Shown: positions 1-64,000 of the stretch, piece after piece
Layout of the letters: the number at the start of each line of letters is the position of its first letter
How positions within the stretch are numbered: position 1 is the first letter of the stretch
Program-made: the position numbers and the translations under genes
Notes under the pieces: model-generated
Seen by the model: the letters and a program-made list of their open reading frames with translations, nothing else
Told to the model about the DNA's origin: nothing
Databases searched by the model: none
Source: Eledone cirrhosa
Taxonomy: Eukaryota
Assembly (NCBI GenBank): GCA_964016885.1
Contig: OZ024746.1
Span: 91,760,001 to 91,824,000 of the forward strand
DNA: 64,000 nucleotides
Direction of reading: 5' to 3'

Positions 1-174
1 GTTGGGTGGGTGGAATGGATGGGTTGGGGGGCAGGGAGGGGTGTGGGAGACGGAATTATGTTGGTCATCCATGTCTGAAATAAAGATGGGTCCTTGCATT
101 CTCGTCCGACAGCGGGAGGTGAATTTATCTTTATCTGTGACATTGTCATTGAGTGTTCAAACTCCAAATTCCGC

Positions 175-421
175 AGTCAACATATAATATGTTGACTGGA
201 CACTTTCTTGTTCACAAGTGTTTTTAGGTATCATATCATGTTACCTTATTTTATCTGATGAGAACGCAATTATCGTCCCAGGATGATATTTGTTTTTGAA
301 ATGCGCATAATAAAATATATGGAACTTTTTTAACCATCTTTTAATTTCTTCTATATATACTCCAGTGAGTGATACTTATCTGATATATGCATAGTTTTAT
401 ATGCATAACTCACCTCCTACA
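175..421 (+). mobile_element. HHR element family A copy (5' hairpin junction, HHR, 3' terminus ...aactcacctcctaca)
   Basis: Homologous to 4165-4335 and 48825-48995. Starts at hairpin cagtcaacatat-aat-atgttgactg. Ends in the reverse complement of the tgtaggaggtgagtt terminus seen at 3899 and 48781. Confidence 0.8.
247..317 (+). ncRNA. Type I hammerhead ribozyme motif (family A)
   Basis: tattttat-CTGATGA-gaacgcaattatcgtcccaggatgatatttgttttt-GAAA-tgcgca-TA-ataaaata. Stem I is 8 bp, stem III is the palindrome tgcgca, triplet AUA. Confidence 0.85.
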
Positions 422-453
422 TTATATTTACACGCACACACACACGCACGCAC

Positions 454-540
<87 letters not shown>

Positions 541-713
541 AAATAAGAGAGATGGTTTTATTCGTACGAATAAGATAAACATGTACGAATAAAACCGCCT
601 CCCTTATTTATTATACTAAAACTCCGAACATTAACTTACGACGAAAATCCTAAGGAACACATCTGTTTAAGAATAAATCGGCAGCTTTTTAATCAAGCAA
701 CTTTCTTTAATTG

Positions 714-769
<56 letters not shown>

Positions 770-966
770 CAATTAGCAAACAGCACGGACACTCTATCTC
801 AAAATTATTTTTGAAAAGCATTTAGAAATGCGCAACCGGTAAAAACTTAAAAACTTAAAACCACAACTGAATACTAACCCATACAATCACTAATACTCTT
901 TTATTCCTAATTAAACCATTTTTCAACTGTGAACAATTTGTCAGCATTTTCTATTCCGTTTACCAA
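770..966 (+). repeat. (TA)n-flanked dispersed repeat (family F); inverted copy at 53425-53630
   Basis: Shared ctctatctcaaaattatttttgaaaagcatt...gaaatgcgcaac and tttgtcagcattttct. Both copies are bounded by TA runs. Confidence 0.65.
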
Positions 967-989
967 TATATATATATATATATATATAT

Positions 990-1205
990 TAGAATTGGTG
1001 CTCTGAAATAGCGATATATATATGAAGGTATATATAGTGTATTTTGCAATACACTGTATGCTTAATTAAAAGCATTTCGAAGACCTTACGCTATTGTTTT
1101 AGAGTAGTGACAGTCTCACTTACTTTAATTTTCAGCAAACAGGGGAGATAAAGCTTTTTGGTGCGCCTGTTTGCTGAAAATTTGGTGCGCCTGTTTGCTG
1201 AGAAT
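990..1205 (-). mobile_element. Family I fold-back fragment (homologous to 11053-11200)
   Basis: aattaaaagcatt...gaagacc...tagtgac...tcacttactt shared with 11070-11150. Inverted pair ttttcagcaaacagg / cctgtttgctgaaaa, with a duplicated tttggtgcgcctgtttgctga. Confidence 0.6.
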
Positions 1206-1474
1206 CATGAATGTTTGATTCTTATAGAATTCTAATAATAATCAGGAACTGATTATACAGAGCGGTTGCCGGTCAAGCAGAAATTGAAAATTTAGTAGAT
1301 GAATTATGTAATATTCATTCATTATTTATTCAAAGTAATCCAACTTATTTTACTAATGGGATAAAAAATCATAAACCGTACGCAGTCCCACGCTTCTTAC
1401 TTTATTATAGTTTAGATGTATTATTTGATGATGAGGAAAGGGTTCAACGGAAGTTATAAAGTAACATTGTTGTC

Positions 1475-1835
1475 AATTACGTGATGTATCGTCTGCTCGC
1501 TCAATTAGTCACGTGATGTATCGTCTGCTCTCTTAATTAGTCACGTGATATATCGTCTGCTCTCTCAATTAGTCTCGTGATATATCGTCTGCTCTCACAA
1601 TTAGTCACGTGATGTATTGTCTGCTCTCACAATTAGTCACGTGATGTATCGTCTGCTCTCTCAATTAGTCACGTGATGTATCGTCTGCTCTCACAATTAG
1701 TCACGTGGTGTTTCATCTGCTCTCTCTCAATTAGTCACGTGATGTATCGTCTGCTCTCTCAATTAGTCACGTGATATATCGTCTGCTCTCTCCAGTCACG
1801 TGATATATCGTCTGCTCTCTCCAGTCATGTGATAC
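1475..1835. repeat. ~32-bp minisatellite containing CACGTG
   Basis: Unit aattagtcacgtgatgtatcgtctgctctctc, about 11 copies. Confidence 0.9.
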
Positions 1836-2334
1836 ACTACAGTTTTTCACTCAGTGAATCTCTCAATGGTAACGTCTCCATTTCCTTTTTCTGTCAGACA
1901 CCAGCTCTTCCTCCCCTCCCACTCCCCCACCCCCTCCTCTCTCTTTCTTCCTTCCCCCACTCCCTCTCTCCCACAACAACGGCTGTCATTTGTTTCTCTC
2001 TTTCTCTCACTGTCTCACATCTACACACACTCACACACACCTACACACACCTATACACACACACACACACCTACACACACTTACATACACCTACACACAC
2101 CTATACACATACACACACCTGCACACACACACAAACCTACACACTCACACACACCTACACACACACCCCTACACACTTACACAAACCTACACACTCACAC
2201 ACACCTACACCTACACACATAATTTAGCTGTAGACATGATCCATCATCCAGTTAAACACCACTGTCTCTCTCTCTAACTCTCTGTCTGTCTGTCTGTCTG
2301 TCTCTCACACTCTCTCTCACTCTCTGTGTGTGTG

Positions 2335-2372
<38 letters not shown>

Positions 2373-2569
2373 TCTCCCTCTCACTCTCCCCCATCTCTCT
2401 CTCCTCTCTGAGGTGAGGTTGGTGGTGGCAGGTCTCATTCTCTATTCTCTCTGCTGAGGCCATGAGGTGGCAACCCTTGAGGTTCTACAGAGAGGTTTTC
2501 CCACATTGTCCAGGAATATATTATTGTGGTGTCATCTGTCTATTATTTTAGTTTTATTTGTATTATTTT

Positions 2570-2745
2570 TGCAGTATCGGTAGACAGTCGGACGCCATGC
2601 TTTCTAGCATAGTTACGTCCCTTTACGTTCTGAGTTTAAATCCCACCGAGGTTAACTTTGACTTTCATCCTTACGGGGTCGATAAAATAAAGTACCAGTA
2701 ATGTACTGGGTAATTGCTGGCCTTGTGCCAAAAGTAGAAACAATT
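2570..2745 (+). mobile_element. tRNA-derived SINE (Nin-domain-like core)
   Basis: A/B-box-like head (gcagtatcggtaga...gagtttaaatccc), core ctttcatccttacggggtcgataaaataaagtacc, tail ggccttgtgccaaaagtagaaacaattatt. More than 14 copies in the window. Confidence 0.85.
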
Positions 2746-2761
2746 ATTTTTATTATTTTCG

Positions 2762-2962
2762 TGGATTGGAAGTATCGGTAGAGCCTCGAACAACATGCTT
2801 TGTGGCATTGAGTTACGGCCCTTTACGTTATAAGTTCAAATCCTGCCGAGGTTAACTTTGCCTTTCATCCTTATGGAGTCAATAAAATAACATACAGGGG
2901 TCGATTTAATCGGCTTTCCTCTCCCCTAAAAATGCTGGCCTTCTACCTATAGTAAAAATAAT
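2762..2962 (+). mobile_element. tRNA-derived SINE (same family)
   Basis: Same head and core as 2570-2745. Confidence 0.8.
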
Positions 2963-3000
2963 TGTTTCTACATTTGGCACAAGGACATATATATAGTCTA

Positions 3001-3040
3001 ACAAAGTTCTTTCGTTGCACATCTACAACATCGTCAGTGG
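3001..3040 (-). ncRNA. Variant hammerhead motif (extra nucleotide after CUGANGA)
   Basis: Minus strand: ca-CTGACGA-t-gttgta-gatg-tgcaac-GAAA-gaac-TT-tg. Stem I is weak. Confidence 0.55.
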
Positions 3041-3187
3041 TGCTATTATGTTTCCTCCTGTTGTATTGTATGTCTATGCCATCTTTATTTAATCTGTTTA
3101 TTTATTTAATTATTTTTGTCTTCTACTGTATTCCAATTGTTCGTGAGACTAAGCTTGGTAGAGCTTATACTCAGTAGTGTTTATTAA

Positions 3188-3232
3188 GCTCTGATGATTC
3201 CTACCCAACGGTATGGATGAAACATTGTAAGC
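3188..3232 (+). ncRNA. Type I hammerhead motif
   Basis: gct-CTGATGA-ttcctacccaacggtatggat-GAAA-cattg-TA-agc, followed by aataaa and, about 45 nt later, (TA)n. Confidence 0.7.
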
Positions 3233-3275
3233 AAATAAAAACTGTTTGAGTATGTAAGCGTTCTTTGGTTTCTTT

Positions 3276-3352
<77 letters not shown>

Positions 3353-3358
3353 GATATA

Positions 3359-4335
<977 letters not shown>

Positions 4336-4378
4336 TATATATATATATATATTATATATATATATATTATATATATAT

Positions 4379-4506
<128 letters not shown>

Positions 4507-4567
4507 GTATATATATTTATATATACTGTATATGTATATACCGTATATATATATATATATATATATA

Positions 4568-5390
4568 ATTGGTGTGGGATGCTTAAAGTGTCCATATGCG
4601 GTATGTCGTTTGAGCACTCGATGCTCTTACAGAGCAGAATATAATATCACACAAGAAACGGAGAATCAATCGTGCGACGAATTAAAATTTATTAGACATA
4701 TTACAATCGTTTCTCTGGCGACCAGCTCGAGGCACGATCGATTCAATGATCGAACCTGACTCTGAAATCGCAAGATCCTCAGATACGTCTCGATTTTTCG
4801 AAGCAGAGTTTCCAAATGTCCAGTTAAACTTGCGGCCTTCTCTCGCAAGCTTGTGTCCTGTTGTTGTCTGTCGATGAATGGTCAAGAATTGTACACGTCA
4901 TCGGTATTTCTGACCACTCATGACCGTCATTTTTCTGGTTCCATTCATATGTCACCTGTCAATCAAAGTTGTTTCTTTTAGCAGAGTTACTGCTGTAGGA
5001 GGCAAGAGGCTGTATGTTTGGAACGCTCGCGCCCTGCCGCAGCGTTCCTGGCCTCTAAACGGCCACACCCATCTCCATGTTTCGCGCAGGCGTGATACAT
5101 ATACACACCCGCAACTGTATTATATACGAAAATCACAGTAAATATTAAATGTACAGCGAATACTTAGAAAGAATTTTTTAATGGTGGAAAAACATTTTTA
5201 AAAACAACGTTTCAGAAAAACACACCCTCAAAATACCTTAAAAGCATAAGCATGAAATCGCAAGATCCTCAGAGTCAGGTTCGATCATTGAATCGATCGT
5301 GCCTCGAGCTGGTCGCCAGAGAAACGATTGTAATATGTCTAATAAATTTTAATTCGTCGCACCACTGATTCTCCGTTTCTTATGTGATAT
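4568..5390. mobile_element. Family B fold-back element in (TA)n
   Basis: 4645-4764 is the reverse complement of 5270-5390. The left terminus aattggtgt(g/t)ggatgcttaaag is shared with 6433. Confidence 0.85.
4695..4789 (-). ncRNA. Type I hammerhead motif with long stem II (family B)
   Basis: Minus strand: gacgtat-CTGAGGA-tcttgcgatt...ggtcgccaga-GAAA-cgattg-TA-atatgtc, then taataaa. Confidence 0.8.
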
Positions 5391-5606
5391 ATATATATAT
5401 ATGTTTTTATTCATTGTTTTTATTAATTTATATATATATATATATATATATACCGTATATATATATATATATATATATATCGTATATATATGTATATATA
5501 TATATATTATTAAACATATCATCCCACTTTTCAATATAAATTCAGATATACTGCAATAATAATTACCTTTTGCCACAGTTCATATTCATATAAAATTAAA
5601 TATTTA

Positions 5607-6105
5607 TTGTTATACTTTGGGAGAGTCATGTTGCCAATAAAAACACATGTATCTGTTGGTTTTCATTTCAATTTATTACAAGTTTCCGGTTGGTTCGTTG
5701 GTTCGATAACCGGTAGGTTGTTTATTTATATTAAAAGCTCTTTCGTTACACATTCTGCGACCTCCTCAGTGACTAGGTTTTTATTTTGTGTGTCACTCCT
5801 TTGTTCTGTTCTACATCATCTTGTTTTGGTGTGTTGTGTGGTTTAGTTTGTGCATGTGTTACACCTGGGTATGTGTCTGTGACGCACAAAATAAAAACCT
5901 ACTCACTGTGCGACAAAAGAGCTTTGACAATATATAAACAACTTTCCGGTTATTGAACCAACCAACCAACCAATTGGAAACTTATAATAAATTGAAGTGA
6001 AAACCAACAGGTGTGTGTGTTTTATTGGCAGCATCACCCTCCCAAAGTATAACAATATCTGTTTCAACACGTTTTCAGATAAGAAATTTTGCAAAACAAA
6101 TTAAA
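5607..6105. mobile_element. Diverged family G inverted pair with a degenerate HHR at 5731-5773 (-)
   Basis: 5607-5800 and 5880-6060 are diverged reverse complements. Minus strand: gtca-CTGAGGA-g-gtcgcagaatgtgtaac-GAAA-gagc-TT. Confidence 0.7.
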
Positions 6106-6432
6106 AGATGAATTAAATATTTATTTTTCTTCTCTAAATGTCTAAAACACAATCTCACAGCTCATTCAACTCATACTATAGGCTGACTATGAAGGGGTGA
6201 TGCTAGAGCTGTGAAATATTGCATGCGTTAACTCTATTGTGTTTGTGTCCCGACAGAAAGTATCCAGCCTACACTGTAAATATAGTTGGTGTTAGGAAGG
6301 GTATCCAGACATAGAAACCAGTTCTGTATGAGTAAGACATAGTCATCTGACCTCACTGCTCTCATAACAGGACAACTCGTCTAACCCATGTTAAACGATG
6401 ATGATGATGGTAACATATATATATATATATAT

Positions 6433-6630
6433 AATTGGTGTTGGATGCTTAAAGCGTTCATATGCGGTAGGCCGTATGAGCACTCGATGCCCTTGTAGAG
6501 CAGAGTATGATATCTGAGAAAAAAGAGAATCAGTGTTGCGATGAAAGGAATTTATTGGACATATTACAATTGTAATATGTCCAATACATTCCTTTCATCG
6601 CAACACTGATTCTCTGTTTTCTCAGATATA
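6433..6630. mobile_element. Family B short fold-back element with its axis at HHR stem III
   Basis: Arms 6509-6569 and 6570-6630 meet at ttacaattgtaa. Flanked by TA runs. Confidence 0.9.
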
Positions 6631-6694
6631 TATATATATGTGTGTGTGTGTTGGGGATGGCCTGGATCGTCCCCCACTTAATTAGCCCCAATGT

Positions 6695-7207
6695 CGTGGA
6701 GTTTCCTTCATTTACCTGGGCTCACCAACAATGGAGACCTGACTCCAGATATCAACTGCAGATATAGTCTGGCCACTGGGGTCATGCACTCTTTATGGAA
6801 ACCCCTTTCATGCCACTACTCCATCTCCCAAAAGACGAAGCTTCATATCTCTATGGAGCAGAAATGTGGCCCTTCACAAAGACCCTGGTAAAGAGGATTG
6901 ATGGCTTCAACAGTCCTGGGGACTATTGAGAACATCAGTTGGTGCCACCATGTTTTCAACAAATAATTGTGTGCACGCATACACCTGCCTGTAGCTTCCC
7001 ACCTCAAAGAGATCTACTGCGCGCAGTAGTAGGGACATGTCCTCCATCTGCTGCCAGATCATTCTACCAGGGCCTTACTCTTGGAGGATGCAGAGGGGCC
7101 GCCACAAAGCCACCAGTGAGAGAGGGACCTGATAGGCCCTACACATGATGAAGCCTCTGGGATTACTGACCTAAGATGACCCCAGTCAAGAGCAAGAAGA
7201 AGAAGAC
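6695..7207 (+). pseudogene. Degenerate 3' fragment of an RTE-clade LINE with (AAG)n tail
   Basis: DINCRYSLATGVMHSL...ISQKTKLHI and YGAEMWPFTKTLVKRIDGF resemble the post-RT region of RTE proteins. Confidence 0.6.
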
Positions 7208-8279
7208 TGTGTATATATCATCACCTTTTAACATCTATTTTCCATGGGTTAGATAGGTTGTTAGATTCTGAGGTTAGACTGGTCAGAGGACCATGTTTCA
7301 CCTGTTTCCTTTCAGGCTGGGTTTCTATGGCTGAGTGTCCCTCCTAACACCAACCACTCTACAGTGTGTACTGGGAGCATGGTTTCTAAGACTGGATATC
7401 CTTCCTAACACCAACCACTGTACAGTGTGTACTGGGAGCACTATCACTTTACAGTGTGGACTGGTTGCTTATAAATCTACAGAGAGGGTTAGATGCTTCT
7501 TCTTGTGGTAGCAGCAATACCATTTTACATGTGTGTACATATAACATCATCTTTATTATAGTGTTTCATGTTCGATGTCGCTCTTCTCCTTAACTCTTAC
7601 ACCCAGTCCTTTCTCCTCACAATGCTGCTCTTCTGGAATTCTCTCTTTACACAGGGTTTTTCCCTGCAGCGTCAACTTCTACATTTTTTATGCTCTGAGT
7701 TCAAATTCCGCCAAGGTTAGCTTTGCTTTTCATGCTTACAGGGTTGATAAAATAAAGTACCAGTAATGCACTGGGTCAGTGTAATTAACTTTCCACTCTT
7801 TCGAAATTGCTGACCTTGTGCCTAAATCAGAAACCATTATTTTTAGATGGCTTGGAAAGCCCAGTTCCTTCCTCCAGAGCAATCCAGTAAAGAAAAAGTC
7901 CCTTTACCTTTGCCAGTGTAGAACTGTTTAACCAGTAGTCTAACAAGTTGTGACGACATATAGTTGCAGGCTTAGTTTTGTAATAAAAGGAAACAACAAC
8001 AATAGCCCCTGCCCCAGATCCCTCCCTCTTTGCTAGAAGTAGTAGTAAGAGGAACATGTTTCAGTCAGTTGAATAAGTACAAGTGTAAAGTGTTTCATTA
8101 AGTGTGACTATAAGAAAGGAAATATAACCTTCATCTTAATTTAATAATCTGAGTCTGAAATTACAGCCAGGGTAGGTGGGTAGAAAGCTGATATTTTGTA
8201 CTCTTTTGACAGGAAAGGTTGAGAAATTATTCATGCGTAGCTCCACATATACTGATAAATAAGTAAATAGATGTGTAAG

Positions 8280-8310
<31 letters not shown>

Positions 8311-9097
8311 GTAAATATGTAGTTACATGTATAGACAGACAGAGAGATATAAATAGATAAAAGTATATACATAGACAGATATAGCTAAAGAAACACAGAC
8401 ACACACATACACACACACTCACTCACTCACACACACTCACACAACACACACACACACATACACACACACACAGGTAAATTGATAAACAGATTGATAAACT
8501 AAACTTGAAATACAATACCCTGCTGTAGTTGAATAGGTAACAGGTGTTTGAATGACAACATCCTAACTGCCAAAATCTAGCTATTATATACAAGGAGATG
8601 CAAACTTTTCATAAGCACGTTCATTTTATCTGTTAAAAATCTTCCTTCCTCCTCAGGGCTTTTACAATGTCTTCTATATTTCATCGTAAAATAAAAATAA
8701 ACAAAAGCAAAAACAAATTATCTGCAACATCCCAGAAATATCTATTTTCTGAATCTTATAAAACCAACCAAGGAGTTGACATCAGTTCAGGCCTCAAAAA
8801 AAGGTTAGGAAAATCAGGACTAGAATATCACAGCAGGTTTAAATGACAAAAACAACTATATATATGTTAGGAAAAAAAACTGTGAAAAGAGGGCAATAGC
8901 TCTGAAATATCATGTTGAAATACACTGGGTAACAACATTATTTTCTTTTGTTTCATTTCTCATCATTTGCCCTTCGTATATTTCTGCTGTAATGTGCCGA
9001 CTTTAAAATAAATGTATCTGGCTTTTACTACATATCTCACAATGTTTCGTATTAACTACACTACTACATATATACATACATGAATGTATGTATAGTA

Positions 9098-11052
9098 TCA
9101 TCATCATCATCATCGTTTAACGTCCATTTTCCACAATAGCATGGGTCTGGACGGGAATTGTCCCACTTGAGGCAAGATTGGTTGTCTTGTTCAGGACTGC
9201 CTGGTGGGTTTTCTACGGCTGGAGGCCCTTCCTAACACCAACCACGTTTACAGTGTGGACTGGGAGGTTTTTACCATGTTACCTACACAGCCACATTACA
9301 GTGTGGACTGTGTGTTTTTTTGTCGTGACACCTTCACGACCTCATTTTTTTAGGACTGGATGTTGTGGCACCGACATAACTTTAGGTGTAGATGGGAGTG
9401 GGAGTAAGGGTAGTGGGGTGGGGTGTATTTTTGGTTAGGAGGTGCCTACTGACTGTAGGTTTCGCTTTGTACTTAGGCAAGGAAGGTCTTCTGTATTACT
9501 ACGTAGCGCCAAAGATCTCGGTCCAGTGACATTGTCTTGGAGAGGTGTAAGTGTGTGAGGTCGGATTTTATCAAGTCGTCCCAGGTTTTTCTGGGTCTGC
9601 CTACTCCGTGGCTACCGTCTATTTTTATCGTCCTGCACTTTTTTATACAGCTGTCATCTTTCATGCGCATCACGTGACCATACGAATGTAGTCTTCTCTC
9701 GAGTAAACAGCATCTGATCCCTCTTATTCCTAATTTCTCACTTAGTTCATTTATGCTTTGCCGTTCGCGAATATTACTATTACACATCCAGCGGAGCATG
9801 CAAGCTTCGTTCCTCTCCAGTCTGCGTAGATCCTCTGCACACAAGCCCCATGTCTCACTGCTATGTAACATCGCTGTTCGAATGCAGGCATCATACAGCC
9901 TGCCTTTTATTTTTAGAGGGAAACCTTTAGTGGCCAATAGTGGTATAAGCTCTCTGAACTTTTTCCATCCCGTTCTGACTCTAGCTACTGTACTTTCAGA
10001 GAACCCTCCACCACTGCTGATTTTGTCACCCAGGTAATGGAAGGTGTCCACTATTTCTTTAGAACCATCTGGGCAATGGAATGAGCTAGTATTCTGTGGG
10101 CATTTGCTGCTACTTATTGCACCTGAGCACCGGCCACATATAAAATCTATATTCTTAGTTAGCTTACCTGTGATCCCACTACATCTTTTATGCACCCATA
10201 CTTTGCATTTGGGACATAAAATGGAGTTTCTGCCTACTCCTTTCCTACACACTGAGCATGGCCATTTCCCAGATGGGACCAGTGCCCTATTCTCCTTCCT
10301 ACATATTAGGACTTTAGTCTTAGACAAGTTAACTTTAAGGCCTTTTGATTCTAGGCCATGCTTCCATGTTTGGAATTTCTTCTCTAGTTCAGCCATTGAT
10401 TCGGCTATGAGTGTTAGATCATCTGCGTATAGAAGTTCCCATGGGTAGCCGGTCTTGAACTCCTCTGTTATAGCTTGGCGGGCGATAATAATAGGAGGGG
10501 GCTAAGGACGGAGCCCTGATGAACACCAACTTTTACGCTAAACTCTTCACTATATTCGTTGTTAATTCTAACCTTGCTGAGTGTTTCTTTATACATGGCT
10601 TGTATAGCTCTCACAAACCATTCATCTACACGTAGTTTTCTAAGAGCCCACCAGATAACGGAGCGGGGGACTCTGTCAAAGGTTTTCTCCAGGTCTACAA
10701 AAGCTAACTAGAGGGGTTTACTTTTAGCTAGGTACTTCTCCTGTAGTTGTCATACAATGAAAAGAGCGTCTGTGGTACTTTTACCTGACACAAACCTGAA
10801 CTACATTTCATCTAGATTAATTCGCTCTCTGATTAGTTGCGCTATTACTTTTTCTGTGACCTTCATGACCTGGTCAATTAATTTAATGCCTCTATAGTTT
10901 CCCCTATCTAGGGTGTCTCCTTTACCCTTGTAGCAGTTAATGATGATGCTGCTACGCCAGTCCTTTGGTACGACCCCATTCTGTATAACTTGGTTTACTA
11001 TCCGGGTGACCATAGTGTGACCCACCATTCCAGATGCTTTCAGCATTTCAGC
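9098..11052 (-). mobile_element. 5'-truncated RTE-clade LINE (RT with stops and frameshift), (GAT)n tail
   Basis: Motifs YKGKGD..NYRGIKL, FVDLEKTFDRV, GVHQGSVLSP, LYADD, FHYLG, YGHVMRM, GRPRKTW. Tail (cat)n at 9098-9113. Confidence 0.93.
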
Positions 11053-11154
11053 AATATACCGTATGTTTAATTAAAAACATTTAGAAGACCATATGCTATC
11101 AGTTTTAAAGTAGTGACTTGTCACTTACTTCTTTTCAGCGAAAGAAGGGAGAGA

Positions 11155-11196
11155 AGCTAACAGTCTGTTTCACGCTGGTTGGCGTTCATCAGAGCC
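11155..11196 (-). ncRNA. Type I hammerhead motif (family I)
   Basis: Minus strand: ggct-CTGATGA-acgc-caacca-gcgt-GAAA-cagactg-TT-agct. Next to a TA run at 11199. Confidence 0.8.
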
Positions 11197-11211
11197 TCAT
11201 ATATATATATA

Positions 11212-11688
11212 TCATCATCATCATCACCATCATCGTTTAATGCCCATCTTCCACGCTAGAATGGGTTAGACGGTTTTGTTCCATCTGGTGCGGGAATGGT
11301 TGGGAGACCGTGTCTCGCTCATATAGAAGTGTCTCTGGCTGGTTTTCTACGACTGGATGCCCTTCCTAACACCAACCGCAGACTGGGAGCCTTTTTACCA
11401 TGTCTCCTACACGACCCCCTTACAGTGTCAACTGGATGCTTTTTGTTGTGTCATCGACACATTGGACGGAAATGGGAGGATGGGGTAGAGTGTGTGGGTG
11501 GGGTGTATATTGGGTTAAGAAGTGGCTATTGACTGTAGGTTTAAGTTTGTATGCAAGGGAAGGTGGGTCTTCTGTAAAACTGCATAGCACCAAAGATCTT
11601 GATCCAGTGACATTGTCTTAGAGAGGTCTAAGTGAGCAAGGTCAGTTTTTATCACCTTGTCCCAGGTTTTTCTTGGCCTACCCACTCC
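11212..11688 (-). mobile_element. Short 3' fragment of the same RTE subfamily
   Basis: Collinear with 9098-9610. Confidence 0.8.
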
Positions 11689-11700
11689 ATATATATATAT

Positions 11701-11995
11701 AATTCAAATTAAAAGATATATGTCTATATAGAGAGAGAAAGTCATATGTTGCTAGAGAACCTCATAGTATTTAGGAAAAAGTAGATACTTTAAGGAGGAA
11801 ATGTTATTTTCCTCCTTCAAGTATCTACTTTTTCCTCAATATCATGTGCTCTATATATATATGTACAAAATACTATGTGTTTCTTTAACAATATATGACT
11901 CTTTCTCTCTCTATATATATATATACATATAGCTTTTAATTTGAATTATTGATGCTCTGAAAAATGTCAATTGAGCTTTTCTACTGAGAAACATA
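11701..11995. mobile_element. Diverged fold-back element next to (TA)n (no HHR seen)
   Basis: aattcaaattaaaag...aggaaaaagtagatactttaaggaggaaa / tttcctccttcaagtatctactttttcct...cttttaatttgaatt. Confidence 0.75.
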
Positions 11996-12529
11996 ATCAT
12001 CATACATATATATGTTGATATTTTAACTTGATGTGTGTGTGTGTATATATGTATATATAAAGGGCGGAAGAACTTATAAGAGTCAACGGCCATCCAAAAG
12101 TGTGTAAATATGTATATACACATGTACCGCATGGTTAAGCCACTGGAAGTGAAGAACCCCTAGCCTTTGTCAGGGCATTCTTCTAGGAGAAAGCAACTCA
12201 GGAAACTGGGATAACTCCGATATAAAACCTGCGGCTCAGTAGTTACCGATGATGTTGATATTATCTTCTTTTCGGGTTATAGCTACTGACGCTCAGAGAG
12301 TGGGATTGGCTCAGTGGACAGTCTTTCCTCACTTTAAAAAATATCTTCATGCACAGCCATTGCACGATAGAATTAATTAATAATTATTAATAATGGTATA
12401 TCATGCAATGGCCATACTTGATAATGAGGAGGCAGCCATCATATATAATATATATATGTGTATATATATATATGGGGGGGGTCTCTACCTTTTACCAATA
12501 TATATATGTGTATATATATATGGGTAAAT

Positions 12530-12760
12530 GGTAAAGACCCCACTTTGGTCATGAAACACCATGGGATTTGCACCTAGAAAGTTCCCCTCCGAGGCCCAAG
12601 TCCAGGTAAGGTTTGTTTGTGGAAGACCAACAGTCACCCATACTACCAGTCTCCCCTCACCACGCCACCGATGTTGTGCAAGGGAAAGGCAAAGACCGAT
12701 ACAGCTTGACACCAGTGACATTGTAACTCATTTCTACAGCTTGAATTGAATTGCATCAAT
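12530..12760 (-). mobile_element. SINE 3' part (homologous to 20330-20526)
   Basis: ggtaaagaccccactttggtcatga...gatacagcttgacaccagtgaca matches the reverse complement of 20338-20526. Confidence 0.65.
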
Positions 12761-13139
12761 GTTTACCATATATATATATATTGTCACTCATTCTTTAATA
12801 TTGATGAAATATATACCAGTAATATATTGGTACCAAAGCAATCAACACATACTGGCTCAACACATACTGGAATCAATAATTATCTTAAGAGACTATTTAA
12901 CCTTTGAAGCTGAACTGAAACCATATAATTAATTATATTAATTATTATTTAGATACAAATTGATCTACTCAATGTTGATTAAAATTTTAAACAAATTTGC
13001 ATAATTGCCAACAATTTAATTCTAAAATTATTTGATAATTATCTATTTCAGAAGTCAATATTTATAATTTAAATATTTAATTTCAATATCATCTTGGACT
13101 GTTTTCAAATGTAGAGTTACTGTTGATTCATGGGTAATA

Positions 13140-13552
13140 TAATGTTTGATTCCTGGGTCACATGATGTTTGATTCCTGGGTCATGTGTAGTTTGATTCCT
13201 GGGTCACATGATGTTTGATTGGGTCATGTGATATTTGATTCCTGGGTCATGTGATGTTTGATTTCTGGGTCACATGATGTTTGATTGGGCCATGTGATGT
13301 TTGATTCCTGGATCATGTGATGTTTGATTCTTGGGTCATATGATGTTTGATTCCTGGCTCATGTGATGTTTGATTCCTGAGTCACATGATGTTTGATTCC
13401 TGGGTCACATGTGTTTGATTCCTGGGTCACGTGATGTTTGATTCCTGGGTCACATGATATTTGATTCCTGGGTCATGTCATGTTTGATTCCTGGGTCATG
13501 TCATGTTTGATTCATGGGTCACGTGATTTTTGATTCCTGGGTCATGTGATGT
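13140..13552. repeat. ~23-bp minisatellite
   Basis: Unit tgatgtttgattcctgggtca(ca/tg), about 18 copies. Confidence 0.9.
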
Positions 13553-13839
13553 GAAAAACCAAGAATATGTAATAAAGTAAATATCAACATAGAAAGGAAG
13601 AAACTATTATGATGTTGGTTGATTTGTGCAGACAAATTAGTGATTGGGAAAAGATCAATAACAGGTGGGAAATTTTCAAATGGTTTTCAAGACCTGAATA
13701 CAACTTAAAATATTGTATTGATTCATTAATCCAAGGTCATTTAAGATTGAAGAGAAAGTACATGGGATCCACACAAATATTGGAATACAAATCAGAAATA
13801 CATTTGTTTTATCTGAAACAAATATTTTTCATTGATTAA

Positions 13840-14022
13840 CCTAATGTTCAAACCGGCCAAAACTGGCTGTAACTGGTCGCTCAAACTGATGTTAAGGTAT
13901 TGTTATCAAAATAAATACTTTCAAAATCTCATAGATTCGATATTATGTGAGATATTATGTGAGGTAAAGCCTTTATCATGAAAATATAATAGTATATATA
14001 GATTAATGTGAATGCTAAAGGG
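13840..14022. mobile_element. piggyBac-type MITE (short copy)
   Basis: Flanked by ttaa on both sides, ends gaatgctaaaggg. Homologous to 22151-22747 and 37464-39095. Confidence 0.75.
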
Positions 14023-14750
14023 TTAAAGAATAATTCATATTTACCAAAATCTTCATAATTTTACACCCGTTTTCCATGTTCGTATGGATTGGTCAGTGAA
14101 CCACACCTTACCTAGACACTCCATATTTGGCATGGTTTCTATAGTCTTAACACCAATCACTTTACAGTGTGTATTGAATACTTTCCATCATCGAATTTGC
14201 ACTATAACCTTATGGAGTGTACTGGGGGCATTTTATTGTGAAACCAGCAATTGAGAGATTGTGTGCTTAACCTGACTGAACAGGCATTCTCTACTCTATA
14301 TTTTTTCCATTCAACTGCCAACTTCTTTATAGAACGTACTGGCTGTATTTTATCATGGCTCCATCAGTAGAGGTTCTAAGATGTTCCATAGATACAGAGA
14401 TTCCTCTCTACTCTATGTTTTCTTAATCTTTCTAAAGTGAGGAATACCAGTTCATTCCATTGTGTCCCCTACTTACACTTGGATTTTCAATAAACTTAAA
14501 GACATGGGAATTTGAAAGTAGATGGTAAAATAAGGTTACGTTTGTAAACAATTCCTACAAATATACAAGAATAATGCTGATGACTTGTCCTACTTTTGAG
14601 AGCAGGTAACATGGACATTAAATGATAGTTCTACCATCAACAATTTATGTGGCATGAAATATTTTACTTTTAAAAAGTGCGTTCCCAATATTAACAAATT
14701 TGGAAAGCCCTGAAAATATAAAACTAGAAGCTATTAATCTCTCTATCTCT

Positions 14751-14941
14751 AGGGCGGTGGATTGGCAGTATCGGTAGAGGGTTGGACGCCATGCTTTGAC
14801 GCATAGAGTTACGGCCCTTGCCATTCTGAGTTCAAATCCCGCCGAGGTTAACTTTGCCTTTCATCCTTACGGGCTCGATAAAATAAAGTACCAGTGATGC
14901 ACTGGGTAATTGCTGGCCTTGTGCCAAAAGTAGAAACAATT
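14751..14941 (+). mobile_element. tRNA-derived SINE, near full length
   Basis: gggcggtggattggcagtatcggtaga...gagttcaaatcccgcc...gtagaaacaatt. Confidence 0.9.
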
Positions 14942-15189
14942 AATCTCTCTATGTACAAATGTTGCCAAGGTCAACTTTGCCTTTCATCCTTTCAAGGTCA
15001 ATAATAAAGTACTAGTCAAGTACTAGGATTGAAGCTTCCTCTATCTCACTTCCATTCTCTCACTCTCAATTCTTCTCTGGAAGAAGAAATCTGTTGTGTA
15101 AAAACCTAGAGAGGGATGAGCTCTGCTAGGCTTAAAATGCCTTTAAAATGCTGTATGCCACTATAGGTCCCTACATACATGCATGCAGG

Positions 15190-15440
15190 CCCTCGTGCTT
15201 ATCCCTGTTTCATGGTATGACGCGATTAAGAGTACAAGACTTCCCCTGGACAGGACACAAGCCCATTGCAGGGTTAAACCCCCAGGCTATTGCTGGTATT
15301 CATTTTCAGCTGAGTATACTGGAGCAACATGAAATGAAGTGTTTTGCTCAAGATCACAACACACAACCCAGCCTAGGAATCGAACCTATGACATTATGAT
15401 CATAAGTGAAATACCCTTACCACTAGGCCACGTGCTTTCA
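15190..15440 (-). mobile_element. Second tRNA-SINE family
   Basis: Minus-strand head cacgtggcctagtggtaagggt...ggttcgattcct. Homologous to 36395-36640. Confidence 0.75.
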
Positions 15441-15560
15441 TACATACATGTACATAAAATGGATATTCTCTCTCTGATGAAACTCTAAGAAAACTAGACA
15501 TTAATCAGATCTTATCTTTCACAGCCTCCTGAAATATAAATTATATTTATATACGTTTGT

Positions 15561-16060
15561 ATCATCATCATCATCATCATCATCACAGTTTTACGTCCGT
15601 TCTTCCACGCTAGCATGGGTTAGACGGGTTGTCCTGTTGTGGGCAGTGTCTGGTCGGCTGACCTTGTCTTGCTCATACAGGAACTGATTTTGGCTTGATT
15701 TCTACAGCTGGATGCCCTTCCTAACACCAACCTCATTTACAGTGAGTGCTGGGTGCTCCACGACCACTTTACAGTGGGAGGGTGTGGGCGCATATTGTCT
15801 ATATGCTTCAGCTTTGGTTTGTACCCATGGGAGGTCGGGTACTCTGTATTACTGCGTGACGCCAGAGGTCACAGTCGTGTGTCATCGCTTTTGAGAGGTG
15901 TAATTGGGTAAGGTCGGCTTTTATCACCTCATCCCAGGTCATCTTGGGTCTCCCCACTCCGCGGTTTCCATTGACTTCTAGTGCTCTGCACCTTTTTATG
16001 CAGCTGTCATCCTTCATACGCATCACATGTCCATACCAACGCAACCGCCTCTCCTGCACA
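15561..16060 (-). mobile_element. RTE LINE 3' fragment
   Basis: QERRLRWYGHVMRM...GRPKMTW with (cat)n tail at 15561-15585. Confidence 0.85.
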
Positions 16061-16063
16061 CAG

Positions 16064-16716
16064 CATTACCCTTCATCAGTACAGCTCACTGTTCACCTGC
16101 CAACTGTACTGATGAAGGGTGATGCCCAGAAACAGTGTCTGCAGTTCTGTTTACATGCCAACACAAGAGCAAGAATGAGGGGCTCATTCTACTGACATGG
16201 CTTTAAAAATTAGGCTTGTTTGCATAATTGCAAACGAATCGAATGTTATTATTAATATTGGAAAAACTCAGATTACATTTATTGTATTCAGCCATGTAGA
16301 GCGAACATTTAAAATTTTTTTTTATTTGAATATGGGAAAGCCGACCATTAATCGTTCGTATACAGGAAACTGGCTGACCTGTCTGCTGATATGCAAATCT
16401 GGCTGATTAGTGAATCTGCTAATATGCAGATCTGACTGATCAGCCAGTCTGCTAATATGCAAATCAGGCCGATCAGTCACTGTATATTTTAGAAAATATA
16501 TATTTTCACTAGCCCTGACAGTTGGCAGGTGAACAGTGAACTGTACTGATGAAGGGTAATAACCCAGAAACAGTCTGCAGTTCTGTTTACATGCCAACAC
16601 AAGAGAAAGAATGAGGGGCTCATTCTACTGACATGGCTTTAAAAATGGGGCTTGTTTGCATAATTGCAAATGAATCGAATGTTATTATTAATATTCGAAA
16701 AACTCAGATTACATTT
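16064..16716 (+). mobile_element. Tandem HHR element: direct repeats 16103-16277 and 16540-16715, plus a short inverted 5' segment
   Basis: Each repeat starts actgta-CTGATGA-agggt..ccca-GAAA-cag(tg)-TC-tgcagt. 16064-16106 is the reverse complement of 16518-16560. Ends in (TA)n. Confidence 0.85.
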
Positions 16717-16726
16717 GTTATATATA

Positions 16727-16840
<114 letters not shown>

Positions 16841-17500
16841 CAAAATTAATATAAATATGACATTAAATTTAAAAGACATTTATATAATAAACATATATAT
16901 TATACAATTTTGAATTACAACTTAAGTTATCGGAGTCCCATTTTGGTTAATAATAATAATTACATACTTAATAAAATTGGAAACCTCTAAAATTTAACAT
17001 TTATCTCATTCTTGGAATTTATAGCTAATACTTAGCCTCTCTCTAAAGAATATAATTACCTCAAGTTGAAAGAATTAATTACTCTGAATCATAGCCATTC
17101 AATTATAATTATCGTTAATGTTCACTCTCTAATTAAAAGATTTAAGAATTATTTTTTTACAAAACTTAATAATACTCCAATGAATATAGATTCTATTCAA
17201 AATCCTGGCAATATATTGCCCATAAATTTAATTCTATGTGATACATCTTCAAATACTTCACCCTAAATTTCAGTTAACCCTTTTGTCAACAACCCACCTC
17301 ACACTACTCTTAGTTCTATCACTTAGACCTCCTATTTTTGTTCATATCTAAATTAAAACCTTCCATTATAATTCTATTTATAGCCGTCTTCTTAGGATGT
17401 GTTCAAACACCGACTTAAAGGAAACGAGAGTTATTTTACAAACTTCTTCTAAATTCTTAAGCATTGAAAACACATAGGCAAGTATGAGGAGGGGGAGAGG

Positions 17501-17710
17501 TGAGAGGAATGTAAGGAGCTGGTTACCAGGTCATCTGTGGTGACACAACTGTCCACCAGACTACAGGACATGAGAGAAATGTAAGGAGCTGGTTACCAGG
17601 TCATCTGTGGTGACACAACTGTCCACCAGACTACAGGACATGAGAGGAATGTAAGGAGCTGGTTACCAGGTCATCTGTGGTGCCCCAAAAGTCCACCAGA
17701 CTACAGGACA
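17501..17710. repeat. 70-bp tandem repeat x3
   Basis: tgagaggaatgtaaggagctggttaccagg...ctacaggaca repeated. Confidence 0.9.
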
Positions 17711-18282
17711 GATGAGATGAGACAGTTTGTTTCATTAGAAATATGGTCATGAAAGGGCTAACATCTTGGAATTACACAATTCAATACTTATCTAATAAAA
17801 TAAAAATCCTTTAAACTTATGGAAGACCTCAGGTAAAATAATAGTAATAATAATTGTTTATACTTTTGGCACAAGGCCAGCATGTATGTTTATATAACTC
17901 TACTACAAAATAAAATTAATAAAGTTATCAATTTTAAATAGGGAATTTCTTACCCATCCCTTGTATATGCTGTTTGCTGCTCTTCACCTGCTCTTACCTA
18001 GCAGTTATTGCTTTCTACTGGTGTCTTGGTTAATCAGAATAGCTTCTGATAACAATAATACATGACGTTGTCAAAGGAAAGACATTTTATCTTCCCAACA
18101 TAATGGCATAAAGTGAAAAATATCTGTGGCTATTCAGGCGTCTATAAATATATTTTTTGGGGAAAGAATTTCAATGGAGTTTGCACTAAATCCTGTTACC
18201 TAATAATAGATAAAACGAACATTATTTTAGAATAATAATCATCACTGTTTGTCTATTTATATTCTCTCTCTCTCTCGCTCTT

Positions 18283-18316
<34 letters not shown>

Positions 18317-18951
18317 GATTTTGAGTATATGTTGGTTGTATAACAACACCTCAGTATGCAGGCTGGAGCACTCGACGAAGTGCGCAGGTTGGTTTGGTTA
18401 CTCCGGAGTAATGTAAAATAAAGTTAAATAAAAAGTCAAATGTTTAAAATTTAGCTTCGTTTATTACTGCTATATATATTTCGGTGACAGCCATCTTTGG
18501 CTGTGACCTCTTCAGGCAGTCCGAATTAGTGTGGTATAGACAAGTACATATGTTGTTGAGGTGTATAATTTTGTCAATACTCTGATATGCCCAGTTCCTG
18601 GTTGGGTTGTTATTTCACTGAGGAAATAACAACCCAACCAGTTCCTCACTGAATTAACAACCCAACCAGGAACTGGGCATATCAGAGTATTGACAAAATT
18701 ATACACCTCAACAACATATGTACTTGTCTATACCACACTAATTCAAACTGCCTGAAGAGGTCACAGCCAAAGATGGCTGTCACTGAAATATATATAGCAG
18801 TAATAAACGAAGCTAAATTTTAAAGATTTGACTTTTTATTTAACTTTATTTTACATTACTCTGGAGTAACCAAACCAACCTGCGCACTTCGTCGAGTGCT
18901 CCAGCCTGCATACTGAGGTGTTGGTATACAACCAACATATACTCAAAATCT
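18317..18951. mobile_element. Family C ~635-bp near-perfect palindrome in (TA)n with HHRs at 18466-18520 (-) and 18747-18801 (+)
   Basis: Arms of about 305 bp. HHR: actgc-CTGAAGA-ggtcacagcca-aaga-tggctgtcact-GAAA-tatata-TA-gcagt, then aataaa. Confidence 0.92.
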
Positions 18952-18994
18952 CTCTCTATATATATATAAATATATATATGAGCGTGTGAGTGTG

Positions 18995-19066
<72 letters not shown>

Positions 19067-19304
19067 TATATCCCATTAGATGGCTTAAGGTTTAATGAGT
19101 TAAATTAGACTGTGTGGGACTAGGATATGGAATAAAAAGTTTCTATTTCAACAGAAAATAGTAAACTGAAGCAATTAAAAGTATTTTATGGCTGGAATTG
19201 GTGTGAGTCATGGTTGTTTGGGTAAAAATATTCTCATAATGTTGAGGTTGTTTGGTAAATGTGACAGAGTACATATCAAACACATAACTTGGACATTACT
19301 CTAG

Positions 19305-19338
<34 letters not shown>

Positions 19339-19636
19339 CATACACACACACACACATATACACATATACACATACACACACATATACCATACACACACAC
19401 ATACATATACACACACATACATATGCACGCACGCACACACATATACACACACATACACATGCACATAAACATACACATACATACACACACATACATACAC
19501 ACACGTACATATACACACATACATATACACACGTGCATGCATACACACACATATAAAACAGAAAAAACCCAAATCGTGAAGTTCCTGCTTTCCCCCCAAG
19601 ATCAATAACAGTGCATGAAGGGAATTACAGCTTGGA

Positions 19637-19965
19637 ATTGAAACTGTGTACTCTCCTATCTCAGAGGTACTTTTTTACAGCTCATCCCCCTGACAGAGTT
19701 ACATTGAAACTGTGTACTCTCCTATGTCAGAGGTACTTTCTACAGCTCATTGCCCTGACAGACTTACATTGAAACTGTGTACTCTCCTATCTCAGAGGTA
19801 CTTTCTACAGTTCATTGCCCTGACAGACTTAAATTGAAACTGTGTACTCTCCTATCTCAGAGGTACTTTCTACAGCTCATTGCCCTGACAGACTTACATT
19901 GAAACTGTGTACTCTCCTATGTCAGAGGTACTTTTCTACAGCTCATTCCCCTGACAGAGTTACAG
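19637..19965. repeat. ~65-bp tandem repeat x5
   Basis: ttgaaactgtgtactctcctatctcagaggtactttctacagctcattgccctgacagacttaca. Confidence 0.9.
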
Positions 19966-20044
19966 TCTTGGATGAAGAAATGACCAAGACATGGGTACTG
20001 GCACCTAGAATATTGTCAGGTTCTTACAGTCCTCTACCAATCAG

Positions 20045-20526
20045 GGGCTCATGGCTTAGTGGTTAGAGTGTTGGACTTACAATCACAAGGTTGTGAGTTT
20101 GATTCTCGGACCAGGCTTCACATTGTGTTCTTGAGCAAGACACTTTATTTCATGTTGCTCCAGTTTACTCAGCTGTTGAAATGGGTTGTGACGTCACTGG
20201 TGCCAAGATGTATCGGCCTTTACCTTTCCCTTGGACAACATCATATACAATGTATATATAGTATATTTATAGCGTATATATGGTGTAAATTGTGAATATA
20301 TATAATGTATACGATATATATATATATATGTTGCGATGTCACTGGTGTCAAGCTGTATCAGCCTTTGTCTTTCCCTTAGACATCATTGGTGGTGTGGAGA
20401 GGGGAGACTGGTATGCGTGGGCGACTGCTGGTCTTCTACAAACAACCTTGCCTGGACTTGTGTCTCAGAGGAGAGCTTTCTAGGTATAAATCCCATGGTC
20501 ATTCATGACCAAAGGGGGTCTTTACC
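20045..20526 (+). mobile_element. tRNA-SINE (second family), interrupted by a TA-rich stretch
   Basis: Head tggcttagtggttagagtgttggac...gagtttgattc, core tgtgttcttgagcaagacacttta. Confidence 0.7.
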
Positions 20527-21639
20527 AGTCAGACATTGCAATCAGTGAAAGTTCCACATTAGAAATCTGTAGAGGATCAAGTGGTGAGGAAGTGGGATGA
20601 TGTTCTTGGGGAAGTCCTAGTTGTTGATGAGAATGAACTGGCTGGTCTATTCTGGAGGACCTTCACCCCAGGGACTATGGATAATTTCCAGAAATCTCTA
20701 ACCTTGCAATGCTACCAGGGGGAAATGCCATTTTTGGATAACTCTACAGGTATGGAAGTGTTGTTAGACAGGTCTGTTTGAGATGTGCACAGCGTGACAA
20801 GACTTCTGTATGCACTTGTTCAATGTCCATGTGGAGTTTATGTTGAAAAACTGTTGTTGCATGTAGGGCAGATCCAGCTGTTGACTTAGTCTATCATCAA
20901 GATCATCCCACTGCCATCTTTTAATGGAAGGGTGAGCAGTTTTCCTATGTCTGGGAACCATGGCGAAAGAGGTTGTGTGGTGGACAAGACTGACATATTC
21001 CTCTTCAGTGAAGCTCTGGACTTTTTCAAGTTCCATTAGGAAAGGCAGTTGTTATTTCCAGTATACAGATGCCAATATAAAGAATGTGATAATGGTAATC
21101 ATTGGCAGTGTTGCAAGCAGGGCAGGTTTTATCAAGGACGGTAAGGGCGAATGCCCTGGGCCCCCTAAGTTCTAAATCTGGACCTTGTTGCAAGTGGCTA
21201 CTTTGTTGTCCTACCCATGCTAGCATGATGATGATGATGATGATGATGACAATAATGATGATGATAATGATGATGATGATAATGATGATCATGATCATGA
21301 TGATACTTGCAGAATTTGTTCCAGCTCTTTATATTCTCAGTTCAAATATTGCGGAAGTTAACTTCCTTTTTAGTCTTTCAAGTACTGGGTCAATATAATC
21401 AACTATGCCCCCCATCCCTAATGTCTGGTCCTGTGCTTACACTGTTACTCTATAATGTGTCCCAGCCCACAGGCTGAGGCCATGCTGGGGTACCGCTTAT
21501 GTGGGAAATTGTTAGTGCTTTATATTTTTATTTTCAGTTTATATGCACACAGACTCAAACATACACCCAGTAAACACCCCTTAACCACTATACCCCCACA
21601 CACCCACTTCTGTCCACACCACCCTTACACTGTGATCAA

Positions 21640-22115
21640 AATATATTCAGTCCACACTATAAAGGGGTCATGAAGGAGTCACAACAAAGAGCACCCAGTC
21701 CACACTGTAAAGTGGTCATGTAGATGTCACAGCAAAAAGTACCCAGTACATACTGTAAAGTGGTCATGTAGGTGTCACAACAAAAAGCACCCAGTCCACA
21801 CTGTAAAGTAGTCATGTAGGTGTCACAGCAAAAAGCACCCAGTCCACACTGTAAAGTAGTCATGTAGGTGTCACAGCAAAAAGCACCCAGTCTACACTGT
21901 AAAGTGGTCATGTAGGTGTCACAGCAAAAAGCACCCAGTCTACACTGTAAATGTGGTTGGTGTTAGGAAGGGCATCCAACCATAGAAATCTAGCCAGAAA
22001 TAGTCCTATATAAGCAAGACACGGTCACCTGACCCAACTTACCTCAAATGGGATGACCCATCTAACCCATGCTAGCATGAAAAATGGATGTTAAACAATG
22101 ATGATGATGATGATG
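21640..22115 (+). repeat. 48-bp minisatellite expanded inside an RTE 3'-end fragment with (GAT)n tail
   Basis: Unit ccagtccacactgtaaagtggtcatgtaggtgtcacagcaaaaagcac x6, continuing into ggttggtgttaggaagggcatcc and the tail. Confidence 0.85.
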
Positions 22116-22150
22116 TTTAGTATGATTTTAGTTTTTGGCTTTTCTCTTAA

Positions 22151-22747
22151 CCCTTTAACATTCAAACCAGCCAAAACCGGCCAGAATTCTCTACCTCTTT
22201 CTGTTGAAACTGACTGTAACTGGCCACTCATACTGATGTTAAGGTATTGTTCTCAAAATAAATACTTTCAAAATCTCATAGATTCGATATTATGAGATAT
22301 TATTGTTTCTACATTTGGCACAAGGCCAGCAATTACCCCAGTGTATTACTGTTATCGACCCCGTAAGGATGAAAGGCAAAGTTAACCTCGGTGAGATTTG
22401 AACTCAGACAATAAAGGGACGCAACTCTATGCTGCAAAGCATGGCGTCCGACCCTCTACCGATACTGCCAAACTACCGCCCTTCTGTGATATATTATGTG
22501 AGGTAAAGCCTTTACCATGAAAATATAATTGTTTCTACTTTAGACACAAGGCCAGCAATTACCCCAGTGTATAACTAGTACTTTATTTTATCGACCCCGG
22601 AAGGATGAAAGGCAAAGTCAACCTCAGCGGGATTTGAACTCAGATCGTAAAGGGACGTAACTATGCTGGAAAGCATGGCGTCCGACCCTCTACCGATACT
22701 GCCAATCCACATAATAGTATATATAGAGTAATGTGAATGCTAAAGGG
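22151..22747. mobile_element. piggyBac-type MITE with two nested SINEs (22303-22482 and 22527-22710, both minus)
   Basis: TTAA|ccctttaacattc ... gaatgctaaaggg|TTAA. Confidence 0.85.
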
Positions 22748-23104
22748 TTAAGTTAAAAATTTTATTTTGTCAATTGTAATTATTGAATGTGATGTAACAT
22801 TTAAGTGGTGTTAGCATATCATTGAAAACTTTATCTTGATTTAGTGGTTCAAGAGAGAAGCCAGTGAAGTTTTCACCATTCTTATGAGAATATTTCATGT
22901 CAGCTCCACAAAAGCACTTGTCAATTACATAAGCTTTTATAAAGACTGTAAGAATGGCCGAAACACTACAGTACTGAACTAATCATTATACTATAGTTAA
23001 CTTTCTCCATTCTGAGTTCAAAACCTGCTGTGTCCGACTCTGTATTCTGTTGGGGATCAATAAAATGAAGTGCTTATTAGTACTTATTTAAATAGGCGAT
23101 GGCA

Positions 23105-23430
23105 CAGGACTGAGACCTCTGGTGTTACACAGTAATATAGAAGACCCAACTTCCCATGGGTACAAGCCGAAGCATATAGACAGTATGCCCCCACCGCCTC
23201 CCACTGTAAAGTGGTCATGTAGGTGTCACGATAAAAAGTACCCAGTCCACACTGTAAACGAGGTTAACATTAGCAAGAGCATCCAGCTGTAGAAATCAAG
23301 CCAAAATCAGTTCTGTTTGAGCAAGACATGGTCACCTGACCTGGCATCGCCCACAACAGTGCAACTCGTTTAACCTAAGCTAGCGTGGAAGAATGGATGT
23401 AAAATGGTGATGATGATGATGATGATGATG
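23105..23430 (+). mobile_element. RTE 3'-end fragment with (GAT)n tail, followed by a minus-strand SINE (23430-23585)
   Basis: Reverse-complement homolog of 15561-15885. Confidence 0.75.
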
Positions 23431-23652
23431 CACAAGGCCAATAATTTGGGGGAAACGGAAAGTCGATTAAATTGACCCTAGTGCATTACTGGTACTTTAT
23501 TTTATCGACCCCATAAGGATGAAAGGGAAAGCTAACCCCAGTGGGATTTGAACTCAGAACGCAAACGGCTGCAACTCTATGCTTAAGTCATAGTAGTCAG
23601 TTATACTCTTTATTTGACATTTGTTTTTATTAATCAATGGACAAGATCCCAG

Positions 23653-23996
23653 ACCTTAGTGGGGTGGATCTCAAGGGTGAGGACTTACCTTAGTGGGGTG
23701 GATCTCAAGGGTGAGGACTTACCTTAGTGGGGTGGATCTCAAGGGTGAGGTTACTTACCTTAGTGGGCTGGATCTCAAGGGTGAGGTTACTTACCTTAGT
23801 GGGGTAGATCTCAAGAGTGACATTAGTTACCTTAGTGGGGTGGATCTCAAGGGTGACATTAGTTACTTTAGTGAGGTAGATCTCAAGGGTGACATTAGTT
23901 ACCTTAGTGGGGTGGATCTCAAGGGTGACATTAGTTACCTTAGTGGGGTAGATCTCAAGGGTGAGGTTACTTACCCTAGTGGGGTGGATCTCAAGA
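23653..23996. repeat. 32/36-bp minisatellite
   Basis: accttagtggggtggatctcaagggtga(cattagtt/ggttactt), about 10 copies. Confidence 0.9.
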
Positions 23997-24594
23997 ATGA
24001 AATGAAAATGACAAAAATATAAAACAAACATAAAACCCCATAGACAGGGTGGAAATCATAGACAGGGTGGAAACCATAGACAGGGTGGAAATTTTGGGTG
24101 ACTTGCACTTTCTGAAGAGAAATCATAAAGGAAAGAATTTAGTGTGAGATTTGGAAAGTATGATGGAGTAGGGGTGACAATATGAAGATAACCTGGGGTA
24201 TTCTAGGGTGAAGTGACACACCCTACTACTTCAAAGGTCATTATGACTATTGTAGTAATCAAAATAAAACTTGTTGTGTGAGTGTCAACATTATTAACTC
24301 TTTCATCTGAAGACTGCCACCCTACTTCAACCCTAATATGTCATCTGACTTGTGGTCCCGGACAATAGGATGGAGAAGATACTGCCTTAGAGGAGGGCAA
24401 GGGAGACATGCTGGAACAGCCACTCCATCTCATGGGGATCACACATGCGAGCAGCCAACTCTGATCTGATAGCAGTGAGCAAGGATGTGGTCTGGGGGCC
24501 AAGAACTCTGGAAGTCTCCATTGCTCAACCACAGACCTATCAGAAAGTGGCTGATAAGCTGAAAAGAAATACAGCATCTGATTGCTAGTGAATG

Positions 24595-26945
24595 TAGTGT
24601 GTTGGTGAGGGAATCCTTGTTGTTCAGCTGGGTGGTTTATTGTGGTGTGTTGGAGAGGGGAATCCCTGTTGTTCAGCTGGGTGGTTTGTTGTGATGTGTT
24701 GGCGAGGGAATCCCTGTTGTTCAGCTGGGTGGTTTGTTGTGATGTGTTGGTGAGGGAATCCCTGTTGTACAGCTGGGTGGTTTGTTGCAATGTGTTGGTG
24801 AGGGAAGGTCTGTTGTTCAGCTGGGTGGTTTGTTGTGGTGTGTTGGTGAGGGAATCCTTGTCATTCAGCTGGGTGGTTTGTTGTGGTGTGTTGGTGAGGG
24901 AATCCCTGTCATTCAGCTGGGTGGTTTGTTGTGGTGTGTTGGTGAGGGAATTCCTGTTGTTCAGCTGGGTGGTTTGTTGTGGTGTGTTAGTGAGGGAATC
25001 CCTGTTGTTCAGCTGGGTGGTTTGTTGTGGTGTGTTGGTGAGGGAAGGTCTGTTGTTCAGCTGGGTGGTTTGTTGTGGTGTGTTGGTGAGGAAATCTGTG
25101 TCATTCAGCTGGGTGGTTTGTTGTGGTGTGTTGGTGAGGGAATCCCTGTCATTCAGCTGGGTGGTTTGTTGTGGTGTGTTGGTGAGGAAATCGGTGTCAT
25201 TCAGCTGGGTGGTTTGTTGTGGTGTGTTAGTGAGGGAATCCCTGTCATTCAGCTGGGTGGTTTGTTGTGATGTGTTGGTGAGGGAAGGTCTGTTGTTCAG
25301 CTGGGTGGTTTGTTGTGATGTGTTGGTGAGGGAATCCATTGTTCAGCTGGGTGGTTTGTTGTGGTGTGTTGGTGAGGGAATCCCTGTCATTCAGCTGGGT
25401 GGTTTGTTGTGGTGTGTTGGTGAGGGAATCCCTGTTGTTCAGCTGGGTGGTTTGTTGTGGTGTGTTGGTGAGGGAATCCCTGTTGTTCAGCTGGGTGGTT
25501 TGTTGTGGTGTGTTGGTGAGGGAATCCTTGTCATTCAGCTGGGTGGTTTGTTGTGGTGTGTTGGTGAGGGAAGGTCTGTTGTTCAGCTGGGTGGTTTGTT
25601 GTGGTGTGTTGGTGAGGGAATCCTTGTCATTCAGCTGGGTGGTTTGTTGTGGTGTGTTGGTGAGGGAAGGTCTGTTGTTCAGCTGGGTGGTTTGTTGTGG
25701 TGTGTTGGTGAGGGAAGATCTGTTGTTCAGCTGGGTGGTTTGTTGTGGTGTGTTGGTGAGGGAATCCCTGTCATTCAGCTGGGTGGTTTGTTGTGGTGTG
25801 TTGGTGAGGGAAGGTCTGTTGTTCAGCTGGGTGGTTTGTTGTGGTGTGTTGGTGAGGAAATCCGTGTCATTCAGCTGGGTGGTTTGTTGTGGTGTGTTGG
25901 TGAGGGAATCCTTGTCATTCAGCTGGGTGGTTTGTTGTGGTGTGTTGGTGAGGGAATCCTTGTCATTCAGCTGGGTGGTTTGTTGTGGTGTGTTGGTGAG
26001 GGAAGGTCTGTTGTTCAGCTGGGTGGTTTGTTGTGGTGTGTTGGTGAGGAAATCCGTGTCATTCAGCTGGGTGGTTTGTTGTGGTGTGTTGGTGAGGGAA
26101 TCCCTGTCATTCAGCTGGGTGGTTTGTTGTGGTGTGTTGGTGAGGGAATCCTTGTCATTCAGCTGGGTGGTTTGTTGTGGTGTGTTGGTGAGGGAAGGTC
26201 TGTTGTTCAGCTGGGTGGTTTGTTGTGGTGTGTTAGTGAGGGAATCTCTGTCATTCAGCTGGGTGGTTTGTTGTGGTGTGTTGGTGAGGGAAGGTCTGTT
26301 GTTCAGCTGGGTGGTTTGTTGTGGTGTGTTGGTGAGGGAATCCTTGTCATTCAGCTGGGTGGTTTGTTGTGATGTGTTGGTGAGGGAAGGTCTGTTATTC
26401 AGCTGGGTGGTTTGTTGTGATGTGTTGGTGAGGGAATCCCTGTTGTTCAGCTGGGTGGTTTGTTGTGGTGTGTTGGTGAGGGAATCCCTGTCATTCAGCT
26501 GGGTGGTTTGTTGTGGTGTGTTGGTGAGGGAAGGTCTATTGTTCAGCTGGGTGGTTTGTTGTGGTGTGTTGGTGAGGGAATCCCTGTCATTCAGCTGGGT
26601 GGTTTGTTGTGGTGTGTTGGTGAGGGAATCCCTGTTGTTCAACTGGGTTGTTTGTTGTGGTGTGTTGGTGAGGAAAGCCCTGTTGTTCAGCTGGGTGGTT
26701 TGTTGTGGTGTGTTGGTGAGGGAATCCCTGTTGTTCAGCTGGGTGGTTTGTTGTGGTGTGTTGGTGAGGGAATATCTGTTGTTCAGCTGGGTGGTTTGTT
26801 GTGGTGTGTTGGTGAGGGAATCCCTGTTGTTCAGCTGGGTGGTTTGTTGTGATGTGTTGGTGAGGGAAGCCCTGTTGTTCAGCTGGGTGGCTTGTTTGGG
26901 TGTATTGGTGAGGGAAGGTCTGTTGTTCAGCTGGGTGGCTTGTTT
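24595..26945. repeat. 48-bp minisatellite, about 49 copies
   Basis: tgttggtgagggaatccctgttgttcagctgggtggtttgttgtggtg, giving 16-aa periodicity in the ORF track. Confidence 0.95.
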
Positions 26946-27803
26946 ATTTTTTGATTTGTCTAGATTGTTTGTAAATATTACCCCAATGCTGATATTAATT
27001 AGCTTGAGGGTTACAAACTAATTACATATTAAGATTTAAATTTGAGAGCCCCAGATATGGCTCTAATATGGCTGCTGGGAGCTTGAGCTGTCGTGAGCCC
27101 GGCACTACCAATAACATGTGTTATAAAAGTTCCTTGTCAAAAGAAAGCATTAGTGCCAGAATACCTTAAAGTAATGATATGTGTGTAACCGCAGCACAAT
27201 AACGGACAGGTCCTGGAAGTTATGGGCAAACTTAAAGACTAAGACTTCTCTCTGGGAACTTAAGTATTTAATAGGTGCTAATATTACTATAGGGAATAAC
27301 TGTAGCTCTTTATTCCCATATGTTGCTTTCAAAATTATGAGTCAGCTAATTTTTTATATACCATTCCAGATGTGTGTGGATACATTTATTTCACTGGATA
27401 CATTATGAGCTATGACAAATGTTTCAGATCTTATAGAAACTATTCCAGTTATTGTACTGGGAACTAAGGTAGAGACATGTAAAGCTCATCCCAAGATTTA
27501 CTAGAATGATTCTCTGGCATTCCTCATTTATCCCCATCAATAAATATTAAATATAAAAAATAATAACTGTAATTACAGCTGTTGGCAATGATCGTTATGT
27601 CTTTGCTATCGCACCAGAAAAAACATTCTGCCTCAGTGATCATTTAAAAGTAATCAGATTTATAAACCTGATCCCATAGCATGAGAATATGAACAAACAC
27701 TTAATAGCAGTATAACAGCAAACATTAATGTCTACCGCACACATTCATATAATACATACACACATATATATATATATACACACACACATATATATATGTG
27801 TAC

Positions 27804-27853
<50 letters not shown>

Positions 27854-28205
27854 GTTCACATATATATATATATATATATATGTGTACATATATATACACA
27901 CACACACACACACTCACACATATATCATCATCATCATCATTTCATTTTATGTCCACTTTTCCCTGCTTGCAAGGGTGGGACGGGAACTGATTCTGGCTTG
28001 ATTTCTACAGCTGGATGCCCTTCCTAACACCAACCTCATTTACAGTGAGTGCTGGGTGCTTTTTTGCCGTGGCACCTCCACGTCCACTTTGCAGTGGAAT
28101 GATATGGACTGGGGTCCCTATCATCTCATTTCTAATTTCTACAGCTGAGTAAACTGGGGCAATGTGAAATAAAGTGTCTTGATCAAGGAAACAACACATA
28201 TATAT

Positions 28206-28295
<90 letters not shown>

Positions 28296-28297
<2 letters not shown>

Positions 28298-28463
28298 CGA
28301 AGGAGATGTGGTAAGGAACCAGATGGACCATAATGCACCAGAGTACTCAATACTTAGGGTAGTAGAGTGGGTAATAGGAAAATGTATGACCCCGACGGCT
28401 ATTTCTGTCCAGAAATAGCCGTCGAAACGGCTTGAACTCTGCCATCGGGGTCATACTTTTTCC
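28296..28463. mobile_element. Family D fold-back element in (TA)n carrying the 3' half of an HHR
   Basis: tatgacccc-gacggctatttctg-tc-cagaaatagccgtc-GAAA-cggct..tgcca-TC-ggggtcata. Homologous to 49230, 51464 and 62558. Confidence 0.85.
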
Positions 28464-29289
28464 ATATATATATATATATATATATATGCTCACAATTCTA
28501 CATCTACACATATGCATATATATATATATATGTGTGTTATATGCATACATATACACACACATATACAGGCAGACATACATATATACACATGCATACTTAC
28601 ATACACATGCATGCATCCATCCATACATACATACATACATGAATACATATATGGAGTCATAACTTTTAAATATACTGACTCACCCACACAAAACTATATA
28701 TATGAATCAGTTAGTAGTAGTATTAGCAGTATTAGTAGTAGTATTAGTAGTAGTATTAGTAGTAGTATTAGTAGTAGTATTAGCAGTATTAGCAGTATTA
28801 GTATTATTTTGCTGAAAAGACCTTCATCAATCAGATGCTTATTTCCTGTTCAAAATTTCTCTTCACAGTAGTACGGATATTAATAAGGCAGTCGGAAGTA
28901 ATAGAGACCAACTGCATGACAACAACAACAACATAATAATCAGCCATACATATGTATACATACATATGTATACACGCTTTTATATATATATATATGGATG
29001 TATATATATTGATGTATATATATGGATGTATATATATGGATGTATATATATGGATGTATATATATTGATGTATATATATGGATGTATATATATGGATGTA
29101 TATATATGGATGTATATATATGGATGTATATATATGGATGTATATATATGGATGTATATATATGGATGTATATATATGGATGTATATATATGGATGTATA
29201 TATATATATATATATATATCATTGTCATTTTAATGTCTGGTTTCCCTGCAAGCAATATATATATATACAAATGTATGTATACATGCATG

Positions 29290-29330
<41 letters not shown>

Positions 29331-29760
29331 GCAGAGGTTATATTTAATTTGTTGGGATTCAACAAGCTTAAACATTTTTATAACTGATATAAAGCACTCA
29401 ACAGATTATTGGGGTAAATACACAATATATTAATAAATGGAAACTATATTTATAAAACCATATTTATTTTATTATATATATTTCAAGGGCAACCAAGGAA
29501 AATTATGGTGCGCTTTCATCAGATAAAATACAGATTTGTTTTATAAATAAATATTGACATACCCAGAAAAAAGACAACCTTCCTATCCAGGAAGCTCCAA
29601 CCGTTAAGGTTGTCTTTTTTCTGGGTATGTCAATATTTATTTATAAAACAAATCTGTATTTTATCTGATGAAAGCGCACCATAATTTGCCTTGGTTACCC
29701 TTGAAATATATATAATAAAATAAATATCATTTTATAAATATAGTTTCCATTTATTAATAT

Positions 29761-29766
<6 letters not shown>
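29331..29766. mobile_element. Family E fold-back element in (TA)n with HHRs at 29465-29530 (-) and 29657-29722 (+)
   Basis: Arms ~29422-29581 and ~29605-29766. HHR: tattttat-CTGATGA-aagcgcaccataatttgccttggttaccctt-GAAA-tatata-TA-ataaaata. Confidence 0.9.
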
Positions 29767-29826
<60 letters not shown>

Positions 29827-29911
29827 ATTAGAAGTCAGCAAAGGGGCCTCAACTACATTGGTGTAACCTTTTATTGCAATCCATTGTAAAAGGATTACTA
29901 TACACACACAA

Positions 29912-29942
<31 letters not shown>

Positions 29943-29949
29943 GATAGAT

Positions 29950-31288
29950 CAGATGCAGTTTGGTTTTGTGCCTGGGAAGAGTACAACAGATGCCCTCTTC
30001 TTAGTGAGACAACTACAAGAGAGGTTCTTAGAGAAGAATAAACCACTATTAGCTTTTGTTGACCTAGAGAAGGCTTTTGATAGAGTACCCCGATCTCTCA
30101 TCTGGTTGTCCCTAAGGAAACTAGGGGTAGAGGAATGGCTTGTGAGGACAGTGTTGCTGTCAGTAAAGTGAGAGTAGGAATGGAGTTTAGTGAGGAATTC
30201 AAGATACAAGTAGGAGTTCATCAGGGTTCGGTCCTCAGCCCGCTCTTGTTCATTATAGTCCTCCAAGCCATAACAAAGGAGTTCAAGATTGGCTGTCCAT
30301 GGGAACTTCTCTATGCCGACAATCTGGTACTTATAGCAGAATCAGTAGAGGAGCTAGAGAATAAATTCTGGCTATGGAAACAGCAGTTGGAATCAAGAGG
30401 ACTGAGAGTGAACCTAGCTGAGACAAAAGTGTTGATAAGAGAGGACAATACTCTGATTCCATCAGGGAAATGGCCATGTTTGATATGTAGAAAAGGAGTT
30501 GGCATAAATTCTATAAAATGTACACAATGCAGATCTTGGGTACAGAAGAGATGTAGTGGGATAGCAGGCAAACTAACAGGTAGGGAAAACTATGTATGCA
30601 GTAGATGTACAGGGAAATTTGACAGTAGTAATCGCAGTAATAGACACATTTTACAAATGCAGGTAGGATCTATAGAAGTGGTTGATAGCTTCCAATACCT
30701 AGGAGATCAGATTAGCAAGGGAGGGAGGTGTTCCAAGGCCATTGTATCTAGAATAATGACAGGATAGAGGAAGTTTAGGGAGCTGCTTCCTCTGTTGACA
30801 AAGAAGGGTTGGTTATATGATGCCTGTGTGAGGTGCACAATGCTGCATGGTAGTGAGACATGGGCAGCAACTGCAGAGGATATGCAAAGGCTGGAGAGAA
30901 ATGAAGCAAGCATGCTCCATTGGATGTGCAATGTCAATGTGCGTGAATGGCTGAGCATGGATGTGTTGGGAGTGAATCTGTGTATAAGAGGGATAAAGTG
31001 TAGTCTGCAGGAGAGAAGACTGCGTTGGTATGACCATGTGATGTGCATGGAAGATGACCGCTGGGTAAAGAAGTGCCAAGAAATCCCGGTGGAAGGAAGA
31101 CGCAGTAGAGGAATACCATGCAAAACATGGGCGGAGGTGGTGAGAGCAGACCTCAGATCGCTGAAGTTTACAGAGGAAATGACGAAAGACCATAAAGAAT
31201 GGAAAGATGCTGTGCTTAATAGGACCCGTCCCACTCTTGCAAGCAGGGTAAAGTGGACATATGATAATGATGATGATGATGATGATGA
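29950..31288 (+). mobile_element. 5'-truncated RTE-clade LINE with (GAT)n tail
   Basis: QFGFVPGKSTTDALF, FVDLEKAFDRV, GVHQGSVLSP, LYADN, FQYLG, RLRWYDHV. Frameshifted. Confidence 0.93.
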
Positions 31289-32007
31289 TACATATATGAT
31301 GATGATGATATATTATATGTATACATATATTTACGTATATATATATATAACCAAAATTAAATTAAGGATGTCATATCTGAGAAACAGGTGCCATAACCTC
31401 TGTAGAATATGCTTTAAGATTCCAATGAATAGATCCGAGCATTTATATCAACTAGAAATCGATTGATATATATATATATATATAAAATAAACATATGAAA
31501 GGACTTGGCTGCTATTTCTAGCCGTCGATAATCCTATTCACGTGACTGGGATGACGCTGGTACGATGTATGTATTTTTTTAAAAGTGCAACACGTGCTTC
31601 TGTCATTCACAGATTTGTATTTGCTGTGTAAACAAAGATAGTTAAATCTTCTCCTTTGCTGACAATCTGAGATTTAACTTCTGTGATTTACCGATTGATG
31701 GTGAAATATATTTCTTTATTTAATGAAATATATACAAAGGTGATTAATTATTTTTAAAAGGTATCTATATTTGAAGTTCTAGTTAAACTTTAATTAGTTA
31801 CCTAACTAGCTGTGTGTGCTTACACATTTACAAATTATTCCCTGTGATTGTTTCATATGTTTATTTTATATATATATATATATCAATCGATTTCTAGTTG
31901 ATATATATATATATAGTAATAATAATAATATATATATATATAGTAATAATAATAATATATATATATATAGTAATAATAATAATATATATATATATATAGT
32001 AATAATA

Positions 32008-32191
32008 ATTGTTTCTACTTTTAGGCACAAGGCCAGCAATTAACCAGTACATAACTGGTACTTTATTTTATCGACCCCGTAAGGATGAAAGGCAAAGTTA
32101 ACTTCGGCGGGATTTGAACTCATATCATAAAGGGACATAACTATGCTAGAAAGCATGGCGTCCGACCCTCTACCGATACTGCCAATCCACC
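32008..32191 (-). mobile_element. tRNA-derived SINE
   Basis: Reverse complement of the 14751-14941 family. Confidence 0.85.
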
Positions 32192-32325
32192 AATGTAATC
32201 CACATATATAGTAATAATAATAATATATATATATATAGTAATAATAATAATTACTATATATAGTAATAATAATAATATATATATATGTAGTAATAATAAT
32301 GATATATATATATATATATAGTAAT

Positions 32326-32545
32326 AATGGTTTCTTATATAGGCACAAGGCCATCAATTTGGGGGGAGGGGAAAGTCGAGTAAATCGACCCCAGTGGGTG
32401 ACTGGTACTTTATTTTATCGACCCCGTAAGGATGAAAGGCAAAGTTAACCTCGGCGGGATTTGAAATCAGATCATAAAGGGACGTAACTCTATACTACAA
32501 AGCATGGCGTCCGACCCCCTACCAATACTGCCAATCCACCGCCCT
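32326..32545 (-). mobile_element. tRNA-derived SINE
   Basis: Reverse complement of the same family, longer-tail variant. Confidence 0.85.
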
Positions 32546-33583
32546 TATATATATAGTAATAATAATAATATATATATATAGTAATAATAATACATTTGAA
32601 GACTAAAATCCAAAGAGGGCTCGATAAGGATAAATATATATCAAATATATAAGAACCCTATATTTTAATAAATATATATATACATACATATATGCTTGTG
32701 GGAAAGGAAGGGCACCCGGCGATAGAAATCAAGCCAGAAACACTTCTGTATGAGCAAGACATGGTCATCTGATCTGATTTGTCTTACAACAGGACAACTC
32801 GTCTGACCCATGCTCGTGTGAAGGAATGGATATAAAATGGTGATGATAATTTATGTGTATGTATGTGAGTATAAAAGTACCAGTCAGGTACTGGGGTTGA
32901 TTCTTCCTCTTTATCTCTTTCTCACTTTCATTCTCTCACTCTCTCTTTCTTTCTCTGGAAGAAATCTGCAGTATTCAGACCTGGAAGAGGATTGGGTTGT
33001 ACCAAGTTTAAGATGCCTTAGAAACACTGTATATTGTCCCATAGCTCCCGTAGGAGCTATGGGACAATGCCATGACATGAATGTGAGTATAAACATAGTT
33101 TGTGTCTAAAATTAACACTTCCATTTGAAACTAGAGACCTCTATTAGCAGCAAATATGCAACTCTTCCATACAAAATATTGCTAGCCATAGGTCAATGCA
33201 GATCAAGTAGAACTATAATCAAAAGGAGTCCAGCTGTGATGAACCAGTCTTATTTTAAGACAGTTTATCTAAGATTATATAATTTACTTTATCCTTTTTT
33301 TTTTAGACAGCAGGTTGTGATTTGAGGAGCATTTAGTTACTATTTCTAGCCATTAGGGTGACTGTGTAGAGACCTGCTCATTAGGCTACTATGAAGGCTG
33401 GTCTTAGAATCACAATGTGTTCAATGAATTCTATAATTTACGTCAGTTCACTGTTCACTGATGGATGAGTTAAGCAATCATCTCATATGATCTGTTCATA
33501 TTAATTAATTTTAACTAGAAGAAAGGCAGAATTGTTAGAGCATCTGCCATCTGATATTTGTTCCAGCTCTTTGCATTCTAAAG

Positions 33584-34532
33584 CAGCGGTCGCCAACCTC
33601 AAGGACCACTAAAATCATAATTTTAAATCCCGCGGACCACTAATATGAATTTAAAAAAAAGATAAATACATTTGTAAAATAATGATCAGAGAACTTCCAT
33701 TTTATTAAACAATACTGAAATGTACCTGTGTCATATTGTCGATAGATGATACATATGTGTAAAATACTGATCAGAGAACTTCCATTTTATTAAACAATAC
33801 TGAAGTGTACCTGTGTCATATTGTTGATAGATGATATATATGTGTAAAATACTGATCAGAGAACTTCCATTTTATTAAACAATACTGAAATGTACCTGTG
33901 TCATATTGTTGATAGATGATATATATGTATAAAATACAGATCAGAGAACTTCCATTTTATTAAATAATACTGAAGTGTATCTGTGTCATATTGTTGATAA
34001 ATGATACATATGTGTAAAATACTGATCAGAGAACTTCCATTTTATTAAACAATACTGAAGTGTACCTGTGTCATATTGTCGATAGATGATATATATGTGT
34101 AAAATACTGATCAGAGAACTTCCATTTTATTAAACAATACTGAAGTGTACCTGTGTCATATTGTTGATAGATGATACATATGTGTAAAATACTGATCAGA
34201 GAACTTCCATTTTATTAAACAATACTGAAGTGTACATATTTGTCGATAGATGATATATAAGTGTAAAATACAGATCAGAGAACTTCCATTTTATTAAACA
34301 ATACTGAAGTGTACCTGTGCCATATTGTCAATAGATGATATATAAGTGTAAAATTCTTTCACAGATGTTAGTTCTTTACTGAGGAGAAACATTTTTAGGG
34401 GTTTATAAAATATATTTTGAGCGAATATTATTTTTTATTTTTTATTAATAAAACATAAAAATTGCAAATAATGTCCACATTTTTCTGTGGACCACCAAAA
34501 TTTTCTCTCGGACCACTGGCTGGCAGCCGCTG
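33584..34532. mobile_element. hAT-type MITE with 8-bp TSD and internal 85-bp tandem array (33683-34355)
   Basis: TTCTAAAG|cagcggtcgccaac ... gctggcagccgctg|TTCTAAAG. About 8 units of tgatcagagaacttcc... Confidence 0.9.
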
Positions 34533-34987
34533 TTCTAAAGGACAAAAAAATAAAGGTACATGGCCCTAGTGAATAGGGCATAAGGTAATGGGTTCAATTC
34601 CTGGACTGGACAGCAGGTTGTGTTCTTCAGCAAAATACTTTATTTTACATTGCTCCATCTGCTAAGACTTGTCACTGACAGAGAGTATTAACAAAAGGAA
34701 AGACCAAAGGAATCATTGTTTCCCTGGTCTGATCTGATAATCAGCTCTTTTATTTTTTTTCTGTGTGGTGTGTTCAAATCTGGCTGTGGCCTACATGGGA
34801 AGCAGATCAGCATCTGGTTTAACACCGTTGGGTGATCCTAGGGTATCTTTAGCAGAAGTCACTTAGTTCCAAACATTTGAGCCATGTCACCAGTTTGAAG
34901 ATATCTTCTTCCTTAACTTGGAGGCCTAGAAAAGGCTCATAGCTACTCACTGAAAAAAAAAAAAAAATACAAAGTAGACATTGACGT

Positions 34988-35980
34988 CATCATCAGCATC
35001 ATCATCATCATCGTTTAATGTCCATTTTCTATGCTAGCATGGGTTAGATGGGTTGTCCCATTTGAGTTACATTGTGTCAGGTGACCTTGTCTTACTCATA
35101 TAGGACTTTTTCTAGCTAGGTTTCTACGGCTGGATGCCCTTGCTAACGCCAACCACATTTACAGTGTAGGCTGGGTACTTTTAGACATGACTCCTACACA
35201 ACTACTTTACAGTGTGGGCTGAGTGCTTTTTGTTGTGACACCTAAACAGCCACTTTACAGTGTGGACTGGGGGCTTTATGTTGTGACACCTACAAGACCA
35301 CTTTACAGTGTGGCCTGAGTGCTTTTTGTTGTGACACCTACATGACCACTTTACAGTGTGGACTGGGGGCTTTTTGTTGTGAGACCTACAAGACCACTTT
35401 ACAGTGTGGGCTGAGTGCTTTTTGTTGTGACACCTACAAGACCACCTTACAGTGTGGACTGGGGGCTTTTTGTTGTGAGACCTACATGATCACTTTACAG
35501 TGTGGCCTGAGTGCTTTTTGTTGTGACACCTTCAAGACCACTTTACAGTGTGGACTGGGGGCTTTTTGTTGTGACACCTAAACGACAACTTTACAGTGTG
35601 GGCTGGGTGCTTTTTGTTGTGACACCTTCAAGACCACTTTACAGTGTGGACTGAGGGCTTTTTGTTGTGACACCTTCAAGACCACTTTACAGTGTGGACT
35701 GGGGGCTTTATGTTGTGAGACCTACACGACCACTTTACAGTGTGGACTGAGTGCTTTTTGTCATGACACCTACACAACCACTTTACAGTGTGGGCTGGGG
35801 GCTTTTTGTTGTGGGACCTACATGACCACTTTACAGTGTGGGCTGGGTGCTTTTTGTTGTGACACCTACAAGACCACCTTACAGTGTGGACTGGGGGCTT
35901 TTTGTTGTGGGACCTACACGACCACTTTACAGTATGAACTCAGTCCTTTTTGTCATGACACCTACACAACCACTTTACAT
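34988..35980 (-). repeat. RTE 3'-end fragment with a 48-bp minisatellite expansion (about 17 units, 35157-35980)
   Basis: (cat)n tail, ggatgcccttgctaacgccaacc, then tttacagtgtggactgggggctttttgttgtgacacctacaagaccac repeats. Confidence 0.88.
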
Positions 35981-36394
35981 TACTGTAATCCAGTGGCTGT
36001 GATATTAATGACTTTTTTTACTAACCTCTTACTTCTGTAGGTCATCATCAACCTCCTCCTCATCATTGTTTAACATCAATTTTCCATGCTTGCATGGGTT
36101 AGATGAGTTGTCCTGTTGTGAGAAAGACGGAACAAAGTGAGAGAAATTAAGGTCAACAGGAGAGAAAAATATGAAGGGAGCCTGTTATGAAAGCTGAAGT
36201 GTGGAGGAAAACTGGAGATTTTAGCTGGGAGCAAATAAACCTCTTACATAGTTGATAAATGATTGAAAGTAGACTTCTATATCAGCTTTACATTTATAAG
36301 TATATATATATTTATTGTAAATATGTTATGAAATTATTATATTATTTTTATTCACTCCCGAATACTAATATATATATAAATATATATATATGTG

Positions 36395-36640
36395 GAGACA
36401 CGTGGCCTAGTGGTAAGGGTGTTTGACTTACGATCAACATGTTGTGGGTTCAATTCCTGGGTTGTGACTTCATTTCATGTTGCTCTAGTATAATCAGATA
36501 AAAATAAGTACCAGCAATAGCTGGGGGTTTAACCCTGCGATGGACTGGCCTCCTGTCCAGGGGCGAGTCATGTACTTTCAGTCACTTTACGCCATGAAAG
36601 CACTGTCCAAATGAGACTTCTGGCTTAAGACATACTTTAG
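36395..36640 (+). mobile_element. tRNA-SINE (second family)
   Basis: cacgtggcctagtggtaagggtgtttgac...gggttcaattcct; accctgcgatggactggc. Confidence 0.75.
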
Positions 36641-36874
36641 ATATATATATATATATATATAGTGTAAATATGTTATTTTTCCCGACAACGTATAAAATAT
36701 TTTACATCTACTTCAGGATTCTTGTCAATTTTTTCACAACTACACTGAAGTCTATACTTCTTCGAAGATCTCTAACAACATTTTAAAAGAAAACATGTCT
36801 GAATTTCTCTCCCATACTTGCTGAAATGATTGAAATATTATTAGTCATTTAAATTGTCTTTTCCTCAACACATA

Positions 36875-37056
36875 TTGTATATACTCGAATATAAGCCAAC
36901 CCTCTATTTTATGTCTGAGAAATAGGCAAAAAGCCCAACCCCATTTATAAGCCGAGGCAGCTAATCAACATTAAATGGCAGATATAAGCCAACCCTTCCA
37001 TTTTACCTTTGATATTTTTGCTACTTATTCCTTGGTTTATATTTCAGTATAAATAG
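36875..37056. mobile_element. Tc1/mariner (pogo-like) MITE
   Basis: Imperfect TIR tgtatatactcgaatataagccaa / ttggtttatatttcagtataaata, flanked by TA. Confidence 0.6.
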
Positions 37057-37463
37057 TAATTATTTTTAATAACCATTTTATTGCTTCGTGCATATTCTTG
37101 TATCTATACACTATTTCTCTACAACTAACTTGCTCATTAAGGTGCCACCTCAAGTTGATCAGAGACTAAACAGCTCGTAACTGAATGTCAGCTTCCAAAA
37201 GTGCAACCATATTTAACCAAATGGTTCATATTCTGATTAATTATAATTATTTCTCATGTGTAAATATGTGGACAATAATTATTCCACTAATTTATGTAAC
37301 ACACACACGCGAGGAGAGAAAGGGGACATGAATGACAGGGATAGGGGAGCAGGAGAGAAGAGGTGTGAGTAAGGAAGTGAGAGAGAGACAGTACTAAGAA
37401 ACATGTCTGTATATTCTCATTAAATTCCCAACCAGTAGCTGGCCGAGTGGATAGGGTTATTAA

Positions 37464-39095
37464 CCGGCCAGAATTCTCTACCTTTTTCTGTTGATACTGG
37501 CTGTAACTGGTCGCTCATACTGATGTTAAGGTATTGTTCTCAAAATAAATACTTTCAAAATCTCACAGATTCGATATTATGTGAGATAATTATGCGAGGT
37601 AAAGACTTTACCATGAAAATATAATAGTATATATAGAGTAATGTAAATGTTATGTGAGATATTACGTGAGGTAAAGCCTTTATTGTGAAAATACAATAGT
37701 ATATATAGAGTAATGTAAATGTTATGTGAGATATTATGTGAGGTAAAGTCTTTATTGTGAAAATACAATAGTATATATAGAGTAATGTAAATGTTATGTG
37801 AGATATTATGTGAGGTAAAGCCGTTACTGTGAAAATACAATAGTATATATAGAGTAATGTAAATGTTATGTGAGATATTATGTGAGGTAAAGCCTTTACT
37901 GTGAAAATACAATAGTATATATAGAGTAATGTAAATGTTATGCGAGATATTATGTGAGGTAAAGCCTTTACTGTGAAAATACAATAGTATATATAGAGTA
38001 ATGTAAATGTTATGTGAGATATTATGTGAGGTAAAGTCTTTACCATGAAAATACAATAGTATATATAGAGTAATGTAAATGTTATGTGAGATATTATGTG
38101 AGGTAAAGCCTTTACTGTGAAAATACAATAGTATATATAGAGTAATGTAAATGTTATGTGAGATATTATGTGAGGTAAAACGTTTACTGTGAAAATACAA
38201 TAGTATATATATAGAGTAATGTAAATGTTGTGAGATATTATGTGAGGTAAAGCCTTTACCATGAAAATACAATAGTATATATAGAGTAATGTAAATGTTA
38301 TGTGAGATATTATGTGAGGTAAAGCCTTTACTATGAAAATACAATAGTATATATAGAGTAATGTAAATGTTATGTGAGATATTATGTGAGGTAAAGCCTT
38401 TACCATGAAAATACAATAGTATATATAGAGTAATGTAAATGTTATGTGAGATATTATGTGAGGTAAAGCCTTTACCATGAAAATATAATAGTATATATAG
38501 AGTAATGTAAATGTTATGTGAGATATTATGTGTGGTAAAGCCTTTACTGTGAAAATACAATAGTATATATAGAGTAATGTAAATGTTATGTGAGATATTA
38601 TGTGAGGTAAAGCCTTTACTGTGAAAATACAATAGTATATATAGAGTAATGTAAATGTTATGTGAGATATTATGTGAGGTAAAACGTTTACTGTGAAAAT
38701 ACAATAGTATATATAGAGTAATGTAAATGTTGTGAGATATTATGTGAGGTAAAGCCTTTACCATGAAAATACAATAGTATATATAGAGTAATGTAAATGT
38801 TATGTGAGATATTATGTGAGGTAAAGCCTTTACTATGAAAATACAATAGTATATATAGAGTAATGTAAATGTTATGTGAGATATTATGTGAGGTAAAGCC
38901 TTTACCATGAAAATACAATAGTATATATAGAGTAATGTAAATGTTATGTGAGATATTATGTGAGGTAAAGCCTTTACCATGAAAATACAATAGTATATAT
39001 AGAGTAATGTAAATGTTATGTGAGATATTACGTGAGGTAAAGCCTTTACCATGAAAATACAATAGTATATATAGAGTAATGTAAATGCTAAAGGG
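37464..39095. mobile_element. piggyBac-type MITE containing a 72-bp tandem array (about 21 units, 37578-39087)
   Basis: Body matches 22180-22300; ends atgctaaaggg|TTAA; 24-aa periodicity in the ORF track. Confidence 0.88.
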
Positions 39096-39477
39096 TTAAT
39101 TTGCATGTGTTTCTATATAAAATACCTTATTCTATATTGGTGGTGAATTGCCAGAGTCATTAGAGAGCTTTGCAATATTTGTTCAGACTCTCTGCTCTCT
39201 GAATTAAAATCCTGCCACGGTCAACTTTGCTTTTCATCCATTCAAGGTTGATAAAAAAGTACCAGTTTAGTACTGGGGTCATTTCTTCCTCTATAACTCT
39301 TTTTCACTCTCTATTCTTTGGAAGAAATCTGCTTTATTCTAGAAAGTAGATGGACTTTACCAGGTTTTAAAATGCTATATATCAATGAGGCATCCCTACA
39401 ACTGTCTCAGGACTTACAGGGCATACCATACACATCTTATTTGACCAAGTGTCAGGACAGAAGTAGATAGTAGATAG

Positions 39478-39812
39478 TAGCTGAAAGATATAATTGGGGT
39501 GGCTGATACCAACTGAAAGATATAATTGGAGGGGGGCTGATACCAACTGAAAGATATAATTGGGGTGGATGATACCAACTGAAAGATATAATTGGGGTGG
39601 ATGATACCAACTGAAATATATAATTGAGGGGGGAGGGTGCTGATACCAGCAGAAAGATATAATTGGGGGGTGGGGGTGATACCAACTGAAAGATATAATT
39701 GGGGTGGATGATACCAACTGAAAGATATAATTGGGGTGGATGATACCAACAGAAAGATATAATTGGGGTGGATGCTACCAACTGAAAGATATAATTGGGA
39801 TGGCTGATACCA
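39478..39812. repeat. ~32-bp minisatellite
   Basis: tgataccaactgaaagatataattggggtgga, about 10 copies. Confidence 0.9.
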
Positions 39813-40191
39813 CCTAAACTCTATACACTGTGTTTCACTTTCAGCTGTCAGACTGGCAAAGAAGATTTCTTACAATACCTGGAAATAGTCAGCCACCTTT
39901 ACTGAGCTGTCTTTACATATTGTCACACCTGCAACATGACTAACAGGAAAGATTTTTTCATTTTCAGTATACAAGCTTCTCAATTACAGCAGAGCCTTCT
40001 TATCCCTTGCTAAGAGCGTCTCAACTTCACACAGGGCCAGCACCACCATATAAGAAAACTAGGCAGCTGCCTAAAGCGCGGATTTCAGGGGCCAGATTTC
40101 TCCAAATCAACAACAATTTTGAAAAATAAATAAATAAATACATTTCAGTTTTATTGAGGGTCGTTTTTTACCCTGGTTTATTTCATACAGG

Positions 40192-41300
40192 GACAAAGAA
40201 ATGGATAGGAAGACTAGGAAGCTATTGACTATCTACAACATGTTCCACAAGAGGAGTGATGTCGATAGACTCTACTTAAAGAGATCTGAAGGTGAAAGAG
40301 GTCTTATCAGCATAGAGGACTGTGTTCAGATGGAGAAAAACAACCTGCACAAATACGTGACCGATAGTAGGGAGCCAATGCTCAGAATTGTACTGAAGGA
40401 GAGAACAGTAGACCAGGGAGGAAATAAAAACAAGGAGAAAGACCAACCTTCATGAAAAATCCCTTCATAGTACCTTCTTTGAGAAAACTGAATTTAGAGA
40501 TCCACAGACATGGAACTGGTTAAAAAGAGGAGACCTTAAAAAGGCTACAGAAGGAATGCTAATGGCTGCGCAAGAGCAGGCATTTAAAACGAAGTGGCTG
40601 AAACACCATATTTACAAGGAGGAGGCTAGCCCACTGTGTAGGATCTGTGGAGAGAGAGAGAGAGAGAGGAGACTGTGGCTCACATTGTATCTGAGTGTAA
40701 ACACCTAGCCCAGACTCACTATAAAGGCTGGAGACATGATGTGATGGGCAGGGTGATCCACTGGCACCTATGCAAAGTAAACAATTTACCACATTCTGAG
40801 AAGTGGTATGAGCATAACCCAGAGTCGGTGATAGAAAACGATCAGGTGAAGGTGCTATGGGATTTTAGGATACAGACGGATAAGGAACTGGAACACAATA
40901 GGCCTCACCTGGTGGTTTTGGACAAGGAAAAAAGATCGTGCCTGATTGTGGATGTGGCCTGCCCATTTGATACGAGAGTGCAAGAAAAGGAGAGGGAGAA
41001 AATTAACCGATACCAGTGGGAGGTAAAAAGGATTTGGAACTGCCATGAAGTCAGAGTCGTCCCGATTGTCATAGGCGCACTAGGTACTATCTCAAAGAGT
41101 TTCCAAGGATGGTTAAAGAAAGTTAGTCCAGCCCCGCTTTTTGGAACACTTCAAAAGGCATGCTTGCTGGGAACAGCAAGAACCCTCCGATACGTCCTGA
41201 ATATCTGAGGCTGCAGGTAGCAGCTTGATATTCATTTCAACAAACTTTCCAGTTAAATAACATCAATGACTGAGACTCAAAGAACAATAATAATAATAAT
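40192..41300 (+). mobile_element. 5'-truncated R4/Dong-like non-LTR retrotransposon (CCHC finger + restriction-like endonuclease), (TAA)n tail
   Basis: HKRSDVDRLYLKRSEGERGL, CRICG..ETVAHIVSEC, RHD, LWDFRIQTD..NRP, IVDVACPFD..EK..RY. Frameshift at an (AG)n run near 40650. Confidence 0.88.
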
Positions 41301-41468
41301 TGTTTCTACTCTAGGCACAAGGCCAGCAATTATTGGTACTCTATTTTATCGACCCCGTAAGGATGAAAGGCAAAGTTAACCTCGGCGGGATTTGAACTCA
41401 GAATGGCAAGGGCCGTAACTCTATGCGTCAAAGCATGGCGTCCGACACCTCTACCAATACTGCTAATC
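41298..41468 (-). mobile_element. tRNA-derived SINE
   Basis: Reverse complement of the 14751 family. Its tail merges with the (TAA)n of the Dong-like element. Confidence 0.85.
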
Positions 41469-42013
41469 CTCTGAAAGGAACTACTATAAATATTGCTTTC
41501 ATTTTGTTTATGCATAAAATATTTTTATTAGCCCCCCGACTTAGAAGTTAAATATAGAAATATAGCAATATTCCACTAAATAGTTATAATAACGTAAATC
41601 AATACCCTGGAGGAGGAGGAGAGACTACGTTAGTTGCAAGTCTTAACAAGTAATTGGTCTACTCTTTGAATTTCTTATTTTATTGGATTCAATGCAGCCA
41701 AGAATTACGAAGAAGGGGCTATACTTTGTCAAAAGGTAGAAGATTCAGTTATTAATATCACCAAGATATGATTCATACAATTTATTCTTTTTCAGTAGTT
41801 TTTTTCTGTACATTGAAAAACCGCGAATAAGCACAGCATTAATGTCGTTCTTTAATGAAATCATTGGCAAATAAGAGGAATCAGGGCAGTGTACGGCAAT
41901 AAATTTCTAGCTGTCGATCGTGAGATTTATAATTAAACGTCAGAAAATGCCTTACACACACTTTTCAGACATCTACCACTTATATATACACTTTATATAC
42001 ACCTACCACCTAT

Positions 42014-42047
<34 letters not shown>

Positions 42048-42641
42048 ACGTTTAACGTCTATCTTCCACGCTAGGATGGGTTTAGACGGGAATTGTCCTA
42101 CTTGAGGCAAGATTGGTTGGAAGACCGTGTCTCGCTCGTCTAGGGCTGTCTGGCAGGTTTTCTACGGCTGGATGCCCTTCCTAACACCAACCATGTTTAC
42201 AGTGTGGAACTGGGAGGTTTATACCGTGTTACCTACACGGCCACATTACAGCGTGAACCGTGTGTTTTTTTGTCGTGACACATACACGACCTCATTTATT
42301 TTAGACTGGATGCTGTGGTACCAACATAACTTTACAAAGAAAAGGTGGTGTTGGTGGGAGTGGGGATGGGGTGTAGTAGGGGTAGTGGGATGGGGTATAT
42401 ATTTGGTTAAGAAGTGCCTACTGACTGTAGGTTTCGCTTTGTACATAGGCAAGACGGATCTTCTGTATTACTGCGTAGCGCCAAAGATCTCGGTCCAGCG
42501 ACATTGTCTTAGAGAGGTGTAAGTGTGTGAGGTCGGAATTTATCAAATTGTTCCAGGTTTTTCTGCGTCTACCTACTCCGTAACTTCCATCAATTTTGAT
42601 CGCCCTGCACTTTTTTATACAACTGTCGTCTTTCATGCGCA
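42014..42641 (-). mobile_element. RTE 3' fragment (same subfamily as 9098-11052)
   Basis: MRMKDDSCIKKCRAIKIDG...RYAVIQK, collinear with 9098-9670. Confidence 0.88.
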
Positions 42642-42969
42642 TTCCAGACATCTACCGCCAATATATACACTTTATATACACCCACCACCTATATATATAT
42701 TTCTAGACATCTACCACCTATATATATACACTTTATATATACCTACCACCTATATATACACTTTATATACACCTATTGCCCACATATATACTTGTTCCGC
42801 CGAGCACTAATACAGAACATATAGTCTAAATATGATATCCTAAACTCTTTTATCAGAACAAATACAATCTCTACAGGTGAACAGTTGTTTCATTCATAAC
42901 TAGGACTGGTAGAATCGTAGGAGCTCTGTAGCGCCATATTGCATATCTTTGGTATTTTAAACCTAGCCG

Positions 42970-43175
42970 AGCACGTCTCCTCGAGAGAGAGAGGCGCAGG
43001 AGGGGATGCCAGCGCAAAAAGTGGTTGGACAATGTCAAAGAATGGACACAAATGACGACACCAGATTTGTTGACAGCCGCCGTTGATTGACTGTTGATAG
43101 GAGTATGTGCTGCTTCTGCAGTAGGATCTCCCTGACGATTACAGAAGTCAATAGACTGATGATGATGATGATGAT
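42970..43175 (+). pseudogene. RTE-like 3' end fragment
   Basis: ERRRRGCQRKKWLDNVKEWT followed by a (GAT)n tail. Confidence 0.65.
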
Positions 43176-43928
43176 ATAGCTGAACCATCACGTCACATAC
43201 CCAACTCGCTAAGCTCAGCTATGCCATCCACCACATCTAGGTATTGTCTTCCCGATCCCTACAAACACTTCCCTAATTATTCCTTCCAAATGTTGCCACC
43301 ATTTGCAATTCACACAACAAACGTTATTTTTTCTCTTTCCTAACATTAGCGTTAACCTATAGAAGTTCAAACTGAATATAAATGATATCGATCTTTGGCC
43401 AGAGTGGTGCTGAGTATGTGACAGCCACCCACTTCTTCTAGAATGAATTGATGATGATTATAATAAAAACTAGCAACAGCAATAAAAGACATGTGAAATA
43501 TTAGCCCTGTATTTCACAATGATATAAAAAAAACGACCATATAAACTGCATAAGTTAACAATTCTCTATTTGGACATGTCCTATTGAAAATAATGCCTGG
43601 ACCTGTCAAACGGCTAACATAACCTTACTCATCGAAACTTCACAAGGTAACAACAACAGCAATAATTCTATTCATTTCCACAACAGACAGAAATAAAGAG
43701 AACATTATAATACAGCTTAATACAATGGAGTAACAAACAGAGAGACTCGCTGTAACAAAGAAACTGGATGCACGCGCGTGTGTGTGTGTATATATACACA
43801 CGTGTGTGTGTGTGTGTTCTTAAGTTTTTGTATGTATATATGGATATCCATTTTTTAAATGTATATATAGACAAATATGCACATACATGTATAAGTACAA
43901 GCGTAATATACACACATACACACATATT

Positions 43929-43992
<64 letters not shown>

Positions 43993-44257
43993 CGTGTGCG
44001 TGTGCGTGTTTATATATATATATATATCAAAGGTAAAACTATATATACAAAGCTCAGAGAATTATATATGCTAGTATATAATTGCCACGTAGTTTAGGAA
44101 TTAGCTCAATATGTTTATATATTGTTGGTCTGAAGAAAAGGTAGATTTTTTTAGGGAGAAAAGTTGGAAAGACAGAGCAAATATAATCAAATACATAGGT
44201 GGAAGGATTAGCTTTTAAATCATTTTCCGTACATGTTTCAAGTTATACATAAGATAA

Positions 44258-44435
44258 TTATTTCTACTTTTTGGCACAAGGCCAGCAATTATCCCAGTGC
44301 ATTGCTGGTACTTTATTTTATCGACCCCGTAAGGATGAAAGGCAAAGTTAACCTCGGCGGGATTTGAACTCAGACCATAAAGGGCCGTAACTCTTTGCTG
44401 CAAAGTATGGCGTCCGACTCTCTACTGATACTGCC
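44258..44435 (-). mobile_element. tRNA-derived SINE
   Basis: Reverse complement of the 14751 family. Confidence 0.85.
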
Positions 44436-44887
44436 GTTATAATTAAATAATTGTTTCTAATGTTAGGTGAACATTCATCTAATCAATATTTATACATACA
44501 ACATTATATATAGGTATTTGAACTTCTCTATCTTCGGAGGATTAAAACAAACATTCATTTGATGTAGAATATATAAGAAATTCAATTCTCACCCGAGTGA
44601 TTCGTTATACCAGTGGGTGGACTTGAGATGTTCCCAGAGGCGTGACTAGGGTATGGCAAGCGTGGCACGTACCAGGGGTTCCACATGAAGGGGGCGCCAC
44701 TTGGACTAGGAGCAGGTACCTTGGGCGCGACATGAAGGGGCCACTACTTGGAGCAGGTTCTATTAAAGTCAAATAAGCTTCGTCAGCGAGTGAAAAAAGA
44801 AACTCTCATCAGATGTATGATCCGTCTTTGATTACCATGGGTGAGAACACTATGGTGGCTGGATCATTAAATCATTTATATAAATTA

Positions 44888-45712
44888 CTAGCAGTGGTAC
44901 CCGGCGTTGCACGGGATAAGGTATTTTGGAACGCGAGCCGCCAACAGACATAATCGTGGAAAAACTGCATACCTGGACAATATGTAAAGAAAATAAACCG
45001 AATACTCTGATGGCTGGATAATCTTTAAGATTTTCCTCGATGAAGCAGGAAAAATGAAGATTTTCACCTAATGCGGGCCCTAGGGGATCAAGAAAATGAA
45101 TTTTTTTATGTGCATAATATGCCTTTAAATTTCGGGAAAAATTGGCTAGACGTAACGCCTCAAAAAAGCCCTAAAAAGCTGAAAAAAATGAAGTTTTTCA
45201 CCTAATGCGGGCCCTAGGCCATAAAAAAGTTGGATTTTCTTTGCTCACGGTATGCAGAAGAGACTGACTAATACATAGTTACAATTTCAAGGAAATCGGT
45301 CTGACGTAACGCCTAAAAAAAGCCTAAAAATCTGAAAAAAGCTGCTTGCCATAGGGGCTATTTCCCCTAGTTATGCCTCGGGACAGGGTCACAATTTCAC
45401 TGCTTGCCATAGGTACTATTTCCCCTAGTTATGCCTCTGGACAGGGATCACAATTTCACTGCTTGCCATAGGTGCTATTTCCCCTAGTTATACCTCTGGA
45501 CAGGGGTCACAATTTCACTGCTTGCCATAGGTGCTATTTCCCCTAGTTATGCCTCTGGACTGGGGTCACAATTTCACTGCTTGCCATAGGTGCTATTTTC
45601 ACTAGTTTAAACCTGGCCTAGTTACACCTTTGGATGTCCCCCTAGTAAATGAAGTCCTAGTGTACTAATTATTGGTGTCATTGGTCTATTTGTACAATTC
45701 ATTTTTTAAAGA
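44888..45712 (-). mobile_element. Non-autonomous Helitron-like element with internal 59-bp tandem repeats (45343-45600)
   Basis: Minus-strand 3' end: hairpin cccgtgcaacgccggg then CTAG|T. Candidate A|TC 5' end at 45712 (uncertain). Confidence 0.6.
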
Positions 45713-47789
45713 TAATAGTGCAAGGAAGAGTTAGTGTGTTGTATATTTGACTATTTCTGAACCATCGTCTGAAATTAATTCTTTTGTGATATTTTTCTTG
45801 AACTAATTTCAGCCATTAGGATGAGATTATGCTGGAACACCGCTTTGATTAGTCAATCATATCGATTCCAATGTTTAGATTTTAATGTCTGCTACTTATT
45901 TTAGCAATCTCATTTGTTGTCGGACATAAACACAGACTAATAGAATTATCTTAATAATTGAAAAAAAAAAATGTTTCGTTTAAACAAATAGCGATGTCCT
46001 AATGTGTTATTAATGTCAGGTTACACTCCATGTATTAAGACGCGAACATCTTCGGCAAAGACATGACAACCTTCTCGGCATAGCGAAAATTAAACCTTAC
46101 ATACACACACTCGCGAATGTATGTAAACTACTCAACCACACCTGTGTCGGATGTTTGTTTGAAATAGTTAAGTAGAGGATGAAGTTCTAAGTACCAACAG
46201 ACTGTAGTTTAGTGTGTATCTCAAACTTAATATGTTGGGGATAAGATATTAAATAGCTACTTCTTCGACGAGGTCGATACACAACTACCAGTCTAGTATC
46301 GGGATTGGTTCTTCCTCTACATCTTTCTCACCTCCTCTCTTTATCACTCTCTCTTTCCTGCACTGGAAGAAATGTGCTGTATTCAGATCTGGAGAGGAGA
46401 TGGGCTCCACCAAATTAAAAAAAAAAGCCATAAAAACGTTGTATGTCAATATGGCGCCCATACGACTCCACACGGAGTTACGGGACCTTACCACACATAA
46501 TCAAATGAAATGATCCTCACAGCTTTTTTTTTCAGATTGACTTGACTTGCTGAAATAAGCCATCTCACATCATCTAGAATAAAGGTACATGGCTTAATTG
46601 TTAAAGTGTTTGGTTGGCCATCATGAATTTGGTTGACAGCGACATATTATCTCCTTGAGGAAGACATTTTATTTCACGTTACTCCAATCCACTCATCTGC
46701 ACAGTCGTACCAGTAATTCGAAGGGCCAGCCTTGTCACGTTGAATCTCCCTGATAATTACGTCAATGATACACGTGTCTGTGAAATGCTCAGCCACTTAA
46801 TTTCACGAGCAAACTATTTCGTTGTTCAAACAACTGGAACTCTCCTCTTTTTGGTATTGACGTACACACACATACGTACATACACATGTACATACACACA
46901 CACACACACACATACGCGTACACACACACACACACGTACACACACACACGTATATACACACACACGTACATACACACACATACACACGTACATACACATG
47001 TACATACACACACACACGTACATACATAGGTACACACACACGTACACACACACATACATACACACGTATACACACACACGTATACACACACGTACATATA
47101 CATGCACACACACACGTACACACGTACATGCACACGTACATGCACACGTACATACACACGTACACACACACGCGTACACACATACACGTACACACACGTA
47201 CATTCACACGTATACACACACGTACATACACACACGTACATACACATGTATACACGTACATACACACGTACACGCACACACGTACATACACACGTACACG
47301 CACAAGTATACACACACGTACACGCACAAGTATACACACACGTACATATACATGTATACACACACATACACACACACGTACATACACACGTATACACACA
47401 CACTCGTACACAGACACACACGTATGCATACACGCACATACACAGACACACACATACGTACATACACACACGTATACACACACACGTACACAGACACACG
47501 CACACATGTAGTGACACACATACGTACACACACATACTCGTATACACAGACACATAAACACACACGTACACACACACACACACACACACACATAAAATAT
47601 TGCTTCAAGAACTATATTTCGATTGTCGGAGAAAAAGAAAAAAAGGATAAAGCAAGGAGAAGGGGAGGGACAGTGACTACACCTATGTGTGGGTGAGACC
47701 AGCTCAGTGTGGGTGAGACCAGCCCAGTGTGGGTGAGACTAGCTAAGTGTGGGTGAAACCAGCCCAGTGTGTGTGAGACCAGCCATTTT

Positions 47790-48190
47790 GCTCGACCTCG
47801 ACCCCTGGGTTTCCTTCTGCTGGGTTTTGCCCGCAAGCTCTGTCCAGCGGTTCTTTCCTGAGACATCCTAATCTTCTTCTTCTTCTTCTTCTTCTTCTTC
47901 TTCTTCTTGAGAGCGTCGTGGTGGCAGAGTCCTCAAACACCCTTTCCAGTGGGTCCTGTCAGAAGCAACCATCTCCATTTGATCCGGCCGGATCCCCAAG
48001 TGAGATCAGTTAACCTCATGAATGTTATCCAACCATCTTCCCTTGGGTCTCCTGCCGGTTGGTTTTGCCGATAAAATCTGTCCAGTAATTCTTTCCTGAG
48101 ACATTCTACCCACATGTCCGTAATATCGGAGCTGTGATCTCCCAATTCAGAGAAGTAACGGCTCTACTTGGAGTGACTCTCTGATCCCCG
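47790..48190 (-). pseudogene. Two tandem RTE-like 3' fragments with an (AAG)n tail
   Basis: SQLRYYGHVGRMSQERITGQILSAKPTGRRPKGRW and MSQERTAGQSLRAKPSRRKPRGR. Confidence 0.7.
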
Positions 48191-48780
48191 ATCATGTTTT
48201 ATTAATGACAGGGTGCAAACCTGAAATCATTCTTGGCGTGGCAAGAATTAAACTTAAAATAAAATTAAACAGGTTTACATATATATTGCAGCCACTGTCT
48301 TTATTACATAGGGGTAAAAGAGGTGGTGGTGTGTAGTAAGTACCCAGGAGGGAGTTAAGACACGTGGCCTTGTCGACAGGATGTTGAACTCACTATAAGG
48401 TGATGAGTTCGATTCCTGGACCGGGCGGCACGTTGTCTTGTTTGGCAAATTACTTTATTTCATGTTACACTTTCTGTTACAAGTTACAATGGGCAGCTAG
48501 TATCAGAAATGGAAAGACTAATGGAAAGATTGTTTTCTTGGTCAATTCTAGCAATCTGCTCCATTCCTTGAGAAATACTAATCTCGTCCGAGATATTATA
48601 TGACTCAATAAAAAGGCGGAATTGCTGCCATTGTTGTTTGATCAGAAATCTGCCTAAGCAGAACTAACTAGAGATCAACAACTATTAAGTCAGACACACG
48701 TTAACAGTAAACCACACACAATACATGAAAACCACATGTATAGACAATACAGAGACTATGTGTGTGTGTGTATATATATA

Positions 48781-48990
48781 TGTAGGAGGTGAGTTTTATT
48801 GTAGTACAATAAAGCAATGCAGATATCAACAAATGTTGATTTAAAACTTCACTATTCACAAGTGTTTTTTAACCTTCATATCATGTATGCCTATTTTATC
48901 TGACGAAAACGCAAATGTCATCTCATGATGATATTTGTTTTGGAAATGCGCATAATAAAATACATGGAACTCTTTTAACCATCTTTTGAT

Positions 48991-48995
<5 letters not shown>
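48781..48995. mobile_element. Family A element in (TA)n: inverted 3' terminus + HHR at 48892-48962 (+)
   Basis: tattttat-CTGACGA-aaacgcaaatgtcatc-tcat-gatgatatttgttttg-GAAA-tgcgca-TA-ataaaata. Confidence 0.88.
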
Positions 48996-49031
<36 letters not shown>

Positions 49032-49036
49032 AAAAA

Positions 49037-49123
49037 GAAACATTAGTGTCTGCAGTTCTGTTCCCATGCCAACAAGAACAAACGAATCGAATGTTATTAT
49101 TAATATTCGAAAAACTCAGATTC
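49037..49123 (+). mobile_element. Fragment of the 16.1-kb HHR family (3' half of HHR), between TA runs
   Basis: GAAA-cattagtg-TC-tgcagttctgtt...aacgaatcgaatgttattattaatattcgaaaaactcagatt. Confidence 0.75.
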
Positions 49124-49135
49124 TATATATATATA

Positions 49136-49175
<40 letters not shown>

Positions 49176-49179
49176 AATA

Positions 49180-49229
<50 letters not shown>

Positions 49230-49231
<2 letters not shown>

Positions 49232-49380
49232 CAAAGGAATTGTGGTAAGGAACCAGACGTACTCAATACTTAGGGTAGTAGAGTGGGAAATAGAAAAAAG
49301 TATGATCCCGACGACAGAGCTCAAGCCGTTTCGACGGCTATTTCCAGCTTGAGCTCTGCCGTTGGGGTCATACTTTTTCC
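49230..49380. mobile_element. Family D fold-back element in (TA)n
   Basis: aaaaagtatgatcccgacgacagagctcaagc / gcttgagctctgccgttggggtcatacttttt. Confidence 0.85.
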
Positions 49381-49499
49381 TATATATATATATATATATA
49401 TATGAATATTCGTAACATTTGAGTATTCTCAGCGAGAAAGGTAGCCGTTACCAGCTGTAGACTACTTGAATAGTAAACTTTTGGGAGTTATAGAGAGAT

Positions 49500-49567
<68 letters not shown>

Positions 49568-49598
49568 GGAGAGAGGGATGGAGAGAGAGATAGAGAGA

Positions 49599-49674
<76 letters not shown>

Positions 49675-50227
49675 CTACCCTATTTTTCCATTTTTCAATA
49701 TACTACTGATTTTGATATCAGTATAGATTACTGGGCCAAATCAAGTTATGTTAGAATCTTTTAAAACATCTTTAAAAATACTCGTACGAATTAAATACAA
49801 AAAAGTTTGAGTCCAAAACAAAAGCAAGCTATTTCACATTATATATTTTTGAAAAATAGACGTGAATGTTCTCAAAGATTTGATCTGAGTCGAAAAAGCT
49901 TCTTTTTTTAAATTCTATATTTCACTGTTAGCTGTTGTAATATTTTGAGTGGATAGACAATTCTACAATTCAAACTGTAAAGTCAAAATACAAAAGATGC
50001 ATAATATGAAGAATTTCCTACCTTTCTTTTGAATCACAAACTCAAGGGAAAAATAGTACCTTGCAAAATAAAGTGCCTCGATCACAAACTTAGTTGCAAC
50101 GAATGAATTGAGATGCTTAGTGTGTAACTATGTGTGTATATATATATACACACACAAGTTTGTTTGTGTGTGTGTGTGTTAGTGCGCGCGCGTGCATGTA
50201 TGTATGTGTGTATCTATCTATCTATAT

Positions 50228-50290
<63 letters not shown>

Positions 50291-50337
50291 CACACATACA
50301 TACATGCACGCGCGCGCACTAACACACACAAACAAAC

Positions 50338-50375
<38 letters not shown>

Positions 50376-50471
50376 CTTGTTTTTGGTACAGAAAGAATTT
50401 TGTCTCCAGTTTTTATTGCCGGGTCAGAGGCCACTATTCTTTTCAACAACGTCAAATAACAACGCCTTATA

Positions 50472-50615
<144 letters not shown>

Positions 50616-50672
50616 ACGAGTGAGAGACAGAGAGAGTAAGAAATGTGTATGTGCGTGTGTGTTTGGTACACG

Positions 50673-50719
<47 letters not shown>

Positions 50720-50815
50720 CTCCAACAGGGGGCTCAATCATGCGGCCCGCGAACTACTTTTCTATGGCCCGTGGTAGAACCAATATTTCAGATTCCATTA
50801 TAACTGGTGAAAATA

Positions 50816-51034
50816 AGGCGGTGAGCTGGTGGAATTGTTAGCGCATCTGGCGAAATGCTTAGCGGTACTTATGCCGTTTTTACGTTCCGAGTTCAAATTG
50901 CGCCAATCTCAACTTTGCCTTTCATCCTTTTGGGGTCGATAAATTAAGTAGCAGTTGTGAACTGGGATCGATGTAATCAACGGGACCCTAAACCCTAAAT
51001 TTCATGCCTTGTGCCTATAGTAGAAATGATTATA
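50816..51034 (+). mobile_element. tRNA-derived SINE (related subfamily)
   Basis: ggcggtgagctggtggaattg...gagttcaaat...ctttcatccttttggggtcgataaattaagta. Confidence 0.8.
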
Positions 51035-51400
51035 ATTGGTGAAAACCATCACCCACCACCACGTTTAGCCCAGTGCTTCTCCTCCAGGACGTAATGGCCC
51101 TTTTATGTCCTTGAGTTTGAGATCCCTCTTCTACATACACACACACACACTCATATATATATATATATACACTTTACTTTTTTTCTCTCTCTGGACTACA
51201 CCCATGCTGGAGCATCACCTTGGTAAGTTATGGGGACGTCAACAAACCAACAGTGGGAGGGCAAACACAAATGCAAAGACACACACAGACATATATACAT
51301 ATATACGACGCGCTTCTTTTAGTTTCGGTCTATCAAATCCACTCACAGTGGGACTGAACCCGGAAATATGTGGTTGGGAAGCAAGCTTCTTGTCACACTG

Positions 51401-51463
<63 letters not shown>

Positions 51464-51465
<2 letters not shown>

Positions 51466-51627
51466 CGAAGGAAATGTGGTAAGCAACCAGGTGGACCATA
51501 ACGCACCAAAGTACTCAATACTTAGGGTAGTAGAGTGGGTAATAGGAACGAGTAGGACCCCGACGGCTGAGCTCAAGCCGTTTCGACGGCTAATTCTGGA
51601 CTCAGTCCAGAATTAGCCGTCGAAACG
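51464..51627 (-). mobile_element. Family D terminus abutting the 3' side of the Penelope-like element
   Basis: Palindrome gtttcgacggctaattctggactcagtccagaattagccgtcgaaac, with (TA)n on the left. Confidence 0.85.
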
Positions 51628-53380
51628 AAAATTTCTTTAAGTCGTTTGGAAGCCTCGACAATGCAGATGGGTAAATCTCCGGGTAACAAGATCCGGTGGT
51701 GGAGAGAGAGATATAAGTGGGTGTACGTTGAGATGCGTGGCGTGTATAAGACTGTAACGTGTAGAGGAATGAAGCAAAGAGCGTAAAGGATAAAAATAAA
51801 AATAACAACACGAGAAAGAGTTATCTTGGGAGAGATTTAATTGTCCCTATATATTTCGGATTCACATCCATCAACTGGGTTTTTTTCCGGGGGAGATTGT
51901 CTGTCGGAAAGGTGCAAAACATGTCCTCCGCTGTTCGTTGTTTTGAATATCTGCGGTATTCAGCAGAGCGCGCGTGCGCGTGAAATGGGGTCGGTCAGGC
52001 AGAGGCCAGCGGCCGAAGTAGTTCTTTCAATTGTGGGAGTGGGGTGGCGCTAGCTGTCAGTCCATTCTCTGCCTGTTTGGTGAATGTTACTGTGTGTGTG
52101 TGTGTGCGTGTGTTGTTGTCTCGTTTGAGTGTGTGTGCGTGTGTTGTTACCTTGTTCCTCTGTATTGGCAGTGTAGTATGTTCGTATGGTGGAATGCTAC
52201 TGTGTGTGTGTGTGCGTGTGTTGCTGTCTCGCTTGTGTGTGTGTGTGCGTGTGTTGCTGCATCGTTTGTTAACTTAAACCAACCACCCCATTTCGCTTCT
52301 CTCGGATCGGTTGTTTAGTTGTGGCCCTAGGCGTTTGATCCAAAGTGCTTCCTTGATACGTAACGTGCCGACGTTTCTTTCTGTCGCTAGAATTGTGAGA
52401 ATGGGTCTTCCGTCTTTGTTTCCGCATTTGGCTATGTGTTTCCGGAAAGACGAGGCCCTGGTTTTAGTGTGTTCCTTGATCCGGATGTGCAACGGCCGGA
52501 TTGTGCTACCTATATAGTATTGGTTGCACTTGTTACATTCTATCTTATACACGACGTATGTGCGTAGGCAACAGTTCGCATGGCGCACCGGGTTGTCTCT
52601 GAGGGAGTACGCGTCAGTTGAATTCCCAGGTTTCCTGGAGAGGCATCTTCGCAGGAGGGGCCCGAGTGCGCCAGGTGGATGTCGAGGCCTTCCCTCCGTA
52701 TAGCCTTGCGGATAGCGTTGGTGGTATTCTCACCCAGGTGTGGCATTTTAAGGAAGCACTTACCTTGGGTGCCTCTCTGTCTCTTGTGTCTGGTGTCTCT
52801 TACTCTGTCTGTGAGCGAGGTAGGGTACCCGTTCGTCTCCAGCACCTCGATGAATCGCTTGGTATGAGTGACACCACTCGCGGGATCGCTGCATCTGTTT
52901 TTGATTCGCGCGATCTCGTTCGTGATGTATCCTCTTTTGGCACTGTTAGGGAGGGCGGACTTGTAGTGGACGAACAGGTCCCTGCAGGCTGCCTTTCGGT
53001 AGAAGTTGCAGTGGATCCCTCCCTGTTCCGTGATGTTGATTCGGAAGTCGAGGCGGGCAAGTGACCCGTCGTCGTTGGGGTGTTCAATACTGAAGTCAAT
53101 GTTCTTGTCCGTGTTGTTGAACGTCTCGTAGATTCTATTCGCCATGTCTTGGTAAGATGTGAGGATGAGGATATCGTTCACGTACCTTGAGAAAAAGGCG
53201 ACGGCGTTGGGGTGGCAGGCGTTGAGTGCCTTGCGCTCGAGGCTGTCCATGTAAGAGATCGCTAGCACACCCGACAGGCTTGATCCCATGAGCAGTCCCG
53301 AGGTTTGTTGGTATGTTTGGTCAAGGAATCCGAAGTAGGTGTTGTCGACGACGATGGATAGGAGTTGGTGGATGTCAGTG

Positions 53381-53383
<3 letters not shown>
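51628..53383 (-). mobile_element. 5'-truncated Penelope-like element (RT + C-terminal GIY-YIG endonuclease), frameshifted
   Basis: QTSGLLMGSSLSGVLA, SRYVND (YVDD position), LDFRI, FYRK, HYKSALP, TNGYP; then VVYKIECNKCNQYYIGSTIRPLHIRIKEH...KEALWIKRLGPQLN (52274-52588). 5' end abuts (TA)n. Confidence 0.93.
51845..51879 (-). ncRNA. Degenerate hammerhead in the 3' region of the Penelope-like element
   Basis: Minus strand: cc-CAGTTGA-t-ggat-gtga-atcc-GAAA-tata-TA-gg. Two substitutions in the core. Confidence 0.45.
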
Positions 53384-53427
<44 letters not shown>

Positions 53428-54071
53428 TAAAAAGGAAAAGAAAATGCTGACAAATTTTTCCCAGTGAAAAATAGTTTAATTAGGAATAAGTATAAATTAG
53501 TAATAAGTATTGGTTAGTATTCAATTTTAGTTTTAAGTTTTTACCAGTTGCGCATTTCTAATGCTTTTCAAAAATAATTTTGAGATAGAGCGCTCGTGAT
53601 GTTTGCTCTAGAGCTCGTGATGTTTGCTCTATATATAAATTAACGATTTTATTCATTATATACTATTTACAATTTACATGTAGGTAGGTCTCTCTAGATA
53701 TAGTGGTGGGGTCGCTGAGGGTATTACGTGGCTGTGGGGGTGGCAAAAGTTTGAGAATCTCTGCATTAGACTGTGTTAATAGTTTTAAAACCAACCCAAC
53801 TTAGTTCTAAAACTGGATTATATTCTAGACAGCGCTCTAAAATCACGTAGGGCACTAAAAAACGAAACCAAAAGCTATGGTAGAAGACACGTGGGATTGA
53901 ACCTTGACCGACGTGGTTGCAAAGTGAATTTCGTACCTACAACAGTGATACCAGTGCTTTTAGAAATGGAATATTGAGTAAGGCCAGAAAGTTGGTGTGA
54001 TTTATGAAGCTAGGCCCTGATAACTTCCTCTACACGAGAACGGTGATGATGACATTATAGGAAACATTCTG

Positions 54072-54129
<58 letters not shown>

Positions 54130-54139
54130 CTTACCGGTC

Positions 54140-54282
54140 GCAATCTTCAATTTGCGTAGCTGTCTAAACGTAATGTTACTCTAAGGTAAAATACCTTATT
54201 GAGTGCTTAGCAGTACATTCCGATTGCATTCGTTAGCTTAGCTGCAGCCAGAGCTTCGATTATGCTGTACTTCCATTTGTGT
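54140..54282 (+). repeat. Family G-related 3' terminus ending at a TA run (second copy at 55362-55503)
   Basis: tagctgtctaaacgtaatgtta..ctctaagg..ccttattgagtgctt..agcttcgatt; related to the reverse complement of 63873-64000. Confidence 0.7.
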
Positions 54283-54719
54283 ATATATATATATATTACT
54301 TAGAATGTAAATTAATTCTGAAATTAAAAGGCTGTCAGTTGAGAAAGTCTGTGCTCTGGCAATTATCCATTCATTATTTGTTCTTTATGTGAAATATATT
54401 CCGAGAGCAAATAATAAAAAGAAAAAAAGAAATGAAAAAAATAAGACAAATAAAATATAATAAAAGGAGACAAAAATAAAAAAAAGTGAAGCTTAGCTTT
54501 CATGTCTTTTACTGGTGCTTCTTTTATTTCCAATACCTTACTACTAGGAATCGTTTCAAGGCAAACTTTGGAAAAAACAGTTTAATTCCACCACTAAATT
54601 CTAAACATGCAAAGTTTCTATACTATTAACCATTCTCATTAGTATGGTGGACTAGAAGTATCTTTATTGTTTAACATTGAAGATAACGAAGTTCTGTAAC
54701 AAGATGAAGATCAGATCAT

Positions 54720-54783
<64 letters not shown>

Positions 54784-54792
54784 AATCTATAC

Positions 54793-54848
<56 letters not shown>

Positions 54849-55502
54849 ATAATCCATACATGCATTTATGTAATCTGCTATGCTTGAGCGAAAAATCAAC
54901 TTCTAATTATATATGTATATATGTATATATGTATATATGTATATATGTCTATATGTATATATGTCTATATGTATATATGTCTATATGTATATATGTATAT
55001 ATGTATAGATAATATTTATGCAGAACACGACATATAGAAGATTAACGATAAACGTAAAGTAAATACAACAGTCTTTGATATAGACGCCACCATGCTAGAA
55101 AATCGAATGAAGTACAAACACTCTTACTATTAGTAAAATATGAGATTATCTTTATGTGTTTCAGAGATCATTTTCTCTTCATCACAAGATAAATAATTCA
55201 ATGATTCTACTTTATATATATATATATGGATTTTGTTGATTTCGGATTTACAGAAACCAAGTGGAGATGTTATATAATATTATGTAATATATACACGATG
55301 TTCCAGGTAACTGTCAAACATTTCCCTGAGTCGGTTTTTTCGTTGTTCTGGTCCTAGGTGGCTTCAATTTGCATAGCTGTCTAAACGTAATGTTATAACT
55401 CTAAGGTAAAATTCCTTATTGAGTGCTTTTGGCTGCACCTCCCGACAGCATTCGTTAGCTTGCCCGCAACCAGAGCTTCGATTATGCTGTACTACCTTCT
55501 TG

Positions 55503-55597
<95 letters not shown>

Positions 55598-55650
55598 GTG
55601 TAGAATAATGAAATACAAAGTAGATTAGATGTTAAAATTCCTTTATTGAA

Positions 55651-55730
55651 AGGCCGTATATATATTTCGATGACAGCAGAGTCACGCAATTCCGTGTTAA
55701 ATCCAATAACCTGATCTCATCAGACTGCTT
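55651..55730 (-). ncRNA. Degenerate hammerhead motif
   Basis: Minus strand: CTGATGA-gat...atc-GAAA-tatata-TA, then aataaa and a microsatellite. Stem I pairs poorly. Confidence 0.5.
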
Positions 55731-56337
55731 CTTCTTCTTACATAATAAGGTTACTTTTAATTGGCAATCCAAGTTCGAACTGACAAGGGAGTGGACGAAC
55801 ACAATGTTTCTGAAGCGACCGGCCGTTCCCCTGTGAATTTCAATCAGTCCCCACGGCTGTGCGCATGCGTAAAACAATACATCCCCAAAAGGGCACAGCA
55901 GCCCAGTCCTACGTAGGTTCCTTTCCTCCTCCTTAAACAGAGTACATGCTAGCCATCCCTATTGGTGTGGCAGGCTATAACGGACATGTGGTAGGGTTGA
56001 TTATGATTCTCAACTAGTTTAATACTACCCTTCCAGTTCATTTAGGACAATATAATTGTCAGCCGCCAGCAAAAGAATATTTTATTAGGAGGGTCAGTCA
56101 TGGGCAACCTGTGGCCCACTTAAGTGAAATCTTTCTAGTATCACATGGATTAGTAACGAAATATACTTATTCAGAGACAGAAGAGTTTACCAAGCCCTAC
56201 CAACTTATCACGAACTTAAATTCTAAGGTCTAGATATTATTTTTACATATTTGAAATTACAATTGGACTTAAGATTGGAAAATGGAAATTAGTAGTTAAT
56301 ATATTGATTGAAGTAAGTAAAAATAGGTGTGTGTGTG

Positions 56338-56410
<73 letters not shown>

Positions 56411-56713
56411 GGTAAAGTACGGAACGTGATAATTAAAACAAATATTTAGTTAATATTATGCTTCATTACATGAATGAAATGAATTAACAATGGAGATATA
56501 GTGAGAGAGGAAAGAATACTTAGTGAAAGAACAGCTAGGGAATAAGTATATGTAAAACCAAGGTAAATACACACACACATATATACATATATACACATAT
56601 ACATACACACACACACACTCACACAAACACATACAAATATATATATATATCCATGTGCTACCAGCAGTATTTTTCTCCCCATTTTATCATATATATATAT
56701 ATATATATATATA

Positions 56714-57258
56714 TTGAGTTTATGTTGGTTGTATACCAACACCTCAGTATGCAGGCTGGAGCACTCGACGAAGTGCGCAGGTTGGTTTGGTTACTCCGGA
56801 GTATTGTAAAATAAAGTTAAATAAAAGTCAAATGATTAACATTTAGCTTCGTTTATTACTGCTATATATATTTCAGTGACAGCCATCTTTGGCTGTGACC
56901 TCTTCAGGCAGTTTGAATTAGTATGGTATAGACAAGTACATATGTTGTTTAGGTGTATAATATTGTCAATACTCTGATATGCCCAGTTCCTTGTTTGGTT
57001 GTTAATTCACTGAGGAACTGGAGTCATATGACTCCAGTCATATGACTCCAGTTCCTCAGTGAATTAACAACCAAACAAGGAACTGGGCATATCAGAGTAT
57101 TGACAATATTATACACCTAAACAACATATGTACTTGTCTATACCATACTAATTCAAACTGCCTGAAGAGGTCACAGCCAAAGATGGCTGTCACTGAAATA
57201 TATATAGCAGTAATAAACGAAGCTAAATTTTAATCATTTGACTTTTATTTAACTTTAT
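56714..57258. mobile_element. Family C fold-back element in (TA)n with HHRs at 56858-56912 (-) and 57157-57211 (+)
   Basis: Highly similar to 18317-18951. Right arm shorter. Axis contains agtcatatgactcc twice. Confidence 0.92.
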
Positions 57259-57464
57259 ATATATATATATACATAAAATGAGATTAATATTTCCACAGGT
57301 ACTAAGTACCTACGGAAATATATAGGGTGTCTATAATACATTTGTTGTTCAATGGTATTCATTTGAGATACCAGAACTATAAAATTGAGATGAGCGGAAC
57401 AAGCAAACATTAAACAATTTTTTAAATAAATTAAAATACAATTTAAATATCACCTGTCCAAAAT

Positions 57465-57543
57465 GCTATTACCGACGGTTTCGCTTCACAAAAGATTGGA
57501 AATCCAAAGGACTTCCAATGGAAAGATCAGCTCTTCAGATAGC
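57465..57543 (-). ncRNA. Type I hammerhead motif (family L)
   Basis: Minus strand: gctat-CTGAAGA-gc...ttggaagtcc-ttt-ggatttccaa...gc-GAAA-ccgtcgg-TA-atagc. Confidence 0.8.
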
Positions 57544-57704
57544 TATTTCCATTCTGTAGGACGTAAAGTCTCACAGTTTGTAAATATACCGCTTACTGCC
57601 AGATAGTATGAGGTCAGGCCGTTAAAGTGACCCACACATAAACTGGCCGTTAGTAAAAGCGGGAATATTATAGACGGGTCTAAATCAGAAACCATTATTA
57701 TTAA

Positions 57705-57910
57705 TCGGTAGAGCATCAGCTAACATGCTTTGCGGCATATAGTTTTGTCCCTTTACGTTCTGAGTTCAAAACCACCCGAGGTTAGCGTTGCCTTTCATCC
57801 TGATGGGGTCGATAAAATAAGGTACCAGTAACGAACTGGGGTTGATTTAATAGATTTTCCCCTTCACCTAACTTGCTGGCCTTGTGCCTAAATCTGATAC
57901 TATTATTATT
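57705..57910 (+). mobile_element. tRNA-derived SINE
   Basis: gagttcaaa...gcctttcatcctgatggggtcgataaaataaggtacc...ggccttgtgcc. Confidence 0.8.
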
Positions 57911-58107
57911 GTTGATGATGATGATGGCGATGATGATGGTGATGATGATGATGATGATGATGATGATGTTACCGTTGAATTACATGGCCGTGAGAGGGCA
58001 GAGAGGGTATTACATAGCTGTGAGGGGGGCTGTGAGAGTATTACATGGCCGTGGTGACCCCCTTCGGAGGGGAGAACAGTGAAGCCTGGGCTTGTAGCCG
58101 AACACGC

Positions 58108-61100
58108 CAGGTCGTTGCTAGAGACAGTGCTGTGTCTTAACACAATGACCCCCGTGTCAGACCAGGTCGTTGCTAGAGACAGTGCTTTGTCTTAACCCAA
58201 TGACTCCCGTGTCAGACCAGGTCGTTGCTAGAGACAGTGCTGTGTCTTAACACAATGACCCCCGTGTCAGACCAGGTCGTTGCTAGAGACAGTGCTGTGT
58301 CTTAAAACAATGACCCCCGTGTCAGACCAGGTCGTTGCTAGAGAGAGTGCTGTGTCTTAACCCAATGACTCTCGTGTCAGACCAGGTCGTTGCTAGAGAC
58401 AGTGCTGTGTCTTAACCCAATGACTCACGTGTCAGACCAGGTCATTGCTAGAGACAGTGCTGTGTCTTAACACAATGACCCCCCTGTCAGACCAGGTCGT
58501 TGCTAGAGACAGTGCTGTGTCTTAACCCAATGACTCCCGTGTCAGACCAGGTCATTGCTAGAGACAGTGCTGTGTCTTAACACAATGACCCCCGTGTCAG
58601 ACCAGGTCGTTGCTAGAGACAGTGCTGTGTCTTAACCCAATGACTCCCGTGTCAGACCAGGTCGTTGCTAGAGACAGTGCTGTGTCTTAACCCAATGACT
58701 CCCGTGTCAGACCAGGTCGTTGCTAGAGACAGTGCTGTGTCTTAACCCAATGACTCCCGTGTCAGACCAGGTCGTTGCTAGAGACAGTGCTGTGTCTTAA
58801 CCCAATGACTCCCGTGTCAGACCAGGTCGTTGCTAGAGACAGTGCTGTGTCTTAACCCAATGACTCACGTGTCAGACCAGGTCATTGCTAGAGACAGTGC
58901 TGTGTCTTAACCCAATGACTCCCGTGTCAGACCAGGTCGTTGCTAGAGACAGTGCTGTGTCTTAACCCAATGACTCACGTGTCAGACCAGGTCATTGCTA
59001 GAGTCAGTGCTGTGTCTTAACCCAATGACTCCCGTGTCAGACCAGGTCGTTGCTAGAGACAGTGCTGTGTCTTAACCCAATGACTCCCGTGTCAGACCAG
59101 GTCGTTGCTAGAGACAGTGCTGTGTCTTAACCCAATGACTCCCGTGTCAGACCAGGTCGTTGCTAGAGACAGTGCTGTGTCTTAACCCAATGACTCCCGT
59201 GTCAGACCAGGTCGTTGCTAGAGACAGTGCTGTGTCTTAACCCAATGACTCACGTGTCAGACCAGGTCATTGCTAGAGACAGTGCCGTGTCTTAACCCAA
59301 TGACCCCCGTGTCAGACCAGGTCGTTGCTAGAGACAGTGCTGTGTCTTAACCCAATGACTCCCGTGTCAGACCAGGTCGTTGCTAGAGACAGTGCCGTGT
59401 CTTAACCCAATGACCCCCGTGTCAGACCAGGTCGTTGCTAGAGACAGTGCTGTGTCTTAACACAATGACTCACGTGTCAGACCAGGTCGTTGCTAGAGAC
59501 AGTGCTGTGTCTTAACACAATGACTCACGTGTCAGACCAGGTCGTTGCTAGAGACAGTGCTGTGTCTTAACACAATGACCCCCGTGTCAGACCAGGTCGT
59601 TGCTAGAGACAGTGCTGTGTCTTAACACAATGACTCACGTGTCAGACCAGGTCGTTGCTAGAGACAGTGCTGTGTCTTAACCCAATGACTCACGTGTCAG
59701 ACCAGGTCGTTGCTAGAGATAGTGCCGAGTCTTAACCCAATGACTCACGTGTCAGACCAGGTCGTTGCTAGAGACAGTGCTGTGTCTTAACCCAATGACT
59801 CACGTGTCAGACCAGGTCGTTGCTAGAGATAGTGCCGAGTCTTAACCCAATGACCCCCGTGTCAGACCAGGTCGTTGCTAGAGACAGTGCTGTGTCTTAA
59901 CACAATGACTCACGTGTCAGACCAGGTCGTTGCTAGAGACAGTGCTGTGTCTTAACACAATGACTCACGTGTCAGACCAGGTCGTTGCTAGAGACAGTGC
60001 TGTGTCTTAACACAATGACCCCCGTGTCAGACCAGGTCGTTGCTAGAGACAGTGCTGTGTCTTAACACAATGACTCACGTGTCAGACCAGGTCGTTGCTA
60101 GAGACAGTGCTGTGTCTTAACCCAATGACTCACGTGTCAGACCAGGTCGTTGCTAGAGATAGTGCCGAGTCTTAACCCAATGACTCACGTGTCAGACCAG
60201 GTCGTTGCTAGAGACAGTGCTGTGTCTTAACCCAATGACTCACGTGTCAGACCAGGTCGTTGCTAGAGACAGTGCCGTGTCTTAACCCAATGACTCACGT
60301 GTCAGACCAGGTCGTTGCTAGAGACAGTGCTGTGTCTTACCACAATGACTCACGTGTCAGACCAGGTCGTTGCTAGAGACAGTGCTGTGTCTTAACACAA
60401 TGACCCCCGTGTCAGACCAGGTCGTTGCTAGAGACAGTGCTGTGTCTTAACACAATGACTCACGTGTCAGACCAGGTCGTTGCTAGAGACAGTGCTGTGT
60501 CTTAACCCAATGACTCACGTGTCAGACCAGGTCGTTGCTAGAGACAGTGCTGTGTCTTAACACAATGACCCCCGTGTCAGACCAGGTCGTTGCTAGAGAC
60601 AGTGCTGTGTCTTAACACAATGACTCACGTGTCAGACCAGGTCGTTGCTAGAGACAGTGCTGTGTCTTAACACAATGACTCACGTGTCAGACCAGGTCGT
60701 TGCTAGAGACAGTGCTGTGTCTTAACACAATGACTCACGTGTCAGACCAGGTCGTTGCTAGAGACAGTGCTGTGTCTTAACCCAATGACTCACGTGTCAG
60801 ACCAGGTCGTTGCTAGAGACAGTGCTGTGTCTTAACACAATGACCCCCGTGTCAGACCAGGTCGTTGCTAGAGATAGTGCCGAGTCTTAACACAATGACT
60901 CACGTGTCAGACCAGGTCGTTGCTAGAGACAGTGCTGTGTCTTAACACAATGACTCACGTGTCAGACCAGGTCGTTACTAGAGACAGTGCTTTGTCTTAA
61001 CCCAATGACTCACGTGACAGACCAGGTCGTTGCTAGAGACAGTGCTGTGTCTTAACACAATGACTCACGTGTCAGACCAGGTCGTTGCTAGAGACAGTGC

Positions 61101-61458
61101 TGTGTCTTAACACAATGACTCACGTGTCAGACCAGGTCGTTGCTAGAGACAGTGCTGTGTCTTACCACAATGACTCACGTGTCAGACCAGGTCGTTGCTA
61201 GAGATAGTGCTGTGTCTTAACCCAATGACTCACGTGTCAGACCAGGTCGTTGCTAGAGATAGTGCCGAGTCTTAACACAATGACTCACGTGTCAGACCAG
61301 GTCGTTGCTAGAGATAGTGCCGAGTCTTAACCCAATGACTCACGTGTCAGACCAGGTCGTTGCTAGAGATAGTGCCGAGTCTTAACACAATGACTCACGT
61401 GTCAGACCAGGTCGTTGCTAGAGAGTGCTGTGTCTTAACACAATGACCCCCGTGTCAG
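58108..61458. repeat. 55-bp minisatellite, about 61 copies
   Basis: ccaggtcgttgctagagacagtgctgtgtcttaacccaatgactcacgtgtcaga. Confidence 0.95.
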
Positions 61459-61863
61459 TCTAATTAAGAAGGACATGGCTGCTATGTCTAGCAGATCATT
61501 GGCTTGTTCGAAACGTTGATGTTGTTGTTGTCTAAGGCGCTGTTATGATATCAGGTGGCCAACACAGGGTGTTGTCTTTACACTCAGTGACCCCGACATT
61601 AAAGATCTTTAAACTATTTTACTACCAACATGTCCTTTCATAGTCGTCAGCTCACATTCCTCGCCCCTCTCTATCACACACTCCCCCTATCTCACACACT
61701 CCCCCTCTCTCACACACTCCCCCTCTCTCACACACTCACCCTCTCTTACAACCTCCCCCCCTCTCTCACACACTCCACCTCTCTCACACACACACTCACA
61801 TACACTCGCTCACACACACACACACTCTCATCCCCTCTCACCCCCCCATTTATTCACATATTC

Positions 61864-61900
<37 letters not shown>

Positions 61901-62520
61901 CATTCTCCCCCTCTCTCAATCCTTCACACACTCCGCCACCCTCTCTCCCCCCTGCCTCACACACTCTCGCCCTATGTGATAATGTCTTCTAAGGCCATGA
62001 GAGTGGTCCAACCAGTTTCCCATTGGCGACCTTCCGTAGTCACTGTTGATCTCTGCTCAATGTTATATTGTATATTCCTTGCAAACACACACACACAGAT
62101 GCACACACACACACACATATACAAACGCACACACACATACGCGCACACACATACACACACACTCACACACACGCACATACATACACACACACACGCGCGC
62201 ACATACATACACACATACACACACTCACACATATACATGCACACATATACACTCACACGTACATACACACACACAAATATATATATAAACATACACACAC
62301 ACACACACAAATATATATATAAACATACACATATATATATATATAAACATACACACACACACATATATATATAAACACACACACACACACAAATATATAT
62401 ATAAACATACACACATATATATATATAAACATACACACACACACATATATATATAAACATACACACACACACACATATATATATAAACATACACACACAC
62501 ACACATATATATATAAACAT

Positions 62521-62557
<37 letters not shown>

Positions 62558-62757
62558 GGAACAAGTAAGACCCCGACGGTTGAGCTCAAGCCGTTTCGAC
62601 GGCTAATTCTGTACTAATTCAGTACAGAATTAGCCGTCGAAAGGGCTTGAGCTCAGCCGTCGGGGTCTTACTTGTTCCTATTACCTACTCTACTACCCTA
62701 AGTATTGAGTACTTTGGTGCGTTATGGTCCACCTGGCTCCTTACCACATTTCCTTCG

Positions 62758-62759
<2 letters not shown>
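62558..62759. mobile_element. Family D fold-back element in (TA)n
   Basis: Arms 62558-62614 and 62622-62678. Right arm: cagaattagccgtc-GAAA-gggct-tgagctc-agccg-TC-ggggtc. Confidence 0.9.
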
Positions 62760-62843
<84 letters not shown>

Positions 62844-62844
62844 G

Positions 62845-63150
62845 AAGAGTCGTTAGAAGGTCAGATAAAATACCTTGCGATATTCATTTCAACACTCTAC
62901 TGTCTCAGTTCAAATTCCGCCGAGGTCAACTTTGCCTTTCATCAGAAAAGTACCAGTCAAGTACTGGGGGATCTATTCTTCCACTTTATCTCTTGCTCAC
63001 TTCCTTTCTAACACTCACTGTATCCTTTCCTGGAAGAAATCTGCTGTCTTCAGACCTGGAGAAATAACTCCGCCAGGTTTTAAAATGTCCGTCAAACGTC
63101 TTACGTCAATATGGCGCCCATGCCTCTTCTTCAGGAGTTACGGAACCATG
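62845..63150 (+). mobile_element. SINE variant with the extension ctggaagaaatctgctgt..ttcagacctgga
   Basis: The same extension recurs near 15075, 32955, 39320, 46365 and 63735. Confidence 0.6.
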
Positions 63151-63195
63151 CATACATATGTGTGTGTTTCTATATTGGCAACATGACTCTTCCAA

Positions 63196-63321
<126 letters not shown>

Positions 63322-63508
63322 TCTGTGTGTGTGTGTGTGTTTGTATATTGGCAACATGACTCTCCCAATGTGTGTGTGTGTGTGTGTACGGCGAATTAGC
63401 AGAGTTGTTAGAAGGTGGGATATAGCCCTTTATGGTATTGGTTCCGTCTGTCTGCACTCCCTCAGTTCAAATGCCACCGTGGTCTGTTTTACCTTTCATA
63501 CTTTCGAG

Positions 63509-63672
63509 GTCGGACGTCATGCTTTCTAGCGTAGAGTTACGCCCCTTTACGGACTGAGTTCAAATCCCTCCAAGGTTAACTTTGCCTTTCATCCTTACAG
63601 GGTCGATAAAATAAAGTACCAGTAATGTACTGGGTAATTGCCGGCCTTGTGCCAAAAATAGAAACAATTATT
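63509..63672 (+). mobile_element. tRNA-derived SINE (5'-truncated)
   Basis: Same core and tail as 14751-14941. Confidence 0.8.
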
Positions 63673-63794
63673 AAAATACACCAATACATACTGGAATAGA
63701 TTCCAATAGATTCCTCTGTCTCTCTCCCTCTCTCTTCTGGAAGGAATCAGGTGTATTCAGACAAGGGATGAGTTCCGCTAGGTTTAACGTGCCA

Positions 63795-63872
<78 letters not shown>

Positions 63873-63875
<3 letters not shown>

Positions 63876-64000
63876 AGTGAAGGCTTAGTAAAATCGAAGC
63901 TTTGACCGTGGGCAAGCAAAGTCGACCTACAATATGAATGAGTTAGCAAAGCACTCAATAAGGGTAGGTCCTTAGAGTAATAACATACGTTTAAATAGCT
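63873..64000 (-). mobile_element. Family G 3' terminus at (TA)n (runs off the window)
   Basis: acaagtgaaggcttagtaaaatcgaagcttt matches 3359-3420. Confidence 0.75.

Follow-up and report, generated by a model that had tools for sequence, protein, structure and literature searches.

The 64,000-nt stretch of Eledone cirrhosa DNA analysed here (hereafter the window) carries, at 6433–6630, a 196-base head-to-head fragment of Penelope type, the arms of which meet exactly on the palindromic stem III of an RNA that is predicted to cleave itself. Across its family, stem III and the neighbouring GAAA form a real hot spot for such joins. This hot spot is minor, it does not depend on the palindrome, and the main turn-around of the family lies further upstream.

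The focal fold-back and its neighbour

The two focal arms (6510–6569 and 6570–6629), recovered in a repeat search of the window, are 60 nt each and 97% complementary with a spacer of 0 nt, with mismatches at two sites (6523/6616 and 6552/6587). Their axis at 6569/6570 falls within ttaCAA/TTGtaa, the arms meeting in ACAA/TTGT (the slash marks the axis). In a blastn comparison, 6573–6435 aligned with 4710–4569 at 81%, the alignment beginning at A-CAATTG-TA in the focal copy and at A-CGATTG-TA in its neighbour, and the focal axis therefore maps onto the loop of stem III in the hammerhead-like motif on the minus strand (4695–4789). This confirmed the first-pass annotation, which had placed the fold-back axis exactly on stem III. 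The equation with the 4695–4789 copy stood in so far as the axis is homologous to its loop, but that loop (CGATTG) is not palindromic.

Family positions are numbered from the A of the GUA triplet (0), with +1 the first base past the predicted cleavage site. On this scale the focal axis is at −5/−4, which is 4.5 nt upstream of where cleavage is predicted, the left arm reaches +131 and the right arm +55. The insertion (L032) is flanked by its (TA)n target microsatellite on the left (6415–6433) and on the right (6630–6640). In the family, (TA)n also comes after most tails, TATATA being the commonest class (189). A 76-nt tail (6434–6509, minus strand, family +56 to +131) is present on the left arm only, and is followed by arm 1 (6510–6569, minus strand, +55 to −4), which holds the 3′ strand of stem I (6564–6558), the predicted cleavage site between 6565 and 6564 and the 3′ half of stem III. 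The 8-nt palindrome ACAATTGT (6566–6573), which is stem III (A15.1-CAATTG-U16.1), is common to both arms and has the axis at 6569/6570; the true break may lie at any position inside it. The inverted arm 2 (6570–6629, plus strand, −4 to +55) stops at the family's fixed +55 site.

Both arms carry a private 2-nt change (+49/+50) seen in no other arm compared, which on sequence evidence indicates a single template and does not separate the candidate joining routes. Of the ribozyme, each arm retains just one half of stem III together with GUA and the 3′ strand of stem I; the locus is without a whole one, and by itself it is inert scrap. An exact 26-mer fold-back on the focal axis occurred three times in a pattern search of the 3.0 Gb genome and the reversed control 0 times, hence the focal fold-back is not due to chance.

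The neighbouring insertion of the same family (4569–5390) has its tail-bearing arm on the minus strand and an inverted arm at 5269–5390, and its turn-around is not at stem III. Its type I hammerhead-like motif (4695–4789, minus strand), with a predicted cleavage site, would fold into a 7-bp stem I (4789–4783 with 4701–4695), a CUGAGGA core (4782–4776), a long stem II of ~60 nt (4775–4714), GAAA (4713–4710), a CGATTG loop (4709–4704) and a GUA triplet with its last base at 4702. We consider this a plausible, putative hammerhead of non-canonical form. The core, GAAA and GUA occur in this order in the 4695 copy and in most of 51 aligned arms (the window copy plus 50 of 116 found via stem I and stem III motifs). 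Across this alignment, 95.4% of pair cells were paired vs 25–42% when slid, stems I and III being biased since the rows were chosen by their motifs, and covariation in the same motif-picked rows consisted of a single U-A to G-C change in stem II between subfamilies. The fold z-score of the motif was −1.65, and nothing in the window reached the gathering score of a hammerhead when scanned with Rfam. The G10.1-C11.1 pair closing stem II is absent: most copies have C-A in its place, the window copy has U-A and a second family (see below) has A-A.

Among 93 typed arms of the sample described below, the stem III loop was CGATTG in 56 and CAATTG in 21. In the 51-arm alignment many copies of the CAATTG subfamily have CCGAGGA in the catalytic core (columns 12–18), a change of U4 to C, yet the subfamily has spread, hinting that cleavage is dispensable. 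Ends expected from cleaved RNA (+1 to +4) were rare (1/190 tail arms, 3/125 inverted arms). At one further locus (G000:C1:119705007-119705124) a 25-nt tandem repeat runs across the cleavage site.

Other short head-to-head repeats are present in the window at 3980–4341, 18470–18800, 29470–29715 and 56860–57210. In these, CUGANGA...GAAA cores lie close to the outer ends, with the axes well away from them. Several carry short duplications at the axis, and they are likely to be other Penelope-like families. Small near-perfect hairpins also occur at 51570–51640, 62540–62690 and 11710–11930, the first two having sequence in common.

Identity of the parent element

The focal locus is a short insertion of a Hydra-like Penelope-like retroelement into (TA)n. 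The tail 27-mer has 770 exact matches in the 3.0 Gb genome and a 16-mer spanning the cleavage site has 2,442. By extrapolation from these counts and our sample, the family is estimated at ~3,000 copies, of which 1,670–2,010 have an inverted arm.

A parent reading frame was sought upstream of L014, L019, L029, L102 and L040 and was not found there, and a search for tails without a following T (16 matches) gave no read-through copy. Two copies, L145 and L149, read through past +131, the sequence homologous to the tail continuing into a reverse-transcriptase frame, and the parent frame was located downstream of L145. In L255, broken frames with RMRW, DKTG and reverse-transcriptase motifs are followed by a C-terminal GVIY..YIG, ~1.3 kb of non-coding sequence and the hammerhead again, ending at +55; its endonuclease domain has CxxC (KCKLC) and CxH (ACRH) around the GIY-YIG. 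The reverse-transcriptase motifs and RMRW, DKTG, KCKLC and ACRH were read by eye. ESM Atlas neighbours of the C-terminal domain include GIY-YIG clusters (0.93–0.95), while five L255 frame fragments gave nothing relevant in Pfam (two weak, unrelated matches) and a PDB search returned no match. L238 and L157 contain, upstream of the family B (focal family) copy, nested pieces that come from two or more other elements with reverse transcriptase/GIY-YIG, and the minus-strand frames of L237 contain fragments that, by eye, we take to resemble Helitron Rep/helicase coding sequence.

The order of reverse transcriptase and GIY-YIG in the broken frames of L255 is that of an endonuclease-containing Penelope-like element, and the arms form a pseudo-LTR (pLTR), with an adjacent inverted arm in 125 of 190 sampled copies that ends at +52 to +56 in 102 of the 125, vs +131 for the other arm. 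As in the Hydra clade, described in parts of PMC8557442, the family has RW, DKT and, at the C terminus, a GIY-YIG with CxxC and CxH around conserved E and N, targets (TA)n and carries a hammerhead in its repeat. RW is followed in L255 by S or R, not K, and of the CxCX5C linker CX5C alone is visible, across the broken frames of this one copy. Hydra elements are, however, generally <3 kb (PMC8557442), compared with a unit of ~4.3 kb with a long 3′ non-coding part in L255, and in place of a canonical hammerhead the focal family has a non-canonical one with a stem II of ~60 nt and no Rfam match. The likeness lies in motifs and target, while length and hammerhead form differ from the clade, and we therefore file the family as Hydra-like and not as a Hydra member.

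Where the arms end across the family

Our sample consisted of the first 100 listed exact-tail copies (of 770) and 98 copies with two other tail variants, from which 8 of 198 were removed as segmental or tandem duplicates, leaving 190. It excluded 55 listed places, including nine of a ten-copy series on C20, where one insertion is repeated ten times at a spacing of ~110–330 kb (G000:C20:3974500-5248396, a segmental array). Arm ends were mapped on real reference copies of the family.

The outer end of the inverted arm was exactly +55 in 94 of the 125 copies that have one. Inner ends were strongly non-uniform (chi-square p ~1e-51), the bin from −120 to −101 taking 98 of 222. Within it, the main peak at −116 to −104 contained 59/125 inverted-arm ends and 46/190 tail-arm ends, 104–116 nt upstream of the cleavage site, contrary to the view that the ribozyme defines the turn-around point. 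This peak is likely to be the 5′ end of the RNA. In copies such as L043, L048, L094 and L129 it lies directly after TAG with no preceding pyrimidine tract, therefore a transcription start is likelier than a splice acceptor. Several copies (L084, L152) have a short inverted copy of the main-peak end and then jump to the +55 arm.

Both ends fell within −12 to +1 in only 1/125 sampled copies (L164), and an independent listing (the first 100 places of the 2,442 16-mer matches) contained 0/19 head-to-head pairs with a midpoint closer than −33. Tail-arm ends in −12 to +1 were in excess in the first sample (9/57, p 0.02); with the hypothesis set beforehand, the second sample gave a non-significant 6/49 vs 3.6 expected (p 0.14).

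The inverted arm extended further upstream than the tail arm in 78/125 copies, and in 21/125 the arms had no common sequence, therefore two priming events are needed. A single self-primed cDNA, the route that the first-pass annotation had proposed, thus fails as an explanation for the family. Ordinary junctions (n = 125) comprised 43 overlaps of at least 2 nt, 30 blunt or 1-nt junctions and 52 inserts, and both arms ended together at the −110 peak in 21 cases vs 15.6 by chance (p 0.023).

LINE-1 twin priming yields an inversion from a pair of primers on a single RNA. In L053, L126 and L187 the tail arm stops at +57 beside the second start with the inverted arm abutting, and these we take to resemble LINE-1 twin-priming inversions. 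The focal family departs from twin priming in its fixed second start (+55) and in its arms, most of which overlap instead of abutting. Tail-arm 5′ ends also cluster beside the second start (+52 to +59, 12/190), a count that may be inflated by microhomology with the AT-rich target.

A minor symmetric peak at stem III

Joins were sought genome-wide with patterns in which both arms are intact and at most 30 nt lie between them, which gave 24 raw matches for the window at the cleavage site and stem III, and for windows anchored at +31, −26 and −62 gave 3, 9 and 10. We counted a join if neither end lay more than 12 nt from the anchor, dropping L257 and L272 as spurious joins across (TA)n and leaving out L260, L267 and L285, which have one end >12 nt off, together with such matches in the controls. 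There were 20 symmetric joins at stem III/GAAA, the focal locus included, vs 2, 2 and 5 in the respective controls (p ~3e-5). Corrected for opportunity across the three control windows, this is 20/29 against an expected share of 0.31 (p 2.5e-5), and counting the complex L298 as a sixth join at −62 gives p 5e-5. With independent ends, 2.4 joins with both ends in −11 to +1 would be expected (bootstrap 95% 0.5–6.4) in place of the 20. The flanks of these 20 loci have only short repeat-like matches in common.

We estimate ~40 loci with stem III/GAAA joins after correction for missed inexact copies, ~2% of inverted copies. By the first-pass annotation, a peak of the family B axes at stem III or the cleavage site would favour its model and uniform axes would speak against it: ends are indeed far from uniform and a stem III peak is real, but its share of the inverted copies is small. 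The peak lies at −4 to −11, upstream of the scissile bond, and not at the cleavage site itself, as a pattern covering +1 to +9 gave 10 matches with 0 at +1 and one with both ends near +3; the template was therefore uncleaved or religated.

By type, the 20 joins are five perfect with overlap, four with a longer tail arm, six with a longer +55 arm and five symmetric ones that keep both stem III copies. The last (L258, L263, L265, L283, L286) are blunt or insert-bearing with no priming palindrome visible, and in L263 the insert is a perfectly palindromic non-element sequence. Tiny hairpins on AA..TT around the loop mark six joins, of which four have the loop on the tail arm and two have it on the +55 arm, and in the −26 window about five of nine joins follow the stem II arms (by eye). 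Symmetry above independence is also seen elsewhere, with 7 vs 2.7 in the sample (p 0.017) and 5 vs 0.5 at −62. Rare substitutions common to both arms were not numerous enough to be informative, with three among 16 stem III loci (two of these in the focal locus) vs three among 32 others.

Role of the palindrome

The palindromic loop was not enriched at stem III joins, whether typed directly (4/17 vs 21/93 in the sample) or by a downstream marker (5–6 of 20 joins vs 17/66). Other palindromes present in most copies (CTCGAG, CGATCG, ATCGAT) gave 0 perfect joins among nine matches. A second, larger family with 2,885 exact arms and ~840 head-to-head pairs (extrapolated from 29 per 100) has an 8-nt palindromic stem III, on which only two fold-backs were found, ~0.2% of pairs. 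The stem III peak is thus not caused by the palindrome, and these results speak against the idea that self-priming on it is what turns the copy around. Once an end falls on the palindrome, it does set the exact centre, as in three exact cases in the focal family.

The second family (L305–L334, with L300 and L303 at G000:C3:26493032 and C5:132709987) is young and high-copy, with its own tail and long inverted arms. Its hammerhead-like motif is CUGAUGA ... GAAA-CACGTG-UC, with a stem II of ~80 nt and A-A at its foot, which together with the focal family suggests a long-stem-II variant of the hammerhead.

How the arms may be joined

The reading that we favour, at about even probability, combines cDNAs from two starts on uncleaved RNA with an occasional stall past stem III, a snap-back and pairing with the other cDNA. 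The architecture and the two fixed outer ends are observed directly, and two cDNAs were likely primed at the fixed starts +131 and +55 of the element RNA; two priming events would match the in vitro result, described in part of PMC11167929, that a pair of internal starts defines the tail. Both focal arms pass the scissile bond, therefore the template was not cleaved there, and a template RNA uncleaved at the ribozyme is likely for the family. Copying would likely stall now and then just past stem III, at GAAA before the long stem II, which is where the minor symmetric peak is seen. The stalled end would then likely snap back onto the nearest self-complementary letters, the 8-nt palindrome in the focal case, and the new sense strand may pair with the other cDNA, closing the insertion. 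Snap-back of either cDNA would account for both polarities, the AA..TT hairpins, the joins on stem II arms, the mirrored insert of L263 and the general excess of symmetry.

The polarity of the stem III joins excludes the single-cDNA version only, and by sequence snap-back and end-joining are inseparable. Somewhat unlikely, in our judgement, is that the cDNAs from +131 and +55 both halt close to stem III, whether on the same RNA or on one with its 5′ end there, and are joined directly without snap-back, the palindrome giving an overlap only. Joining via microhomology or repair would yield both polarities and the symmetric joins (10/20) alike, would explain the five blunt or insert-bearing symmetric joins, and is in keeping with the mixture of overlaps, blunt ends and inserts at ordinary junctions and with the above-chance pairing of ends at the −110 peak. 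It would nevertheless require a common stop to give the 6- to 8-fold excess over independent ends, and the palindromic insert of L263 is easier to see as one strand copied from the other. The scheme of a single cDNA that halts near the cleavage site and primes itself on the palindromic stem III, the +55 end arising from later endonuclease trimming, we regard as improbable. It fits the focal junction exactly, as well as the three exact fold-backs genome-wide and the two in the second family, and junction palindromes are interpreted as self-priming in parts of Arkhipova 2013 (PMC3846280). Against it are the single stem III turn among 125 sampled inverted copies, the tail arms shorter than their inverted arms and the behaviour of palindromic loops, other palindromes and the second family. 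As a family-wide rule, stem III self-priming is refuted by the same rarity of the turn, the unenriched palindrome and the longer inverted arms.

Palindrome-linked deletion is an established phenomenon, and a longer inverted repeat could have collapsed later by replication slippage between two copies of ACAATTGT acting as an 8-nt direct repeat. Such a collapse predicts a perfect centre and either polarity, as found, but also that the 8-nt palindromic subfamily be strongly enriched and that other palindromes show collapses. Neither was found, and the joins retaining both stem III copies are left unexplained; we give this collapse little credence. An assembly or library artefact is very improbable. 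Amplified libraries can yield perfect zero-spacer palindromes through fold-back chimeras, but the focal arms differ at two sites and have their ends, with (TA)n on either side, at the two positions fixed in the family, and the same turning position recurs at 20 loci whose flanks differ and whose junction types vary.

Relation to known systems and significance

In the account of Craig 2021 (PMC8557442), Penelope-like elements have inverted repeats, placed head-to-head and bearing a tail, as a standard feature. With the published endonuclease-containing elements, as covered in parts of that review and of PMC3846280, the focal family shares the 5′-truncated inverted copy placed head-to-head, the tail on one arm and (TA)n, and differs in a tail of 76 nt rather than 30–40 bp. 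Compared with published pLTR elements, its junctions have been mapped in 125 copies, with one major and one minor hot spot, and its non-overlapping arms argue for two priming events. Minimal type I Penelope hammerheads, to judge from parts of Cervera and de la Peña 2014 (PMC4209133), where palindromic stem III loops are described, likewise have the CUGANGA/GAAA core, an unpaired base at the foot of stem II and a stem III of 1–2 bp with a short, often palindromic loop. Unlike these, the focal family has a much longer stem II, C-A replacing G10.1-C11.1, a loop that is palindromic in about a quarter of copies, and CCGAGGA in many copies of one subfamily.

An experimental parallel in its starts and template is the Anolis Poseidon element PAc, for which Frangieh 2024 (PMC11167929) describes two fixed internal reverse-transcription starts defining the tail, AT-rich targets and uncleaved RNA as the main substrate in vitro. 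The parts of that study drawn on here contain no mapping of 5′ head-to-head joins or of a ribozyme stall, and those of a 2026 retrozyme preprint do not treat junctions. A literature search confined to main texts, few of them from subscription journals, returned no report of junctions at hammerhead stem III. Self-priming at palindromic Penelope junctions is already in print (PMC3846280), and the proposed stem III stall is a modest addition to it. Section 15 of Craig 2021 poses the formation of the inverted repeats and the role of the hammerhead as open questions. On these the focal family provides countable evidence, in the form of two priming sites at fixed positions, a template left uncleaved, a main turn-around near −110 and a minor symmetric hot spot at stem III/GAAA, and the stall-and-snap-back step thereby becomes testable in the existing in vitro system.

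We suggest tentatively, and with less than even confidence, that a folded, uncleaved hammerhead may make the Penelope reverse transcriptase pause, that snap-back may prime the second strand and stitch together oppositely primed cDNAs, and that the long-stem-II hammerhead may be a variant that Rfam misses. If the reading of pause and snap-back is true, thousands of junctions would read out how the second strand is made in Penelope transposition, together with an effect of the ribozyme that is not catalytic.

Follow-up and report, generated by a model that had tools for sequence, protein, structure and literature searches.

At one locus of the Eledone cirrhosa genome, the remnant of a Penelope-like element (PLE) and a short hairpin of a repeat called family D are fused to each other between two (TA)n tracts, which raises the question of whether the enzyme encoded on one side of the joint mobilises the hairpin on the other. 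The initial annotation took the locus for a candidate mobiliser of this kind, with family D either as the terminus of the coding element or joined to it by a template switch between two PLE RNAs. The locus lies in a window of 64,000 nt (G000:C6:91760001-91824000), by which is meant the whole stretch of DNA that was analysed, and the genome searched comprised 3.0 Gb. The parts that had been described, namely (TA)n, a minus-strand PLE ORF remnant, a hammerhead-like motif and family D, are all in place, and two different PLE sequences do meet here, referred to below as family A and family B:

51424-51463, no strand: target tract of (TA)n next to the Hydra stub's long 3' end, the tailed one
51464-51602, minus: long arm of family D, the last 139 nt of the pseudo-LTR (pLTR) of family B, a Hydra-clade PLE
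51464-51541, minus: 78-nt tail within the D long arm, beyond the short end at 51542
51558-51598, minus: 3' half of the family B type I hammerhead (predicted structure)
51596-51602, minus: zone in which D arms stop (D positions 133-143), with initiator-like sequence; putative RNA 5' end
51604-51627, plus: what is left of the inverted short arm, 24 nt (D 139 to 116)
51628: single extra A at the fusion joint
51629-52273, minus: family A 3' UTR and pLTR, without the tail
51753-51824, minus: putative small intron in the family A pLTR, suggested by splice motifs, bounds approximate
51845-51879, minus: non-canonical minimal hammerhead-like motif of family A
52274-53383, minus: family A ORF, 5'-truncated and frameshifted, with the C-terminal half of the RT, thumb, Cys linker and GIY-YIG
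53384-53424: (TA)n tract where family A is truncated at its 5' side

Family D spans 51464-51627 in total, and three further copies lie in the window (28296, 49246 and 62555-62759). The annotated hairpin is present at the fusion but incomplete: after the 139-nt long arm come a single C and 24 nt of a short arm that usually measures 61 nt, 36 nt of the short arm being missing. The hammerhead half in the stub consists of the 3' strand of helix II, GAAA, helix III, GUC and the 3' strand of helix I; the cut is predicted between 51562 and 51561, and the 5' core is absent from the stub. Beyond the joint, family A begins 3 nt inside its own short 3' end. This copy of A is dead, being truncated at its 5' side near residue 554 of a 923-residue frame, with a 1-nt deletion near 52656 and YVND in place of YVDD. 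Its minus-strand frames matched Pfam GIY-YIG above the cut-off (E 4.8e-6) and, for the RT-thumb frame, RVT_1 below the cut-off (E 4e-5). The donor of the putative intron reads GT in 159 of 168 matches and AT in the window copy. The 12 letters across the joint (51623-51634) are the same as the sequence that follows D position 139 in the family B subfamily L053; the RT may have gone back briefly to B RNA ahead of a switch, or the match could be due to chance.

A and B are distinct families: both have intact ORFs and TA flanks, and each has a pair of 3' ends of its own. Family A encodes a single ORF with an RT plus a C-terminal GIY-YIG nuclease, matched by Pfam RVT_1 and GIY-YIG. Intact frames of 881 aa (L159) and 923 aa (L158) were found, the full frame being present in 2 of 30 loci. 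A search with the first 597 nt gave 40 scored places, 38 of which start at or just inside window position 51629. Copies run into TA directly at the short end, and at the long end with a tail of about 42 nt in between. An unbiased sample of A ends was formed from 97 of the first 100 listed matches to the A-end pattern, and 92 of these ends lie at TA, as the annotation had led one to expect; three are pLTRs inside tandems and two lack TA. A pLTR upstream of the ORF was seen at 3/97 ends. Where both arms were matched, a long end was paired with a short end at all 16 loci, as read by eye. By eye, a 4-bp hairpin also follows each of the two 3' ends of A in the RNA sense (L003, L028).

The motifs of family A include DKG and, in the nuclease, CCHH, both of which are common to Penelope/Poseidon and Neptune and so are not diagnostic alone. 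The CX2-5CxxC linker before the nuclease is complete in L066, and its third Cys is replaced by Arg in L068, L158 and L159. Compared by eye with the Nematis rows in Fig. S2 of PMC8557442, as far as that figure goes, family A is alike in DKG, CCHH, the short Cys linker before GIY-YIG, and the RT4 and nuclease C-terminal stretches; it is unlike them in the Arg at the third linker position of most copies and in its non-canonical hammerhead core. By these motifs family A resembles Nematis, a placement made against named clades by eye; 13 homologs were found, none carrying clade names. The Naiad clade was rejected for both A and B, since an N-terminal GIY-YIG would be expected and both carry the nuclease at the C-terminal side. 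At L069 2956-6300 another PLE family was seen, which is about 65% identical to A and has a canonical minimal hammerhead core.

The motif at 51845-51879 had been called a degenerate hammerhead. A hammerhead-like motif is there, and the same non-canonical variant is found in nearly all A copies, so that on sequence comparison it is a family-wide variant and not decay of the window copy. An Rfam scan of the 64-kb window gave no matches, the motif included, and its single-strand fold compared with shuffled sequences gave a z of -0.14. In an alternative parsing of the motif, helix I is followed by a 7-nt core in which positions 4 and 6 have changed places, then by a bulge, by helix II (4 bp, with a GNRA loop), by GAAA and by loop III, which is palindromic. 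At the predicted cut of the motif, or just inside it, three long copies of A begin.

Some D copies extend 1.3 kb into a GIY-YIG frame that differs from that of family A. A search with this frame, which belongs to family B, gave 108 scored matches, and 30 loci, 28 of them independent, were examined. D lies downstream of a Hydra-type ORF in 30/30 of these and also upstream of it in 11 full-length copies. Intact ORFs of 719-721 aa are present in 9 of the 30 loci; all nine contain DKT, CxCX5C, CxxC and CxH, CCHH is absent as read by eye, and the RWK position reads RWR in eight. Between the A and B proteins, alignment is limited to 105 aa of the nuclease, at 28% identity. TA stands before the long end in 92/101 family B arms. 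The pLTR-to-pLTR spacing of B is about 3.5 kb, owing to a 1.1-kb 3' UTR. A search for homologs of B gave 654, and the 120 listed are 37-53% identical and carry no clade names.

The Hydra clade, in the available portions of Craig et al. 2021 (PMC8557442), consists of C-terminal EN+ PLEs such as Hydra-1_Obim and Hydra-1_Ajap. Family B is like the clade as described there in DKT, CxCX5C, CxxC, CxH and the lack of CCHH, as well as in the C-terminal GIY-YIG, the pLTR hammerhead and the (TA)n targets. It is unlike it in RWR instead of RWK, in a U3-A8 hammerhead core with a long helix II, in its tens of thousands of stubs, and in its length of about 3.5 kb against generally less than 3 kb, the latter being a general trait of the clade and not a strict criterion. 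Protein and hammerhead differ by eye from those given for Hydra-1_Obim, which makes B another family. Family D is the pLTR of family B, which this motif signature places in the Hydra clade.

A three-helix type I hammerhead fold with position 7 free is predicted in the B pLTR. Its core has U3-A8 in 57 of 74 matches, a C3-A8 mismatch in 16 and U3-G8 in one (loci not deduplicated), and the single-strand fold is not unusual against shuffled sequences (z 0.28). The U3-A8 core is one that family B has in common with the hammerheads of Schistosoma PLEs, as described in the accessible part of PMC4209133. The D tail is also predicted to fold into a hairpin, a diverged D subfamily has a different hairpin centre (L035, L060, L352), and short tandem arrays of D pieces and TA were seen in L238 and L354.

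D stubs arise by truncation of an autonomous element and do not constitute a parasite. Three other identities were considered for D and rejected: a non-autonomous partner of A, as the termini are not common to the two and the parent of D has its own enzyme; a MITE or DNA transposon, as the arms are unequal, the breaks variable and the parent encodes an RT; and a non-LTR retrozyme. D is like the non-LTR retrozymes treated in the available part of bioRxiv 10.64898/2026.07.22.740005 in that both are hammerhead-bearing non-coding repeats tied to PLE pLTRs; it is unlike them in that its stubs are dispersed, not tandem units, and each carries only half a ribozyme.

Recurrence of the joint was assessed across the genome with exact patterns, which miss mutated copies, so all such counts are lower bounds. 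D arms number at least 40,979, D tails at least 42,646 and D hairpins at least 10,344, and A ends at least 3,285. By exact pattern, D is joined to an A 3' end at two places genome-wide, the window and L002, and the two joints differ; the 51627/51628 junction, which the annotation had proposed to follow through the genome, is unique. Both fusions lie within 10 nt of one of the two 3' ends of A, and an exact pattern about 100 nt deeper in A gave no D joints genome-wide. Direct contact with D was seen in 2 of 57 best-match A loci. The layout of D short end, (TA)n and A end was found at 12 places with a tight pattern and at 3/97 sampled A ends, and about 2-4 of 101 D arms, read by eye, join non-TA DNA directly. 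From these small counts and exact patterns, about 0.2-4 fusions would be expected by chance, against two seen.

The window fusion was probably produced in two steps, by insertion of both elements into one TA tract and a small loss. In this account a dead, 5'-truncated A copy would have become fused to a 164-nt stub of family B after A and B had inserted successively into the same (TA)n tract, with the TA spacer subsequently lost together with 36 nt from D and 3 nt from A. The fusion probably came about because both insert into the same TA repeats. No empty-site allele was seen. The window D has no private changes, against 3.1 predicted from the rate in A (1.9%), a hint that D was a later arrival than A; the hint is weak, since 9 of 24 unbiased D arms likewise have none. 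The locus joins two PLEs of known kinds; such fusions are rare, and the event is an ordinary one.

A single insertion with a template jump across PLE clades is a minority route and rather unlikely at the window. Primed on the Hydra RNA, the RT would have run off it at about position 139, turned back on itself for 24 nt of copying, and then gone on along RNA of family A from that family's short start site. Template jumps have been proposed for PLEs in PMC3846280, and no cross-mobilisation is reported there between the PLE types that were compared. The joints lie at A start sites in both fusions and none lies deeper, as a jump would predict; the difference (2 vs 0) is not significant, and two successive insertions fit the count as well, the frequency of fusions not being above the TA-neighbour expectation. 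The inverted 24 nt are more simply the remnant of an ordinary hairpin, and the slightly younger appearance of the window D also speaks against a joint arrival. A jump is more attractive at L002 (L069 428-2874; G000:C1, near 359258430), the strongest candidate for a jump between clades: there an A insertion that is complete and two-armed carries D 1-139 ahead of its long arm, the joint lies exactly at the D stop point and inside the A tail, and the ages of both parts match. The further PLE family in L069 adjoins this fusion. In a third fusion, L156 1204-3075 (G000:C17, near 7282770; also L361), the D long arm is likewise broken at 143-146, and D stands head-to-head with a 1.7-kb internal A fragment, with neither TA nor an A 3' end.

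Collapse of the assembly between the palindrome and the TA tract is very improbable as the origin of the joint. Palindromes and microsatellites are difficult to assemble, and among the pieces listed from four DNA contig sets of one study none spans the junction, so that the junction rests on the assembly; with repeats of such high copy number, however, contigs do not reach the length needed to cross it, and the missing span says little. The extra base at the joint is not part of a repeat, the second fusion has another joint, and the flanks on both sides are unique. Two-step insertion into a shared TA tract is retained as the preferred account.

That family D is the terminus of A, or that A is a helper mobilising D hairpins, has in its favour the physical contact at the window and L002 and the (TA)n used by both families, and is highly unlikely given two joints, each different, among 3,285 A ends, the tailed and untailed ends that A has of its own, and an abundant parent of D with intact ORFs whose two ends are those of the stubs. 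As a statement that D is the terminus of A, this reading is refuted, and family A is almost certainly not the mobiliser of D. The suggestion that the TA preference is due to a GIY-YIG nuclease agrees with the literature, but in the case of D this would probably be its own enzyme.

How the stubs themselves arise was considered from their arms and ends. Among unbiased D arms, 73 of 99 have an inverted partner, and a partner that reaches an end is of the other kind, long with short. A and B are like the PLEs of PMC11167929 and PMC3846280, in the parts available, in their head-to-head arms, their AT-rich targets and the fixed position of their two 3' ends, between which lies a tail that measures about 42 nt in A and 78 nt in B; they are unlike them in that arms pair long with short nearly always, some pairs have no overlap, and B stubs stop at a single sharp edge. 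For Poseidon_Ac, two internal RT start sites and priming of both DNA ends in vitro are reported in PMC11167929, and self-priming has been proposed for inverted PLE copies in PMC3846280. In L190, L226 and L227 there is no overlap between the D arms; such pairs count against the self-priming proposal and rule out pure fold-back synthesis of D hairpins. By analogy with Poseidon_Ac, D hairpins would fit two-site priming of both DNA ends better than self-priming. The RT of each family would prime both DNA ends of a cut TA tract, and priming at two fixed RNA sites, the long and the short end, would yield head-to-head arms. Of these products D hairpins would be the shortest, and they are probably copies that ran off after priming within the RNA's 5' pLTR. 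The window contains further long fold-back repeats (18288-18979, 56811-57258, 29415-29772 and 3749-4573), which are probably two-armed insertions of further families, and long minisatellites at 58107-61458 (55-nt units) and 24593-26944 (48-nt units).

The ends of 101 D long arms fall at 73-131 (39 ends), 132-144 (53) and 300 or beyond (7), with none at 172-299; the two others, at 147 and 171, proved on inspection to be alignment artefacts, leaving none truly at 144-299. Short arms that reach 132 stop by 143 in 43 of 46 cases, after correction of four chance matches. TYAKTY is the Drosophila-type initiator. The last 456 nt of B contain only two matches to this Drosophila consensus, with A+1 at 139 and 143; one or other of these sites is retained in 60 of 62 related long copies. 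The human initiator consensus BBCA+1BW, as given in the available part of PMC5287114, fits D 143 and 134. Family A shows smaller peaks, with 10/97 ends at 355-367, adjoining a BBCA+1BW site, and 12/97 at 256-281, around the hammerhead-like motif. PLE promoters are known to lie in the 5' pLTR.

The stop edge is most simply read as the place where the RT, once primed in the 5' pLTR, runs off the RNA at its 5' end; this reading is about as likely as not. A block by a protein or a structure would give a similar edge. Against run-off, the initiator match is post hoc and the consensus comes from other animals. Full-length B copies do not start at the edge: 10 of 11 extend upstream of it, which under run-off would need a tandem RNA or strand transfer, and only L118 begins at 138. 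A candidate TATA box for B was rejected, being too close (about -25 to -18) and not kept across subfamilies. Hammerhead cleavage was not supported as the cause of D stubs: positions 94-98 account for 6 of 101 ends, where the background is about 0.7 per nt. A search of the literature outside subscription journals found no description of the stop edge of the D stubs.

A wider proposal, which joins run-off to strand transfer and is tentative, is that PLE stubs may be strong-stop-like cDNAs. The RT would prime both target ends in the 5' pLTR and run off the RNA at the transcription start, and the run-off would fix the stub length, at 133-143 in D and near 367 in family A. The free end would normally transfer to the 3' pLTR, so that the promoter would be rebuilt as a partial tandem, and a rare transfer to the RNA of another PLE clade would give fusions such as L002. 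If true, this would mean that pLTRs form by LTR-like strand transfer in a telomerase-related retroelement.

With these results a false helper-parasite link is removed, and family D is assigned to a Hydra-clade element that is abundant and has intact ORFs. The locus itself is of little importance, and the stop edge of the stubs may matter more. The stubs bear on how PLE pseudo-LTRs and head-to-head copies are formed, and the tens of thousands of them that end at one initiator-like site would make a precise prediction for the RNA 5' ends.

What the first reader, a model, noticed from the sequence alone, without database searches (positions are those of the whole stretch)
62558..62759. Family D: four copies all fold back at or beside hammerhead stem II and lack the CUGANGA half
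Seen at 28296, 49230, 51464 and 62558: stem II 3' strand, GAAA, stem III (cggct-tgagctc-agccg, loop containing the palindrome gagctc), GUC, then ggggtc. The axis lies in the hairpin gacggctaattctg...cagaattagccgtc, with different loops in each copy, which implies independent events (49230 is internally deleted). Inference: the parental stem II hairpin primes second-strand synthesis, giving catalytically dead palindromes. Prediction: a parent reading gacccc-CTGANGA-cggcta... exists elsewhere in the genome.
Basis: partly seen in the sequence, partly recalled or inferred. Interest (0 to 1): 0.72.

Follow-up and report, generated by a model that had tools for sequence, protein, structure and literature searches.

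The report
Half-hammerhead palindromic Penelope-type mini-retroelement
This 200-base mirror-image repeat is one copy of a short, protein-less jumping element that occurs many thousands of times in TA repeats of this animal genome; it keeps only the back half of a hammerhead ribozyme, so it likely cannot cut itself, and it is likely rebuilt as a head-to-head pair by a Penelope-like retrotransposon enzyme at each insertion, a known insertion shape.

Summary
All four window copies exist, and each carries stem II 3' strand-GAAA-stem III-GUC-GGGGTC without any CUGANGA.

They are members of a very large family. In the 3.0-Gb genome, 13,857 long-form and 5,491 shorter-form copies match exact anchors. 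Nearly all lie in (TA)n. Each is built as an 80-85-nt tail, an arm, a variable junction and an inverted arm.

The centre behaves like a junction made anew in each copy. I saw 42 different centres among 54 parsed. Arm ends are trimmed independently, fillers include A18-A21 runs, and some copies mix subfamilies or join other elements.

The predicted CUGANGA-bearing parent was not found: one spurious hit, and 44 hits of which none looks like a parent.

The 23-nt GAAAC-stem III-GUC block is missing from the tail-side arm 92 times and from the other arm 92 times. So the short form at 28296 is a recurrent slip, not an ancestral hammerhead minus its core.

This architecture matches published Penelope-like element (PLE) insertions: (TA)n target, head-to-head arms, one-sided tail. 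Two findings tie the family to PLEs: GIY-YIG PLEs that also end in (TA)n are abundant here, and one copy is fused head-to-head to a PLE 3' UTR.

Earlier notes of this scan described the same kind of repeat on other DNA. Verdict: ordinary in kind, useful as a natural record of PLE integration.

The parts
62534..62556 (.). (TA)n tract flanking the tail-less arm (likely target microsatellite)
   Evidence: Read directly. In one search, 30 of 30 related loci show TA runs on both sides.
62557..62615 (+). Inverted, tail-less arm. It is the reverse complement of the sense arm; its minus strand carries a second GAAAC-stem III-GUC-GGGGTC.
   Evidence: match at 62569-62603 minus, 1 mismatch. Pairs with 62621-62679 in a long hairpin, -127.6 kcal/mol, z -17.9.
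62616..62620 (.). Centre (junction) of the palindrome, ctgtact-aattc-agtacag. This is the hypervariable part of the family.
   Evidence: About 14 centre variants in 30 near-identical copies. 42 different centres among 54 parsed of 61 unselected copies.
62621..62679 (+). Sense arm. Stem II 3' strand 62621-62638; GAAA 62639-62642 (next base G, family consensus C); stem III hairpin with GAGCTC loop 62642-62660; C17 at 62661; stem I 3' strand GGGGTCTTACTTGTTCCT 62662-62679. No CUGANGA.
   Evidence: 62633-62667 plus, 1 mismatch. No Rfam hammerhead listed.
62680..62759 (+). One-sided tail ATTACC...CCTTCGTT. This is the likely 3' end of the unit and abuts (TA)n.
   Evidence: Tail on one side only in about 97% of long-form copies.
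62760..62841 (.). (TA)n tract flanking the tail
28296..28463 (-). Second copy; sense strand is minus. Tail 28296-28375; tail-side arm 28376-28407, lacking the 23-nt block; centre tc; tail-less arm 28410-28463 with GAAAC-stem III-AUC.
   Evidence: The 23-nt loss is recurrent and symmetric genome-wide: 92 versus 92.
49230..49383 (-). Third copy. The tail has an internal deletion, the tail-side arm is full, and the tail-less arm is cut from the centre into stem III.
51464..51627 (-). Fourth copy. Tail, full tail-side arm and centre ctggactcagtccag are present. The tail-less arm ends after GAAAC and is joined to non-TA DNA at a gaaa microhomology.
   Evidence: matches consensus positions 1-169.

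Best explanation
Family D is a non-coding repeat with at least 19,000 exact-anchor copies that lies in (TA)n tracts as two inverted 55-60-nt arms plus an 80-85-nt tail on one side only. It is likely a non-autonomous retroelement mobilised by Penelope-like (GIY-YIG) retrotransposons, and its palindrome is likely re-made at each insertion from two separately synthesised DNA copies of one short RNA.

Shown:
- fixed outer ends;
- (TA)n flanks;
- arms of one copy match each other far better than arms of different copies;
- the centre is a junction with independent trimming of both arms, fillers and occasional foreign partners;
- the family has GAAAC-stem III(GAGCUC loop)-GUC but no CUGANGA anywhere.

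Inferred:
- The unit RNA is about 145 nt and reads 5'-AUUUAGUCCAG...GAAAC-stem III-GUC-GGGGUC...UUCC-UAUUACCC...CCUUCGUU-3'.
- One (TA)n DNA end would prime reverse transcription at the RNA's 3' end, giving tail plus arm.
- The other end would prime at the internal UAUUA just after stem I, giving the arm only.
- Both cDNAs run to the RNA's 5' end, sometimes gaining untemplated A runs.
- Their 3' ends are then joined head to head by microhomology or end joining.
- Use of one RNA molecule for both primers would explain why the arms match and why one tail is the rule.

The hammerhead half is most likely a relic of a PLE-type ribozyme, or a retained recognition or dimerisation site. It is predicted to be catalytically dead on its own.
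For: Copy number and ends:
- Full 202-nt hits at 95-100% identity with the same boundaries (39 of 40 scored places cover 1-201 or more).
- 30 of 30 loci are TA-flanked.
- Exact-anchor counts are 13,857 for the long form and 5,491 for the 70-99 class, with controls 0.

Asymmetry:
- Tail-less palindromes number about 200 loci (475 strand hits, control 38).
- Double-tail forms number 176 loci, against 13,857 one-tail forms.

Junction nature of the centre:
- 42 different centres among 54 parsed of 61 unselected copies.
- The same junctions recur in different subfamilies: CAGTCCAGA x4, CTGGACAGA x4.
- Fillers A18, A21+TATATA, T18 and A8 sit next to complete arm ends.

Matched arms: 46 of 61 copies have at most 2 mismatches over the outer 44 nt. 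Arms of different copies differ by about 11.

Independent arms:
- Many copies have a complete tail-less arm joined to a truncated tail-side arm, and many show the reverse.
- Loss of the 23-nt block from the tail-side arm occurs 92 times, and from the tail-less arm 92 times. One locus in both lists, with hits 20 bp apart, appears to have lost both.
- Subfamily chimeras: L142, L143, L154, and several double-tail loci.

Orientation and PLE link:
- In L074 the unit's centre end is fused to a 5'-truncated, folded-back 3' UTR of an intact-ORF PLE family (96% over 311 nt to L192). Both outer ends lie in (TA)n.
- In 4 loci the unit is fused in the same way to the 5' end of a hammerhead-bearing repeat, E2.
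- GIY-YIG gave 10,596 first-look candidates, and all 150 scored were over the cut-off.
- Several PLE families end in (TA)n.

Literature (passages read):
- PLEs show an inverted 5'-truncated copy at the 5' end, a one-sided tail and a (TA)n bias (PMC8557442).
- Palindromes at inverted junctions and a tail on one of the inverted pLTRs (PMC3846280).
- PLE hammerheads have short helix III with palindromic loops (PMC4209133).
Against: - No autonomous element sharing sequence with D was found. BLAST of D against 30 + 10 PLE loci gave only neighbouring D copies.
- The PLE link rests on architecture, target, abundance and one fused locus.
- No RNA data: no RNA holder was listed. The unit RNA, its 5' end and the two priming sites are therefore inferred.
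- The unit alone shows no unusual RNA stability (z +1.1).
- Some one-arm variants are shared by several copies: CAACCGTC in L001, L002, L005, L030; GCCCTTTC in L001, L009. In the youngest subfamily, centre types are also shared by 5-7 of 30 copies. Both fit whole-unit inheritance better than rebuilding.
- The 92/92 symmetry and the central diversity could also arise after insertion, by slippage and palindrome-centre repair.
- The roughly 97% one-tail rule is not predicted by random twin priming. It needs the extra assumption of one RNA with two priming sites.
Confidence: 0.58

Rival explanations
1. Whole-unit copying plus later decay. The whole 200-nt hairpin unit is transcribed and copied as one piece. 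Centres, 23-nt losses and arm truncations then arise after insertion, because long perfect palindromes are unstable (centre breaks, replication slippage).
For: - Shared one-arm variants and shared centre types in the youngest subfamily.
- Equal 92/92 loss of the hairpin-forming 23-nt block flanked by GCCGTC repeats, as expected for symmetric slippage.
- Two duplicated loci keep their already asymmetric junction: C1:5866288/5866578, and C1:282298992/282300849.
- Very strong hairpin.
Against: - In a subfamily whose arms are almost identical (17+2 copies), nearly every centre differs. The centre would have to change at least 100 times faster than bases do.
- The same junctions recur in different subfamilies.
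- A18-A21 runs, (TA)n and foreign sequence sit at centres.
- Head-to-head fusions occur with a PLE 3' UTR, with E2 and with other subfamilies.
- About ten perfect spacer-less palindromes with different arm lengths persist.
Confidence: 0.2
2. A parent element has a complete type-I hammerhead. Its stem II hairpin, or a snap-back of the cDNA, primes second-strand synthesis, so each copy is a fold-back of one arm onto itself.
For: - Arms within a copy match.
- Some centres are perfect palindromes at truncated positions: ctgcag, ctgtacag, ttcgaa.
- A fold-back of 60 nt is seen in the PLE part of L074.
- Self-priming was proposed for Penelope (PMC3846280).
Against: - No parent was found with two targeted genome-wide patterns.
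- The tail-less arm is often longer than the tail-side arm.
- Loss of the 23-nt block in the tail-side arm alone is as common as in the other arm alone (92 versus 92), and loss in both appears once. A copy cannot hold what its template lacks.
- Subfamily chimeras exist.
Confidence: 0.1
3. A DNA-level foldback or MITE-type transposon with TA target preference, unrelated to reverse transcription.
For: Long inverted repeat and TA-rich targets.
Against: - The termini are not inverted repeats of each other, because the tail is on one side only in about 97% of copies.
- Half units are cut at the centre and joined to arbitrary DNA.
- A-run fillers are present.
- Fusions with PLE and hammerhead repeats lie in the orientation expected for 5' ends.
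Confidence: 0.03

Closest known systems
EN+ Penelope-like element insertions: inverted pLTR pair with one-sided 'tail' (Arkhipova et al. 2013, PMC3846280; Craig et al. 2021, PMC8557442; passages read)
   Same: Insertion into (TA)n. A head-to-head inverted copy with a variable, often palindromic junction. An extension present at only one outer end. Frequent 5' truncation. A ribozyme-type motif in the repeated arm.
   Different: No ORF and no direct pLTR. Arms are only 55-60 nt. The tail is 80-85 nt, against the 30-40 bp reported. The hammerhead is reduced to its 3' half. No sequence is shared with the 40 PLE loci I examined. The intact (TA)n-adjacent PLE ORFs I sampled carry a CX4CX2C linker, and the two with the N-terminal part carry DKG. 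By the motifs named in PMC8557442 this is Neptune-like, not Hydra-like, so the partner clade stays open.
Metazoan non-LTR retrozymes / PLE-derived hammerhead repeats (PMC7229834 abstract; bioRxiv 10.64898/2026.07.22.740005 abstract)
   Same: Short non-coding elements thought to depend on PLEs and derived from pLTR-like sequence with type-I hammerhead parts.
   Different: Retrozymes are tandem repeats with complete hammerheads and circular RNAs. D is dispersed, palindromic and lacks the catalytic CUGANGA box.
Type-I PLE hammerheads with short helix III and palindromic loop (Cervera and De la Pena 2014, PMC4209133; passages read)
   Same: GAAA, an A15.1-U16.1 closing pair, a GUC site and a helix III loop holding a palindrome (GAGCUC).
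   Different: The CUGANGA strand is absent. Helices I and II exist only because of the inverted arm.
L1 twin priming (5' inversions)
   Same: Both DNA ends of one target are proposed to prime reverse transcription, and the products are joined with microhomology.
   Different: Recalled from memory; I saw only a search listing. L1 inversions are not palindromes of the same segment, and the priming sites differ.

Membership tests
Hammerhead ribozyme (type I) | Conserved CUGANGA strand between helices I and II | tested here: not met
   Absent from all four window copies. No hammerhead family is listed by Rfam at gathering score or at E<=10 on two copies. Genome-wide patterns found no family member with it in place.
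Hammerhead ribozyme (type I) | GAAA strand, A15.1-U16.1 pair, cleavage triplet GUH, helix III hairpin | tested here: met
   GAAAC-GGCTTGAGCTCAGCC-GTC is read in the arms. It is conserved in divergent subfamilies whose stem II sequence differs. The information content is low, so descent from a hammerhead is likely, not proven.
Hammerhead ribozyme (type I) | Self-cleavage | not testable with these tools
   Needs in vitro transcription and a cleavage assay.
EN+ Penelope-like element insertion architecture | Microsatellite, (TA)n, target | tested here: met
   30 of 30 loci. At least 57 of 61 unselected copies have TA-rich DNA at the tail end, and their other end was TA by selection.
EN+ Penelope-like element insertion architecture | Inverted 5'-truncated copy joined head to head, with a variable junction | tested here: met
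   Orientation is inferred from fusions with a PLE 3' UTR and with E2.
EN+ Penelope-like element insertion architecture | Extension (tail) at one outer end only | tested here: met
   13,857 one-tail, about 200 no-tail and 176 two-tail loci.
EN+ Penelope-like element insertion architecture | RT plus GIY-YIG ORF, or sequence shared with an autonomous PLE (for a non-autonomous member) | tested here: not met
   There is no ORF in 200 nt. There is no D-like sequence in the 3' regions of 40 PLE loci beyond neighbouring D copies. Only a small sample of more than 10,000 GIY-YIG candidates was examined.
Metazoan retrozyme | Tandem repeats with a complete self-cleaving hammerhead | tested here: not met
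   Copies are dispersed single units and the hammerhead is incomplete.
MITE / foldback DNA transposon | Terminal inverted repeats at both ends of the unit | tested here: not met
   One end is the tail (AACGAAGG...), the other is the arm (...CTTGTTCC); they are not inverted repeats of each other.
SINE (pol III) | Internal A/B boxes or a tRNA/5S/7SL-derived head | tested here: inconclusive
   No tRNA, 5S or 7SL family is listed by Rfam over the copies. Only weak box-like matches by eye. No transcription data.

The most novel reading that the evidence does not exclude
The family is a natural record, about 20,000 junctions deep, of how Penelope-like enzymes integrate. One short RNA is primed twice by the two (TA)n ends of a single break, at its 3' end and at an internal UAUUA. 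The two cDNAs are then joined head to head. This would explain at once the inverted pLTRs and the one-sided 'tail' that have puzzled the PLE field. The retained GAAAC-stem III(GAGCUC)-GUC block would then serve as an RT recognition or RNA-pairing site rather than as a ribozyme.
Probability: 0.3. Interest if true: 0.7.

Novelty: new member of a known kind. Interest (0 to 1): 0.45.

Why it matters
How Penelope-like elements integrate, and why they leave inverted repeats and a one-sided tail, is still unsolved. The papers read here call for an in vitro system.

A 200-nt family with tens of thousands of young copies gives countable statistics on each step: arm ends, fillers, skipped hairpins and chimeras. 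It also gives a very small substrate for such an assay.

The family shows as well that a ribozyme half can persist at very high copy number without its catalytic strand. That bears on whether hammerheads are needed for PLE-type propagation.

For annotation, these copies would be mistaken for microRNA-like hairpins: Rfam lists microRNA families at low E-values over the arms.

Tried and rejected
- Rfam scans of the window (gathering and E<=10) and of two copies listed only microsatellite or hairpin look-alikes of microRNA families, all below their gathering scores. I treat these as chance.
- RNA evidence: no RNA holder was listed. Read laying was not used, because only DNA-type contig runs of one study were offered.
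- Parent search: two targeted patterns gave nothing parent-like.
- Other hammerhead families in the window and loci, found with my own scanner, share no sequence with D that I could see on reading their flanks.
- My scanner found no canonical hammerhead in 30 PLE loci.
- I first read the short form (28296 type) as an older, ancestral three-way junction inherited as a unit. The 92/92 counts and its presence in many subfamilies reject that reading.
- I considered poly(A) tails at the centre, meaning the opposite sense. I rejected this because partners of known sense (PLE ORF/3' UTR, E2 hammerhead) face D's centre with their 5' sides and have their 3' ends at the outer (TA)n.
- Helitron and Tc1/mariner-MITE readings were rejected on the termini.
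- The 'Hydra clade' label from earlier scan notes was not confirmed. The (TA)n-adjacent PLE ORFs I sampled have a CX4CX2C linker and none has CxCX5C; the two that include the N-terminal part also have DKG.
One over-long genome pattern was shortened.

Full report
**What is at the coordinates.** The element spans 62557-62759. On the + strand it reads as follows.
- An arm, AGGAACAAGTAAGACCCC-GACGGTTGAGCTCAAGCCGTTTC-GACGGCTAATTCTGTACT.
- A short centre.
- The mirror arm, AGTACAGAATTAGCCGTC-GAAAG-GGCTTGAGCTCAGCC-GTC-GGGGTCTTACTTGTTCCT.
- An 80-nt tail, ATTACC...CCTTCGTT.

(TA)n lies on both sides. The copies at 28296, 49230 and 51464 are in the opposite orientation. Probes of the arm and of the tail match 5 and 4 times in the window, against none in 100 shuffles. 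No copy holds CTGANGA. Rfam gives no hammerhead match at gathering score and lists none at E<=10 on two copies. The 150 rows shown of the window-wide E<=10 scan hold none either.
- 28296 lacks the mirror of GAAAC-stem III-GUC in one arm.
- 51464 is cut off in its second arm.
- 49230 is internally deleted.

**It is a very large family with fixed outer ends.** The window lies in a 3.0-Gb genome.
- The 202-nt copy finds full-length matches at 95-100% identity; 40 of 3,814 first-look candidates were scored.
- In 30 of 30 loci shown, the unit has the same two boundaries and TA runs on both sides.
- The 28296 form finds 3,644 candidates at 89-100% identity.
- Exact-anchor patterns running from the end of the tail to the far (TA)n count 13,857 copies with a 100-130-nt palindrome and 5,491 with 70-99 nt. 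Reversed-pattern controls are 0.

**The predicted parent was not found.**
- CTGANGA followed within 6 nt by the stem II 5' strand occurs once in the genome, in a rearranged fragment.
- CTGANGA 8-38 nt before CCGTCGAAACGGCT occurs 44 times (control 0).
- In the 30 loci inspected with flanks, these hits fall into three kinds: fillers inside the centre, point-mutated arms, or half units joined to other DNA. None reads gacccc-CUGANGA-stem II.
- The other 14 hits were seen only as matched strings and look the same.
- These are exact-match tests, so a diverged parent cannot be excluded.

**The centre is a junction, not an inherited loop.** I fetched the first 60 listed places; these hold 61 copies, unselected for subfamily.
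- Among the 54 whose centre I could parse there are 42 different centres.
- A subfamily whose arms are almost identical (AACCAGTAAG type, 17+2 copies) has nearly as many centres as copies.
- Complete arms end in CTGGACT(AAA).
- Most copies have one or both arms trimmed by 1-10 nt, independently.
- The same junctions recur in different subfamilies (CAGTCCAGA x4, CTGGACAGA x4, CTGGACTAGA x3).
- Fillers include A18, A21+TATATA, T18 and A8, each next to a complete arm end. Longer foreign pieces also occur.
- In the 70-99-nt class the break points range over the whole arm. Many copies have a complete tail-less arm joined to a tail-side arm cut after 20-30 nt, and many show the reverse. Microhomology junctions recur, such as GGCT/GGCT and TTCGAA.

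**The arms match each other, but neither is simply a copy of the other.**
- In 46 of 61 copies the outer 44 nt of the two arms differ at 0-2 positions. Arms of different copies differ at about 11 (ungapped, so indels inflate some values).
- At least ten subfamily-specific variants in 'stem I', and others in 'stem II', are mirrored. This covariation is therefore no evidence for an RNA structure under selection.
- Chimeras exist: L142, L143, L154, and several two-tail loci whose halves belong to different subfamilies.
- In one subfamily, the 23-nt block GAAAC-stem III-GUC, flanked by GCCGTC repeats, is missing from the tail-side arm 92 times and from the tail-less arm 92 times.
- One locus appears in both lists, with hits 20 bp apart, and so seems to lack the block in both arms.
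- The 28296-type 'hammerhead minus CUGANGA' three-way junction is therefore a recurrent slip found in many subfamilies. It is not an ancestral form.
- A fold-back in which one arm templates the other cannot give equal single-arm losses.

**One tail is the rule.** Palindromes with no tail number about 200 loci (475 strand hits, control 38). Those with a tail on both sides number 176 loci. One-tail forms number 13,857. Random, independent priming at two sites would give at most half one-tail forms, so the asymmetry is built into the process.

**Sense and the link to Penelope-like elements.** My own scanner finds complete type-I hammerheads of other repeat families in the window. In E2 and the 'tattttat' family they have (UA)n-like palindromic helix III. 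Both families sit as head-to-head inverted pairs with variable junctions.
- In four loci the 5' end of the hammerhead repeat E2 faces D's centre.
- In L074, a 5'-truncated and folded-back 3' UTR of an intact-ORF PLE family faces D's centre. It is 96% identical over 311 nt to L192, whose ORF has YLDD, a CX4CX2C linker and GIY-YIG. The PLE's 3' end and D's tail each abut (TA)n.
- So D's tail end is likely the 3' end of its RNA and the centre is its 5' end.
- On that sense strand the tail-side arm reads GAAAC-stem III-GUC.
- GIY-YIG matches are very numerous: 10,596 candidates, and all 150 scored are over the Pfam cut-off.
- Several PLE families end at (TA)n.
- No PLE locus examined (30 + 10) shares sequence with D beyond neighbouring D copies.
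- The partner is therefore unknown. The sampled ORFs look Neptune-like rather than Hydra-like by the motifs named in PMC8557442.

**Comparison with print.**
- Craig et al. 2021 (PMC8557442; passages and section 11 read) describe PLE insertions with high 5' truncation, an inverted 5'-truncated copy at the 5' end, a 30-40-bp tail at one end, and (TA)n targets for Naiad and Hydra.
- Arkhipova et al. 2013 (PMC3846280; passages read) describe inverted pLTRs with palindromes at the junction and a tail on one of the inverted pLTRs. They discuss self-priming.
- Cervera and De la Pena 2014 (PMC4209133; passages read) describe PLE hammerheads with short helix III and palindromic loops.

D fits this architecture in miniature. 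It differs in having no ORF, no direct repeat, a longer tail and only half a hammerhead. My literature searches turned up no description of this family; that is a limited search, not proof of absence. Earlier notes of this scan report the same kind of repeat on other DNA of this genome. I treated them as leads only.

**Mechanism.**

Shown:
- the anatomy;
- the counts;
- the junction-like centre;
- the independent arm ends;
- the symmetric 23-nt loss;
- the chimeras.

Inferred:
- A unit RNA of about 145 nt is primed twice by the two (TA)n ends of one break, at its 3' end and at the UAUUA just after stem I.
- Both cDNAs run to the RNA's 5' end and are joined head to head.
- Use of one RNA molecule would explain the matched arms and the single tail.

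Points against this reading:
- there are no RNA data;
- the unit alone has no special fold (z +1.1), whereas the full unit is a hairpin of -127.6 kcal/mol;
- a few one-arm variants and centre types are shared among copies, which fits whole-unit inheritance;
- post-insertion palindrome instability could produce part of the central diversity and the 92/92 symmetry.

**Verdict.**
It is partly wrong: there is no parent, and no priming by a parental stem II.
- The thing is an ordinary kind of repeat, a PLE-type inverted stump with a tail. Its copy number is unusually high, which makes it a good natural data set for the unsolved PLE integration mechanism.

Noticed in passing
window 18330-18900 and 56760-57260: Two long head-to-head inverted pairs of a repeat ('E2'). 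Each arm carries a complete type-I hammerhead, actgc-CTGAAGA-ggtcacagcc..ggctgtcac-GAAA-tatatat-A-gcagt, whose helix III is a (UA)n-like palindrome. The arms extend symmetrically at least 280 nt and the central junctions differ between the two loci. Rfam did not report these at gathering score.
   Followed up: partly
window about 255-318, 4023-4299, 29460-29740: Another hammerhead family, tattttat-CTGATGA-...-GAAA-tatgtat-A-ataaaata. At 4023-4299 and 29460-29740 it also forms head-to-head inverted pairs, next to TA runs.
   Followed up: partly
window about 11153-11192, 57465-57538, 4694-4782 (minus strand): Three further single hammerhead-like motifs, found only by my simple scanner. Helix III is not TA-type (for example GAAACagactgtT). 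They were not checked further and some may be chance.
   Followed up: no
L074 (G000:C3:248801233-248804276), reverse strand about 1150-1720: A composite insertion in one (TA)n tract. It holds the inverted 3' end of a PLE (195 nt), a 60-nt fold-back of the same PLE segment, then a family-D unit (arm plus tail) in sense. This is the one fused locus that links D to PLE RNA.
   Followed up: yes
L093, L103, L108, L112, L116; L186, L187, L190, L193, L194; L188, L189, L192; L185, L117: At least four PLE families with a C-terminal GIY-YIG and a CX4CX2C linker, several with long open frames (up to 1,096 aa). Their 3' UTRs end at TA or CA/TA microsatellites, and TTCCTA-like words lie near the 3' ends. 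D also has TTCCTA at the arm/tail boundary. The shared word was not tested against chance.
   Followed up: partly
L101 (G000:C28:42774666-42777905): A GIY-YIG match lies directly after a TA run at the start of an open frame, as expected for an N-terminal-EN (Naiad-like) remnant. Not examined further.
   Followed up: no
window 36396-36469: A tRNA-like match just below Rfam's gathering score (28.4 versus 29 bits).
   Followed up: no
window-wide, e.g. 50166-50629, 27740-29340, 46850-47540: Long TA, CA, GATA and CT microsatellites give many spurious low-E-value matches to microRNA families in Rfam. This is an annotation hazard in this genome.
   Followed up: no
L118 61-152 (G000:C3:128282157-128285426): A minimal family-D copy. 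The palindrome is reduced to aggaac-ca-gttcct in front of a full tail, so the inner ends of the arms can lie almost at the outer boundary.
   Followed up: yes
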